64,000 bases of DNA from the NCBI GenBank assembly GCA_951406725.2, contig OX597834.1:682001-746000 (forward strand), given 5' to 3'. The notes under the pieces were generated by a model. The model saw only the letters and a program-made list of their open reading frames with translations, ran no database searches and was not told the DNA's origin. Shown here piece after piece: positions 1 through 64,000 of this stretch. Made by a program: the position numbers and the translations under genes. The DNA comes from Octopus vulgaris (Eukaryota). How positions within the stretch are numbered: the first letter of the stretch is position 1; each line of letters opens with the position of its first letter.

Positions 1-300
1 GGTTATAGTTGTTAAAGACCAAAACTATAGAAAGCTTGTTTATTGATCGAAACGAATATTTTCTGTGATCATAATATCTCAGCAAAAAGAATTTGACAAG
101 CTCAGAAAAAATATAAAGATTTGGTCATTGAAATTGGAAAACAATATGGCATCTCAATGCGGTTTCAGTACCAGTGATTGTAGGAGCACTAGGAATGATA
201 ATAAAAAAACCAGATTGGAAATTATTTAAGAATGATCCTTGGCTTACCATCCAGGCAAGAAGTACAAAATATTGTTTTAACTGAGAGGTCCCACATTGTC
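1..300 (+). mobile_element. Degenerate 3' fragment of R4/Dong-type non-LTR retrotransposon (restriction-like endonuclease region)
   Basis: Frameshifted translation gives IVVKD..DHNISAKEFDKL.KYKDLVIEI..WHL..VPVIVGALGMI, the typical R4/Dong C-terminus; homologous to 45240-45530. Confidence 0.75.
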
Positions 301-524
301 AATGGGAAAACGATTAATACCCATGCATTATATTTTTCTTAATAGTTACATTTTTTAAAATTTTCTTTACATAATTTCATTTTATTTTCAAAATGAACAA
401 TTTGGTACGTTTAGTTTTATGGCCTATCAATGTTTACAGTGGGTTCCTTTGTCCCAGGGGTCGGGAAGACACTCAGTAAGAAATGGAAACAAAATTGAAA
501 GAAGGAAAACTCATAACAATAATA

Positions 525-900
525 ATCCTTTCTACTACAGGCATGAGGCCTGGAACCCGGGGGGATGGATAAGTCGATTACATCAACCCCAGTGCTTGAC
601 TGGTGCTTACTTTATCGACCCCGAAAGGACGGAAGGCAAAGTCGGCCTCAGTAGAATTCGCAATCAGAATGTAAAAACGGATGCCCAACGTTTTAAAGAT
701 TCTGCGGGCTCGCTGTTTTAATGATAATAATAATGATTTCAAATTTTGCCACAAGGGCAGCAATTTTAGGAGGAGATAAGTCAATTACATCGACTCCGGT
801 GTTTCACTGGTAATTAATTTATCGACCCTGAAAGGCAAAATCGATCTCAGAACGTACCGCTAAGCATTTTTCCCGGCGTGCTAACGATTCTGCCACCTTA
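525..900 (-). mobile_element. Two adjacent degenerate tRNA-derived SINE copies (family A)
   Basis: Reverse complement matches 25793-26023 (ggcagaatcgttagcacgccggg..gtcgactttgcctttc..ggggtcgataaa..aagtaccag). Confidence 0.8.
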
Positions 901-924
901 ATAATAATAATAATAATAATAATA

Positions 925-1215
925 ACAAGAGCACTGAGAAAGCGCAAACCTCCGCCAAGGTAACACCAATGTCCTCTCAACGATCAGCTGGAGAGGATTT
1001 TTAAAACAAGAATATCTGAAAGACCGCTATCAAAAGTTCTGGAAAAATAATCCAGAATTCTTGTCCTGTACCAGATTGTTCCCAAAATCTAATCAGTTCG
1101 TGCAGGTACCAAGGCGAAACATCCCTGAAAGTTTCATCCGAATCCATCCAGCAGTTCTTGATATATTTTGTCCACGGACAAACAATCAAACGATACCTCT
1201 GCCTTCGCTAAGGAA
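925..1215. mobile_element. Short non-autonomous Helentron/DINE-1-like element
   Basis: Begins acaagagcactgagaaagcgcaaacctccgccaagg and ends acctctgccttcgctaagg (subterminal repeat/hairpin); internal aaaatctaatcagttc..aagtttcatc motifs recalled from such elements. Confidence 0.55.
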
Positions 1216-1475
1216 GAAAGACAAGTCGATAGATATGAGAGGTTAGCTTGGGAATTTAAGCAGTTTTGGTCGCTGAAAAAGCCGATGGTAGTAACAATAA
1301 TTGTCTTGAGAAGCACATGCAACAAATAGGGGCTACAGTAAGGGTGGAACACTTGCAGAACCGCTGGAATATTCCGGATGGTGCCCGAAAAATAAGGGGT
1401 GTTACTTTAAACTCACTGATAGCGAGCAGCTGATACCGTAGTACATCTCCAGCGTTAGAAGCTGTGCAAAGACAA

Positions 1476-1477
<2 letters not shown>
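1210..1477 (+). mobile_element. R4/Dong-type LINE 3' end
   Basis: EERQVDRYERLAWEFKQFWSLKK, then 3' UTR running into (AAT)n. Confidence 0.65.

Positions 1478-1546
<69 letters not shown>
1478..1546. repeat. (AAT)n microsatellite
   Basis: Direct reading. Confidence 0.98.
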
Positions 1547-1547
<1 letters not shown>

Positions 1548-1753
1548 CTGCTCATATCCTACGCAAAATACTTTCTATGTAATCTCAAGTTTTAAAATAA
1601 ACATAATTTTCTTATGGTTTTTTAGACATTCACTAGTACAACACTATGTACAAAACCAAATATATGGCACCCTAGGCATAACACCAACATGAACTTCCAG
1701 CTTGTTGTCTCTTGAGGTCTCTGGGTGAGACTTGGAGCTAGCATAAGTCAAAC

Positions 1754-1758
<5 letters not shown>
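1547..1758 (+). mobile_element. R4/Dong-type LINE extreme 3' end
   Basis: TAHILRKILSM* followed by UTR; flanked by (AAT)n on both sides. Confidence 0.7.
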
Positions 1759-1809
<51 letters not shown>

Positions 1810-1810
<1 letters not shown>

Positions 1811-2309
1811 TAATTGTTATCGCCATATTAATATGGCATTCTTATAGATATAAGAATGCCATATTAATATGGCGATAACAATTAATTTCCAGTAAACGCT
1901 GCCGTAATCTCTTTTATAGAGACTTAGTAATTTTAATATTTCTATTATTGAAAACAAGTGGATGTATTCCACTGAAACTAGGTAAATAGAAACCTTCGAA
2001 CAGAGACGTCAGTGGCGACACCTGCGGGGTCTGACTGCGCTACATTGACAAGGGGCAATACCCCGAAACGCGTCTGTAGCTGTCGGACTGGCAGTGTGAA
2101 GCGGCTGACCTCCCTTGTTCGAAGGTTATAATGGATACAGATCGTGTATCAATAGCTATCTTAAGGCGGTGGCCTCTTGGAGCTGACCAGCGGCAGCGAT
2201 TATTCTTATATCTATAAGAATGCCATATTAATATGGCGATAACAATTAATTTCCAGTAAACGCTGCCATAATCTCTTTTATAGAGACTTAGTAATTTTAA
2301 TATTTCTAT
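1810..2309 (+). mobile_element. Non-coding hammerhead-containing element (retrozyme/Penelope pLTR-like), 364-bp unit
   Basis: Direct repeat 1849-1945 = 2213-2309; inverted fragment ~1810-1857; HHR at 2039-2080; inserted in (AAT)n; homologue at 20675-21242. Confidence 0.85.
2039..2080 (+). ncRNA. Type I hammerhead ribozyme, U3:A8 core variant
   Basis: GCTACA-TTGACAA-GGGG caata CCCC-GAAA-CGCG-TC-TGTAGC: helix I, core, helix II, GAAA, palindromic helix III, GUC cleavage triplet. Confidence 0.9.
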
Positions 2310-2310
2310 A

Positions 2311-2457
<147 letters not shown>

Positions 2458-3612
2458 GTCCTGAATGAGATGAGTAAAACCGTGGAAACTAAGAAATTTC
2501 GCGAATATTTTTTCAGCAGAACCATTTTACGAACCTTTTTCATTTAACAACGTTTCCCCTCTGACATCGACTAAAACGGAAGATTCTCAGTAACAAGCTT
2601 GTCAAGTCTCTCGTCTCCTCAGTGTTATGATGTATGTTTTCTACTAAAATGGACGCCTTTATTCTATGCAGATTTGCCAATTACTAATTTGTGTTTCAAA
2701 CCACATTCTTGTCAGGACTTAAGATACCAATCCAACTTAGATTGAACTCCAGTTTGGCCACTTGCGGCCATTTTGATGTCGATACGTGAAAAGATATTAC
2801 AAAAGTAGGAAGGCAATTATTTCAACCATGCACAAGTACAGCGTTAAGTTTAAAGTTTCTCAACAACAGATGTATCTGGAATGTTAAAGCCCTTTCATTC
2901 TCATCAAAAAAAGAAATCCAGAATAATAATCATTAGAGACTAATTAGGAATATTTTGCGTAAGCCTTGTCATGTTTGATTCTCAGAATATTTCAAGAGAA
3001 ACAAAAAAAAATGTTCCATTGATGTGAAAATTTCATTTTTGTGAAATATAAGTGAAAACTGAGACATCTAACCTCGAATACACGTCTGTTTTATTGTGTA
3101 GAGATTAGATAAAATTACTGCAAGAATCCGTCATATATCTAAAGATCTGCTAGAGCTATACATACATGCATTCATCCATGTATGTGAGTACGGACGCATA
3201 CACAGAAATATACACGTGCAGCCACCCCACCCCCACACATATATAATGCAATACTATTGTTCCAAACGAACAAGTGTCTGATACGAAAAGATAAAGAAAA
3301 GATCAAATTAGAACGTAGTCTTGTTATATGTAAACACACGCATGTATATATATGTACGTATATATATATATGTGTGTGTGTATGTATATCTGCATATATG
3401 TATGTGCGTGTATGTATGTATATATATATATTAGATAGATAGATAAATAGATGGAGAGATAAACATATAGCGGTAGATATGCCTGTACGTACGTATCTAT
3501 GCAAGCATGTGTGGATATATATGTAAGCATATGTATATATATATATATATATGCACACACACACACACACATATACATATATGCACACACACACACATAG
3601 AGACAGAGAGAA

Positions 3613-3657
<45 letters not shown>

Positions 3658-3857
3658 TGGGAATGAGGGAGTATCTTCATACATAAGAAAGATGACGTGT
3701 AGTTAAAAGTACTTCCCATCTGTATGACATTTTACAGATCGATTTCTAACGCTAAGACATATATATTTAATGTAAACAGAATAATTCCAATATTCAATTA
3801 GACGGTAAAATCAGTGATATCACACATACTCCACCACACACACACACAAAAACGTAC

Positions 3858-3908
<51 letters not shown>

Positions 3909-5024
3909 GTGAGAGAGAGAGAGGGATGGAGGGGGAAGACAGATACCCATATATCGTCAATATCGCTCAGTTGTACACAATATAATTCCATAGAAATAGA
4001 ATGGTAACTTCCTGTGTAATATTTCTGAATATATTGATACAGACTGCCACATTTTGAAATATTTAACGAAAATACTGAACAGCCAAGTCTACACCAAATA
4101 AGCAGAGCTTCTAAATAAATCCTACTGGAAAAAGTAGCTGAATTTCCTCGTAATTATCTGCTTCGTTATTCGTAGATAAGGACGGGTACATTGGACTAAT
4201 GCTAGTTCTTGATATACTTTACGAGACGATGATAAACATTTTTTATCATAGATTTGCTCAGTTAGTGCCGTCCTGGAATTAAACAAGGTGATGGTATAAA
4301 TAGCAGCAGAGGCAACCAGTCATTTCCCTCGATAGAAACAGCAGCTAAATATCCTAAAAGTAAAACCTTTCATTTTATACGGGGGAAGAACCTCCAGCCT
4401 GCCTTTTATGCTCTCGGGAAAACCTGGGTCAATATGTCCTTTTAAAATAAGTTAGAATGTGATTTAAGCGAGATTTAGTTGCTGTTTCTATCATCTCAAG
4501 GATATTTCTTGGACTCGTGTGCTATTGTAGACTTTTAAGTGCCATCGAAACAACATGAACGCAGACTTGGCTACGTGATTAAGATGTTCGTTTCACACAT
4601 GTTGTTTCGGGTTCAATCCCACTGTAGCCTGAATACATTTCTTCCATTCAAGATATGTTGATGTACTTTCAAAGATGGAATCGATATGCAAGTTCACAGA
4701 CGAGACTTCGTTCTCCGCCGGGTCTTCCATTCTATTGCAAGCGTTTAAGTCAAATGTTTGGAAACAAGCTATCATCTGTTCTTCTTTTAATGAATCTTGG
4801 ATACTCAAGTAAACGTGACAGACGCTGCCTTTCTACGTCACTCTCCTCTTTGCCTACACCCCACCTTGACTCCCTCTCTCTTTCCTCCTACCATCACCTT
4901 CTTTCTCTCCTATCATTTCTTGTTCGTGTATGAAGGCCATGCATTCATTAGCAGTTGCAGCCAGTTTTTCTCATTTATAAGATTTGAAACTGCAGTGCCT
5001 CTTAAATTTCTCTCCTGTTAACTT

Positions 5025-5060
5025 TTTCCTGAAGAAGGACTCTTGTCCAAAACGTTGGAT
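5025..5060 (+). ncRNA. Degenerate hammerhead-like motif, probably in a Penelope 3' remnant (~4640-5140)
   Basis: CTGAAGA-A-GGAC tctt GTCC-AAAA(for GAAA)-CG-TT-GGA, preceded by a CT-rich tract. Confidence 0.45.
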
Positions 5061-5900
5061 TTTCCACTTCCCACAAGGTCACTGAACTTTTCGCTGCTTT
5101 TTCTAAATAATACGAGTCTTGCAGACGTAGACGTATTCCAACGTCTTGGGAGTCTCCTTGATCCTAACTAATACTGGTGTTACATTTGTTAAATTGTTAA
5201 ATTTTCGAGAAACATCCATTATTTCAAATTGATTGTTTGTTACTTTCTCTCTCCAAAGAAAAGAATCATGTTTTAGAGGCGGAAGTCGAGTGTTCCTCGT
5301 TTCTAGTACATGTATGAAACCTGCCATATCGGAATAATTAGAGAGCATGGGATTGTTTGGTGTATTCTATGGTCTTTGGAAAAAAACTGATACTATTGAC
5401 TGGTTTTAATAATTTTGGCTTGGGAGCATGGTAGGGGTGGTGTATTGGTGGTGGTGGTGGTGGTATAGGATAGGCTGAAATAGTAACAGAAAGGAATTTC
5501 CGTTGGGAAATAAATCTTAATGCCTGCTTGCAAAATATCATTTTTGAGTGATCAAGAACTCACAACAAATATCGATCGTCTGTAGTTTGCTTTTATGCAC
5601 GTGTGCCACTTAAGAGAACAAAGCAAAACAAAAAGACAAAAAAATAACAGCGAAATCACAAAGAGAAAACTAGAATAGAATCTAAAGCAATTTATTGTTG
5701 AAAATCGATAGAAAAATATCTGTTCTCCTTTTATAATTCCTCTTCCCTGGAATATATCTTTATGGGTTGGAGCCTATAACTCCCACCCCCGCTCTATCTC
5801 TCCCCCCACACACTTCTTTCAAGTTCTTTAAGGCTGTTGGTATGTTTTGATATATTTCGTATCTCCCACAAATGATCCGCACCAAGATACTCAAAATCCA

Positions 5901-5921
5901 CCCTAACCCTAACCCTAACCC
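5901..5921. repeat. Short interstitial (CCCTAA)3.5 telomere-type repeat
   Basis: ccctaaccctaaccctaaccc. Confidence 0.85.
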
Positions 5922-6357
5922 TTGCACATTTTTACAGCACATTTAGAAATACTTGACTTCTTTCAATGAAAAACAATTATATAAAACGCAAATACGCTTT
6001 AATGATTAAGCACACGAAATCACGTGCAGCGCCGCCGGAGAAGACGATCGGAAGGCGACGCCGACTTTAGCTATGAAATAATTATTGGAATAATTTCTCT
6101 TGAAATAACAGCCTTCTATCTTTGAACTTGCAGTCAGGTCCAGGCTGTTGGGTTTCTCTCCTGCTTCTTCCTGGTTTCCCCGTTAAAATTAATGAAAGAC
6201 ACGGAAGTCACCAATACAGGTTCCAAATGGTGTTGGATCGATTTCACAAAAGAAACATAAAATTAATAAAAGAACAATTGAAATTTATATTTCCCAATTG
6301 TATTTTCCTTTAACAATCATCTTTAGGTATTCACACACACACACATGCATGTGTGTG

Positions 6358-6434
<77 letters not shown>

Positions 6435-7024
6435 CATGTGCACTTGTATGTAATCAGAGAAATCTGATGTCGACATGCACAAACACGTCCAACGAACCGA
6501 TACAATTCGGTTACAACATGAAACTATTGATACGTTTAATCAATCTTGATCGAAAACCAGAGAAAAGACAAAGATATGATCACAGCGAATATACATACAA
6601 ACATACGAATAACATACATGATTTGTGTGTGTGTGTGTGTGGATATATATGTTCACACACTCTCTCTCCAATACACAAGCACACACATATTGTTTCAAAT
6701 TTTGACACAACGCCAGCAATTTCCAGGGAAGGCGTAAGTCGATAACATCGATCCCACTACTCGATGGGTACTCATTATGGACCCTACTTTCCCTCCTAAC
6801 AAAAAGATAAAGCGAAGAAAACGCTGCACTGAATACGGTTACCAATTTTGTAACACTCTACATATTTCAACTGCCGAGAGAGATTCATGCAGTGTTTATA
6901 TGTTTATATATATATACATATATATATATACATAAACAAACATACACTATATAGTATGGCGTCAGTAACATTCTTGTTTAACAACAATAAAATATAGGGT
7001 AACTCATCGAACTAATGTAAAATT

Positions 7025-7119
7025 GTAACGTTGAAAGAGAGAGAAGAGGCTAAACAATGCAAAATGGACTGTAAGATGTCTTTTTGCATTGTTTAGCCTC
7101 CTATCTCTTTCAACGTTAC
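7025..7119. repeat. Long imperfect inverted repeat (hairpin)
   Basis: gtaacgttgaaagaga..gaggctaaacaatgcaaaa / ttttgcattgtttagcctc..tctctttcaacgttac. Confidence 0.9.
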
Positions 7120-7212
7120 TCATCGGGTACAATGCTTGAAGCAAACTATAACATTTTATTAATGTCAAATTGTTTTTATTATAACTGAATAAGAAAAAAA
7201 AACATTAATGCA

Positions 7213-7248
<36 letters not shown>

Positions 7249-7264
7249 TATATAAATCATTTAA

Positions 7265-7412
7265 AACAATTCAATTCGGTTTCCGTGCTACTTCAAATTC
7301 CGCAGGGTCCTGATAGAACCGAATCATTCGAACATTCAAGAAACCTGAAGGAGATGGGCTCTGTTAGGGGCCTTCAAAATTTGAAGGAACACGGAAACCG
7401 AATGAAACTGTT
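7265..7412 (+). repeat. Long imperfect foldback with G-U pairs
   Basis: attcggtttccgtg/cacggaaaccgaat, cttcaaatt/aatttgaag, cctgataga/tctgttagg. Confidence 0.8.
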
Positions 7413-7743
7413 AAATATTATTTGTAACTGCTACTAAATGTGTTGAGTGCCTTTTCCTTTCGTTTGTCCACTCCCTCGTGTGTGTGTGAGAGTAAATACA
7501 GAGTTGACCGTTGATATCATTTCCTTAAAGACTACACATGTATTTCGCGATTTAAATTACCTGGGTCTCTAAGAGTTGAAGAATAAAAGCGGCATCTTTT
7601 GTGATCAGATGGCAACCAACCACGAAACAAATCTCTAAAATCTCCTTTTACTTCAGAGAAAAGAAAGAATTGATTGACATCGTCTTCACTCTCCACGTGG
7701 TAAAGAGTTTGAAATAAATAATTGTAAATCATTCACATGTCAT

Positions 7744-7802
<59 letters not shown>

Positions 7803-8683
7803 CATGGTCGCAGCTCTGAGCTGAAAAAAATAAAAATATATATATATATATATATAAATACAGAATCGGACAAAAACGCAAAACTTTCAAATAGACGATA
7901 CAAAAAACGGACGGGTCATTCGAAGCCTCTAATCTTCAGTCAAGAACCGGATCATCCTCGCAATTTCGGCGAGGTAAAACTAAGCTACGGGCATTAGATT
8001 TCTTGGAAAAGGATCGAATGTATACGAAACAAGGACAGAAAAAAGGGACGATGTTACACGAATATAGATAAAAAACAAACAAAAAATAATACGAATATAA
8101 ATACAAAAAACAATAATAATAATAACAGGACAAAAACCACAGGCGTCTTTTTACTTTAGACAGTTCAACTTAACTGGCGTATTTCAAAAATAATGCCTTA
8201 CGGCATGTTGTCGATGTTGTCGTGACGCTGGTCAGCAACCGAAAGGCTATAGTTGACCGGCGGTCACGTGAGAAGAGAAGAGAGAGAAAAAAGAGGCAAA
8301 GGAATTAAAGAGAGGGAGAAGAGAGAGAAAAAGAGGGACAAAGGTATTAAGGAGGAGGGAGATGAGAGAGAAAGAAGGAATTAAGGAGGGGGGAGAAAGA
8401 GAGCGTGCCAAGGATTGGCGGGACAAAAGAAAGGCAAAGTAAGAAAGGCAGAGATATGTGAGAGAGTGGGGAAAGAGGAGACCAAAAAGAGGCGAGAAAA
8501 GAGAAAGAGAAAGACAGAGACAAGTGAAGTACAAATTAAGAAAGACAGAGAAACTGTGTGTAGAAGTCGTACAGAGTTTAGTGGAATGCTTACATACAAG
8601 GTGTACGTACGCCGCAATAATATATGATTGATTGATTCTAGTTTCAGCTCACGAGCTCTGGCCATGCTGGGGCACCGCCATAT

Positions 8684-10189
8684 ATGTATAAAAATATATA
8701 TAAAAATACAATATATATATATATAAGGGACGACTTAGATATGCTCAATCACCTACCGAATACTATAAACAAAAGCACCATACTGGTATCCTTCGATGTA
8801 GTCAACCTCTACTCCAATATCCCCCACAACCTAGGACTAGAGGCAATTCAATTCTGGCTAGAGAATCACGCCAACGAACTACCACACCGCATCAAAAACG
8901 AATTTGTGATAGAAGGGGTTAAATTCATCCTGGAAAATAACTTCTTCGCCTTCAATGACAACTTCTACCGACAAAAATCGGAGACTGCGATGGGTACACG
9001 AATGGCCCCCTCCTTTGCCAACCTAGTCATAGGATACCTAGAGATCAGTCTGTATCGTAAGGTTCTAGAAAGATATGGCAGCCCTTTCTCCATCTACATA
9101 GAAAACAACTGGAAGAGATATCTAGATGACTGTTTCATCCTTTGGCATAAAAATATAGAAAAACTCATAGAATTCCAGGAAATTTTAAACGGACTGGACG
9201 TAAACATCCAATTCACGATGGAATATAGCCAGCAACAACTCCCCTTCCTCGATATCCTCATTAAGAAAGCTAATAATATAATAGAAACAGACATATACTA
9301 TAAGCCTACAGACTCTAAGCAATATCTTCCATTCAATTCATGCCACCCCAGACACACCAGGATGAATATCCCCTTCAATCTAGCAAAAAGGATATGCACT
9401 ATAGTCTCTAACGCAAACACCAGAGACACACGACTACAAGAACTAAAAGATACCCTTATCACCAGGAACTATCCACCTTCACTTATTGACAAGTGCATTC
9501 AACGTGCCCTTCAACTTAACATCAAGGAACTGAGACATCCCAAATCAAAGAAAAACTTACAACCAAAAGCCTTACCATACATCTCCACACACAACCCTCT
9601 CAATAACGAAGCCTTCGGCACCATCCTCCACAACATACCCCTCCTAAAAAAAGACCACAGAATGAACACAATCCTCCAAACACACACGATCATAAAAAGC
9701 AAAAGACAGCCTAGATCCATGAAAAGTCTCCTAACACAAGCCCGAATTCACTCTTCAACACAGAAGCCGACAGTAAAAAAATGTGGAAGACCCAATTGTG
9801 GGATATGCGACTATCTAATTGAGGGATCAGAGTTCTCCTTCAAACAGGGACAACGGTTTACAGTGAAAAGCAACTTCACATGTGCTTCGGAGAACCTAAT
9901 ATACTCCCTAACCTGCTCCGGGTGTCAAGAGCAGTACATAGGCCAAACAAAAAATGGTTTGCGTAAACGAATGGCCCTGCACAGATCCCAGATAAAAATT
10001 CCCCAAAACAGAAAAATAGCTTTTAGCCAACACATAGATACTTGCGCCAACAAAAAAACACCAAACTTCAGGATTTTCCCCCTCTACCAATTTAGGGACG
10101 ATACAACCTCGAGACAACGAATAATTAAAGAAAATCTCTTTATTACAAAATACAAGCCACTTCTTAACGGGTCTACGACAAACAATTAA
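8684..10189 (+). CDS. Penelope-like element reverse transcriptase + GIY-YIG endonuclease (5'-truncated; real homology starts ~8723), probably Neptune-type
   Basis: SFDVVNLYSNIP, TAMGTRMAPSFANL, WKRYLDDCF, YKPTDSKQYL..SCHP, Cys linker CGRPNCGIC, NLIYSLTCSGCQEQYIGQT..LRKRMALH..KENLFI..KPLLN. Confidence 0.95.
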   Translation: MYKNIYKNTIYIYIRDDLDMLNHLPNTINKSTILVSFDVVNLYSNIPHNLGLEAIQFWLENHANELPHRIKNEFVIEGVKFILENNFFAFNDNFYRQKSETAMGTRMAPSFANLVIGYLEISLYRKVLERYGSPFSIYIENNWKRYLDDCFILWHKNIEKLIEFQEILNGLDVNIQFTMEYSQQQLPFLDILIKKANNIIETDIYYKPTDSKQYLPFNSCHPRHTRMNIPFNLAKRICTIVSNANTRDTRLQELKDTLITRNYPPSLIDKCIQRALQLNIKELRHPKSKKNLQPKALPYISTHNPLNNEAFGTILHNIPLLKKDHRMNTILQTHTIIKSKRQPRSMKSLLTQARIHSSTQKPTVKKCGRPNCGICDYLIEGSEFSFKQGQRFTVKSNFTCASENLIYSLTCSGCQEQYIGQTKNGLRKRMALHRSQIKIPQNRKIAFSQHIDTCANKKTPNFRIFPLYQFRDDTTSRQRIIKENLFITKYKPLLNGSTTNN

Positions 10190-10289
10190 TATACCTCAAC
10201 TTTAGAATAAAAGAAATATATACACACACAAATATTACACTCCATAGAATCCATTACTAATCAGCCCCATCACAGCTATACTTTCACCC

Positions 10290-10490
10290 ATTCATATTCT
10301 CCCTTCTCTGTTTTTTTCTTCTTCTTCTTCTTCCTCTTCTTCTTCATCATCATCATTATCATCATCATCGTCGTCATCATCATCACCACCATCATCACCA
10401 TCATCTTCTCCTTCTCCTTCTTCTTCTTCTTCTTCTTCATCATCATCATCATCAACATCGTCATCTTCTTCTTCTTCTTCTACTTCTCCA
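10290..10490. repeat. (TTC)n/(TCA)n compound microsatellite
   Basis: Direct reading. Confidence 0.9.
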
Positions 10491-10825
10491 CCTTCCACCC
10501 CTTAACCTTGTCACTAATGTCTTTCAGTATAACGCCTACGCAAATTCCATAAACAATTCCTGAATTGAACTGCGACTACTGTCAGCCACTGACCATTCAA
10601 AATACGACCATCAAGGCATTCCCAGATTTCCCCACCCCCTCTCCACATCAGCTTCCTTATTCTTCACCTACCCTACCAAGAACTCAAAACGACCTCGAAC
10701 ACACAAGTGCAAACAAGGGAGTCAGAGAAAGGCAGAATGCTACTTATATCTGAACACTACTATAGAAATATTCTTTTAAAAAAACTTTTCTTCTAATTTT
10801 TCTAAATTTAATTATTTAATCGTTA

Positions 10826-10863
10826 CAGTTGAAAAGGTCTCAAAATGACCGAAACCGGTACTG
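10826..10863 (+). ncRNA. Minimal type I hammerhead ribozyme (U3:A8) in putative Penelope pseudo-LTR
   Basis: CAG-TTGAAAA-GGTC tcaaaat GACC-GAAA-CCGG-TA-CTG; helix I extends aatcgtta/aaagatt; ~640 nt downstream of the Penelope stop, same strand. Confidence 0.85.
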
Positions 10864-10993
10864 AAAGATTCACTATAAAATTATCTTAGCATTTTCTATT
10901 TTTGACTTGTTTTTTCATATATATATATATATGCACCTACACCTTGTTCACTTATATGTATGTAAACATTCCACCAAACTCTGTACGACTTCT

Positions 10994-11040
<47 letters not shown>

Positions 11041-11045
<5 letters not shown>

Positions 11046-12915
11046 CCTTAAATCCTTAAAAATATTTCAGCCCGAAGGCTGCGGCCATGCTGGGGCACCA
11101 CCGCTGAATGAGCTACACCAATATGTGAATCCACCTCTGATACGTGGTACTTGGTCAACAAGGGAGTTCGATGCCGCTGTCCGCATCTGTGTCTCCTGAC
11201 GTGAGGTAGGTTCATCTGGGCCCCCTGACAAGAAGAGATCCAGTTTAGTTTTAAAGAAACCCACATCCACACCATGCAAGTCTCTCAGGAATTTAGTGAG
11301 CATGTTAAAGAGCTGTTGTCCTCTGAAACCCAAGCTGTTGCAGTATCTGGTCCTGTATTTTGATGGTGATGTTGGAATCTTTGGCACCATGCAGTGGCGC
11401 CCCGTTCTGCGGTTGGGGTAACTTTGAATGCCAAAGTTTGGGACAAGACCCTCCAGGATTTTCCAGATGTATATCACCGCATATCTCTCCCGCCTTCGCT
11501 CTAGGGAGAAGAGTTTTAATGCTTTCAGTCTTCCCTAGTAGCTGATATGTTGCATTGAGACGATCTTCTTTGTGTAGCTTCTTTGAATTGCTTCGAGTTC
11601 TGCTGTTAGTTTTATATTGTGTGGTGACCATAGTTGGGAGCAGTAGTCCAAGTGGCTGAGGACGAAAGTTTTCCACAGGACCATCAGTGTCTCTTTCTCT
11701 CTTGTTCTGAAAGTTCGGAGAATCCATCCAGCTAGCCGTCTGCATTTTATCACCAAATTTGTAATATGCACTTGGAAAGATGCATCATTGCTCATGTCAA
11801 TTCCCAGGTCACGCACTGATTTTGACTCAGAGATTGCAATTCTTCCCGGGCCAGTGTATCCAGTCTGCATGTCGTTTACCTTTGTGTGCCGGAAACGCAG
11901 GGCCTGGAACATACCTGCATTAAACTGCATGTTGTTGTCCTCAGCCCACCTGTATATTGTATCCAACTCCTGTTGCAGAAGTGCAATATTTCCAGGGTTT
12001 TGTATTGCGTGGGAGACTTTTGTGTTATCTGCATAGCTAGCAAGGGTGGCCATCTTAGCAACTGAGGACATGTCTGAAAGGGCCACTATGAACAGCAGTG
12101 GTCCCAAGACAGTACCCTGTGGATCACCACTTGTTATTTGTGTTTCCTTGGAGGTGGCTCCATTGGTCACAACTGCCTGCCTTCTATCTTTTAGGAAGTT
12201 GTGCAGCCACTCTCCAAGTTTTCCGCCTATACCGAGACCACGCAGTTTGTGACAAATCATACCGTGGTCGACTTTATCAAAGGCTTTTGCAAAGTCGAGA
12301 TATATCACATCCACATTTGAGCCATTTAATAGCTGTTTTAACACCCAGTCATAGTGTTGCAGGAGCTGTGTTAGGCAGCTTCTACCGGGTCGAAATCCAT
12401 GCTGGGTGTCAGACAGCAAGTCATTGTCTTCAAAGAATATGATTAGTTTCTTGCGGACTATTCGTTCCATGACTTTGCTGATGTGTGAGGTCAGAGAGGT
12501 AGGCCTATAATTTTTAGCATCTGCTCTGCTTCCTCCCTTATGGATAGGGCATATTACCCCCTCTTTCAATTTGACTGGGAGCTTACCACTTGCAAGAAAG
12601 CTCTGAAAAAGAAGCTGTAGCGGTTTTGCAAGGGCTCGTTTGCACGATTTGAGAAGGATCGCTGGAAATCCATCAGGTCCAGCAGCTGAGTTTGTGTCAA
12701 TCACATCTATGGCGAGTATGATATCATCATCTTCAATGTTGATGTACTCAATTTTTGCCTCTTTGGCCGCAGGAAAAGTGGCAAAGAATTCTTCTGGGTT
12801 GTTTACTTGCCTGTGTCCTAGAGGTGTAGTGAACACACTTTGGAGTTGTTCGTTCAGTATTTCACTTATCCTCGTGGGATTTCCTGTGAGGGAGTCTTCT
12901 TTTTGGAAGAGAGGT

Positions 12916-12917
<2 letters not shown>
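11041..12917 (-). pseudogene. 5'-truncated CR1-group LINE (RT and C-terminus), disabled
   Basis: [50 protein letters not shown] instead of YADD; in-frame TAG at 11535-11537 joins the 475-aa and 136-aa ORFs; structured 3' tail at 11063-11103. Confidence 0.95.
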
Positions 12918-12963
<46 letters not shown>

Positions 12964-12971
12964 TATATCTA

Positions 12972-13042
<71 letters not shown>

Positions 13043-13205
13043 ATATATATATATACATCTATATCTATATCTATCTATCTATCTATCTCTATATATATAT
13101 ACATCTATATCTATATCTATCTATCTATCTCTCTATATATATACATCTATATCTATCTATCTATCTATATATATATATACATCTATATCTATCTATATCT
13201 ATATA
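12918..13205. repeat. (TA)n/(TCTA)n compound microsatellite
   Basis: Direct reading. Confidence 0.97.
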
Positions 13206-13281
13206 ACTTAGAAAGGTTTTTGGCCAGTATTGGCCCAGGCCATGTCTAACTTAATAGCACCACCTGGCGAAGTCTTTCAGT

Positions 13282-16200
13282 TCAGGATTTGGGCACCAAG
13301 GCCCATTCGAGCAGAGAGTTATTGTTTGCGGAGACATATCCGGGTGTGGATGGTTTGTCCGGTACTGTTTGAAGGAATTTGTCCAAAGACTTCTTGAATT
13401 TTGTGTGGTCAGTTTCTTTTTTGACGTGTCCTGGTGTAATGTTGAAGAGAGCGGGTCCAATTGAGGTGAAATAGTTGTACCGTATTGTCGTTATGTGATG
13501 CGATTTAGATTTTTGTTGTGGACGGATGGCACGTGGTCCAAGCCTTGGATGCATTTTGAAGGTGATGCCAACATCATTCGGACAGTGCTGATGGAATATT
13601 TTCCACATCATACAGATAATGTAGCGTTCACGGCGTCGTTGGAGTGAATACAATTTCAGCTTCTCTAGTCTACCCCAGTAGTCAAGGTCTGACATGCCAT
13701 CTATCTTTTTTGTGATTGACCTTTGGGGAGCTTCAATTCTCATAATATTTTGTTTTGTGTAGGGAGACCACAGTGGACAGCAGTATTCAAGGTGGGGTCG
13801 GGCAAAAGTGGAGAAGAGAAGGATAATAGCGTGGGAATCTCTCGACTGGAAGGTTCTGAGAATCCAGGAACACATTCTGCGGGCCATGTCAACTTTGCTG
13901 CTTATATGTGTAGCCCAGCTTATGTTGTTGTCCACTGTTACTCCCAGATCTCTGATGTTGTTGGATGCCATGAGAATTTCTCCAGAAGGAAGAGAGTATG
14001 GGAGTTTCAGAGCGTCCTCCCTTCCAAAGTGGATCAGTTCGAATTTGTCTTCATTTAGCAACATGTTATTCTTTTCCGCCCATTGGACAACAGCTAGTAG
14101 GTCTGACTGAAGGTTTATTCGGTCATCCACGCTATTGATGACCTTCTGGAGCTTGGAATCATCAGCGAAGGTTCTGATGTTGCTGTGTTTGATGGTGTCA
14201 GTAATATCATTTATGTAGATGATGAAGAGAAGTGGGCCCAACACAGTGCCTTGTGGGACACCACTGCTGACTTTGGCTGGGCTGGATTTGACTCCTTCGA
14301 CTACAACATGTTGGGTTCTGTTAGAGAGGAAGCACTTGATCCATTGCAGCAGCTTTCCAGTGACACCAATATTGGACAGCTTTCTCAGAAGGATCTTATG
14401 ATCAACCCTGTCAAAGGCCTTGCTGAAATCAAGGTAGATGACATCAGTGTTGGAACCCTCTCCCAAGGCTCTCAAAATGTCATCAAAATGATGCAGTAGC
14501 TGCGTCAGGCAATCTCTCCCATTACGGAATCCATGCTGGTTGGGGTTCAGCATATTATGACTCTCAAGGAAGTGAGTCATACGCGATCTCAGCACCCTCT
14601 CAAATACCTTGATGATATGAGAGGTGAGTGAGATTGGACGGTAATTCACGGCAAGCGATTTGTTTCCTTTTTTGAAAACTGGGACAACAGACTGGGATAG
14701 AAGGTCTTCTGGTATATATCCAGCATCCAATGAGTTCCGCCACAGATTGGCTAGAGGGGGTGCAAGTTGGTTTTGACACATCTTCAAGACACAAGCAGGG
14801 AACCTATCGGGACCTACTGCTGAATTATGCTTCATTTCCTTTATTGCTGCTAAGACATCAGGAGCGCCAAATGTTATGTCCGATAAAGTGTATTGGGGAG
14901 TAACATCACTGATACAGCCCAGATCAGTCATATCAGGATTGCTGAAAACAGAGCAATATTGTTTCTGCAATATTTCTCCCATGGTTTTGGCATTGTCTTG
15001 AAGAATACCATTTTCATCAATCAGAGGGCCAACAGTAGAACCAGTGACTCTGTGTTTTTTTGCAAATGAAAAGAACACTTTGGGATTGAGTTTGATCTTC
15101 TCAATGGCCCAGGCCTCTTCAGCTCTTCGCTGACTATTGATGATAGACATCATGTTGTTTTGGAGTTTATGTTTTTTAATCTCTAGCGACGAGATGGCAG
15201 TCAGGTTGGTGTGTTGCTGTTGACAGTATTTCAGCATGTTGATCTTTTTGTTGATTCTTTTAATTTTCCTTATGAGAGATTTTCTATTTCTAGGGATTCG
15301 ACACTTAGATTTGTTTGCAGATCTTAATGGGGTGTGTCTTGCACATATGTTCGTGATGGTGTCTACAAGTGACTGCCAGGACTTTTTGATGTTAGTGGGT
15401 GTGTATGTGTGCGTGAAGGACCAATCGACTTGTGCAAGATCATTATTGATCGCTTCCCAGTTTGCATTGTGGAAATCCATAGTGTCAAATGGATGAACAG
15501 GAGGGATGACATTTGTTTTGCATTTTGGCCAGTGAAATCTCAGATCACAGAGAACCATGTCATGGTCGGAGAGTAGGGTTTTCTCCACTGCAATATTGTG
15601 GATAGTATCAGTGTGATTGCTGAAAATTAAGTCTAAGACGTTTTTGTGACATCTCGTTGGTTCGAGTACCAGTTGGGACAAGAAGAAGTCATCCATGAAG
15701 TCAAGAAGCGATTCCACTGCCTCCCTGTCAGGGGTTGAGAGAGAAGAACCTGGCGGCAGACTGTTTGTAGACCAGTCAACCCCAGGAAGGTTGAAATCTC
15801 CCATCATTAAAATGTTGTCAGGTTGACACTGCTGAATGAAACACTTTATGCTGTTGAGGCATTCCTTGAAGCATGGTAGGGGCGTTTGGGGTGGTCTGTA
15901 GAGCCCAACTACTGTTAAGTTGTTGGTTTGACTGAATACAGCGACTGCTTCGCAGTATCCATTCGAAAATATGTTCATGGCTTCTGTTGAGAATGAATCA
16001 TGGACATAAATGGCAGTCCCACCCTTTCTTCTGCCAACACGATCAGCACGAATGGTTTTGAAATTTTTAACTTTCACCTCGGCTTCCAAGTGGAGGTCAC
16101 TAAGATGGGTTTCAGTGAGGACGAAGAAAGGGATGTGGTTTGGATGGGCCTCGACCCAGTCCTCCAGGAATCTTATCTTCCATTTTTGTGTATTGGTGGA

Positions 16201-16404
16201 AGGGCTGATGCCTTGGGCATTAAGCAGAAATGTTGAGGCGAGAGTGGATGGTTTTAATTGTTTTGGTGATTTGTTAATTTGATTGCTTTTTAATGGCATG
16301 TGTAGTGGGGTAATAGTGGTGGATGGCGGTGGGTGATAGCTCGGATGTTTTTTTCCAGTTCTTTTGCTAGATTCATTATATACATCTAGATTCATTATAT
16401 ACAT
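13282..16404 (-). CDS. CR1-group LINE ORF2: AP endonuclease + reverse transcriptase, uninterrupted
   Basis: EN motifs LLNAQG, LTETHL, GGTAIY, YRPP, GDFN, LDLIF, SDH; RT motifs [39 protein letters not shown]; true start codon uncertain. Confidence 0.97.
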
Positions 16405-16559
16405 CTATATCTATATCTATCTATCTATCTATCTACATCTATATCTATATCTATCTATCTATCTATCTATATATATATATACATCTATATCTATATCTAT
16501 CTATCTATCTATATATATATATATATCTATATCTATCTATCTATCTATATATATATATA

Positions 16560-16602
<43 letters not shown>

Positions 16603-16656
16603 ATCTATCTATATTATATCTATCTATCTATCTATATATATATATATATATATATA

Positions 16657-16687
<31 letters not shown>

Positions 16688-16760
16688 TATATATATATAT
16701 ATATATATATATATCTATCTATCCTCTATATATATATATATATATATATCTATCTATCTA

Positions 16761-16794
<34 letters not shown>

Positions 16795-16864
16795 TATATC
16801 TATCTATCTATCTCTCTCTCTCTATATATATATATATACATCTATATCTATCTATCTATCTATC

Positions 16865-16898
<34 letters not shown>

Positions 16899-17014
16899 CA
16901 TCTATATCTATATATATACATATATATCTATATCTATACATCTATATCTATCTATATATATATACATATATATCTATATCTATACATCTATATCTATCTA
17001 TATATATATATATC

Positions 17015-17057
<43 letters not shown>

Positions 17058-17060
17058 CTA

Positions 17061-17097
<37 letters not shown>

Positions 17098-17106
17098 ATC
17101 TATCTA

Positions 17107-17152
<46 letters not shown>

Positions 17153-17210
17153 CACATTAAGAGTGAATATGGATATATATATTTATATATATTTATGTAC
17201 ATATATATAT
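16395..17210. repeat. ~0.8-kb (TA)n/(TCTA)n compound microsatellite
   Basis: Direct reading. Confidence 0.97.
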
Positions 17211-17315
17211 ACCGGAGTAAACACATAAATGTGAAACAAGGTGGAAAAAAGAGTACTCAAATACCAGTGGTAGAGTAATATGCTTTATTTTAAGCAGCAG
17301 AAGATTCAGCAAAAT

Positions 17316-17353
17316 CTGTTACTCTGAGTTTCTCGTTGCCGTTCATCAGACAG
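17316..17353 (-). ncRNA. Type I hammerhead ribozyme (left arm of inverted repeat)
   Basis: RC: CTGT-CTGATGA-ACG gcaa CGA-GAAA-CTCAGAG-TA-ACAG. Confidence 0.75.
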
Positions 17354-17367
17354 TTTTCTAGCAAAAA

Positions 17368-17405
17368 CTGTCTGATGAACGGCAACGAGAAACTCAGAGT
17401 AACAC
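17368..17405 (+). ncRNA. Type I hammerhead ribozyme (right arm of inverted repeat)
   Basis: CTGT-CTGATGA-ACG gcaa CGA-GAAA-CTCAGAG-TA-ACAC. Confidence 0.7.
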
Positions 17406-18533
17406 ATTTTGTTGAATTTTCTGCTGCTTAAAATAAAGTATATATATATAGATAGATACATACATATATTAACACATTAAGAGTGTATATGGATGAATAT
17501 ATATAAGCTCGTAGAGTGAACTTGTCTTGTCCGCCTGATATATAGATCAGTGTGAAGGGTTTAGAGAATAGTTCAATGTCCCTAACTCTTTTACCCTTCC
17601 CCAGATGCCCGACGAAATAGTTTCGCCCACCGAAACACAAATTCGTATAGAGCCGAGTCTAACTTATTAAATAATATATGTAACACCTACCAAATGTGTT
17701 TCGGACCACTTACTTTTGTTAGTTCATTCACTTGTGTATATAAATATTTGTGTGTGTAATTTATCTTTACAGCTGTAGATGTGCATCTCTGTAGATCGTT
17801 TTTCAATACTTAATCACTAGACGTCGTGTGAAAGTGTGAAAAAATTCTCGTTATGTTGGACACTAGTAAACTAACTTCTATGTAGTCTGGTCAGGTCTGA
17901 ACGACTTGACGACATATCTGAGAAATAAATGTGATATTTATGGATGTGTTAATTTATACTAGTTAAATATTTACCGACTACTTTTAATATGGCCGCCTGC
18001 AATATGAGACAGACGAAGTTTGCGTCACGTCCAAGCATTTGTTCTCTTTTTTACGTTTACTTTTTCAAAGTAAATATATGTAATGTCTTATGTCACATTA
18101 AAATTTTAACCACAAAGTTGATGTATGTATGTGTGTGTATGTATATATATGGATGTGGGTATATGTTAATGTGGGGAGTGGAGTGTACGCGTATCTCAAC
18201 AATGGTGATGTGACAATAACTGTGTAAAAACAGATTGCAGCTGTCGAAATATGTGTTATAAACAGCGGCAGACAACATTAAAAATATTATTATTAAATGC
18301 AAATCTTGAATTTTGTTTGTACGCTTCTATGTAAAGTTTCGATAACCCTCATCGATATGTGAATACACACACGCACACTGCACGCGAGCACACACAAATA
18401 CAAACTCCTGTGTATACACATATATTGGTTACGCAACTCCTGTTTCTCTAAAGTTTTCGCAGCAAGCAGACTGCTCAGGCTGCTCAGAATTTCTCTCTCT
18501 TTCCTTCCTGACCACATGCAAACACACACGCAC

Positions 18534-18606
<73 letters not shown>

Positions 18607-18615
18607 GTATATATT

Positions 18616-18664
<49 letters not shown>

Positions 18665-18771
18665 GGGATTCAGTTGAATTAGGTACTTAAGTTGAAGCAC
18701 CAAGTCAGTCCGGTATTATCTGCACAGCCCGAAGTATGGTGAATAAAATCAAAATAAGCAACAGGATAGTG

Positions 18772-18858
18772 ATGCAGTACGACCGTTTCAAGTAGTCCAC
18801 TTAATTTAACAATACAATCATTTGATCGATTTAAATGTAGTGCCGTCTTCAGCTGCAC
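18772..18858 (-). ncRNA. Hammerhead-like motif with long degenerate helix II
   Basis: RC: GTGCAG-CTGAAGA-(~55 nt)-GAAA-CGGTCG-TA-CTGCAT. Confidence 0.6.
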
Positions 18859-19411
18859 AAATAAATAAATGGAATTTTAGCAAGGACATATTAATATAAT
18901 TTTTCCCAAATATTTTAACAGACCAAGTAGATGGAGGAAATTCATGCTGTCGCTTCTGTAGCTAAGAATAGTGACTACACTTGTAAGAATGGCTTGGATC
19001 ATAGGGAGGTTATAGGTTTGTAAGGGATTGTAATTCATTTCAAATTCATTTATCTCTTTATCAACTACTAAATCTCAGACTAGATGACTGTCTGTTTTGA
19101 ATAAAGGACAAGAATTAGTTGACAGCTCCTGGCTTGGTATGATCATAAATATTATCATATGTATCCCTATTCCCCAGGAAGGAAAAGAGACTTTAGGAGT
19201 AGTCAGATGGATATACCTAACAGTCTATAAAAACAGGAATGGTAGGGGTAGACATTATATGGTGTTAACTTCCTGTTCAAAGGGGTAAGACGCTAAGATG
19301 TTAATACAATATTGTTATGTTGTATAAAAATAAAATTTAAGTATTTCAAAAATGATATTATAACCAAAATAAGTAAAAGGTGTGTATATATCAATTCATA
19401 TGCACATGTTT

Positions 19412-19499
19412 GTGCAGCTGAAGATTGCACTGCATTTAAATTGATGTAATGGTTCCATTGTTCAAATAAACGGAGTCGCTTGAAACGGTTGTACTGCAT
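19412..19499 (+). ncRNA. Hammerhead-like motif with long helix II (inverted homologue of 18772-18858)
   Basis: GTGCAG-CTGAAGA-(~57 nt)-GAAA-CGGTTG-TA-CTGCAT. Confidence 0.6.
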
Positions 19500-20237
19500 C
19501 ATATATATGTATATATAGCCTTGTCTAAAGAGACGTCATTTGCATCACGTGGCCATGTTGTCATGAACACCAAAATTGATGCTGTTTGTTATACTGAATT
19601 ATTACTTTGACACTTAACTACTTATTTATGTTAAAGTATGTCTCTATGTGTGAGAGCGAGACAGAGAGGGAGAGGAAGAGAGTGAGGGGGAGAAAGGGAG
19701 AGGAAGAGAGTAATTGAATATAAACTTTGTATAATTTATAACAACAAACACGTCTGATCTATTACATACCTTGTTCAGCGAGAAAGTCTGAAAATATAAC
19801 TATGTTCAATTTGTTTGTGTTCCATGGAAACCACTCAATTTCGATTATTTTTTCCGGAATTTAATTATATAATATATTTAGTTTCTATAATAATTAATTG
19901 CTACTGATAAAGTTTATGATTTAGAATTATGAGTCGAAACGTATCAAGATCTATCTATCTAGCTATCTGTTTGTGTGTCTATCCGGCTTCCGCATTGGCA
20001 GCTATCAGGCTTTCTAGCCATCTATTTCTTTATATTTTTCAGAGTGACAAACTATATCTTTAGTTTTTTCCCCCTTTTACCCTCTGTACCTGTCTCTCAC
20101 TCACTCTCTCTTCTCTCTGTGTGTGTATACACACACACAGAGAGACCCACATATATATATATGTGAAGGTGCCACAAAGAAGGACTGAAGCCGAAACCAT
20201 GTGGTTGGGAAACAAGTTTCTTAGCACACAATCACAA

Positions 20238-20268
<31 letters not shown>

Positions 20269-20463
20269 TCTCCCTCTCATTCTCTCTCTCTCTCTCTCTA
20301 TCTATATATATATAAACTAAAGGAAGACGAAAACAAAACCAAGTCAGGACAAGCTTATCAGATCATTTAATATATTTTACTTAATGTAAAGGTGAATCGA
20401 AGTAAAGTAAATAATGTCATCAGAGTTCTAAACTCTCCGTATTATTCATATATATATATATAT

Positions 20464-20674
20464 ATTTCTTTACTACCCACAAGGGGCTAAACACAGAGGG
20501 GACAAACAAGGACAGACAAAGGGATTACGTCGACTACATCGACCCCAGTGCGTAACTGGTACTTAATTTATCGACCCCGAAAGGATGAAAGGCAAAGTCG
20601 ACCTCGGCGGAATTTGAACTCGGAACGTAACGACAGACGAATTTCGCCCGGCGTGCTAACGTTTCTACCAGCTC
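20464..20674 (-). mobile_element. tRNA-derived SINE family A with Tx1-like tail
   Basis: Reverse complement highly similar to 25793-26023. Confidence 0.9.
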
Positions 20675-21238
20675 TATCGCCATACATATATGGTAATCTT
20701 ATAAATATAAGACTAAAGCTGTCGATGATTAGCTCCAAGAGGCCACCGCCTCAAGCTAGCTATTTGACACACAATCTGCGTCCATTATAAACTTTCGAAC
20801 AGGGGAGGTCAGCCGCTTCATCCTGCTAGTCAGACAGCTGCAGACGCGTTTCAGGGTAGTTGCCCTTTATCAATGCAGCGTAGTCAGACCCAGCAGGTGT
20901 TGCTACTGACTGTCCCTGTTCGAAGAATCTATTTACCTAGTTTCGGTGGAATACATCCACTTGTTTTCAATAATAGAAATATTAAAATTACTAAGTCTCT
21001 CTAAAAGAGATTACGGCAGCGTCACTGGAAATTAATAGTTATCGCCATACTAGTATGGCAATCTTATAAATATAAGACTAAAGCTGTCGATGATTAACTC
21101 CAAGAGGCCACCGCCTCAAGCTAGCTATTTGACACACAATCTACGTCCATTATAAACTTTCGAAAAGCGATAACTATTAATTCCCAGTAACGCTGCCGTA
21201 ATCTCCTTTAGAGGGACTTAGTAATTTTAATATTTTAT

Positions 21239-21242
<4 letters not shown>
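20675..21242 (-). mobile_element. Non-coding hammerhead-containing element, 365-bp unit (same family as 1810-2309)
   Basis: Direct repeat 20675-20798 = 21040-21163; inverted fragment ~21167-21242; HHR at 20837-20879; abuts (TA)n. Confidence 0.85.
20837..20879 (-). ncRNA. Type I hammerhead ribozyme, U3:A8 core variant
   Basis: RC: GCTGCA-TTGATAA-AGGG caacta CCCT-GAAA-CGCG-TC-TGCAGC. Confidence 0.9.
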
Positions 21243-21331
<89 letters not shown>

Positions 21332-21446
21332 AATATATATATATTGAAGTGTGGTGGGCTATCGGCCGAGGTCAGTTGTGAAGGCAGCACTACTTGCCTT
21401 TAAGCAGGCATGATATGCTCTGTTCTCCGATATTATTGACTTCATG

Positions 21447-21820
21447 AAGGCGGTGACCGGGCAGAATCGTTAGCACGCTAGGCAAAATGCTTCGCAGTAT
21501 TTTGTCGGTCTTCACGTTCTGAGTTCAAATTCCGCCGCGGTCGACATTACCTTTCATCTTTTCGGCGTCAATAAATTACGCACCAGCCGAGTTGTAGGGA
21601 CGATGTAATCGACCATCTCGCTCCCGCAAATTTCAGGCCCAGTGAAAGGGTCATTATCGATTTCATTATTATTTTATTTTATTTTATATTTATGATGATA
21701 ATGCAGCGAGCAGGCAGAATCGTTAGCACGTCAGGATAAATGCTGAGGCATTTTGTCCCGCTTTACGTTCTGAGTTGGATTTCATGTTTCATCCTTCCGA
21801 TGTCCTTAAAATAAGTAACA
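21447..21820 (+). mobile_element. Two SINE family A copies (second truncated)
   Basis: aggcggtgaccgggcagaatcgttagcacg..gttctgagttcaaattccgccg; second head at ~21705. Confidence 0.8.
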
Positions 21821-22091
21821 CCCTGAAACCTGGCCATCCTCATATTTTAGCAGCAACTATTAACGTTTCAGTTGCTTTTGTTGGGGTTGTTTTCCGCGTC
21901 TTTTCCATAAAAGCTTCTTTGAAGGTCACAGTTACTCTTTTCTAACTAAAGGCTTTCGTTTGAACAATCTTCCCCGTGACACACAGGCGTACGTGTAAGA
22001 AAATTCTGTTTGTAACGAAAGAAATATACATTCTCTCAAACTAATGTATTGAGTACTTTTTCTAGTTTTGTATACAAAAACGTTCAACTGG

Positions 22092-22148
<57 letters not shown>

Positions 22149-22236
22149 TATCTAATTATATCGTCTTGATTCACAATGTATCCGTCATGTATGCATTTAT
22201 ATACATGCGCACGTACAAACATACTTTGTATGTATG

Positions 22237-22281
<45 letters not shown>

Positions 22282-22334
22282 TGGGAGAGAAAGCGAGAGA
22301 AAGAGAGAGATGGGGAGTTAGATAAATACAAGCA

Positions 22335-22369
<35 letters not shown>

Positions 22370-22530
22370 TGAGGGAGATTACAGTCGTCAACAGCGCAGC
22401 TTAGGGCGAACCTGTCAAATTTTGACATAAACGCACAAACTCAGGCGCCCGCACGCACGAACACACACACACACACACACGCATATATGTCCAAGCGCAT
22501 GCAACTACACACACATATATACATGCATAC

Positions 22531-22595
<65 letters not shown>

Positions 22596-22610
22596 TATGT
22601 ACACACACAC

Positions 22611-22655
<45 letters not shown>

Positions 22656-24254
22656 TATGTACACACACACATGTGTGTATATATATATATATATGGAAAT
22701 AACTGTGCATGCATACACACACACAACACACACACACACACACACACACACACAGCTAAGCATGTATATTTAAATTCTTGTTTCTTCGTGTCTTTTGATT
22801 ATTAAAGCGAATAATTCTTGCCAGATAGTGGAAGGTTTATAACAGATAATGAGATATAAACTTCTCCATGACATCAGCTTCAAAAGACCACTCCAAGGAA
22901 AAAACAGTTATTATCAACAGATATAGGCGATGTTTTTCCAGAAAGTTCTGTCTGATGTTTCTCGAAGGAATGAGCTATTACGTGTAACTTCTGGCACAAA
23001 ACCAAATCAAGACGTTCCGGCTTTCTCAACAAATGACCTACACTACTAAATGACACGACAATTTTTTAAATGTGTGCAATGCATATGTGTGTGTGGGGGG
23101 GTGTTAACATATCTTTGTATTTGTTCATATGTGCGGGCATATACATGTGTATAATTATATAGGAAAATATTTGTGTGAGAATGTCATTGTATGGGAGTAT
23201 GTGTGTGAAAGTTATTTCTCAAGACGCAGAAAGAAATGGTAGCAGCATCTATTTATATAATCATAAAAATTATAAATGTTATGTTTTTATGCATGTCACG
23301 AAGCCTTGTATTACTACGCCTAACATGGATACACATACATTTCCACGTATACACACAAACATGTACATACAGATATATATACACATGTGTGTGTGTATAA
23401 ACATGAGTTTATATAAGTATGAGAACTTTCATATATAGGCAAAGAGAAAGAGTTAAAACTTGGGCGTCTCAATAAATTGTTGCTGGGATTATTCTTAAGC
23501 ATATTTGAATGAAGATTATTAAATCGGATTGAGTAAAGGCTGGGAGGAGTAGTTTAATGGAAAGTTAATGTCAAGAAAGGCAGGGGAGACAACTTTTACA
23601 ATTACAGCAGCAACAGTAGTAGTAGTAGTAGTAGTAGTAGTCGATATTATTGCTTTTGTAGTAAACTGGCAAATACATTGCCCACGTCATTTCATATAAC
23701 TTGAGAGATATTTAGCTGCTATTTCTAGCAGGGATAGTGATTACGCAGTGGCTGCTCGAGCCCAGTCTTAACAAGGCAGACGAAAAATCGAAGCCGTTCC
23801 AGCCTTAAACACCTCTAATTTGAATAGGCACACAGCAATACGTTATCAAATGTGTCCTTTCTCATTTTTTTTTAGAGGACCAGAGGGTTTGATTTGAGGG
23901 TGATTTAGCTGCTGTTTATAGCAGGTCCAGTGAACACGTACAGTCTCTCTCGCTGGTTCGTGCTGGCTTCAAATTAAACAGAAAAAAATGTGGGTTTAAC
24001 AAATATTTTAATAACTTTCTAATTTTAGAACCAGGATAAAAAAATACTGACGAGAGAAAGGGTCATATCGATTGACTCCTGGATTTTACTGCTTCCAACA
24101 TTATTGACACTGAAAGAATGATGGTATAGTTCATTTCACTGAATTTGAACTCGGAACGCAATGGGTCGGAAGAAATGCCGCCAAGCATATTGTTCGACGC
24201 AGTAAAGTTTCTCACTGCCTTATCATATATTATTATTATTATTATTATTATTAT

Positions 24255-24322
<68 letters not shown>

Positions 24323-24479
24323 TAGGCGAGGCTCAGTATACAATATCGTGAGATTATTGATTGAAGAGATTGTGTCTACTGGGGGTTTGCACTGTTTGTC
24401 TAGTCACAACAAAAAACTTAGACAGACAGTGCTTTACTCAATATGCGTGCAGTTACAAATAATGCCGACTTTTGCAGTA

Positions 24480-24715
24480 CATCAAGATTGTAGAGCTTCC
24501 AGATATTTTTTTTTTTTCACACTGTTTTGGTATTCAATGATGAGCTCTTATTTTCACTGTATTGAAAGTGTTTTATACGTAGGATATGTGCGGTGCTCAG
24601 TAGTACTATTTTCTCTATGTTATATATACTTGTCAGTCCTGGTGTTTTTGTTATGTATTTGTCTGAATATTTTTTTATCATACATAATGCGCCTCCTATG
24701 ATAGGAAACATTTAA
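24480..24715 (-). mobile_element. R4/Dong-type 3' end fragment
   Basis: TKTPGLTSIYNIEKIVLLSTAHILR; near-identical to 45440-45550. Confidence 0.75.
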
Positions 24716-24719
24716 TTAC

Positions 24720-24758
<39 letters not shown>

Positions 24759-24970
24759 AAGGTGGTGAGCTGCCAGAATCGTTAGCAGGCCGGACAAAAT
24801 TCTAAGCGATATTTTGTCTGTCTTCATGTTCCGAGTTCAAATTCCGCCGAGATCAAATTTGCCTTTCATTATTTCGAGGTCGATAAATTAAGCACCAGTG
24901 AAACACAGGGGTCGATGTAATCGACTACTCTCCTCCGCCAAAATGACTGACTTTGTGGAAAAATTTGAGA
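24759..24970 (+). mobile_element. SINE family A
   Basis: Similar to 25793-25960. Confidence 0.8.
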
Positions 24971-25158
24971 CTTATTATTATTATAGTAGTAGTAGACGTG
25001 GCACGGTATACTATATGGCGATGTTGTTGATTGAAGATATTGTGCCGACCGGGTGTTTGTACTGTTTGTCAAGTCTCAACAAGGACTTCATATAGTAATT
25101 TACACAAGATAGTTATTTATGTACTCTCTTATCATTATTATTATTATTATTATTATTA

Positions 25159-25715
25159 TTGAGTGAGAGAGCAGCGCGTGCCATCAGAATGACATTCAGG
25201 TACAATTATACGAAGCCCTGTATACCCATCATGACTACCCGTCAGATAAGAGTACACCAGACACATGCATCAAAACCCTATGTGCGCCACATGGTGATCT
25301 CATATCAAGATAAACAGGGCATGCATGACCTTGCAAGTGGGGCCTAGTTAGAATTTTCTTCTAGGTTGAGTAGCCTGTCCCACTCAAAAGGTCTCTTAAT
25401 AAGGTTTGCTTAAGAATGATGAACGAAACACTCACGTTTCCATAAGACGATTATTAAAACTCCAAAGAATTCATCTCAACACACGGCTTTGATACTCCTC
25501 CACTACTTCTGCTCATGATCAGAGATGCACATATCGTCAGCCACCAAGGGTTATATGCAAGTGATTATGATCAAACTACTGACAAGCAAATCTGTGGTAT
25601 TGAGCAGAATATTTGCTGGAGGCCATCTTTTATACTAAGGCAAAATAATGTACATGATAACACTTCCAATCAGTTAAGATCAGAAACCATAAGATCCACT
25701 GCCTGGTACTGCACT
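25159..25715 (-). mobile_element. Dispersed repeat, probable degenerate LINE 3' end terminating in (AAT)n
   Basis: Reverse complement aligns with 44075-44627 over ~550 bp. Confidence 0.65.
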
Positions 25716-25735
25716 GCGGCATGTTACTACTACTT

Positions 25736-25792
<57 letters not shown>

Positions 25793-25793
<1 letters not shown>

Positions 25794-26190
25794 AGGCGGC
25801 GAACTGGCAGAAACGTTAGCACGTCGGGCGAAATGCTTACCGGTATTTCGTCTGCGTTACGTTGTGAGTTCAAATTCCGCCGAGGTCGACTTTGCCTTTC
25901 ATCCTTTCGGGGTCGATAAATTAAGTACCAGTTACGCACTGGTGTCGATGTAATCGACTTAATCCGTTTGTCTGTCCTTGTATGTCCCCTCTGTATTTAG
26001 CCCCTTGTGGGTAGTAAAGAAATAGGTATTTCGTCTGTCTTACGTTCTGAGTTCAAATTCCTTCGAGGCCGTCTTTGCCTTTCATCTTTTTACGGTTCGA
26101 TAAAATAAGCACCAACCGATCACTGGGCTCGATATAATCGACTTAACCCCTTTCCCCGAAATTGCTGGCCTTGTGACAAAACATGAATCC
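25793..26190 (+). mobile_element. tRNA-derived SINE family A (full copy plus partial tandem copy)
   Basis: A-box-like tggcagaaacgtt, B-box gagttcaaattcc, central ggggtcgataaattaagtaccag, tail ccccttgtgggtagtaaagaaat; body repeated from ~26025. Confidence 0.9.
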
Positions 26191-27183
26191 ATTATTATCA
26201 CAATTTTCTCAATCCAGTTTCTTCCAACTTGTTTCTCGTAAAATATAATTTGCATCCGAAAAAAAAAAAAGAAAAAAATAGTTTTTAAAAATCTATTGAT
26301 TTTTGGTGTGTTTGAAGGGAGTGTTTCTATCCTTTACTCGATTTTAATTGGCTCATTTAAACAGCCACCAAGCGGTGGAGTGTGAAAATAGTGATAAATG
26401 TTTAGCAGCAGAAATAACATATTTGAAACAGATATTCGTCAGGTGAAGATTGGAAAATAAAATTAAATTGTTGTCGATAAAAGCGTCATCATTAGCATGA
26501 CCATCACGCCTCGCCATCCCAACTTCCACCACCAAAAGCCCATCACTATAATACCACTACCAGTAGCACCACTACCATCACTTCTCCTTCACCATTATTA
26601 CCACAACCCGCCACCTTCAACCACAAACACCACTCCCGCCAATTTCACCAACAACACCTTTACCGTCATCAGCAATCAACAGTGATACCTCCACAACTGC
26701 GACGACCACCACCATCGCCACAACCAACACCACCATCCCCACCCCCAACCCCCACAATGATTAAGGTGTTGTTTATCGATCACAATAAATCCATCGTTGG
26801 ATTCCGGTCAATATTTGCTGAGAAAGGAAATATTTCTGCAAGTGGCGGAATTCATTGCAGCCATTTGTCAAACATGCCTGGTGTTTATTTTATTTTTTCA
26901 TTAAGGGAGAAAAATGGGGTCAAAATGAGGTGAGGGGTATATGGGGGGTGGAAGAGAAATTGGAGTGAATTGGGGAGGAGGGAGTTGGGAGCAATATGAA
27001 ACAGAAATGGAAGGATATATGGAAGAGAAATAAGGGGGTGGGGTGGATATAAAGTGGATATAGGGGGCGGGGGTGCGACGATATCATTAAAAAATTAATT
27101 GGAGGAAACTTTTTGTAGAATAATTGATTTTATAATCAGAAAGAGACAGATGCTGTTTTGAATATTATCTATAACATGAGACC

Positions 27184-27218
<35 letters not shown>

Positions 27219-27443
27219 TGTGTATGTGTGTGTGTGTGTATGTGTGTGTGTGTGTGTGTGAGTGTGTGTGAATGAGTGTGAGTGAGTGAGTGAGTGAGTG
27301 AGAGTAAGTGAGTGAGTGAGTAAGTGAGAGTGAATGTTAGTGTGTGTTTGTGTGTGAGTGTGTGTGAGTGAGTGAGTGAGTGAGTGAAAGTGAGTGAGTG
27401 AATGTGAGTGTGAGTGAGTGTGTGAGAGAGTGAGAGTGAATGT

Positions 27444-27490
<47 letters not shown>

Positions 27491-28457
27491 TGTGTGTGTG
27501 TGTGTGAGTATGTGTGTGAGAATTTCTTGTCTTGATAAGAATCTAAATTTTCTACACCAGTCAATGGCCTTTTTCGTTTTTCCCAAATCTCTTCCGAGAC
27601 GAAATTCTCTTAGCATTAAAAATTCCCCGTTCAGGCACAAAATTTTGCATAAAATTTGACATAGTAGTTATAAACTGACTTTTAAGAAAAATATTGTGAA
27701 ACGATCTTCTTACAATTCGCAGACGATATTGTCGGGCCCCTTGTATGATTAATAATATCTGAATGGTAAAAGCTACCGCCCCTTGTATCCTCCGACATGT
27801 TTGTTTATATTCATGAGTTCCCGTTTTCCGTTTGTTTTATTTTTTAATATAAAATATATTAAAATAGATGAAACTTCCTAATTTTTTGTATACTCCATTT
27901 ATTTTGGATATATTTCCCATTTTCCTAACTTTTTTTCACAAGCGTTATTTTCTTGGAGAGGTTCGCTTCTAAAGAAGCGCCGTGTAAATAATTGTGCTTA
28001 AATGATATACCAAATTGGCTATTAGAAAGAGTAACGCAAATAGCGTTGCTACAGGTTCAATGATTTCGCTCGGAGGTGGGGCCCAGTGACTTCATCTTTC
28101 ATTGTATAATTTCATTCATTTCATTCGTTTTATTTTGCCCCCCCCTCCCACGTGCTGTCCCCTCTATGTAAGACCTTTATGGCAATAATAAAATAATGGA
28201 ACGTTTGGTAGTCTCGCGAAGTACGTTGTATGAACACAGTGATTGACCGCTGGTGTGTAATTTATATATCCAACGTGTGTCAAGGACATAAAACGGCTGA
28301 AGATAGAAATGAGTGGGAAAACTAGGACTGCCATTGACAGTCCACTATTATTCCTATTGTTGACTTTTGACTAATAAATATTGATTGAAAACGAATGCGA
28401 TATTGAGTAAAATATCTATAGAAGATCAGATCACAATAACAGAAGGCACAGTAAAGT

Positions 28458-28511
<54 letters not shown>

Positions 28512-29307
28512 TCTCGGCATGTATTGCTTAATTCACTGTAGGCAGATCATTGGTGTAGTTGTGAAAATATCCAGATCGGATACAGCTTATTTATTTATTC
28601 TTATCTCGTTTTGGGATAAGAGTGTATAATATATATACACCAATGTCTTGTTCTAGTCATTTCTTCGTGTATGGAGGAACAGAGAGAGCAGGAGAGAGTA
28701 GAAGAAAATGTGACAGAGATAGATGGATGTAAGTTAGAGTATGTGTATATCCGAGCATTTTTAAACATGCAGAATTGTGTATGTATGCGTGTATGTATGT
28801 GTATATATGTATATATAATAATAAAGAAGCAAATGGTACAGTTATCCAATTTATACAGAGCAACTAATTAGCGGTGTAATGAAGCTTCGGGAATATAAAA
28901 ATTAAGGAGAGAAACAAATTTCAAAGATCGGTGTTTATATTCATTCAGTCCATTTCAAATTGTCGAAATTCTCCGCATTATATATAGATGCGTTGACATA
29001 TAGGAGATATGGCAAAAACTCATAAGAATTTATAAATATATAAATATACGAAGATTTATAAATATATAAAAATTTATAAACATATAAATACATAGACGTG
29101 CTTGCGAGGTTGAATGTCCGTATTAGGTAAGCTAACTCCAACTATAGCAATTATATAGCAATTACCTATACTTCTCTCATCAGACTTAAGAGATTGAAAG
29201 AGTTGTTAAAATTTTAAGAAACATGAAAGATTTGAGAATTTATAAAAAACGAATACTTTGTTGGAGACTGCTGTTCATGCGAATATTTTGTAAAATATTA
29301 TTAACAA

Positions 29308-30200
29308 CTAGCTCTACGCGCGGGTAAGAGTGTGGTTGTTACTTTCTGTTGTTTCCTTTCTGTTTTTTATCACCACATTCTCCCTCTTTGTTTCTCTCTC
29401 CTTTCTCTCTCACTTTCCCACTCTCTTACTCTTCCTTTCTCTCGGACTCTCCCTCGCTTTCTCTTACTCTCTATATTTCTCTCTCTCTCTCTCTCTCTCT
29501 CCCATTTATAAACAATAAAAGATCTTGAGTAAGTTGAGAGAAAGAAATTATTTGAAAGATCATTCATAAATATCAGGTAGTGACAACGGAAAGGTCTGCT
29601 TCAAGGCAGACAGCAAAACACTAACATTTAAAAGGGACAGACGAACTTGCGAGCTGAATAAAAAAAAAAAAATATTGGAAACCAAAGTTTGAAGGGATAG
29701 AATCTGAGGATAGTAGAGTCACCATGGCTGGCATTTCTTAACGACGAACGGCAAGGTAGTGGCAGTTTAACGGCTGGCGTAAAATTTTGAACTTGATGTA
29801 AAAGAAAATTCGTAAACACCAAGTTTTGAAGTGATTCTTTCTCACGACAGTAGACTCACCATGGCAAGCATTCAAAACTTCTTTATCATGGACGGCAACA
29901 CATTGACGATTAAAAGGCTGGCGCAAATTTTTTAGCTTGATGTAAAAGAAAATTCCTAAACACCCGCTCCTTGAAATTTTAATCCCCTTCCAGCCCCATT
30001 TAGACCCCTTTTCACATTTTGGTTAATATAACTCGATTTCATTCGGGTCTACTCGGGCCACGTTTTATAAGATGAGGAATTTTGTCCTAGCGGTCACGCC
30101 TTTCATTTGAGGAAAAAAATAGTTGCCATGCAAACTCGTCAGCACTTTTAACATAGGTGTGCATATTTTCAGCTCAACCGACCACATAATGCACACATTA
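29308..30200 (-). mobile_element. Non-autonomous Helitron-like element copy (3' part)
   Basis: CTAG end at 29308; ~0.9 kb duplicated at 30236-31430. Confidence 0.7.
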
Positions 30201-30301
30201 TATATATATATACGCATTAAATATATATATATATACTAGCTGAAGGTGACCCGCTCCACGCGCGGGTAAGAGTGTGGTTGTTACTTTCTGTTGCTTCCTT
30301 T

Positions 30302-30613
30302 CAGCACGTAAAAAGCACCATCCTAACGTGGCCGATTGCAGCGCCGCCTTGACTTGCTTCTGTGCCGGTGGCACGTAAAAAGCACCAACCGATCGTTGCC
30401 GCTGCAAGCCCCCCTGGCACCTGTGCCGGCGGCACGAAAAGAGCACCCACTACACTCACAGAGTGGTTGGCGTTAGGAAGGTCATCCACTTGTAGAAACA
30501 CTGCCAGATCAGACTGGAGCCTGGTGCAGCCTCCTGGCTTCCCAGACCCCGGTCACACTGTCCAACCCGTGCCAACACGGAAAACGGATGTTAAACGATA
30601 ATGATGATGATGA
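30302..30613 (+). mobile_element. Retroposon 3' fragment (RTE-related SINE/LINE tail) inserted in Helitron copy
   Basis: Three gcacgtaaaaagcacc-like subrepeats, gagtggttggcgttaggaagg motif, (GAT)n tail; absent from the paralogue at ~29360. Confidence 0.8.
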
Positions 30614-31447
30614 TTCTCCGTCTTTGTTTCTCTCTCCTTTCTCTCTCACTTTCCCACTCTCTCTCTTACTTTTCTTTTCTCTCGGACTCTCCCTCGCTTT
30701 CTCTTACTCTCAATCTTTATCTATCTCTATCCCATTTATAAACAACAGAAGATCTTGAGTAAGTTGAGAAATAAAATATTTAGAAAGATCAATCATAAAT
30801 ATCAGGCAGCGGCAACGGAAAGGTCTGCTTCAAGGCAGGCAGCAAAACGCTAACATTTAAAAGGGACAGACAAACTTGCGAGCTGAATAAAAATAATAAA
30901 ATATCGGAAACCAAAGTTTGAAGGGATAGAATTTGAGGATAGTAGAGTCACCATGGCTGGCATTTCTTAACGACGGACAACAGCGTATTGACAGTTTAAC
31001 GGCTGGCGTAAAATTTTGAACTTGATGTTAAGAAAATTCGTAAACACCAAGTTTTGAAGTGATTCTTTCTCACGACAGTAGACTTACCATGGCAAGCATT
31101 CAAAACTTCTTTATCATGGACGGCAACACATTGACGATTAAAAGGCTGGCGCAAATTTTTTAGCTTGATGTAACAGAGAATTCCTAAACACCCGCTCCTT
31201 TAAATTTTAATCTCCTTCCAGCCCCATTTAGACCCCTTTTCACATTTTGGTTAATATAACCCGATTTCATTCGGGTCTACTGGGGCCACATTTTATAAGA
31301 TGAGGAATTTTGTCCTAGAGGTGACGCCTTTCATTTTGAGGAAAAAAATAGTTGTCATGCAAACTTGCCAGCACTTTTAACATAGGTGTGCATATTTTCA
31401 GCTCAATCGACCGACTACGTAATGCACACATTATATATATATATATG

Positions 31448-31481
<34 letters not shown>

Positions 31482-31754
31482 CACGCATTATATATACAAA
31501 TGTATACAAATGAGATATATATCTGTATAAATTAAATTAGAGATAAAACCACTAATAGGCAACTCAAAAATTGAAAAACCAAAAGCAAAAACATTAAACA
31601 AATATAATATATAAAATATATAAAATATAAAATTGAAAAATTTAAATTATTTAAATTGAAAATAAAAATTATTAAATTATATTTATAATTTGTTTAAAAA
31701 TATATATAATTATGAAAAAGTTTAATATACATAAATACAGATATATACACTTTG

Positions 31755-32055
31755 TATATATACATATTTATATATAGAACACACACACATACATTATATA
31801 TACATATTTATATATAGAACACACACACACACACACACACACATACATTATATATACATATTTATATATAGAACACACACACACACACATACATTATATA
31901 TACATATTTATATATAGAACACACACACACATACATTATATATACATAATTATATATAGAACACACACACACACATATATTATATATACATATTTATATA
32001 TAGAACACACACACACACACATTATATATACATATTTATATATAGAACACACACA
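31755..32055. repeat. Minisatellite, ~40-55-bp unit (atatatagaacacac..cattatatatacatattt), ~7 copies
   Basis: Direct reading. Confidence 0.85.
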
Positions 32056-33036
32056 GACCACCAAGTGTCCCCCAAAATCAATAAAATCCCAGTTTTTACA
32101 CCAAAACAACCACTGTAGCGCCACAAAACGTCTCCCAATCATTTCCCCCCCTCAAGTTACCCCCTCCTGTAAATTTGAATCCCCTTCCAGCCCCATTTAA
32201 ACCCCTTTTTACATAAAAATCCAATCTGTGACTACGTTTGCCTTCTTCATTTTATAGATAGGATTAAATGCCAATCGCGCCAATCTGGAGGGGCTTAGAG
32301 CCCCCTTGAATCTTCTCACCATAGCAACCACATATTTCCAGATGGTGAGTTTTAACCTACTCAACTCTGTCTCATCACGCCTTCTATGCCTGTGTCAATT
32401 TTCAGCTCGATCTGACCACTGGTGTGGCTGCCAACCTCTGACGTAGCAAAACGTGCACACGATTTTGGCCCAAAGCCTCTTTTATATATATAGATAGCAG
32501 AGAAACCCAGGCTTGCTCTGGATTAAAATAGTTTATCATTGTTTTATTTTTTTCGGTATTATAACTCGATTTCATTCGGGTCTGCGCGGGCAACACTTTA
32601 AAGAAGAGGAATTTTGTCCTAGAGGCCATACCTTTCAATTGAGCAAACTCAAAGTTGCCATGCAAACTTGCCGGGACTTTTAACATAGGTGTGCAAATTT
32701 TCAACTGAATCTTACCGTATTTACTAACACTTTTGCCTGTATAACTGCTTGTGAGACAAGGTCTGCCCTTTTCACAAATATGTAGTAGACGTACAGAGAT
32801 ACCCGACCTTACTTGGGATTAAAATGGCACAGTTTTTCATTGATTTACTTGTTTGGTTAATATAAACCGATTTCATTCGGGTGTAATCGGGCCACATTTT
32901 AAAAGATGAGGAATTTTGACCTATAGGTCACACGTTTCATTTGAGGGAAAAAATAGTTGCCATGCAAACTCGCCAGCACTTTTAACATAGGTGTGCATAT
33001 TTTCAGCTCAACCGACCACATAATGCACACATAATA

Positions 33037-33075
<39 letters not shown>

Positions 33076-34421
33076 GCATTAAATATATATATGTACATAT
33101 ATACGCGTTATATATATATATGTGTGCGTGTACGCATTATATATACAAATGTATACAAATTATATATATATATATATATATACAGATATATACACTTTGT
33201 ATATATACATATTTATATATAGATACAGACACACACACACACATATAAATTAACCCAATAAATATCTGATTCATATTTGTTCTTATGATTGTGTTGTGGT
33301 TTGTGGCGATAATAAAACTCTCTATGAATGCAGACAGACGTTCAAAGAGAGAGAGAAAGGGGGGTATAAAGAGTGACAGCGCTGGCGAAGGCGGCAGGGA
33401 AAGATAGTAGCATTTGTCAAACGTCCTTATAGAGAGAAAGTGATGGGAATGGAGGAAACAGAGAGAGAGAGAGAGAGAGACGGAGGAAGACAGGCAGATA
33501 AGAGAATGAGAGAAGACTTGTCAAAGTGTGCGCTTTTTGCCCTAGTAACCACACCTTTTAAGATAGGGATATCTAACCTAGCCCACTGACATCCTCACCT
33601 CATTTTACATGTCCCTGCAAATTTTGGAGTAAATCCGACGGGATCTAGTGCCCTTTAACCCGTTCCAATGCCAAAACCAGACAAACAAACTTTTCACATT
33701 TCAGATTTATAGATATTTGATTAGGTTTCACTGGTTAAGGAACATTACAACGCTATATTTTAAGACGAATCCATAATATGAAGTGTGGCTAGATTAAAAT
33801 CTTATTGGCTAATTATTTGGGGGGAAGAATTTAAACGTTGAAAGAATTTTATATCTGTAGGTAATTATGACATCAGATATCTTATTATGCTTTTGTTGTT
33901 AGCGCGGATTTTTTGGATCGCTTCCTCCCTACCTAAATTGCAACTTTTAGCGTATGTATTATATGGTGTGGTTTCCGTTATGATAGACCAATCGGGATTG
34001 AATTCTTTATTGCTCATTTTTAATTTATTAATGTGAGAAGCTAGAGTGGATGAATTTTTTTGCTTCGTGATTGAATTTGTATGTTCCCTACATCTAATCT
34101 TAAAATCAGTCGTATTTCTTAAGTAAATCTTTTTAGGTTCATTAAGTGTTGAAACTTCAACTTTACATATATACTAGCATTTATATATATACAACGCCGG
34201 GTCATAGTGCTAGTTTGGTATAAATTTAAATTAAAAATTTGGGGTAATAAAACATACAATGACATATTAAAAAGACGAATTAAAATTCCAGAGAAACATA
34301 CAGAAAAGATAAATATACAAATTTACAAAAATGCATAAAAATGCACCAATTAATATGAAACATATCATATATTTAAAATTGACACTCCCTCGTCAGGATG
34401 TTTTTTTACACACAACACATC

Positions 34422-35270
34422 GTTTCTTTATTACCCATAAAGGGCTACACAGAGGGGACAATACAAACATTGGGGATATAAAATATCACAATTACATAAA
34501 TATGGAAAATGAAATATGAAAAGGAAAAGTGAAAGTGATGCTAACGGCCCCATCCGCTAGCATCACTTACCTGTCCTTCATACTTTATCCTGAATGTAAT
34601 ACACATTGTGCTCTATTTTCATCTCAAATCTCTTTTCCATTTCTGTTATTATCTCGTCATCTATTTCAAATCTAAACAATTTATAGTTTTTCTTTTTACA
34701 TTTTTCCACGAATTCTTCCATACCTTCTTCCGAGATTACAGCGTACCTATCACTGTCCTTGTCACACCAGTGATAGTCTTTCAATATTTCTTTTACGTCT
34801 TTTTTCCTCGAAATACCTAGAAAATTGGGCCTAGGTTTTTTTTGCCAAGAATATTATGTCTTCTTCCGTTCTTTTTAATGCTTCTTCTATTGTTTCCATA
34901 CCGACGACTTCTGTTTTCTTTTTTCCATTGGCTTAAACCCGGCACGTGATGGTCCTTCGTCCATGCCACTCTCCTCGTTTTGGTGGCGGTGACAACTCCA
35001 CTTCACCGCCGACCTTTTTAATAAATGCCTGGTAGCTTGGCAACTTGGCCAAGTCTATTTCTCTTTCCTCCGTTCTTGTCGCTCCTGCGTATGTGTTGCC
35101 TAATTGCTTGTCCATTTTCTTTATCGCCTTTCCAAGTTCTTCTTCAGAAGTCGATAAATCCGACACACTTTCTTACATACTTCTTCTGACCATCTCTCCC
35201 TTAGGGAGGAGCAGCCCACTTCTTCCTTGTCTGTCTCAACACAGACAGACAAAAACCCAAAAAGCCGTGA
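34422..35270 (-). pseudogene. Short Tx1/L1-like element with disrupted ORF1-like coding remnant and Tx1-type 3' tail
   Basis: Lys/Glu-rich reading 35166-34578 broken by a stop and a frameshift; hairpin at 34533-34569; tail tgtcccctctgtgtagccctttatgggtaataaagaaa. Confidence 0.5.
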
Positions 35271-36039
35271 GATAATAACGTTTAACGATAGAAATTAACA
35301 ATCAACAATTAAACAGCAACTCACAGGTTCAAATAAGAAGCACAATAACACACAACACTTAGTACACGGAAACAAATGCACAATTACATACCTGCTACAT
35401 GCGAAAGACCAGACATTACGTACTCCCAAAAATTCTCATAGATACTGAATGCTACTTTATAAGCATATAATTCAATCTAGCAGCTATAGTAACTGGACTA
35501 ATTCACTTCTGCACTCAATTAAATTTTTCATCTTTTAATTTCTCCCATTCATGCAAAGCCACATATTCGAGTTCAAGTCCTTGATACATTTTATACTAAT
35601 TGCTATTTTTTCTTTTAATTGTTATATTTCGATTTAATTACCATTTTAATAAAATAAAATATATTTAATTACTACTTACTATATTTAATTCAATTATTAT
35701 TATTACCTCTAACTTTTATTGCAATTTTTATTTCTAAATTTCTTATGCAACGTCGAGTGGATCTTATGCGTACAATATATTTTTATATGATGTTTATATA
35801 TTTATATATTACTATATATTTCTAAACGTCGGGCTTTATGTCTGTTCTTTATATATAAATGAATATATGAATATAAGTATGTGTTTGATCTTTCTATGGA
35901 TTTTGTAGTGCTCTTGTAGTTGCTGCTCGCATTGCCTCCCCTCGGATTAAAAAGTGTATACAGCTCATTTGAGCAACACTATTCCAGTCTGTTATATATT
36001 TTGAGCGTTGTTGTCCACTAAGATCTCAAGATATAACTT

Positions 36040-36468
36040 TATATTTTGTAATATATATATACATCCATATACATACAATAGAGAGATGTTTTTGTTTCAC
36101 TTTTAACACGTAATACTGAAATAGTCGAGAAGATATGATATTGCTATGGGCTCGCTCTAGGAAAGAAGTAGAACATTTTTTGGCCCATGAAACTACATGG
36201 ACCCTAAGAAAGGCATGTGTAAAATTTGAATGAAATTGGTTGTGTAGTTCTCAAGTTTTAGGCAATCGTAGTGGAGAAGATAGGATATTGCTGTGGGCTC
36301 GCCCTAGGCTAAAAGTTGAAAAATGTTTTTGCCGATGACACTCCCAGGACGCTAAGTAAGGAATGTGTAAAATTTGAATGAAGTTGGTTGTGCAGTTCTC
36401 AAGTTTTAGGGAAACACACAGACAGACAGACACACACACACACATTCTCAGTTTTATATATATAGAGA
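36040..36468 (-). mobile_element. Helitron-like 5' terminal fragment with ~140-bp internal tandem duplication
   Basis: RC starts TCTCTATATATATAAAACTGAGAATGTGTG; aaaatttgaatgaa.ttggttgtg.agttctcaagttttagg occurs twice. Confidence 0.65.
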
Positions 36469-37572
36469 TATTTCTCCTTAAACAGAAACCTTTTAGGAGA
36501 CAAAGCTCCCTATTACAATTACGTGTTTTATTTCCAGATTTAGCCTTTTTATTTTTGATACCAGGGTTTTTATTATTATTATTATCATTCATATTAAGGT
36601 CAGCTATATTATCATCTCTATTAAAGCTGTTATTTCTAAGTTTAAGTCTATCTTGGCCGCGATTATAGATCCTGGATTGGGTGAGTTTGAGTACGATAAT
36701 TTAAGGCAGGATCAATTAAATATGGAGTGATATTTATGACCTTGTGGGAAGTCCCTATAAATAATCTTAAAAAATAATTTAGGGAGGTTTCTGACCTGGA
36801 GGGAAGATGGGGGTGTGAACCATATAATTTTCCGTCTCCTCCCCGAGTTGTTGCTATACTGTCATGTTATGATGGCAAACAATCTTTACTCCAAAGTACT
36901 GTTGCTGTATATTTCTCGTTGGGAGATTTAGAAATAGTAATTTTCTACATAATACATGTAAATATTTATATATAAAGGTAAATATTATTTTCCATCTTTT
37001 AACATTATTTTACTATTTTTCTCAACAAATTTTACTAAAATTGTTACATTTGAGGTTGTTGTTGAGAGCGAGTGGGCATTAGTATATAATGCCAATTTAC
37101 TGGCGTTACGTGAAGAATTCTCAGAGAGAGGATGGGTTTGGTTACAGAAATCTGAAGGAGATGGAAAACAGAGAGAGAGAGAAAGAGAGAGAGAGAAGGA
37201 AGGTGCGTGTATTTGTAAAGACTCTTTTTACATTTCTGACATAACGACGCCTTTATGTCGGCCATTGCTTTTAGAAAGCCTCGTTTTGGGAAGAATTTCC
37301 CTCTCTTAATGACTCCTCGCTTTGACGAGGTTTCAAACGTAAATGTAAGATTATTTTCTCTGCACAAATTACTTCTCATCCATACAGTTTGAAAGTTTCA
37401 TTAATGGAATGTTATAGCTTATAGGTTGGTCGTTTCTCTACTTTTTTCTTATTTTATCGCTGTTTTAACTATTTTGGTAATTGTCTCAAAAGTGTCGACA
37501 TTGTTGCTTAATCGATCGACAAACACATTAAAAAAAACTTCCTGCTATCGAAGCAGTAATTGTCACACACAA

Positions 37573-37657
<85 letters not shown>

Positions 37658-37939
37658 TATATATATATACATATACATATATATATATATATATATATAT
37701 GTAATGTATGTAAATATATCGCATATAAACAAGGCGCCAGAAATCACTTTGATGGTTATATTTACATGCATGTATGTGTGTATGTAGTGTATGTATATGT
37801 GTGTGTATTTACATTATATTTAAAGAAATGCATTTAAAAAACCAGTAAAAATAGTGTCTAATTATTGCCGTTACCTAAGGACAGAGGGCGTTATAATAGA
37901 TGTAGCGTGTGAAGTTTTAACGTGAACATACAGATACAT

Positions 37940-38008
<69 letters not shown>

Positions 38009-38055
38009 TGTGTATGTATATTACATATATATATGCGCGCGAGTGTGTGTATATA

Positions 38056-38111
<56 letters not shown>

Positions 38112-38158
38112 AGTGTGTATGTATATTACATATATATATGCGCGTGTGTGTGTATGTA

Positions 38159-38197
<39 letters not shown>

Positions 38198-38565
38198 GTA
38201 TATATATATATACACATATAACAAAGTATACAAACAGAGAGATACACATACAGGATAGAGAATGAAATATTCAGTGCAAAACTAGAGATTAAAATGTAAA
38301 TTTCTTATTAGAAGGTAATAAATTCCATACACTTAGTTTCCCGTTTCCGCTCTCAGGACGAAACTCGTAATTAAACTCCAACATATGTTTGAGTATATAT
38401 TTTGGCTAAAAAGCGAAACACATACAAATGGTATCTAATGCATCCAATAAGAAGTCGATGGATATGCACATTGCACATATAAACCCACATATATATATAT
38501 ATATATATGCGTATTTATGTATGAATGTATATGAATATATATATATATATATATATAACAAAAAA

Positions 38566-38618
<53 letters not shown>

Positions 38619-39147
38619 GAAAGCTGTGTGTGTGCGCGTGCCCGCGTGCGTGTATTTCCACATACGACTTCGTTTCGTTGTCCATAGGAACCCACTTCGG
38701 TTTGGAAAGAAAATGTGATTGAGAACGTTATTCTGTACAAATATATAATGGAAGAAATTATGGTGAAACATAAGATAGAAGAAAGGTAAAAAGAAAAAAA
38801 AAGTGGCAAGAGGTTTACCGCAATAAATTCGTATATACTCATTAATTTCTAAATTTGAATAAAGTCACGTAGAATAAGAAATCCATTCTTTATTCGCCAC
38901 ATATCTATAAGCATCAGAACGCACGATTGAATTCCATCCGACATTTCCGTTACCGCTCCCCTAGTAATGAGAAGCACACGATTCAACCACGAACGGTTCA
39001 TAGAGTTTAGTCATATTTAATCATATTTTACCAATGCACATTTCGTATACTTTTTACACACTTTCAACCTTCATGATTTTGATGGTATTGTATAGGCTAG
39101 CGAGAGAGAGAGAGAGGGAGTGTGTGTGTGTGTGTGTGTGTGTATAC

Positions 39148-39653
39148 ATAAAAATTGGCCCTTTCTCATATTGTATGAAGAATACCGAATGTCTCCATGC
39201 ACTACCTGCCTGACAAGAAACTCAGACACTCCCATGTCCCTGGCAATGGACCTGATTGGCTTGGAGGGATCGTTGTCAATCATGGTCTGGATCTCACCAA
39301 CGAATTCAGTTCTTTTCATATCAGAACGTTCAGAGTTAATTTTCCTTGATGTCGTACCTTAGTAATCCCCATTAGACTCATTCAACTCTTTCCGAATCCT
39401 CTGCACTGGCCTCACATTGAGACCCAAATACTCTGAAATGTTCGTAGTGGAGCTTCTGGCACGCGAAGGCCAAGCAGTACAGCATGTCGTTTCCAAATTT
39501 CTTGCAGTGAGTAGCATTATGGTGCTGATTTTCTCACAGACGGTGCGCAACTGACCCTACAATACTCTGTGGTCAAAAAAATCAATAGCAAACAATGAGC
39601 ATACGCGAACGTAAGAATATATGATGGTAGAAACTTAGTCATTGCACCCTGTA
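39148..39653 (-). mobile_element. Tc1/mariner transposon 5' fragment (transposase HTH region)
   Basis: RC end TA|CAGGGTG; EFVGEIQTMIDNDPSKPIRSIARDMGVSEFLVRQVVH.DIRY.SY.MRKGQFL. Confidence 0.8.
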
Positions 39654-39828
39654 TGTTATTTTGCATGCCATGGTAGCGAGATTTAGCTAATATACGATGA
39701 CCGGACGCCTCCCACTGGTGAAGCCCAGTAGACTGAAATCGCATGATATGGAGTTTCTGGTACCCATAACGTGGACTATTCTCCTCTGTCAGTATTTGTG
39801 CCATAGATTTTTATATATCTATATATCT

Positions 39829-39899
<71 letters not shown>

Positions 39900-39929
39900 T
39901 GAATACATATATGCATATATATATATATA

Positions 39930-40363
39930 CTCTTTACTCTTTTACTTGTTTCAGTTATTTGACTGTGGCCATGCTGGAGCACCACCTTTTAGTCGAGCAA
40001 ATCGACCCCAGGACTTATTCTTTGTAAGCTTAGTACTTATTCTAACAGTCTTTTTTGCCGAACCGCTAAGTTACGGGGACGTAAACACACAGCATCGGTT
40101 GTCAAGCGATGTTGGGGGGGGGGGGACAAACACAGACACACATACATATACACATACACATACATATACACATACACATACATATATATATATATATAGA
40201 TATATACGACGGGCTTCTTTCAGTTTCTGTCTACCAAATCCACTCACAAGGCTTTGGTCGACCCGAGGCTATAGTAGAAGACACTTGCCCAAGGTGCCCC
40301 ACAGCGGGACTGAATCCGAAACTATGTGGTTCGTAAGCAAGCTACTTACCACACAGCCACTTC
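39930..40363 (-). mobile_element. tRNA-derived SINE family B, full length, with CR1-group-like tail
   Basis: RC head gtggctgtgtggtaagtagcttg..ggattcagtccc; internal microsatellite; tail ggtggtgctccagcatggccacagtcaaataactgaaac + short repeats. Confidence 0.9.
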
Positions 40364-40705
40364 TACATATATATATGTATTTATTATACTTATATATACA
40401 TACACACATATATTTAGATAGGTAAATAGTTAGTAAGAGACAAATAGATAGATAGAAAGAGAGGGGGAGAAATTCGTGTATTTGTGTGATTTCCAAAATG
40501 GAGGCGAACACCTTTCTTGATGTGATCGGCTTGAAAAAATTATTAAAACACTAGGATATTTCCTACTCTGTCTAACATGAAACCAATGGTAGCCTTAATT
40601 CACAAATAAAGAAACTATATCCACCAATACAGTGTTGAGCACTCATCTTCATCCTTCGACATTTACATGTATATATATATATATGCATGTATGTATATAT
40701 ATATC

Positions 40706-40770
<65 letters not shown>

Positions 40771-41105
40771 TTTTCGATTATTGTTGAGATGCATGAAAGC
40801 GACCGAAAGAAAATGTAAAATTAATGCCCCAGCAGGGCCGCAGTCGTGATGATGAACACTTACCCAAAAAATGTTGTAGATCACTCCATGAAACCAATCT
40901 ATGATTCTTTGACTGAATCTTTAAGACCTACTAGTAATGTTTGGTAGAATAAAATTCGTAGTCTGCGAGAAAATAATTAGTTTCACTGTCGGGATTCCTA
41001 GTTTTACGTGTGAATCTCTTTGATTTGATCAGCATCATAACATGCAACTATTGGTTCCAGTTGTATGTTGGAGATTCTTCACACACTCACACACACACAT
41101 ACACG

Positions 41106-41161
<56 letters not shown>

Positions 41162-41207
41162 TGCACATGTATAATTTGTTCTGTGTCGCCTTAATGTAAT
41201 AAATTGA

Positions 41208-41302
41208 TCCTCTGGAGAATTTTTGAGGATTTCCATCCACCCACACTACGAAAGCCTATGGCTATGGATGCTAATACCAAAATTGCGAAACGTACGTAGG
41301 GA
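41208..41302 (+). ncRNA. Degenerate hammerhead-like motif with long helix II
   Basis: TCCT-CTGGAGA-atttttg..caaaattgc-GAAA-CGTACG-TA-GGGA; core mutated. Confidence 0.4.
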
Positions 41303-41468
41303 ACAAATGTGCTTGTCATACTTTTCCTAATATTTGGTCAGTATTACATAATTAGTAACACTACTAATTACTGTAGTGACCACTTTACTAGAAGTAGAAT
41401 GGTTGATACCAATAACATAGATAGATAGATAGACAGACAGACAGATAACCCTAAATGTATATATGCAA

Positions 41469-41530
<62 letters not shown>

Positions 41531-42529
41531 ATGTTTGGGTGGGCGGTTTAAATGTGTGTGTTTATATATGCATATATATCTTGTGTGTGTCTGTATACAT
41601 ATATATTATTGTTATTATATAATTTTACATTTCGTAACGCAATACCATCCGTATTTTGTCCATCAGTCAATTATAAAATATTCAGTATATGAAAATAAAA
41701 TACCAACATGACCTTAACAAAGTAAAACAGAATTTAATAAAAACTTCATTCTATCGCAGAACAATGATAAAGCTTTTAAAATGGCGTGTGGATCTGAATA
41801 AATAAAGATGAATTGCTTTTGTCTCGAAGAAAGTATTATAACGCTCATGAATACACATTTTTTTTAGGTAGATTGAGGAGTTCACAGCAGGGTTTCAATA
41901 GTAATGTATGCATTTAACAATAAATATAATATTCTGTTAACACGAACTCGAGAATTTGCGGTCATTTGTGTGGTTAGATATGGCGGCGAGATAACACAAC
42001 TTGAAAATATATGAAGAGAACGTGTTCTGCATTTGAAATTATTGGTAAAATCGATTGTTTTACAGAAAGGAAGTAACGTGTTTAACTGCTTCACATACCA
42101 GGAAATATTTTGCGTTCTGTATCGAATGCTCCCTTGACAATCGATATGTGATTGGATATCACATAGATCGATAAATATTTTGAGTTTAACTGCGATTTTT
42201 AACGATCTATTTTGTGCATTTCACTATTAATCTTTTACGCTATTACAAAGTGTGAATACTTTCTGTTTGTAAACGCGAATATGTGATATTTATTTCATAA
42301 AGTGTTAAAAAAGTTATTTTAAATTATTTTATAGAATGAGTTTCAAGAATGATTTATTTTTCACAAACGGGCGCAGATACACCATTGTGATTGAGATTTT
42401 TATTTGAGGACGAGTTTCCTCCTTCGGTGCTATTGGACAGCATACTGGACAGATTGGTCCATATCCATTGATAAAGTAATTTCTTGAAACTGAAATTTGG
42501 AAGATGTGTGCTTGCGAGTGCGTACGCGA

Positions 42530-42830
42530 AGTCGTATCGCTTAGTTGTTGAGGTATTTGACTCAGGATCGTAAGGTCGTGCGATCGATTCCCGGTGGTGC
42601 GTTGTGTCTTTTAGCAAGGCACTTTCTTTCTCGTTGATCGAGCTGGTAAATTAAAGGCCTGACTTTTGTCACATTCTGTGTCACGCTGAATATCTCTGAG
42701 AACTATTTTAAGATCACGCGTGGCTGTGGAGTACTCAGCCATCTGCACGTTAAGTTCACGATTTCACGAGCAGGCTATTCCATTGATAGCATCAACTGGA
42801 ACTCTCGCCGTCGTGGCCATCGGGGAACAA
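42530..42830 (+). mobile_element. Degenerate tRNA-derived SINE (third family)
   Basis: tRNA-like head cgcttagttgttgaggtatttgactc..aggtcgtgcgatcgattccc followed by gttgtgtcttttagcaaggcacttt. Confidence 0.55.
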
Positions 42831-43287
42831 ATTTTATATAGAAAGAAGATATAAAAGATGAAAGGTTGAAAAACTAACCATCTATCTTTTATATCTATTT
42901 CTTTCTCGCCTTTTCTCACTTTTTCTCTCATCCTATCGTCCTGTTTTTTGCTTGTTATGCAATATGGGCAGTGTCTGAAGTTTGTGCTAAAGCACCAGAG
43001 GTTGTAAAGGATACTGTCTGAAATGATTTCATCACATGAAACTAATAGTAGCACACAAAAAACCATTTATTGAGTTTATTAAATAATACTTATTTCTCAC
43101 GAGTTGGAGATTTTTGTTTGTAGAAGTGTGTACATGCATACCTACATAAATACATGCGTGGACGCATGCATACAAATACCTATATACATACACACATATA
43201 TGCAATGTATCAATATGAGCATAAACAGAAAGACAAATATACATGCGTATATATACATACATACACATCCATACACTCATATATTTA

Positions 43288-43330
<43 letters not shown>

Positions 43331-43706
43331 CTACATAAACACAATACATACAAACACATATATTTACATACACGCATACCTAATACAGATGTACATACAC
43401 ACATACATATCAGTACATATAAATATCAGTGACATTCCGATGAATATTCCATAGGTCCTCCCCGTCAAAATCCATTACTCAGCAATCGGAGGTCGTCTGA
43501 TCGAATAAGACAAACAGTTTTACTTCTTCCTCTTAAATAAACTCCATTTTCACAACATTCCACTAAAGTCATAGAAAAGACATCCAAATGAAATGACATG
43601 AAATGGCAAAAGCTTAAACAAACGTGATCGCGGTTGACAGAAGCAGAACTTATATACGTCAAATATAACATCACCTCGTATGTTATTTATTGCACTGCAT
43701 TTTCAC

Positions 43707-43810
<104 letters not shown>

Positions 43811-43872
43811 TTATATATATATATTACATGACATTATTCTATATTATATTATATCATATTATAATGTAATAT

Positions 43873-43914
<42 letters not shown>

Positions 43915-44074
43915 AAAGAGAGATAGAAAAGAAATAAATGATTATCATATGAAGTTCATAGTCCATCAGCTGTTTTTGCTATGGAAAGCAGTGGACTCAT
44001 TGGTGAGTACCTGATAAACACAGAGCTTCATCGGAGCCTTGAATATGAAGGGCAATTCATTTGGGAAAGAATTC

Positions 44075-44627
44075 TGATGCAGTACCCCGCAGTGACTCTC
44101 ATGGCTTCTCATCTTAACTAATTGGATGTGCTATCATGTATATATTTTGTCGTGGTGGGAAAAATGGGAATACAGCAAATAATCTGCTCAATGCCACAGA
44201 TTTGCTTGTCAGTTGTATGACCTTCACCACTTCAGCATCCTCCCTCCACATATGCATCTCTGATCAAGAGTAGGAGTAGTGGAGGTGCAGAATAGCTGTG
44301 TGCTGAGAGGAATCCTTTGAGGTTTGAATAATTCGCCTCTGGAAACATGGGTCAACTGTTCATCATCCTTAAACAAACCTTATTCAGGGACCTCTTGAGT
44401 GGGATAGGCTACTCGACTCGAAGGAAATTCTAACTGAACCTCTACATGCAAGGTCATGGACTGTTTACTTTGATATGTGATCACCATGTTGTGCACATGT
44501 GATTTGTAATGCCCGTGTCTGGTGTACCCTTATCAGACAGGTAGTCATGATGGGTATATTGGGCTTCGTATATTTTACTCCATTCTCTCTTTGATGGCAT
44601 GCACTGCTCTCTCACTCAACAATAATA
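44075..44627 (+). mobile_element. Dispersed repeat, probable degenerate LINE 3' end
   Basis: Homologous to reverse complement of 25159-25715; ends in aacaataataa. Confidence 0.65.
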
Positions 44628-44629
44628 AA

Positions 44630-45655
44630 CACGAACAAAATAAAAAACTGTTTTCTGTTTTTAAGGAAGCTGACAAATACAAAAAAGAAGTCATAGTAGC
44701 TAACAACAATGAAGTAAAAGAAGGAAGAGCAAAAGCTGTAAAACAAATGAATTCCAAACTAAAACTAGAACAGCAATGGGTCATGTTAAACGATGGCAAG
44801 AAAAGCCCCTTCGTGGCAGATACTGGGTTAAACTAAATGTAAAAGAAATAGACAAAGCAAAATCCCAACAATGGCTGAGAAGTTCAGGACTCAAAACAGG
44901 GACTGAAGAATTTTTAATTCCAGCACAAGATCAAAGCCGTCCCACCAGAAACCACCAAAAACATGTAATAAAAAGAAACATAACAAGTAACTGCAGAATA
45001 TGTGGAGATGAAGAAGAAGCAATAAATAATATTGTCTCTAGCTGCCCAGCCCTGGCTCAGATGGAATATATTCGCAGACACGACAGAGTTGGGACATATA
45101 TACACTAGAAGCTATGCCAACACTTTGGAAAACAGCAGAAAAAATGGTATAGGCACACCCCAGAAACGGTCACAGAAAATGAGAAAGCAACCATACTCTG
45201 GGATATGCCAATACACACAGGTAGAGAAATTAAGTCCAGTAGGCTGGATATAGTTGTCAGAGATCACCAAGAAAACAAATGCTTTTTAATCCACACATCA
45301 ATACCAACAGATGACAACGTTTCTCTAAAAGAAACGGCAAAACTTTTAAAATACAAAGATCTGGAAATAGAGGTAACTTGAATGTGGAGTCTAAGTGGGC
45401 GCATTAGGTATGATAAAAAAATATTCAAAAAAATACGCAACAAAAACAGCAGGACTTACAAGTATATATAACATAGAGAAAATAGCACTACTAGGCACCA
45501 CACACATCCTACGTAAAACACTTTCAATAGAGTGAAAATAAGAGCATCACAAGAAACCACAGCACATACCCAAGGCATACATAGAGCTGCGCACGGTAGT
45601 TAAGTGAAATCACGTGATAGATATAAGATTACCGAATAATAATAATAATAATAAT
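44630..45655 (+). pseudogene. R4/Dong-type LINE 3' part: CCHC knuckle + restriction-like endonuclease, degenerate
   Basis: SQQWLRSSGLK..AQDQS.PTRN, CRICGDEEEAINNIVSSC, RRHDRVG, ILWDMPIHT, DIVVRD, KYKDLEIE, HILRKTL; (AAT)n tail. Confidence 0.92.
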
Positions 45656-45656
45656 C

Positions 45657-45995
45657 AATTCTTTTTTATTGGCCACAAGGGCTGACACGCATGATTACAT
45701 AAAGGGACAAAACAGGACGAAAGGTTACAAAGGGTTTTGCAGTTTTTGAAAAACATCGAGTAAAAACTTAATAACAACAATTATAAAACAATGAAAAACT
45801 CCCAAAAGTGGGAGACGTTTCGAAAGGTTCCTGGTGGAAAAAACCCTACAAAAGCCAACGGGAGCCTGGTCAAAAAAAAGGGGTGTAGAGAGTCCCTTTT
45901 TTCTCCTTTTACATTACCTTTTTGAAATTACAGGCGAAACCTGAGAACTGGTCCATTTATACTGGCCAGTCTCGCACAATTCACCCACCTTTCAT
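45657..45995 (-). mobile_element. Tx1-like LINE 3' end
   Basis: ERWVNCARLASINGPVLRFRL* then UTR ending cccttgtggccaataaaaaag. Confidence 0.6.
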
Positions 45996-46109
45996 AATAA
46001 TAATAATAATAATGATGATGATGGTGGTGGTGGTGGTGGTGAGACACAGAATTGATAAAACAACGGTGAGCGACAAACGCAGAATGCATGGTGAGAGGGA
46101 TGGAAATAG

Positions 46110-46860
46110 TGTAGCACATTGTGAGTGAGTGGCCGGCATTGTTGGCAGAACGCGGATACAGAAGGCGACATGATAATGTGGTAAGAATGATGCATTGAGA
46201 GCTCTGTGGAAATTATGGCCTAGAAACATCGAAGACGTGGAATGGCCAAATCCCAGAAGGTGTTATTGAGAATGAGGCTGGCAAAATCCGATGGGATGCA
46301 ATGATTCAATGTAATCATCAGATTTGACATCGAAAATCCGACTCTGGTGTGGTGAAAAGAAGCATGCTTTCTAATTCTCATCGTCTGTCCCGATGACAAC
46401 AGGGTCGAAGGGAAAGATGAAAATGTGAACAGCTATGAGGAATTGAGTGAGAAATACACAGGTTGTTGGCAACGGTACACGTAATACCAACAGTGTCTGG
46501 CGCGCTTGGAAGTATTTGTACCGAACTACGAACATGACTAAAGAATATTGGAATGTAAAGATAGAACACCCGCAGAAATCATCATCGCATGGAACTGCTT
46601 GAGTTCTCGGCATGGACTCTGAAGCATAGTCAGTAAACAACAATGTCAGATTTTCGATGTCAAATCTGATGATTACGCTGAATCACTGCATCCCATCGGA
46701 TTTTGCAATCCTCATTCTCAATAAGCATCTTCTGAGATTTGGCCATTCCAAGTCTTCCATCTTTGGAGGCCATAATTCCCACAAAGCTCCCAATGCATCA
46801 TTCTTGCCACATTATCATGTCGCCTTTAGCCTGCTGGCTGTGGGCAGCTGACACTTTCCT
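46110..46860. mobile_element. Two R4/Dong fragments in inverted (tail-to-tail) orientation
   Basis: RRHDNVVRMMH.ELCGNYGL..PEGVIENE..KIRWD at 46160-46345 (+), diverged reverse complement at 46645-46830. Confidence 0.8.
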
Positions 46861-47005
46861 TCATAATTTGTAAAATAAAATTGCAATTTTTCACAATAAA
46901 ATAACAATAACGAGGAGGAGGAGGACGAGGTGGGAGGCGGGGTGAGGATGCTAATGATGATGATGATGATGATGAGAATAACAATGATAATGACGACAAC
47001 GGTTA

Positions 47006-47037
<32 letters not shown>

Positions 47038-47044
47038 AATTCTC

Positions 47045-47281
47045 CGGTCCAAGACGATGTATGACCGTTCAGTTTTTGCCGAACGACTTGGGGGTTCCAA
47101 CCATTTATTTATTATTTATTTCTCTGATTTCTATTGTATATCCTTTGTTATATCCTTTAATGTGGTATTCCCTCATTTTAATCGATGTAAATCCCACGTG
47201 CTTCCATATTTTTGCTTTTATTTTGTTCGTCCTTCGATATTGTCTTCCATCTTTTGGACCCTAGTGGCCAATAAAAGATAT
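47045..47281 (+). mobile_element. Probable Tx1-like 3' UTR
   Basis: Ends gtccttcgatattgtc..ccctagtggccaataaaagat, then (TTC)n/(TTA)n. Confidence 0.5.
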
Positions 47282-47288
47282 CTTCCTT

Positions 47289-47403
<115 letters not shown>

Positions 47404-47864
47404 GTTATATAGTTAACATTCAACAAATCAACTAATAAATTGTCCGATTAATCCTTCGATCAATTAATTAATCTATTAAGTTTTATATGTGTGTGTATGG
47501 TTGGAGAGGGGCTGTTGATATAAACCAGAGAAAGGCATCTGCGGCCACAGAAACCCACCGACGTGCATCAAGCGACTGAAACGATATCCTGGCATTCACA
47601 GCCAGAAACACAGAAATACATTGTTTCGGCCATTGCCAGACCCGTACACGACGGATGCCGAGACGAAATACGAACACAGACAACGATACGGAGACGTCGT
47701 CGTCAGCAGGAAATCATCACATTTCACAGAAAACCATTGAACAATATTATCGTAAAACTAAAACATAAATAAAATTTAACAGTCTCCAAACTCAGCATTG
47801 TTATTAGTGATAAATGAGACAGTTGTTAATTATAGGTTGATTAAATAGACATTAAGCAGAGTAT

Positions 47865-47943
<79 letters not shown>

Positions 47944-48161
47944 GGTTGATGATTGACAATGTTTAAGGATAATTACCAGAAAATATATATTCAGCCAGTG
48001 CTGAATGGAAAATAGAGAAAAAAATTAATCCAAAAACATCAAACAATAAAAAACGACGAAAAATAAAATACTTATTAAGATTTATTTTAGCCGTCAGCTA
48101 TTAAGTTCATTATTATTGAAATAGACACAAATTTGTGTGTGTGTGTGTGTGTATTATATGT

Positions 48162-48194
<33 letters not shown>

Positions 48195-48345
48195 CATACA
48201 TATATATATACATATACATATATATATAATACTATTACACACACACACGCACACATATGGAGAGAGCGTGCACATAAACACGTCTGCACACATACACTCA
48301 CTTATATAATGATATGTTATATAAGGAAACAGATAAACAAAATGA

Positions 48346-48397
<52 letters not shown>

Positions 48398-48521
48398 TAT
48401 ATACACATACATATATACAAATTAACAGCTAGATTGACAAACAAACAGAAAAGTACATAAATATAGGTCCAGAAGTAGATAACTGATCAGCTAAATAACC
48501 AGGTAGATAGATAGATAGATC

Positions 48522-48599
<78 letters not shown>

Positions 48600-49321
48600 C
48601 GCATACATACATACATATTTACATGGATGGACATAAGAGATAGATATGTGTGTATATCTGTCTATATAAAGAAGCAGTCAATCTTCAAACATGTTATATT
48701 GAACACCCGTGGGGTGGGGTGCGGTACTATAAAGTTGATGCTATAAAAAAGACTTTCTTTTTTTTTATATTTGTTTCTCTTTTCCGGTTGATATCGGTTT
48801 TCTTAGTTACAACGCGACATCAAAACGCCTCTGTGCTTCTGACGTCATTTAGAAGCTGAGACTGCGAAAGTCAATGATTAATAGAGATTAATAAAGAAAT
48901 TTGGGAAATATTTAGAAATAGATCACATCTGGAGCTATGTTTCCGGAATATAGCTTATATATCTCATATCTTATGTGTGTGTGTGTGAATGTGTGTGTGT
49001 GTGTGTGTATGGGTTTATGTTAGCGGAGACAAACCACTGTCCCCATTATCAATATCATCAATTAATATCATCATAGAGCCTGTATGGAGAGTTGGTAAGG
49101 ATGTAAATTGATTTATTAACATAGTTCCCAGCTAAAATTTGAATACAAATAAATTAAAAAAAACTTACGTATGTTGCATAATAGTTGCATAATTTCAAGA
49201 ACCGGATTAAATCCAATGATGAGAATTAATTATCCTTTTGAACAATATTTCCTTTCTTCTCTAGTCTATTAATTTAATTCCTTACATAAGCATCTAGCCT
49301 TCCTTTTTTCAAAAAAACCCC

Positions 49322-49442
49322 AAAAACCTGAAGAGAATCTACCTTATATTATTCAAATTGGTAATTCTCATCAATGGATTTAATCCAATTCTTGAAATTA
49401 TGCATTTATTTGTGGCTGGAATCGAAACGTACGTAGGTTTTT
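49322..49442 (+). ncRNA. Hammerhead-like motif with ~90-nt helix II insert
   Basis: AAAAC-CTGAAGA-gaatctacc..ggctggaatc-GAAA-CGTACG-TA-GGTTTT; overlaps inverted repeat 49092-49231/49362-49510. Confidence 0.55.
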
Positions 49443-49549
49443 CTGAATTTAATTGTATTCAGATTTCATCTTGGAATTATGTTAAATAAATTGATTTATA
49501 CCCTTACCAATTCTTCATTTTCTCACCTTTTATGAAATATATATATATT

Positions 49550-49592
<43 letters not shown>

Positions 49593-51080
49593 CTATACCT
49601 GTGTATATAGTTTCTATTAGCATTACGTTTTGACTTTGCGAATCCATGTAGGAAATCCACAACATAACCCCACCCACCTCGCCCCCACCAGTACCCCATG
49701 TTCAATTACACATTTTCGCCCTTCTTGTCCACCCATTTCTCGCTTGGCTTCTTCGACTCATTCCAACTGATTTACTTCAATCTGTCACGTTATTGCTGCC
49801 AATGAGTCAGTTAACCAAACCAATTATAATATCCTTCCTTTCCAGCAACCAACACAACCTGTCTTTTATTTCCCAAGTCAAATTTCGTTATTTCGTTTTT
49901 AATTGCAAATTTCAAATTTTTATTTCTCTTGGGGTGGTTATTAATTTTTTGTAATTTATTACTGAAATTATAACAAAATTTTAATACACTATCTCAGAAA
50001 ATATAGCGAGTTTTTGAAACAACAACAATAATTGCTGTGGACAAGACATGATTGTTATTTGTTAGATATATAAACATATATAATATATATGTATGTGTGT
50101 ATGTATGCATGCAAATACATACATAAATACATACATACACAGACACATACACTCATATGCATGTACGTGTTTATATACACTTATATACGAACATGCATAT
50201 ACATAGAGTGCTCGTGCATGTATGAAAATCAGTGCGAAATGTGAGCATAATTGGTGTAGACAGATCCAATCTGCAAAAGGCACAAGATATATACATACAT
50301 GAAGGTAATAAGGAGAGTGTATAATAAACCCCCCTGTGTCAAGGATTCATCCGTCCCACAGGTGAGTAACTCCATAAAAATTAGTTATGAACAACACCAC
50401 TGTTTGTTATAAGCTGAGTCCATTCTGGCTTCACATCGTTCAGCATCCCAAACTTATCCTTATCAGGTGAATCCACTTTGATGTTACCCAGTTGGTGATG
50501 TTACACACATACATCACCAACTGGTTGTTGGGTTTCTTAAAGTAGGGTCCATTTTGTTGTCGCTCCATTCAAATCACCAACCTACTCTTTGGGCGACTTT
50601 TGGTGACGTCCATTCTTTCTCATCCAGTTTAACTTCATCACCTGGTACTGGGGTACCTTTTAATGGAGTCTGTATTATCGGAAGAATTTATATTATGATC
50701 CAGTTTGTGGATACGCTAACCCTTCCTCCATCTGAAATTCGCCAAAGCCCTAAAAATTGTCAGCGATGGCGTCATTTTGTGTACGAAACAATGAATGTAA
50801 CGGAAAGGATTTATCCTAACTGCCCGACCGCTATATTTCTCTTACTGACGATCATCTCCCATCCAATGCTAAGTGCTACTACCTAATAGCTCCTGTATGT
50901 CAAGTCCTTTACAACTGACATTGCTTCTCTTCAGAAAGAAAAAACTTTTTCAAAATCCAGTTATCAAGATATTAATGGACGGCAAGTTTATCTTTGAAAT
51001 CACTTGTAAATACGTTTTTCTCACATTTATTCTACTCTTTGTTCATCCTTATCAAAATTATGAAAAATAAACAGATTTCA

Positions 51081-51148
<68 letters not shown>

Positions 51149-51219
51149 ATATATATATACAGGTAACATACACATACATACATACATACATACATACATA
51201 CATACATGCATATATATGT

Positions 51220-51256
<37 letters not shown>

Positions 51257-52194
51257 CATATAGAGAGAGATCTGTATATATATATACATATACAGATACG
51301 ACGTAAATTCTCGTACCACTCTTCCATCCTTACATGAATTCAATTGGGAAGCTGATATAGGGAGTCTTCAACAAAAATGACAAGTTCTTTAGTGTTTTAC
51401 ACACACACACATACATATACTATTGTATATATATACTATTCTATATTATACATCATGTATTATGTACGTGCGGTGGTGGTGGTGGGATGTTGTGTATAGT
51501 GTTGAACACATGACATAGCGATATTAGCAATACTCTCTTGGAATGTATTGTGCTTCTGTCTTTGTTCCGTTTGACATCAGTTCAACAGCGATGAGCAGAA
51601 ACTGTAAATCCTTCAGTCCGAGAGATGGCGGTGTGTTGGTAATAAAGTTACCCTGTCACACAATATTCCTTACAGCATTTGTTCCGGCTTTTCACGCTTT
51701 CAGTTCAAATTCTGCCGAATTTGCCTCTCCGTTTCATCTTTCTCTAAACACAAAAGCTATTGAATATGTCCAGAGAAAAGGATTGATGGAATTGTTAAAT
51801 TCTTGGCAAAAAAGTTTTTTCTTTTTTTTTTTTTGCTCTCTGTGTCTTAAATTCTGTTTCCAATTTCCAGTGCGTGATCGACGTTGCGTTCGGCTTCCTT
51901 GCGACGATTAAATATAAAACCATTCAGGGCGGTGGATCGGGGGAAGTGTTAGTGTTCGATGGATGTTTCTTTTTTTTTCTATCTTTAGTTGTTTCAACCA
52001 TCTGATTATGGTCATGCTGGAGCACCGCTTTGAAGAATTTAGTCGAACAAATAGACCGAAGTAATTACTTTTGAGTCAGTACGTATTATATAGTTCGTGG
52101 TTGATCAACCGCTGGTTACTGGGCCGTAAACAAACCAACATCGATTGTCAAACGAATTGGGGTCAAAATAACAAGTATAATTACAAAGACACTT

Positions 52195-52276
<82 letters not shown>

Positions 52277-52281
52277 GTATG

Positions 52282-52334
<53 letters not shown>

Positions 52335-52339
52335 CATAT

Positions 52340-52408
52340 ACGACGCCTGGTGGTTGTGGAAAGAATATATAGTTCCGGTTGTATGTGGCACCTTGGACAA
52401 GTGTCTTC

Positions 52409-52460
<52 letters not shown>

Positions 52461-52690
52461 TTATATGTATATCCTTGTGTACCCATGTTTGTCCCCCACC
52501 CTACATCGCCTGACAATCGATGTTGATATGTTTACGTCCCTGTAACTTAGCGGGTCGGCAAAAGAAACCGATAAAATAAGTACCAGGCTTGCAAAGAATA
52601 AGTCCTGGGTCGATTAGCTCGACTGAAGGCGGTGCTCCAGCATGGCCGCAGTTAAATGACTGAAACAAGTAAATGAATAAAAGAATACAT
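52340..52690 (+). mobile_element. SINE family B
   Basis: Matches reverse complement of 39930-40363; tail ggcggtgctccagcatggccgcagttaaatgactgaaac; partial minus-strand copies at ~51985-52200 and 52700-52870. Confidence 0.85.
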
Positions 52691-54333
52691 ACACACGCAC
52701 CAATACATATATATATAACGGGTTTCCATACAGTTTCCGTCAACCAAATTCATTCACAAGGCATTGATCCGGCTGAGGTTATTGTTGAAGACATTTGCCC
52801 CGGATACCGCGCAGTGGGTCTGAACCCGTTATCATGTGGTTGTAAAGAGTTTTGTCTACATCCAGCCATGTCTCTATATTCTAAATTTCTCTCTGACGAT
52901 GATAACGCTAGACTGCATCGATCCTGGTCTTTCTCTCGACAGTTGTTGATCTTCTTTAAATTCCTCACCCAGATTGCTGCTTTGAGGTGGTTCTTTTGAA
53001 ATGCAGAACCATGACCAAACTGTTTAAATTCTCATCATATATCAAACATCAGCTGATATTTATGACCAATAGTGATTTTGGTACGTCTGGCGTCTTTGAT
53101 TTCTTGGAGGTAGACTACAGTTAACGGTCCAATGGGAGAATCGATCTAAGGCAAAATAAAACAACTTCCTGGCAACAAAATATTGGTCAAACGAACAAGA
53201 CACCATTCTACCCCTAAGTAGCCGTGATTCCTCTTACTGATCCCACTGATCGTCCACCATTGTATACACTTCATAAACAACTGACTAATATTTACAACTC
53301 AATCCCTATACACTGAGGCGTACATTACAGTGACCCACACACGTACACAACCAAGTGTTGGAGCCCTTGTTCTGGAGTTTCAGGGTTTTGAGAAGTGTAG
53401 AACCACCGATTAGTCACTTTGTTTTCATGTTAACTCTGAGTCTGAATAGCAACACTTGTCAGGGTCCCGTCCATGGGTTAAATAGCATGCAACCACGCGA
53501 GCCAGGGTACGTTGAACTCATTGGATGCAGCATGGTGGATGTGAACTATTTCGGCAGATGAACTTATTGAATCAGCAGCGAGTATCACTGACTGCTGAGA
53601 GGATAAACAAACAAGAAGCTCTTAACGGCCAGAACCAACCGGTTCCATTAGCGAACGCCTGCTATCGTCTGTTTTCCTGGTGGGCAGAGATGCGATATTA
53701 CAGAAAGCGAAAGATCAATGTGATTGAAACCCAAGCCGGACTTTTTATGCTGCATTGCTTGATCGGGAAGCATGCGGAGTTTGCACTGGACTGGATAAAT
53801 CAGCCGGTCAGATATTGCTAGATACAACGAGAAACCGGTGAACGGATACGGCGGTTCAAACGTTAGCTGCTATAGTATGGTTTTCCCTCTGCATTCTGAG
53901 TTCAAATCTCACTAATATTTACTTTGCCTTCCATCCTTTATGGGTTGGATAAATAAATACCAGTTAAAAGTTATGGATTGGGAGAACTGTAAGACTAGGG
54001 ATTAGATACCTTACAGCTTCTGTTCCCGCTGTTTGTGTCCTGAGCCGAAATTCTGCCAACGTACCAACGGAAACATCAAGTCATCCGACTACAGGACTCC
54101 AGTAAACCCCACAAATCGGTCAGTAGCCTGTATAGATATACTGGAAGCAATATGACGAGGCATGCATCCATCACGGGATCAACACTGAATAAACTGAAAT
54201 AGGAATGGGAATGACCTTTTGTGAAATGCAAAAAATATTATTGAAAAATTTGCCAAAGTTCTGAAGTAATGGCGCCTCCTCCGCCATAAATAATATTTGC
54301 TTTGTCTCATTGAAATTTCATTTCATTCTTTCG

Positions 54334-54446
<113 letters not shown>

Positions 54447-54977
54447 CTCCTTCTCTCTTTCTCACACACACAAACACACTCTCTCTCTTTCTCCCTCTCC
54501 CTCTCTCTCTCTCTCAATATTGATTTCATTTGCTGTTTCCTTCAGAAATTATTAATGAACCCAAACAGACAGAATCTTTTTCCTGATAGAATATAAATAA
54601 TTGCTATTTACTGTCAATTCAACTTATTTCATCTGTTTCCAGTTTGCTTCCTATTCTATAGCGACGCATCACAGACTCTCCATCCTCTCTGTCGTCCTCC
54701 TCGCAAAATACTTCTCCGCTCTTCTTATTTTTGTTGTTGTTGCTGTTACTTCTGTTCGTCTTCCCGTTCTTGCCATTGTATTTCATATCCAACTTTGATT
54801 TTTCATATATATGAATATATATATCGTATATATTGTATGTAAATGATGCACAGACACACACACTTGCGCGCGTACACACACACATATAATATACATAGAT
54901 ATTATATATTGATATATATACATATACATACGTACATATATGTACGTACATCTATATACATATATGGATATACGTAC

Positions 54978-55049
<72 letters not shown>

Positions 55050-55234
55050 GATATATATTTACTAATATATATTTATTTATTTTTAGTGTCTCAGTAAAAT
55101 ATATTTTATATATCATCACTCAACTTTCCAATAGCATCCTCTCCCTACCCATCTCTCTTCCTCTCTCTCTCTCTCTTTCTTTCTTTCTCTCTTCCTCCTT
55201 TTGTCCGTCTGTTTCTTTTTTGTCTCTCTCTCTT

Positions 55235-55273
<39 letters not shown>

Positions 55274-56089
55274 GTATAAATATATTTAAATGAATATATA
55301 TGTATGTAAATATACACATATTTATGTATGTTTACATTTCCACACACACCCCCACACCCGCGCATACCCACCCACAATCCCTACCTTCCCCCTCCATTCT
55401 TCTGTATATGTCTTCACAGTGAATCCCGTCTCGTCAATGGGAACAATATGGTTATTATACACAGATACAGAGATATACGACAAAAATAAGGAATATACAA
55501 ATAAACAACAAAAGCAAAAAACTATGGAACTGTCTTCTCCATCGTCCGCCACGTCGCCCACCTCAGCATCCGCTGCTGCTGCTGCTGCTGCTGCTGACGT
55601 CATACATCAATGCAACGTCAAACAGTTTCTTTGTTGCTGGTCTGTCTCAGACTTTGGTGATATCCGATTGACACCAAGGATTACTTCTCCTGTAAATAGA
55701 ACTGCTTCGGCAGAGCTTGCACTGGCAAACATGTTTTGTCTGTGCAACGGAAACACACAGAAAGGCTTTGCAGTTCGGTTTTTTTACAATCTGACACACT
55801 GAGAAATCTGTGTGGTTGTCAACAAACCACAAGGAATACAGTTACACTTTTTAGGCTGGTTTGTTTTGCATTTTAGGAGCAAGATGTAAATGCCCTGGCT
55901 CCCTGTCTTACAGGTTCCCTTTACCATTATGCACCATGCTGGTCACCCTCCTGTACATGGTGACCAGTGTGAAGGAAGTCCTGTCATAACTGCAGCGGGA
56001 CCTAAACTGGTCCTGCTTAGGATCACTTATTGTCTTATCTTTTGCATGGCTTTATTCGTTACTTATTTCGCAGCAAACTTCTTTAATCT

Positions 56090-57110
56090 ATCAATTTAAC
56101 GCCACTACCCGATCTTTTCGTAAGATTTGCGGTGTTTCCTCATTTGCTAACATTCGGATTCGAGATTCTGCTTTTCATATAGAGTGTTCCTTTCCATCCA
56201 ATATTTATGACAAAGCGATGAAAAAGAAAATACAAAATCCTCGAAAGCTATAAACTGTAAGGTAGTCATTGACGCAAGAGGAGATAACTCGGTCAAACAC
56301 CACAATGGCATACTAGTTCCAATGCACCAGATTTCGACTCACGTTGATGTAATTAATTATCTGGAAATCATTTTTACGTGTTTAATATATGTATGTACAT
56401 GTGTGTGTAAGTGAAAGGAAGGAAAAAAGCAGCTACTACAGTATCCTTTTTATTTCATATGACGTGCTGAAGATATATTCAATGCAGATATTAAAAAGCT
56501 ATGGTGATAACACATCCTTGTTTTACACCTATTTTTCTTCTTTATTCGTCTTGACAATTCCTGATCTGTTTTGAACGCTGCCTTCGTGTTCCAATCCAAC
56601 ACACAAATTATGCTTATGGCCTTTCCTTCTAATCCGGCATTTTCCAAAGCGTTGACGAGCTCTTTGTCGTGCACATAGTCAAATACCACAGCATCATTTA
56701 TGGAACAAGCAGAGTTTTTTTGTACATGCATTTGCTTTCGCGTTAAAATGTTGAAGCAGACAATGGCTCCTCTTGTATGTCTGTTAACTTTAAATCCCAA
56801 ATACTCCTCACTGACTTCTACATGTATTTTGATTTTTATTCTTCCAAATAAGGTTACTAGAAATATTATAAAAATATGAGATTCAGAGATGTCATTGAAA
56901 AGGTCTGCGAGTTTGTCAGAAACATAATCTTCTGATGCTTCAGAAATCTTACCGGTCCTGGAGCTTTGTCTTTTCTCATCCGGATAGCATGTTTCACCTT
57001 AGACTTTAAAACATTGCGTTCATTAAGGCTGGATGGTGAGGGCTTTTCGAGCTTTTCATCCTTAAATAGCTGTTCTATATACTCGCTCCATCTTTTCATG
57101 ATCTCTGTTA
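56090..57110 (-). pseudogene. Degenerate RTE-clade LINE RT fragment
   Basis: KRWSEYIEQLF..VKHAI..KAPGP; GFK.NRHTRGAIVCFNIL..VFDYVH..LVNALENAGL. Confidence 0.75.
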
Positions 57111-58080
57111 CAAAAAAGTTTTACATCTTTGTTTCTATTCCGCCTCTTTTGGACATTTTTCTTTCTCCTCCTCTCTCTTTCTCTCTTTTTTTTTGACATT
57201 TTTTTATAAATTTTGCAGTTTTAGTTTGTGCGTAGGTCTCTTGATATTTACTATGTTATCATTATTACCTCTTTGACTACAATTCTGAATTAGTAGCAGT
57301 AAGCATGTCGAAACCAATTCGGAATGTGGGTTAAAGAGGTTTTTATGATAAAATACTAAATATATTTGCTGTTTATTTTTTTCACTTATGCGAAGTTCAA
57401 CTCTTTACATAAATGAAAAACAAGCAGAATCAGTTTTATTTTTTCACAAATATCTTTTTAACCATAAATCCGAATTCGTTTCGACCTGTTTACATAATGG
57501 CTCTATTAAATTCTAATAGCTCACACCTTATACTTTCCTATTTTTCCAAACAAGTAATGAAAGAAGGCATCTTAGAGTAATGATATGTTAAAGAAATCTC
57601 TTTACATAATGACAACCTATCAACGATATACGATTTTTTTCTTCCTTTCTTTATTACATTTTTTACAAACTTTTTCTACCCACGTCTAACTTCCTCAAAG
57701 ATTCAAACATTTCCTCACCCTACCACTGGCCAAAGCTAACCCTTTTTTTTTACTTTATATATTTCAATTCTCTCCAGACTTCAAGTACAAGATAATAGAG
57801 ACCTAATCTCGCCTCACCTCTTATTCCTCCTCCCACGTAACACCCCACCTCTCTCTCTCTTTCTCTCTTAGCTATCCTTTTGGAAGCTCTTTGTCTACCC
57901 TTCAACTTCCTCTCCTTTAATACACAATTTTTTTCACGGATGCTTTCATGACAATTTAAAATTCTAGAGATGTAACAATGAATATATTTCATACTAATTA
58001 AATATTTATTTATGTTAATCTATATTTTTTGTTGAGGCTTCATGCGTAGACGTTCCGTTTTGTACCAATCTTCAAAGTTG

Positions 58081-58131
<51 letters not shown>

Positions 58132-58531
58132 GTATGTATGTATGTATGTATGCATGTATGTATGTATGCATGAATGTGTGTGTGTATGTATATACACACA
58201 CGCATCCATATATGTATGTATTTACGTAGGTAGGTATATATACGTGTATATACATTATATAGATACATATAATACATATGTACTATATGTACTATGCTTA
58301 AAGATAAATACGCACACTTACAAAAACACACACGCGTGCACACACACACACACACATACACATGCACACACACTTTCCACTACAGAGGAATATACATAAA
58401 AAACTGATATGTATCTCTTTCAGTAAAACATTTGAATAATTTATGATTCAAAATTAAGAATAGATGAGATTTAACACCAATTATTGAACGTACGTTTAGT
58501 ATGTAGATCTCTCTCTCTCTTTCTCTCTGTG

Positions 58532-58578
<47 letters not shown>

Positions 58579-58617
58579 ATATATATGTATGTATGGGTAT
58601 TTTTATAGTTATATGTA

Positions 58618-58650
<33 letters not shown>

Positions 58651-58948
58651 GTATGAAAGTATATGTGTACAGGTATGTAATATGTATATTTCAACGTATA
58701 TGTGTATGTGTTTAAATATCCATTGTCCATATTAGAGTGAAAATAATAGATGTACATGCACACGCAAATACGCGTGCACACATATGCGTGCACACATATG
58801 CGTGCACACATATGCGTGCACACACATTCACACACACACACACAGACATATATACGTGTGTGTATATATATATATATATATAACATATCTGCATATATGT
58901 GTATGTGTATGCATACATTCAATATGCATGCATATCTATCTGCAGGTA

Positions 58949-59025
<77 letters not shown>

Positions 59026-59312
59026 TATCCACACCCATGCACTTTCCCATCTATGCTCTTGTTTGTCTACGTGTATATACACATGTATATGTCTCTCTAT
59101 ATGCGCATCTCTCATCTCTCTCTCCCCCTCCGCAGTTCGTCGATGTACTCTAATATATTTAATATAAATATTCAAGTTGTCTTTCATCTTCCGCCATATT
59201 GGGTTGGTAGATCGATAGACACCATCGATTACTAGTCTTTACATCAATATTTCTTCATTAATGTAATCAGACACATCCATATCACACGATACCTCCATTG
59301 TGTCAACAGTCT

Positions 59313-59344
<32 letters not shown>

Positions 59345-59386
59345 TTCGTTGCTGTTGTTGTTGTTGTTGTTGTGATGACTTAAGCA

Positions 59387-59428
<42 letters not shown>

Positions 59429-59921
59429 CTACATGTTCTTCTTACTGTTATAGTTGGTCCTGTGGCTGCTACTTTAGTAGTTTTAGTTGTCGTAGCAGCA
59501 GCACCAGCAGCATCTGCAGTTGTAATGTTTGTATGTAGTAGTAGTTGTGGTTGTAATAGGAGTTGCAGTAGAAATAATAACAATAGCAGTAGTAGTAGCA
59601 GCAGCATTTATTGTAGTATCTGTAACTGCTCACTGCACTGGTCGTTCGCGGCAGAGGTCTTTCGTCTGGCTGCAGCTGTTTTAGCAATGTTTGTTGTTGC
59701 GTTTGTTGTTTATTACTATCGTTGTCTTCAGCTTTCAACTGTGCCTTCCACTAGATGTCGTTGGTAGTGGTGGTCCTGGTGGTGGTGGTAGTGGTGGTGG
59801 TGTTTGCGGTCGTTGCGGTGGTGGTTTCATTGTAGCTGCTATTGGACCTGTTGTTGGTAATGGTGCCAGTGTTGATGACGATGAAAACGGTCTTGTTGCT
59901 CCCTGGGCAATAGTACTAGTG

Positions 59922-59982
<61 letters not shown>

Positions 59983-60199
59983 CACTAGCAGCAGCACAGC
60001 AGTAGTAGTTGCTGTTGTCATTTAGCCACGGGTCATGTCACAATTAACATCAGGTAATTTTTCTTGTAATTCTAATTGTATAAAATATTTGTCCATCACT
60101 TTATTTTGTCAGCTACATGTTTTCCAGGAAGAAAACGTCCCAAGGAAATTTGCAGCAACTTTGCACTAAAGATAGAATGTTTATTCACTTAAAATCTTT

Positions 60200-60654
60200 A
60201 TTTTTTTCTTCCGTACGTCAGTCGTATCGTGGAAGAATCCGTAAAATTATGCTTCAGCGACGAGGTTTAACGAGGTAGAAAGTTAGAAATCGATGCAAAA
60301 TTATCGCCCCTTCTATGAACGCTCATCAACCTTCGTCTTTGCCGTATTACTCTCATTCTATACGCCAGAAAATTTCTAGGTTGCTCCCTTGTCCGGAATT
60401 TATCCAGCTAATATGTTTCTACTCCCCCCCCACCCCACCGCACACACATACTACTGAAGCTTTTTTTTAAATAAATTAATATTCATTGACTCCTCACTAC
60501 ATTAATTAGAATGTTGGCACCAACTGGAATTCTCTAACTTTCAACACTGCACAATTCTCACCAGAATCAACTCAAAACTGTTACAAACTTCACACATGCA
60601 ACAACAAAAACAACGGCCACGACCATAATGATGGCACAAACTACAGCTTTTTCA

Positions 60655-60716
<62 letters not shown>

Positions 60717-61690
60717 TCTATCTCTATGTCTTTCTCTATATTACCACGAATTAAATATTCATTCACACGAAAGCAATTCCTATTTATTCAACTGTAGATG
60801 TGTATAGATACTATGCATACGCACACTAACGTACACACGCGCTCTCACACGCTCACATTTATGCATATATGTTAATATGATAGCAAGCAGAGCACCATCC
60901 GGCGTGTAGTCTCTCTCAGAATGGAAATGATGATGATGACGATGATAATGATGTTAATAGATATGAATTTTCACTTTAATTGTATATATACGAAATATAT
61001 AGGCGCTATTGAGGATGCGATGTAATATAGATGGCGTTTATAATGATATTAACGCTGTAAACCGAGTGAGATCATAAATGGTGTACAACGCTGAAAGGAG
61101 ACACAAAATAGATTACTGCAGCCACATCTAGGATGGCGCTGCCGTCATAGATACGAGCCTCTGAAAAGAGAAAAATAATCATCGGACGGACTGGGACGAA
61201 TTTACTGATTTTTTTTTTTCTTCCGTATGTCAGTCGTTTCGTGCAAGAATCTATAAAATTATGCTTCAGTGACGAGGTTTAACGAGGTAGAAAGTTAGAA
61301 ATCGATGCAAAAATATCGTCCTTTCTATCAAAGCGCAACAACCTTCGTCTTCGCTGTGTAACCCAGGTCCTGTATACCAGTAACTTTCTAGGTTACTCCC
61401 TTGTCCGGAATTTATCAATGTATCTACTCGCCCCCACCACCACACACACACATACTACTGAAGTAGTTTAAATAAATAAATATTCATTGACTCCTCACTA
61501 CATTAATTAGAATATCTAATAACACATCATCATCATCATCATCGTTATCGTCATCATCATCATCATCATCATCGTTATCGTCATCATTTTCATTCAGAGA
61601 AACACCACACTCCGGGCGGTGCACTGCTTGTTATCCTATTAACATATATGTGTAAATGTGTGTGTGTGTTTATGCGTGCGTTAGTACGCA
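60200..61690. repeat. ~300-bp direct repeat pair interleaved with ~150-bp inverted repeat pair
   Basis: 60200-60512 similar to 61212-61513; 60815-60955 reverse-complementary to 61520-61692. Confidence 0.8.
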
Positions 61691-61796
61691 TGTCATATAT
61701 ACGCATCTTCTCACCTGCAGACATGCTGCCTCATCTCCCTCTTGTTTCCACCTCAGTGACAATGGTCTCTAGTGGTTTCCTGTCCCAATCACTCTC

Positions 61797-61838
<42 letters not shown>

Positions 61839-62767
61839 GTGCGCTCTCTCTCTCTCTGTTACCGCCATTTCGTCTTCTTAAGCCCTTCGCTCGCAATGGA
61901 ACATCATTCGTCGACCACTTTTCTCACTGACCTCATCTCTCAGATCTTGGTTTCGAATTGTCACCGATGCTCTTGTAACTTTATTTCCAAGTAACTGTTA
62001 TGGCCCCAAGCAAAATCCCTTTTACATTTGGCAAAAAGTGGTCTATATTACCTCTGGCACCTATCCCCTGCCTTATCCAGCATGGTAGACTCTAGCAGGA
62101 GCTATTGCTCCCCCGACATATCTCTCATGGTTCATTGAAGCATACAAGGTACCATACAACAAAGACTGGACTTTATGGTGGTTCCTCTCCTATTCTCACT
62201 CCATTATCACACACGCACACTGCGTCCACGCCATGTCCCACTCCAACAACAACATCTACAATGTTAATTTTCTGGAAATTTTCTTTCTTCTGGTGTTTTC
62301 TCTGCAGCCATTCCCTTGCGGCTGCCCAACCAACACACAATGGTTACGAAGTACCCAAGAAAAACGAGGACAGTGTTCTTTCCCTCAGAATAAACCATTA
62401 AAAATAAACTGGCAATCAATATGGAGACACACACAGAGCTATTTAGAAGCCGGACGTTTCTTAGATGGTGTCCAGGAGCTTGTTGGAAGGCAGCCAGAAG
62501 GCAACCGGAAGTCTGGCTTTCATCCAAACATGCTTTCTTTAAAGAAGAAAGAAACTCGCTGAGACTTCACGACTGGAATCGAGGCTGGACGATCGACAAA
62601 CCGCTCTAACATTGTTCTCTGCGATTGTTGCACATGCGCACAAGAACACACACATAGACATGCATGTGTATAAATTCAAGCGCACACACACAGAGACATC
62701 TAAGCTTATATTCGCATGTATACACCATTTATACGTTTCTGTTTACGAATATTAACACATATATATA

Positions 62768-62818
<51 letters not shown>

Positions 62819-62822
<4 letters not shown>

Positions 62823-63404
62823 TGACGTATATTTGCCATTTGAATATGGCTAGCCCCTAAGGCTGGATGCTACTGTAGTTTGTAGCCCCAGGAAGACACC
62901 TCCTCCAGCTGGCTATAGACACACTTTCTGTGCCCAGCTGGAGGAGGTGTCTTCCTGGGGCTACAAACTACAGTAGCATCCAGCCTTAGGGGCTAGCCAT
63001 ATTCAAATGGCAAATATACGTCACGATGTGTTGCCGCTACTGTTTATAACTCGCTCTGAGATTTATCATTGTTTGATTTCACTTTTTCAATATCAGTGTC
63101 AATCGATACTGGAAAAAGTATATGTATTTGTGAGGGGAACTGACTTCTCGTCGACAACCATGATTGTCACACGCCGATGATAGGTCGAGTCCGTGTGTAT
63201 CATAAGTTGAAGACGGGACGGATGACTTTCCTTCACAAATACTGATAGGGCACAGAAAGTGTGTCTATAGCCAGCTGGAGGAGGTGTCTTCCTGGGGCTA
63301 CAAACTACAGTAGCACCCACCTTTAGGGGTTAGCCATATTCAAATGGCAAATATACGTCACGATGTGTTGCCGCTAATGTTTATAACTCGCTCTGAGATT
63401 TATC

Positions 63405-63407
<3 letters not shown>
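62819..63407 (+). mobile_element. Non-coding 337-bp-unit element with inverted 5' fragment (retrozyme/pLTR-like)
   Basis: 62934-63070 = 63271-63407; 62819-62935 is the reverse complement of 63248-63364; inserted in (TA)n; long rod 63124-63242. Confidence 0.8.
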
Positions 63408-63438
<31 letters not shown>

Positions 63439-63892
63439 AACACACGTACACACATGCACACACACAAACATACATATACACTTGCGACACCAGTAGAAAG
63501 TCTACAACTTACGAATGCACATATTTCAATGTTTCTCTATAAATTGTGAGAACAATGCATCATTATGTAAACGCGTTGCTTGTGCAAAGTATTTGCAGAA
63601 GATTTCCCCAAAACTCCCTGCTTGTTTTCAGACTTGCTTCATACGTCGTGAGCGATACAAGCTGTCCTTTCAAAAGTCTCAAATTGCTCAAATTGAGAAT
63701 GAGCGTCATACTTGACGCATGCAGGCCAGGGAAGTGTGCAGCGTGTATCACGTGGGCTTCACAGGGCATTTCGTTTATGTCTTCAGTGTCCTTCCGTACT
63801 TACGATTACCAAAACCGTAGCACTGGAACATATGAACTAACAAGCAAGAAAATAAAATTGGTATATAAAAGTTAAACAGGCACGGAAACACA

Positions 63893-63923
<31 letters not shown>

Positions 63924-64000
63924 GCACAGAAACACAAGCACACACACACACACATACACAAGCACACACACATACACAGAAACACACACACACACACAAG

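Follow-up and report, generated by a model that had tools for sequence, protein, structure and literature searches.

The window analysed here is the whole stretch of 64,000 nucleotides from Octopus vulgaris (assembly GCA_951406725.2, contig OX597834.1, positions 682,001 to 746,000 of the forward strand) and contains two insertions, A and B, of a single non-coding monomer. Monomer positions are numbered M1-M364, the monomer of copy A (window 1849-2212, + strand) being the reference. The features are the following:

1810..2309, insertion A (L001, subfamily A), two head-to-head arms within an (AAT)n tract
1838..2309, + strand, long arm of A, 472 nt or 1.3 units (M354-M364, M1-364, M1-97), 3' end at site II
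1808/1810-1857, - strand, shorter, inverted arm of A (M354 to M39), ending 3' at site I
1849..2212, + strand, reference monomer, predicted structured RNA (z -8.4 linear, z -8.2 as circle)
1877..1895, + strand, site I (M29-47, peak M34-40), 104 of 212 outer 3' ends, putative reverse-transcription start
1922..1983, + strand, most conserved segment, around and downstream of site II, predicted three-way junction
1936..1954, + strand, site II (M88-106, peak M97-100), 97 of 212 outer 3' ends, putative second start
1991..2127, + strand, long rod bearing the hammerhead, 137 nt, fold z -7.8, 0 of 200 shuffles as stable
2039..2080, + strand, type I hammerhead of copy A, predicted cut after C2074 (M226)
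8642-10189, + strand, 5'-truncated Penelope with RT and GIY-YIG and a CX4CX2C linker
21167-20675, - strand, long arm of B (subfamily B1), 493 nt, M267 to M29, 3' end at site I
21167..21242, + strand, shorter, inverted arm of B (M24 to M101), ending 3' at site II against (TA)n at 21242-21344
20873 (start of core), - strand, hammerhead of copy B, predicted cut after 20843

The period is 364 bp in copy A (1838-1945 against 2202-2309, 97% identity) and 365 bp in copy B (94.5% between repeats), and the two copies share 87% identity across 406 bp. A previous sequence-only reading of this DNA had taken them for one monomer with a single hammerhead at the tip of a rod of ~140 nt and a short inverted copy at the 5' end of each insertion, and all three points were confirmed. 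The arms of A join inside a self-complementary hairpin (M354-M9), where arm joints are often found (window 1838-1857 and about 10 other loci, sampling bias being possible). The single frame longer than 110 aa overlapping copy A had no match in Pfam.

The hammerhead of copy A is composed of stem I (2039-2044/2075-2080), the core UUGACAA (2045-2051), a 4-bp stem II, GAAA at 2065-2068 and a palindromic helix III (ACGCGU). The type I assignment of the sequence-only reading stands, and its core was corrected to the U3-A8 variant in place of C3-G8. This variant is known from Schistosoma Penelope ribozymes, and a palindromic helix III is described as the mark of ribozymes cutting as dimers (PMC4209133). 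When the whole window was searched on either strand with a type I hammerhead pattern, the sites of A and B and one weak site at 42468 were identified. The predicted active fold lies 1.5 kcal/mol above the minimum free energy. Rfam, in gathering and E-value modes, did not call the hammerhead and returned only hairpin look-alikes at the inverted junction, probably because of the U3-A8 core and the minimal helix III.

Among 15 natural copies, compensatory double-sided changes were identified at 6 of 48 pairs (1 in stem II, 2 in stem I and 3 in the rod), a count that cannot be read as a probability since the sequences are related. The subfamily cores differ at N7 only, being UUGACAA in A (43/54), UUGAUAA in B (30/35) and UUGAAAA in C (140/150). 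Helix III in subfamily B2 is ACAUGU, another palindrome, in 25 of 25 units, a switch that may reflect mutation bias as both changes are CpG transitions. The compensatory pairs, the variation confined to N7 and the palindrome-keeping helix III are counted as support for a ribozyme that would be under selection, its cleavage being predicted. Two more old repeat families (L191, L192, L194 and L193, L198, L199) contain U3-A8 hammerheads with the same helix III and are unrelated to the monomer. At 10 fetched other hammerheads with this helix III, neither a monomer match nor a nearby Penelope ORF was found.

The monomer is spread over the genome. The 25-mer at M72-96 has 2,540 exact matches on many contigs of the 2.8-Gb genome (none for the reversed control), first-look searches gave 2,388 and 2,873 candidates, and the number of loci is estimated at ~1,700, given that the first 100 matches of the 25-mer fell in 68 records. 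Units are non-coding, of 362-365 bp and 41-43% GC with one type I hammerhead each, and full units sort into four subfamilies (A, B1, B2 and C) that are 5-16% apart and 2-3% divergent within, the A and B loci having been chosen by likeness to the query copies. Tandem ribozyme pairs number 366 genome-wide, and arrays reach ~10 units with a complete ribozyme in consecutive units. Arms go from a few dozen bases to ~10 units, the longest one seen being of 3,577 nt. Copying past one unit, as proposed in the sequence-only reading, is thus supported genome-wide by the tandem arrays; its description of the copies as circularly permuted and of ~1.3 units did not hold, given this range of lengths and the fixed 3' ends described below. 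The family is real: dispersed matches, young subfamilies, target duplications and the lack of an ORF mark it as young, genome-wide, mobile and non-autonomous.

Variable positions among the four subfamilies are 72 in 355 overall and only 2 in M70-140. The most conserved segment is a candidate enzyme-binding element, which would agree with the Anolis assay, where RNA lying downstream of the start sites is required (PMC11167929). Contigs of three presumed-RNA runs and an unlabelled one cover 21-26 of 30 monomer bins and are uninformative on transcription, ends or circle; one of these runs carries another organism label.

The ends were mapped in 126 distinct loci, obtained from 160 records by removing 34 (32 duplicates or overlaps and 2 outside the family). 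Arms shorter than 25 nt were ignored, and the sample is biased to long copies because similarity, a tandem pattern or a core pattern served to choose the loci. The two fixed sites, ~60 nt apart, account for 201 of 212 outer 3' ends and the other 11 lie elsewhere, unlike the 5' ends, which are variable. A and B end at different points since each uses the other of the two 3' sites (M97 and M29, respectively). The plot of starts and ends on the monomer that the sequence-only reading had suggested, run on these 126 loci, therefore bore out its freely placed starts, with scattered 5' ends, and not its freely placed ends. That reading had set its proposal against copies with fixed ends always joined to an RT ORF; the 3' ends are indeed fixed, and none of the loci examined serves as pLTR to an ORF.

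Head-to-head arms were identified in 86 of the 126 loci. Of the 76 that could be classified, 75 pair an end at site I with one at site II and the exception has both arms at site II; the remaining 10 loci are atypical or unclassifiable. The position-ordered sample (68 records, 16 of them shared with the first set) comprises 45 two-armed records, where 35 of 36 classifiable ones are I/II, one is II/II and nine are atypical. Long arrays, of up to ~10 units, use these ends as well. (TA)n adjoins 166 of 212 outer 3' ends, target duplications of 12-15 bp are readable in 9 of 126 loci, and arm joints overlap mostly by 0-6 bases. The Penelope-type signature of tail, 5' truncation, inverted partner and AT-rich target is supported genome-wide, as two fixed ends, inverted partners and (TA)n are those reported in PMC11167929 and PMC8557442; a retrozyme-like family with Penelope-type insertion, as the sequence-only reading had it, is upheld by ends, arm pairing and targets. 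Three arms end at M310-313 (L160:2440, L035:1391 and L312:2320), perhaps a minor third start or a break-prone hairpin. A 92-bp flank duplication surrounds the array of L123, and whole insertions are locally duplicated with their flanks in L269/L270 and L277/L278.

Non-LTR retrozymes were defined by Cervera and de la Pena in 2020 (PMC7229834), who showed circles in coral, mussel and axolotl and proposed them as templates and PLEs as helpers. Vertebrate retrozymes were described by Li et al. in 2026 (bioRxiv 10.64898/2026.07.22.740005) with PLE co-occurrence and pLTR trees, so that Penelope-like elements moving animal retrozymes is an idea already in print. The octopus family has every sequence-level feature of the class: a short non-coding unit (~170-400 nt in the class, ~350-390 bp in mussel), one type I hammerhead, dispersed partial monomers, short tandem arrays, a structured predicted circle and co-occurring autonomous Penelope-like elements. 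It differs in its U3-A8 core and in being known from genome sequence, with a predicted circle. In Xenopus, matches to Repbase were obtained for 24 of 57 retrozyme families, PLEs make up 21 of the 22 elements hit, and 8 of 9 dimers did not cleave (bioRxiv 10.64898/2026.07.22.740005); unlike these, no pLTR homology was found for the octopus family. Insertion ends, arm pairing and within-array haplotypes are not mapped in the accessible parts of either paper. The literature search, with subscription papers, supplements, Repbase and Dfam outside its range, turned up no cephalopod family of this kind, and the words hammerhead, retrozyme and ribozyme are absent from the main text of a 2026 octopus repeat paper.

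Among Penelope-like elements, those bearing an endonuclease (Neptune/Nematis-like by the CX4CX2C linker; PMC8557442 and PMC11167929) share with the octopus family two internal 3' ends, 5' truncation, an inverted 5'-truncated partner, partial tandems, (TA)n targets and a hammerhead with palindromic helix III. Tails, inverted partners and the (TA)n bias were described by Craig et al. (PMC8557442). According to Frangieh et al. (PMC11167929), the Penelope protein, a predicted dimer, nicks the two strands of AT-rich DNA and extends both of them; it starts inside the RNA, at two sites, and the distance between these corresponds to the genomic tail. The octopus family departs from them in having no ORF and in its tail of ~60 nt, published tails measuring 30-40 nt; its start sites lie 176-238 nt away from the cut, its stems I and II are longer, and it has the 137-nt rod. 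The RT and GIY-YIG ORF between pLTRs of autonomous PLEs was not found at the examined retrozyme loci. A similar arrangement is seen in Chlamys elements such as MRC1 (PMC8557442), also non-autonomous, of Penelope type and multicopy head-to-tail, with pLTRs as a Chlamys feature. Chlamys elements generally have 3' ends resembling those of autonomous partners and most are without hammerheads; the retrozyme does carry a ribozyme, and homology to a partner was not detected.

The template can be approached from the position of the ribozyme. Sites I and II sit ~176 and ~238 nt downstream of the predicted cut, and on a linear monomer released by cutting no arm could extend beyond that point. Of 54 arms reaching the cut, one stops at it (1.7 expected by chance) and 53 pass, and there is no pile-up of 5' ends at this position (6 of 212 against 4.1 expected). 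Unit junctions are exact in 28 of 28 cases, with no bases gained or lost and with the six bases after the cut intact behind a pattern that ends at the cut. An exponential with no upper limit fits the arm lengths (n=101 after removal of two duplicate records, mean 310, KS p = 0.20).

Arrays are homogeneous within loci. No piece out of 406 was assigned to a subfamily other than that of its locus, and opposite arms are as similar as units of one arm; in subfamily C the difference is 0.9%, against 2.4% between loci, that is ~3 times closer. In this subfamily 77 of 82 diagnostic sites are common to both arms and 30 locus-wide haplotypes were identified among 49 loci, an upper count as one variant aligns at two adjoining columns. 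Locus-private variants occur in every covering unit in 19 cases (7 of these in 3-4 units), in some units in 11 and in one unit in 348, the last being the pattern expected from post-insertion change. This haplotype homogeneity points to one monomer sequence that would have been copied repeatedly in both arms, and a circle may be the simplest source of such arrays; transcripts of homogeneous arrays or homogenisation at the DNA level can also give them. The octopus family is, in our judgement, probably a protein-free retrozyme family, whose copies a borrowed Penelope enzyme is likely to have made by reverse transcription of a circular monomer RNA of 362-365 nt.

The same Penelope machinery could have used as template a long uncut multimeric transcript of a few master arrays, a circle being then unneeded and the ribozyme of minor weight for insertion. 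Arrays of 5-10 units do exist, uncut RNA explains equally well the lack of stops at the cut, partial variant patterns are seen in some arrays (L150, L125 and L126 have variants in some units only), and the Anolis Penelope in vitro does not need the hammerhead and uses mainly uncut RNA (PMC11167929). Against it, daughters would never be longer than their parents and two ribozymes in one arm, the arrangement needed to release a monomer, were found in only 8 of 65 sampled loci; moreover, each of the 30 haplotypes fills whole arrays and both arms, which requires repeated steps from one unit to many, and the ribozyme has been kept through compensatory changes. On this balance the uncut template is considered rather unlikely.

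The resident Penelope elements are potential helpers. The window contains at 8642-10924 (+) a truncated copy of a very young Neptune-like family, Penelope family A, whose upstream ORF overlaps the RT ORF; its hammerhead is a minimal one of the U3-A8 type and its tail measures 34 nt. Two ORFs are likewise present in families E and F. Searches in the octopus genome itself identified four young families with near-identical open frames (A with 784 aa, B with 781, E with 775 and F with 811), as well as family G and the older C and D. For one resident Penelope protein, the named sequences related to it belong to bivalve-symbiont assemblies, and the SINE and microsatellite landscape suggests a mollusc host, probably an octopus. 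Two-site ends in (TA)n are 34 nt apart in A, ~29 in B, ~46 in E and 42 in F, inverted loci of these four families usually have one site per arm, and U3-A8 ribozymes with palindromic helix III were identified in A, B and F. By BLAST the monomer had no match in sampled loci of families A-G (in one of the searches, among the best 40 matches). No helper could be picked out among the Penelope families examined, since no sequence is shared with them and the spacing of 60 nt differs from their 29-46 nt, both being points against the favoured circular template with a borrowed enzyme.

Site II of Penelope family B (L339, L343 and L351) ends in CTATTAT as does that of the retrozyme, and the core letters and helix III palindrome of its ribozyme are those of subfamily B2. 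The sharing is limited to this ending of 7-9 nt and the core letters, and family G shares two short words with the monomer, likenesses that may be due to chance. That of family B could point, if weakly, to the helper or to ribozyme dimers of mixed origin.

Truncated pLTRs of an autonomous Penelope family outside those surveyed, with later local tandem expansion, would have ends, targets and ribozyme type like those described here; Xenopus retrozymes match pLTRs (bioRxiv 10.64898/2026.07.22.740005) and the survey of Penelope families in the genome is incomplete. However, upstream of the fixed ends there is more monomer and never a shared ORF or UTR, and no retrozyme was found as the pLTR of an ORF in the 126 mapped loci or in the 68 position-ordered records. 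Penelope ORF pieces lie near 11 loci (7 of the 126 and 4 of the 68) and either are separate insertions, adjoining the retrozyme within one microsatellite, or carry the retrozyme inserted in them; L160, L113, L007, L055, L308, L312 and L315 were read at the sequence level and the remaining ones judged by coordinates. This origin is thus very improbable. L160 was considered as a retrozyme-Penelope chimera, but 150 bases of another repeat between the parts make it better read as neighbouring insertions. An enzyme copying linear cut monomers, and switching from each 5' end to a new 3' end, would likewise produce arrays of one haplotype provided that one molecule were re-used, but with no excess of 5' ends at the cut and no added or lost bases at the junctions it is even harder to credit.

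Under the favoured reading of a circular monomer and a Penelope enzyme, loci with at least two hammerheads would be transcribed, their ribozymes would cut as dimers and the monomer would be closed to a circle. A Penelope RT/GIY-YIG dimer would then nick the two strands of an AT-rich target at points separated by 12-15 bp, as the end geometry suggests. Priming would be internal, from one nick at site I and from its partner at site II, a chemistry that is presumed from the observed pattern of ends. Both cDNAs would go round the same RNA to a random stop and be joined by a few matching bases, leaving head-to-head arms of 0.1-10 units, or a single arm where one strand fails. A further reading, which we hold tentatively and give somewhat less than even weight, is that an RNA circle that is no shortened version of any resident Penelope hijacks a Penelope enzyme by structural mimicry, one dimer copying the circle from two fixed sites, one per nicked strand. 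If so, the genome would record rolling-circle reverse transcription, and the origin of Penelope tails, inversions and partial tandems would be explained.

The return of retrozymes to the genome through a circle template and a Penelope helper has been a hypothesis since 2020, with co-occurrence and pLTR trees as its previous support (PMC7229834; bioRxiv 10.64898/2026.07.22.740005). New here are the insertion footprints, namely two fixed starts, a near-strict rule of one site per arm, read-through of the cut site and single-haplotype arrays. The octopus family would therewith add to the non-LTR retrozymes, bringing new footprint evidence for a Penelope-driven rolling-circle insertion in which circle and cleavage are deduced from sequence. 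It also bears on the open question of why Penelope insertions have tails and inversions. Helper, circle and dimer model are directly testable, given several intact near-identical resident Penelope ORFs and the Anolis in vitro assay.

Two tandem units of an old Penelope with a period of 4,480 present the same retrozyme insertion at the same place of the ORF in L203 (G000:C15:69226000-69235000) and L007/L008; either the unit was duplicated after insertion or it moved with its passenger. Finally, the window also contains on the - strand a LINE with an open 1040-aa APE and RT frame (13282-16404) and a separate 475-aa RT frame (11535-12962).

What the first reader, a model, noticed from the sequence alone, without database searches (positions are those of the whole stretch)
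10818..10870. Penelope-associated hammerhead shares the U3:A8 core with the non-coding elements
Seen: the HHR downstream of the RT/GIY-YIG ORF has core UUGAAAA and a 4-nt palindromic helix III (CCGG). The 365-nt elements have UUGACAA/UUGAUAA and CGCG. Established: the 3:8 pair is normally C:G, U:A is a tolerated variant, and minimal HHRs with palindromic helix III generally cleave as dimers. Inference: this Penelope lineage is a candidate autonomous partner or ancestor of the small elements.
Basis: partly seen in the sequence, partly recalled or inferred. Interest (0 to 1): 0.7.

Follow-up and report, generated by a model that had tools for sequence, protein, structure and literature searches.

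The report
Ordinary Penelope hammerhead; shared core convergent
A small self-cutting hammerhead RNA motif really sits at the end of a truncated Penelope-type jumping gene, but the unusual base pair it shares with two small non-coding repeats nearby is a known, recurring variant and does not show that this jumping gene is their parent or carrier.

Summary
Observation confirmed: a type I hammerhead at 10818-10870 (core UUGAAAA, U3:A8, helix III palindrome CCGG) lies 640 nt after the stop of a 5'-truncated Neptune/Nematis-type Penelope ORF. The two 364/365-nt elements (non-LTR retrozymes) also have U3:A8, with CGCG. The link drawn from this is weak. U3:A8 in Penelope hammerheads is published (PMC4209133). 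It occurs in 3 of 25 hammerheads found behind related ORFs and flips between sister families. CCGG is a trait of related Penelope elements (12 of 25, all C3:G8). At variable positions this hammerhead matches the small elements' at 6 and 4 of 24, chance level, and there is no robust similarity elsewhere. The two palindromes cannot form a heterodimer. The small elements do show Penelope-style insertion anatomy (1.3-mer, inverted piece, AT-rich flanks), so some Penelope family probably moves them, a published model. This family is one candidate among several; ancestry is unsupported. A predicted U3:A17 pair should make the Penelope ribozyme weak. Not tested: cleavage, family consensus, other Penelope families of this genome.

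The parts
10818..10870 (+). Type I hammerhead of the Penelope element: U3:A8 core, 4-bp helix II, CCGG palindrome, A17; predicted cleavage between 10860 and 10861
8726..10189 (+). 5'-truncated Penelope ORF: C-terminal part of RT, CX4CxxC linker, GIY-YIG endonuclease; no stop or frameshift in 487 codons; lacks about 270 N-terminal residues of the ~750-aa relatives
10190..10917 (+). 3' untranslated/pLTR region with a low-complexity tract (10303-10496); ends 57 nt after the cleavage site at a (TA)n run; the last ~170-230 nt are over-represented in public contigs
1808..2309 (+). Small element 1 (non-LTR retrozyme): 364-nt unit as ~1.3-mer (1838-2309) with an inverted piece (1808-1857), inside (AAT)n; hammerhead position 3 at 2045, cleavage after 2074
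20675..21242 (-). Small element 2: 365-nt unit as ~1.35-mer (21167-20675) with an inverted piece (21167-21242); hammerhead position 3 at 20873; 87% identical to element 1; one end at (TA)n, the other against a SINE-like repeat
5029..5056 (+). Degenerate minimal hammerhead with C3:G8 core (one core mismatch), possibly the remnant of another family; shows U3:A8 is not universal in this genome

Best explanation
The motif is the ordinary pLTR hammerhead of a young, multi-copy Neptune/Nematis-type Penelope family. Shown: its anatomy, its place behind the ORF, and that relatives carry the same architecture (4-nt palindrome, often CCGG). Inferred: it has no stable helix III alone; two copies in a tandem transcript, or two RNAs, pair through the 6-nt palindrome formed by A15.1, CCGG and U16.1 and then cut after A17. 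Activity should be low, because U3 can pair with A17 and cover the site, and may need the element's protein. This truncated copy has one hammerhead and an incomplete ORF, so it cannot move itself. The 364/365-nt elements are a separate non-LTR retrozyme family with their own, better-built hammerhead in a highly paired circular monomer. Both families reached U3:A8 by a compensatory swap of the 3:8 pair that recurs among Penelope elements. The retrozymes are most likely copied by some Penelope reverse transcriptase, but the core pair does not say which.
For: 25 of 62 related 3' regions carry a hammerhead on the sense strand with positions 3 and 8 left free in the scan: 22 C:G, 3 U:A, none unpaired; null 1 of 1890 shuffles, 0 antisense. 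L021 (U:A) and L023 (C:G) are sisters at 100/100 with homologous UTRs; U:A needs at least 2 changes, 0 of 200 bootstrap trees give one. CCGG in 12 of 25, all C:G. Variable-position identity to the small elements 6/24 and 4/24, tied 15th of 19 Penelope hammerheads; the two small elements match each other 19/24. No blastn hit between the families; post-cleavage tail reached by 104 and 83 of 300 shuffles. Circular monomers fold at z -8.0 and -7.9, the pLTR at +0.5. Homodimer helix III probability 0.92, no heterodimer, P(U3:A17) 0.74. U3-A8 published for Schistosoma Penelope elements, with cores identical to two in this window.
Against: All 3 intact hammerheads of the window are U3:A8 while only 3 of 25 related Penelope ones are, a coincidence of modest odds. 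The hammerheads of the closest sibling families (57-62% identity) could not be read, so U3:A8 may be a trait of that whole clade. In the 21-row tree the window element's place is unresolved and could join two other U:A elements. An AT-rich stretch before the hammerhead resembles the small elements under one scoring (6 and 4 of 300 shuffles) though not under two others. No single contig bridged ORF and hammerhead in other copies. 9 predicted monomer pairs are broken in element 2 against 7 changed and kept. No cleavage was measured.
Confidence: 0.7

Rival explanations
1. This Penelope family is the actual mobiliser in trans (not the ancestor): its protein binds the retrozyme RNA through a structure, nicks AT-rich DNA and starts reverse transcription at internal sites.
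For: The family is abundant and young: thousands of contigs in three coded organisms, and dominant contigs within 1-4 differences of this copy over 274-372 nt. Element 1 is also young (1 difference in 96 nt between its repeats). Both lie in AT-rich microsatellites. Small-element anatomy is Penelope-like.
Against: No shared 3' sequence. About 8% of the window lies within 10 nt of such a run and other repeats abut them too. Several sibling families exist among the closest homologues and diverged relatives show in the same runs. Hammerhead core changes did not affect insertion in the anole element.
Confidence: 0.15
2. Deep common descent: U3:A8 marks the whole clade of sibling Penelope families, and the retrozyme arose long ago from the pLTR of one member, then diverged beyond alignment while gaining a canonical helix I and a rod-like fold.
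For: pLTR origin of retrozymes is reported for 24 of 57 Xenopus families (homology to 22 elements, 21 of them Penelope-like). Both motifs share U3:A8, a 4-nt palindrome starting with C, a 4-bp helix II and no extra base after A9.
Against: These architectural traits are common in unrelated Neptune-type elements, and one (L001) has CGCG with C3:G8. Chance-level identity at variable positions. The 3:8 pair flips over about 0.2 substitutions per site, so it is a poor deep marker.
Confidence: 0.1
3. The small elements are copied by a LINE reverse transcriptase, and Penelope is not involved.
For: Element 2 abuts the start of a SINE-like repeat in the same orientation, with a few shared bases; LINE ORFs lie in the window; the 2020 paper leaves LINEs open.
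Against: More-than-unit copies with an inverted piece whose outer end is a 3'-type end match described Penelope insertions; element 1 has no SINE contact or tail.
Confidence: 0.05

Closest known systems
Hammerheads in pLTRs of Penelope-like elements (Cervera and de la Pena 2014, PMC4209133; parts 1-2 of 4 of the text and supplement passages read)
   Same: Type I motif in the terminal repeat; short helix I; small palindromic helix III as in Drosophila, rotifer, shrimp and mosquito elements; U3-A8 variant (about 1,300 hits against about 2,000 standard ones in Schistosoma mansoni); dimer model with low activity.
   Different: No extra base between A9 and helix II; 4-nt palindrome; A17 complementary to U3; probable cephalopod host, for which my searches found no such report.
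Neptune/Nematis-type endonuclease-bearing Penelope-like elements (Craig et al. 2021, PMC8557442; passages read)
   Same: RT, CX2-5CxxC linker, C-terminal GIY-YIG; 5' truncation; microsatellite flanks; hammerhead near the 3' end.
   Different: Neptune versus Nematis not resolved here; this copy has one pLTR and no partial tandem.
Metazoan non-LTR retrozymes (Cervera and de la Pena 2020, PMC7229834, parts 2-4 of 6 read; Li, Clavereau and Pollet 2026, bioRxiv 10.64898/2026.07.22.740005, parts 1-3 of 5 read)
   Same: Small elements: 364/365-nt unit (mussel 350-390 bp), GC under 50%, type I hammerhead, highly paired circular monomer, co-existence with Penelope elements, proposed Penelope mobilisation or origin.
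   Different: U3:A8 core in a canonical-size retrozyme hammerhead; copies are 1.3-mers with one hammerhead and an inverted piece; no homology to the neighbouring pLTR; the preprint sampled no molluscs.
PAc, Poseidon element of the green anole (Frangieh et al. 2024, PMC11167929; parts 1-2 of 4 read)
   Same: Model for AT-rich targeting, two internal start sites of reverse transcription, protein-assisted hammerhead.
   Different: Different clade; C3:G8 core; its hammerhead overlaps the ORF start.

Membership tests
Type I hammerhead ribozyme | Conserved core with a 3:8 pair, GAAA and UH cleavage site | tested here: met
   U3:A8 variant
Type I hammerhead ribozyme | Helices I and II can form | tested here: met
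   pair probabilities 0.80 and 0.97; helix I only 3 contiguous pairs
Type I hammerhead ribozyme | Rfam gathering score | tested here: not met
   HH9 22.9 bits against 52; the models carry a C3:G8 core and a full helix III
Type I hammerhead ribozyme | Self-cleavage (as dimer) | not testable with these tools
   folding only: homodimer helix III probability 0.92
Penelope-like element, EN+ (Neptune/Nematis type) | RT followed by C-terminal GIY-YIG endonuclease in one frame | tested here: met
Penelope-like element, EN+ (Neptune/Nematis type) | CX2-5CxxC linker before the endonuclease | tested here: met
   CX4CxxC in the window and the close relatives; definition
Penelope-like element, EN+ (Neptune/Nematis type) | Hammerhead in the pLTR near the 3' end | tested here: met
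   window and 25 of 62 related 3' regions
Penelope-like element, EN+ (Neptune/Nematis type) | Placement against named reference elements (Neptune versus Nematis) | not tested
   no named reference sequences were on hand
Autonomous Penelope copy | Full ORF and two pLTRs in this copy | tested here: not met
   about 270 N-terminal residues missing, single hammerhead; longer copies exist (record 17 runs 533 nt further upstream)
Non-LTR retrozyme (small elements) | 150-450-bp non-coding unit with type I hammerhead | tested here: met
Non-LTR retrozyme (small elements) | Stable self-paired circular monomer | tested here: met
   z -8.0 and -7.9 against 40 shuffles each
Non-LTR retrozyme (small elements) | Tandem copies with two or more hammerheads | tested here: inconclusive
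   both copies are partial tandems with one hammerhead; no whole genome held
Non-LTR retrozyme (small elements) | Expression as circular RNA | not tested
pLTR-derived non-autonomous partner of this family | Sequence homology to this family's pLTR or 3' end | tested here: not met

The most novel reading that the evidence does not exclude
The retrozyme copies record Penelope-type integration directly: their four insertion ends fall at +235 and +177 (element 1) and +239 and +146 to +168 (element 2) from the cleavage site, two clusters about 65 nt apart like the two internal start sites behind the Penelope tail. On this reading a sequence-unrelated circular RNA is recognised by structure by a U3:A8-marked Neptune clade, this family being a live carrier, which would give a defined enzyme-template pair for testing how animal retrozymes move.
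Probability: 0.15. Interest if true: 0.55.

Novelty: new member of a known kind. Interest (0 to 1): 0.22.

Why it matters
As found, it adds a probable cephalopod example to known classes: a Penelope pLTR hammerhead and a non-LTR retrozyme family, both with the published U3:A8 variant. The useful results are cautionary: the 3:8 pair flips between sister Penelope families and is no marker of partnership. The better handle on the open question of who mobilises animal retrozymes is the insertion-end anatomy of the small elements. The natural U3/A17 versus U3/C17 pair also offers a simple test of the trapped-site model in a U3:A8 core.

Tried and rejected
Whole-genome search: no genome held, so no family consensus or genome-wide tabulation. 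Rfam at gathering score: nothing; E-value mode over 1500-21500 gave 129 matches, nearly all microsatellite hairpins. One of 16 alignments beat all 100 shuffles (unit 1 against the antisense ORF); it is gappy, did not repeat with unit 2 (23 of 100) and was rejected. A short motif shared by the Penelope tail and the small-element end looked suggestive by eye but was reached by a third of shuffles. Stricter descriptors missed hammerheads with 2-3-bp helix II; the final count uses. Viral contigs: no relative of the ORF, no match to the small-element hammerhead pattern. The 58-row tree finished only in quick mode and the one-clade tests did not finish. A possible splice acceptor just before the core had no supporting joint among those shown. 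Earlier findings of the scan: none on this genome or sequence. The supplement of PMC7229834 could not be read and bioRxiv supplements are closed; either might list a cephalopod or U3:A8 retrozyme.

Full report
Observation. A descriptor scan of the whole window finds three hammerheads with perfect cores, at 2045 (+), 10829 (+) and 20873 (-), all with U at position 3 and A at position 8 and a 4-nt palindrome in place of helix III: CCGG for the one in question, CGCG for the other two. The same scan on 40 block-shuffled windows gave one hit in all; allowing one core mismatch adds one degenerate C3:G8 motif at 5029. Rfam gives only a sub-threshold Hammerhead_HH9 match at 10815-10879. Position 3 lies 640 nt after the stop at 10189.

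The element. The frame 8642-10189 holds a reverse transcriptase and a GIY-YIG domain. Homology begins at about 8726, and relatives are about 750 aa, so some 270 residues are missing. The CX4CxxC linker places it with Neptune/Nematis-type Penelope elements. The only named member of its closest clade is labelled Argonauta hians, so a cephalopod host is an inference. The copy lies between (TA)n runs and ends 57 nt after the predicted cut. Contigs of four public runs from three coded organisms cover it from ORF to hammerhead, 28 of 30 bins each; summed depth is higher over 10690-10860 than over the ORF in the three DNA-like runs (about twofold in two, up to about tenfold in the third), which suggests many short 3' copies, though such depth is no copy number. 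Dominant contigs differ from this copy by 1-4 bases in 274-372, so the family is young. No contig bridges the low-complexity tract at 10303-10496, so linkage in other copies of this family is indirect.

Linkage and the 3:8 pair in relatives. I fetched 105 loci with related ORFs; 62 had a match reaching the C-terminal region and at least 150 nt downstream. With positions 3 and 8 left free, 25 of 62 carry a sense-strand hammerhead within 900 nt: 22 C:G, 3 U:A, none unpaired; 1 hit in 1890 shuffles and none on the antisense strand. Several of the 25 are near-copies; by my grouping about 17 C:G and 3 U:A families. The palindrome is 4 nt in 19, 6 nt in 3, 2 nt in 3, and is CCGG in 12, all with C:G. 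So the position, the 4-nt palindrome and CCGG are traits of related Penelope elements. U3:A8 is labile: L021 (U:A) and L023 (C:G) have alignable UTRs and are sisters at 100/100, and the label needs at least two changes on a 21-row tree (5 short rows left out); the window element's own place is unresolved there, whereas the quick 58-row tree nests it among CCGG/C:G elements. U3-A8 was described in 2014 for Schistosoma Penelope elements (PMC4209133), and its supplement lists cores identical to those at 10829 and 20873.

The small elements. They are partial tandems of a 364/365-nt unit, 87% identical, each with one hammerhead and an inverted piece at the upstream end. The circular monomers fold far better than shuffles (z about -8; antisense about -7), the Penelope 3' region does not (z +0.5). 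Of 113 predicted pairs 97 are unchanged, 4 compensatory (two in hammerhead helices I and II), 3 changed on one side and 9 broken. This fits metazoan non-LTR retrozymes (PMC7229834). Their hammerheads have the canonical 6-bp helix I and C17.

Are they related to this Penelope? Not detectably. blastn finds nothing between them. Local alignment to the 3' UTR was reached by 2-6 of 100 shuffles on the sense strand, through an AT-rich stretch that loses significance under two of three scorings; the tail after the cleavage site, where a carrier signal would be expected, scores like shuffles and like tails from unrelated hosts. At 24 variable hammerhead positions the Penelope motif matches the small elements at 6 and 4, tied 15th of 19 Penelope hammerheads compared (18 of the 25 relatives used, near-copies and 2-nt types left out). 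The two palindromes are incompatible: co-folding predicts homodimers but no heterodimer. In the anole element, core mutants did not change insertion, and recognition lay downstream of the hammerhead (PMC11167929), so a shared core pair has no known bearing on partnership.

How it works (inferred). Helix III cannot close on a 2-nt loop, so cleavage needs two copies pairing through the palindrome; one related locus (L011) shows the full tandem with a 1655-bp exact repeat that would place two hammerheads in one transcript. With U3 and A17 the site can be covered by a U3:A17 pair (probability 0.74 in a model without tertiary contacts, 0.00 in the small elements), by analogy with the C3-G17 trap (PMC3884650, passages). 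A weak, dimer- or protein-dependent ribozyme is predicted, as reported for other Penelope hammerheads.

What does point to Penelope. The small elements' anatomy matches described Penelope insertions: more-than-unit length, an inverted adjacent piece, AT-rich flanks. Their ends fall at +235/+177 and +239/+146-168 from the cut. With two copies, a post hoc pattern and one uncertain end, this is a lead only. Penelope mobilisation or origin of retrozymes is in print (PMC7229834; bioRxiv 10.64898/2026.07.22.740005). Searches for a cephalopod case and for U3:A8 retrozymes found none; unread supplements may hold one. PMC5680766 and PMC7761336 were seen as passages only. The label SINE-like for the neighbouring short repeats is recalled, not tested.

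Verdict. Real motif, ordinary class. The shared core is most likely convergent (0.7); this family as the carrier 0.15; deep common descent 0.1; LINE carrier 0.05. New member of a known kind, interest 0.22.

Noticed in passing
window 1808-2309 and 20675-21242: The four insertion ends of the two retrozyme copies fall in two clusters (about +170 and +237 from the cleavage site), one of each per copy; the inverted piece of element 2 spans almost exactly that interval. One end is uncertain (+146 to +168).
   Followed up: partly
window 8555-8598 and 10957-11000: A 44-bp inverted repeat (2 mismatches) brackets the Penelope copy; contig depth near 8575 is far below the family's, so it seems to be a different low-copy repeat, not the Penelope tail.
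   Followed up: partly
window 10690-10860: The hammerhead-bearing end has higher summed contig depth than the ORF, about tenfold in coded organism C; the family may have its own short non-autonomous or solo-pLTR derivative.
   Followed up: no
L011 71-1372 and 3770-5071; L005 1563-2870; also L001, L009, L010, L021, L023: Related Neptune-type elements carry a separate upstream frame (about 430 aa where whole, basic N-terminus) starting shortly after the hammerhead, ahead of the RT-endonuclease frame; endonuclease-bearing Penelope elements are usually described with a single ORF.
   Followed up: partly
window 5029-5056: Degenerate C3:G8 minimal hammerhead after a pyrimidine-rich stretch, possibly the remnant of another Penelope family; no ORF homology found near it.
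   Followed up: partly
window 10790-10828: The AT-rich stretch before the core ends in a splice-acceptor-like sequence at the helix I/core junction; an intron end overlaps helix I in Drosophila Penelope. No supporting joint was seen.
   Followed up: no
window 8982: This copy has a private Gly-to-Glu change in a nearly invariant RT motif; over 96% of contig depth in all four runs has the conserved base.
   Followed up: partly
window 10867-10868: Two-base subfamily variant in distal helix I, majority in two of three coded organisms.
   Followed up: no
window 11535-12962 and 13282-16404 (minus strand): Two LINE-type reading frames (RT; endonuclease plus RT, 1040 aa open) directly downstream of the Penelope copy.
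   Followed up: no
L066-L076, L088 and P0031, P0060, P0062, P0096: Penelope elements sit in bacterial genome bins and are labelled as bacterial proteins, probably animal host DNA carried along in the bins.
   Followed up: no

Follow-up and report, generated by a model that had tools for sequence, protein, structure and literature searches.

A covarying U3-A8 hammerhead motif in a likely Penelope-copied retrozyme of Octopus vulgaris

Two copies of a repeat in a 64,000-nt stretch of Octopus vulgaris DNA (contig OX597834.1, positions 682,001 to 746,000; called the window below) differ by base changes that look compensatory, which raises the question of whether selection has maintained an RNA fold there and what kind of element carries it. 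We favor the reading that the repeat is a non-autonomous retrozyme with a covarying U3-A8 hammerhead, likely self-cleaving and likely copied by Penelope-like enzymes, and put the probability of this reading at about 0.75.

Hammerhead motifs with a U3-A8 core

A motif scan of both strands identified a type I hammerhead motif, belonging to what we call subfamily B, at 20837..20879. The letters quoted for it in the preliminary description are all present in the sequence, but the motif is read on the minus strand, with helix I at 20879-20874 paired with 20842-20837, the core UUGAUAA at 20873-20867, helix II and loop 2 at 20866-20853, GAAA, a palindromic helix III and UC at 20852-20843, and a predicted cut between 20843 and 20842. 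A long stem on the same strand (20790..20935), consisting of the distal helix I and flanking helices, encloses it. The copy with which it had been compared, of subfamily A1, lies on the plus strand at 2039..2080, with the core UUGACAA at 2045-2051, helix II at 2052-2064, and a predicted cut after 2074. The scan returned a third hammerhead-shaped motif in the window, at 10823..10866 on the plus strand; this is the U3-A8 motif of the Penelope-like element described below, with the palindromic helix III ACCGGU, and its fold was not stable in isolation (z = -0.45).

Both main motifs carry UUGANAA in place of CUGANGA, by which the 3-8 pair becomes U-A; all the other core positions of a hammerhead are present, and positions 3 and 8 form a compensated U3-A8 pair. 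UUGANAA was found in 169/170 insertions, a figure partly fixed by the design of the search (see below). Within the core, variation was confined to position 7 and the center of loop 3, and both the CAA..A of loop 2 and the internal loop of helix I, the parts that would take part in a loop 1-loop 2 tertiary contact, were kept across groups. The helices are of canonical size (6 and 4 bp) with an extended helix I, and loop 2 is CAA(A)UA. Folding predicted three helices around the core with helix I open, which is the type I layout, although helix III is predicted to form only as a dimer. The 146 nt around the A1 and B motifs were more stable than shuffled sequences (z = -7.8 and -6.6, with 0/200 shuffles as stable in each case).

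The Rfam hammerhead models gave no match at the gathering score in three loci, nor any match even at E<=10 on 20760-20960. The Rfam scan of the window found no hammerhead, and the matches listed (150 of 220) were to microRNA-family models, all below the cut-off and mostly over AT repeats and hairpins. The U3-A8 hammerhead is described in PMC3088659 as a natural variant that is active in vitro, and the giant squid genome paper counts 235 Rfam hammerheads, given there without detail (PMC6962438). The 20837..20879 motif likely acts as a self-cleaving ribozyme.

Covariation of helices I and II and of the helix III loop

To sample the repeat we searched the genome (2.8 Gb, 227 contigs) with a motif pattern, which gave 2,249 exact matches against 0 for the reversed control; a pattern for a diverged helix II variant gave 547 matches. 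The main tests used 197 fetched loci, 60 chosen by similarity to the two window copies and the others taken from the pattern lists, mostly from contigs 1-2. These loci hold 275 hammerhead-bearing units in 170 insertions, of which 146 are complete over the tested region, and 20 further loci added group F. The groups A1, A2, B, D, E1, and E2 show 49-88% identity between their majority letters, and group E is homologous along the whole unit.

The preliminary description had reported an A-U to G-C change in helix I and a G-C to A-U change in helix II, with position 7 as the only difference in the core. Both helix changes hold between A1 and B as subfamilies: the helix I pair is A-U in 39/39 A1 copies and G-C in 41/45 B copies, and the helix II pair is G-C in 37/39 A1 and A-U in 41/45 B copies. 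In the core, position 7 is indeed the only difference. The same helix I pair is G-U in 21/27 copies of A2, and the helix II pair is G-U in 13/20 copies of D. The two compensations are real, subfamily-wide differences, with wobble intermediates that spread.

Between A1 and B only, the ten pairs of helices I and II had 2 double changes and no break (P ~0.0015 against random Watson-Crick column pairs). Across the six subfamily majorities we found 8 double changes, 3 wobbles, and no broken pair, whereas the null had means of 2.3 double changes and 11.8 breaks and was break-free in 0/200,000 draws. Helix I by itself, left almost free by the search patterns, showed 6 double changes, 2 wobbles, and no break (0/500,000 null draws); because the core and some of helix II were preset in these patterns, the conservation of both in A2, D, E, and F is partly built in. 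Pairing was kept at 97.5% over the 146 copies, compared with 28-55% when the partners were slid. An independent count took at most 7 copies from each of 7 groups, or 10 in the case of F, for a total of 51, of which 44 were distinct; in the distinct copies, 96.3% of 702 cells were paired, compared with 78.1% when shuffled and 28-48% when slid, 11/16 pairs were altered on both sides, and the distal 3-bp extension of helix I was changed on both sides in 3/3 pairs.

A tree-aware all-pairs test of the R-scape type gave no stem pair at E<0.05 (best E=1.2, for pairs at least 4 columns apart), and independent events in it are few because the subfamilies are few; the helix I and II pairs described first had per-pair P values of 0.016 and 0.010, not significant after the all-pairs correction. 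Two of five whole-structure measures were no better than shuffles (47 and 479 of 500). The pair at the end of helix I is broken as G-A in 9/45 B copies, and the base of helix II is unpaired in 7/44 copies, mostly as U-U in group F. Across the whole unit, for which a fold predicted from a single sequence was used, subfamily differences kept pairing no better than private mutations (13/33 versus 57/192; P=0.31), being 7 double, 6 wobble, 20 broken, and 6 gapped, although variants shared within subfamilies, by at least 3 insertions, kept pairing in 16/23 cases versus 57/192 for private variants (P=0.0003). The earlier proposal that the subfamilies diverged under selection on RNA structure is supported for the hammerhead helices once the further subfamilies are counted, but not for the fold of the whole 364-nt unit, nor for a separate hairpin that had been offered as a third compensation.

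This hairpin, with a GCCA stem, lies at 21044..21059 on the minus strand, near the short 3' end of the insertion, and had been set against 1858-1873. Only two nucleotides would lie between the changed bases, and folding predicts a four-base loop, UUAA or CUAG, for the two hairpins. Of 216 unit copies, 1 had the loop CUAG, which is private to copy B, compared with UUAG in 99, UUAA in 74, and UAAG in 22 on the same stem. In contigs of public runs, position 21053 was A, the common base, and not G in essentially all of the depth of three runs and in 174/189 of that of one run. The third compensation is a private one-off loop mutation, which illustrates the limit of two-copy comparisons: one of the three compensations claimed from them was of this kind. 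We also asked whether the 16-nt palindrome might be another site of kissing or dimerization and rejected this, as most copies have UUAG or UAAG and, in groups E and F, the GCCA/UGGC stem is capped by a loop that is not palindromic. CpG decay, likewise rejected as a cause of the changes, could account for CGCG to CATG and for the C-to-U change of helix II; it would produce neither CTAG nor CCGG, nor the changes in helix I.

The strongest signal, missed in the preliminary description, came from the loop of helix III. Its center takes GC, AU, UA, and CG, i.e., all four of the self-complementary dinucleotides among the sixteen possible, and longer palindromes (CUGCAG, CCUAGG, and CUAUAG) also occur. 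This center scored above all 2,035,800 tree-aware null values in an alignment in which the longer loop of E1 was collapsed. Loop 3 was self-complementary in 161/170 insertions, 25 loci having been picked on CTAG, and, by a hand tally, in 77/100 among the matches listed for a pattern that left the loop free. An odd-length CCUGG loop 3 was found in 11/100 among the matches listed (E/F), and the hand tally gave 15/100 E/F loops among the matches listed that were neither perfect nor wobble palindromes. Since helix III takes all four self-complementary dinucleotides, a double hammerhead is indicated; modeling predicted no pairing of helix III in the monomer and a self-duplex of -8 to -9 kcal/mol. 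The palindromic helix III fits the double-hammerhead fold described in PMC4209133. Group F (L233-L252) has U-U at the base of helix II, and some of its members have the odd-length CCUGG loop 3.

The repeat unit, its insertions, and Penelope-like elements

The hammerhead is part of a noncoding unit of 364 nt in copy A and 365 nt in copy B, which are 87% identical over about 400 nt, and of 357-362 nt in the other subfamilies. It has no reverse transcriptase (RT) frame, and the frame list gives only a repeat-derived frame over copy A. Head-to-tail arrays of 2-5 units, with a hammerhead in each, were found at many loci. The circular fold of the unit was more stable than 60 shuffles each of A and B (z = -8.1 and -7.5). 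A noncoding unit within 150-450 nt, one type I hammerhead, head-to-tail copies at many loci, and high self-pairing are the testable features of a non-LTR retrozyme, and by these features we assign the unit to that known kind of element. For the family itself we found no description: the literature searched, with subscription papers, Repbase/Dfam, and supplements outside its scope, contained none of a cephalopod or octopus retrozyme or of a U3-A8 retrozyme. No sequencing run recorded as RNA was listed for the unit. It is covered by contigs of five runs guessed to be RNA and of three unlabelled ones, some of which span the unit junction, as tandem DNA would explain equally. Subfamily A2, the one with G-U in helix I, is the source of most of the long tandem arrays (L070-L073, L126, L133, L156, and L228), and A2 variants dominate the hammerhead contigs of two guessed-RNA runs.

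Insertion B consists of a main piece at 20675..21166 on the minus strand, with ~1.35 copies of the 365-nt unit, terminating at a short 3' end ~10 nt past the GCCA/UGGC hairpin, and an inverted partner piece at 21167..21242 on the plus strand, terminating at a long 3' end followed by (TA)n. It adjoins SINE-like sequence (20470-20675), which we take to be of a kind present in octopus genomes. Insertion A has the same composition, with a main piece at 1838..2309 on the plus strand (~1.3 copies of the 364-nt unit, with the long 3' end in (AAT)n) and an inverted partner at 1808..1857 on the minus strand that terminates at the short 3' end.

Among 207 pieces from 137 loci, a few of which may be counted twice where loci overlap, 89 stop at unit positions 31-50 and 93 at 96-115, so that 182 fall in two zones, and the two 3' end sites are 62 nt apart. 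Most of the 3' ends are followed by (TA)n, and the 5' ends are scattered. More than one unit is present in 102/207 pieces and more than two in 13, the longest having ~5 units, so a multimeric or circular template would be needed. The 154/207 pieces that read through the cut site were not usable, since the loci had been chosen by queries at or just 5' of this site. Two-piece inverted insertions numbered 68, of which 11 are unclassed; 55/57 classifiable cases combine a short with a long end, and in 2 the ends are alike. Insertions A and B both follow this one-short-one-long rule, by which two-site priming by Penelope-like enzymes can be tested through counts in genomes. From the two fixed 3' ends, the variable 5' ends, the inverted piece, and the TA-repeat target, the insertions look Penelope-made. 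At two loci on different contigs (L026 and L160) the inversion junction is identical but the flanks differ, suggesting remobilization of a composite copy. Two copies 4.5 kb apart were considered as paired terminal repeats of a coding element and rejected; their identical flanks mark a local duplication.

A candidate of the mobilizing class is present in the window itself, where a 5'-truncated frame at 8642..10189 on the plus strand encodes RT and GIY-YIG domains of a young Penelope-like element, although Pfam RVT_1 and GIY-YIG each scored just under the cut-off. All of the 150 scored genomic matches were 99-100% identical to it, indicating at least 150 near-identical copies. Intact tandem copies of the family occur elsewhere with frames of 446 and 784 aa and a period of ~4.4 kb, and its two 3' ends are ~33 nt apart. 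The element at 8642-10920 (also at L165) has RT, a CxxxxCxxC linker, by which it appears Neptune-like, and GIY-YIG; many copies keep the 784-aa frame intact, and the upstream 446-aa frame is in another phase. The three inverted insertions observed for this family (L107/L108, L116, and L121/L122) all combine a short end with a long one. Several RT/GIY-YIG families of the genome have the U3-A8 core and two ends; at least two further Penelope-like families (among L257-L282) have UUGAUAA hammerheads and the palindrome ACAUGU. We failed to find similarity between the unit and the window Penelope-like element (best E 0.59), or, at E<0.05, between the unit and the 3' regions of 30 of the at least 150 GIY-YIG loci except for one inverted neighboring copy. 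The tail of one Penelope-like family, a CUCG/CGAG hairpin followed by UUAUUAU, resembles the long end of E/F, but BLAST was not significant.

Proposed mechanism, alternatives, and known systems

We propose that tandem copies of the unit would be transcribed and that two hammerheads would pair through their palindromic helix III loops to excise unit-length RNA, which may circularize. In the next step, AT-rich DNA would be nicked by a Penelope-like RT/endonuclease, which would begin reverse transcription of circular or multimeric RNA from two internal sites separated by 62 nt, usually one for each end of the DNA. New subfamilies would be founded only by RNAs with an intact fold, a selection that would leave compensatory changes between subfamilies; the genomic copies would afterwards decay unconstrained.

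The fold might instead be selected as a handle for a Penelope-like protein or for RNA stability, the hammerhead cutting little or never. In the system reported in PMC11167929, hammerhead mutants were without effect on insertion in vitro and cleavage needed protein, and 8/9 Xenopus retrozyme dimers were uncleaved, with 1/9 cleaved, in the preprint 10.64898/2026.07.22.740005. The pieces studied here also show no pile-up of 5' ends at the cut site (7/207 within 17 nt, with ~10 expected if even). However, it is exactly the catalytic architecture that has been under selection, with only position 7 and the loop-3 center varying in the core and with the CAA..A of loop 2 and the loop 1 frame kept, and a self-complementary loop 3 is required mainly for the double-hammerhead fold; we consider such a handle unlikely. 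A source of paired changes with no RNA selection at all would be hairpin-templated correction in DNA replication or reverse transcription, a process to which the private CUAG change, which makes its hairpin a perfect palindrome, and the frequent template switches in unit insertions would be congenial. It is disfavored, to the point of being very improbable, by G-U states that spread subfamily-wide (21/27 in A2 and 13/20 in D), which DNA-level correction would not favor, by private mutations that mostly break pairs (135/192), and by the conservation of the unpaired core.

There is also scarcely any room for the unit being a solo terminal repeat (pLTR) left by 5' truncation of an autonomous Penelope-like element, even though the insertion signature and the U3-A8 core are common to the Penelope-like elements of this genome and retrozymes have been proposed as pLTR derivatives (10.64898/2026.07.22.740005). 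Copies that exceed one unit continue into further unit sequence (up to ~5 units), and no RT plus GIY-YIG frame was found 5' of the repeat, the flanks having been compared at the level of sequence similarity. The 5' flanks are unit sequence in 162/208 cases; the other 46 share sequence in five pairs from different loci and one from overlapping loci, and only one flank matches the window Penelope-like element, inverted and at 73%. The 3' regions of the 30 GIY-YIG loci have no similarity to the unit at E<0.05, the one inverted neighboring copy aside.

Returning to the retrozyme with a cutting hammerhead, we suggest more tentatively, with the odds somewhat against us, that its clan is old and still spreading (at least 7 subfamilies, down to ~50% identity), that it and several Penelope-like families settled on U3-A8, and that it records an obligatory double-hammerhead pairing and a one-short-one-long rule revealing a complex of two RTs on two strands with circular RNA. 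Such a U3-A8 clan would be invisible to Rfam and to CUGANGA descriptors. Whatever the fate of this suggestion, standard searches miss thousands of hammerheads in genomes like this one, and the compensatory and wobble variants of the family form a natural series for testing dimer cleavage by U3-A8 hammerheads. Elements of this class, their U3-A8 core, and their action as dimers have been published before, so that specialists would find little surprise in them.

The metazoan non-LTR retrozymes described by Cervera and de la Pena (2020, PMC7229834) are likewise noncoding units of 150-450 nt, with 350-390 nt reported in mussel and 330/350 nt in axolotl. They have in common with the octopus unit a single type I hammerhead in each unit, copies both in tandem and dispersed, high self-pairing, and a short palindromic helix III, and in one axolotl family, as in group F, the base of helix II is U-U. 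Unlike the retrozymes as described there, the octopus unit carries the U3-A8 core in all subfamilies examined, and its insertions have inverted 5' pieces and a pair of fixed Penelope-type 3' ends; for the published retrozymes, cleavage and circular RNA were demonstrated. The hammerheads of Penelope-like elements, among them the U3-A8 variant in Cercyon of Schistosoma (Cervera and de la Pena 2014, PMC4209133), show the U3-A8 covariation, a palindromic helix III, predicted dimeric action, and many compensatory changes, all as here. As presented in that paper, these motifs are minimal (a helix II of 7-8 bp and a short helix I) and lie in terminal repeats of coding elements, in contrast to the 6 and 4 bp, extended helix I, CAA(A)UA loop 2, and noncoding unit of the octopus.

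The vertebrate retrozymes of Li, Clavereau, and Pollet (2026, 10.64898/2026.07.22.740005) also occur as monomer, dimer, and multimer copies together with Penelope-like elements, but their units are homologous to pLTRs, whereas no such homology was found for the octopus unit; no mollusc was seen among the classes named there. A Penelope-like enzyme has been reported to start at two internal RNA sites and to cut both strands of AT-rich DNA, possibly as a dimer (Frangieh et al. 2024, PMC11167929), and the tail of Penelope-like elements is frequently confined to a single end (Craig et al. 2021, PMC8557442). The octopus insertions agree with these two reports in their two fixed 3' ends, AT-rich targets, inverted 5'-truncated piece, and mostly one-ended tail. 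They differ in that the tail is 62 nt, compared with 30-40 nt as given there, in that the element is noncoding, and in that the one-short-one-long rule was counted (55/57).

Other sequences of note in the window include a GIY-YIG-like fragment of another Penelope-like family at 33865-34173 on the minus strand, a repeat at 7860-8160 whose minus strand contains the motif CUGAAGA, and two LINE-type RT frames at 11067-12962 and 13282-16404 on the minus strand, one of which is 1,040 aa long with an endonuclease-like N-terminus.
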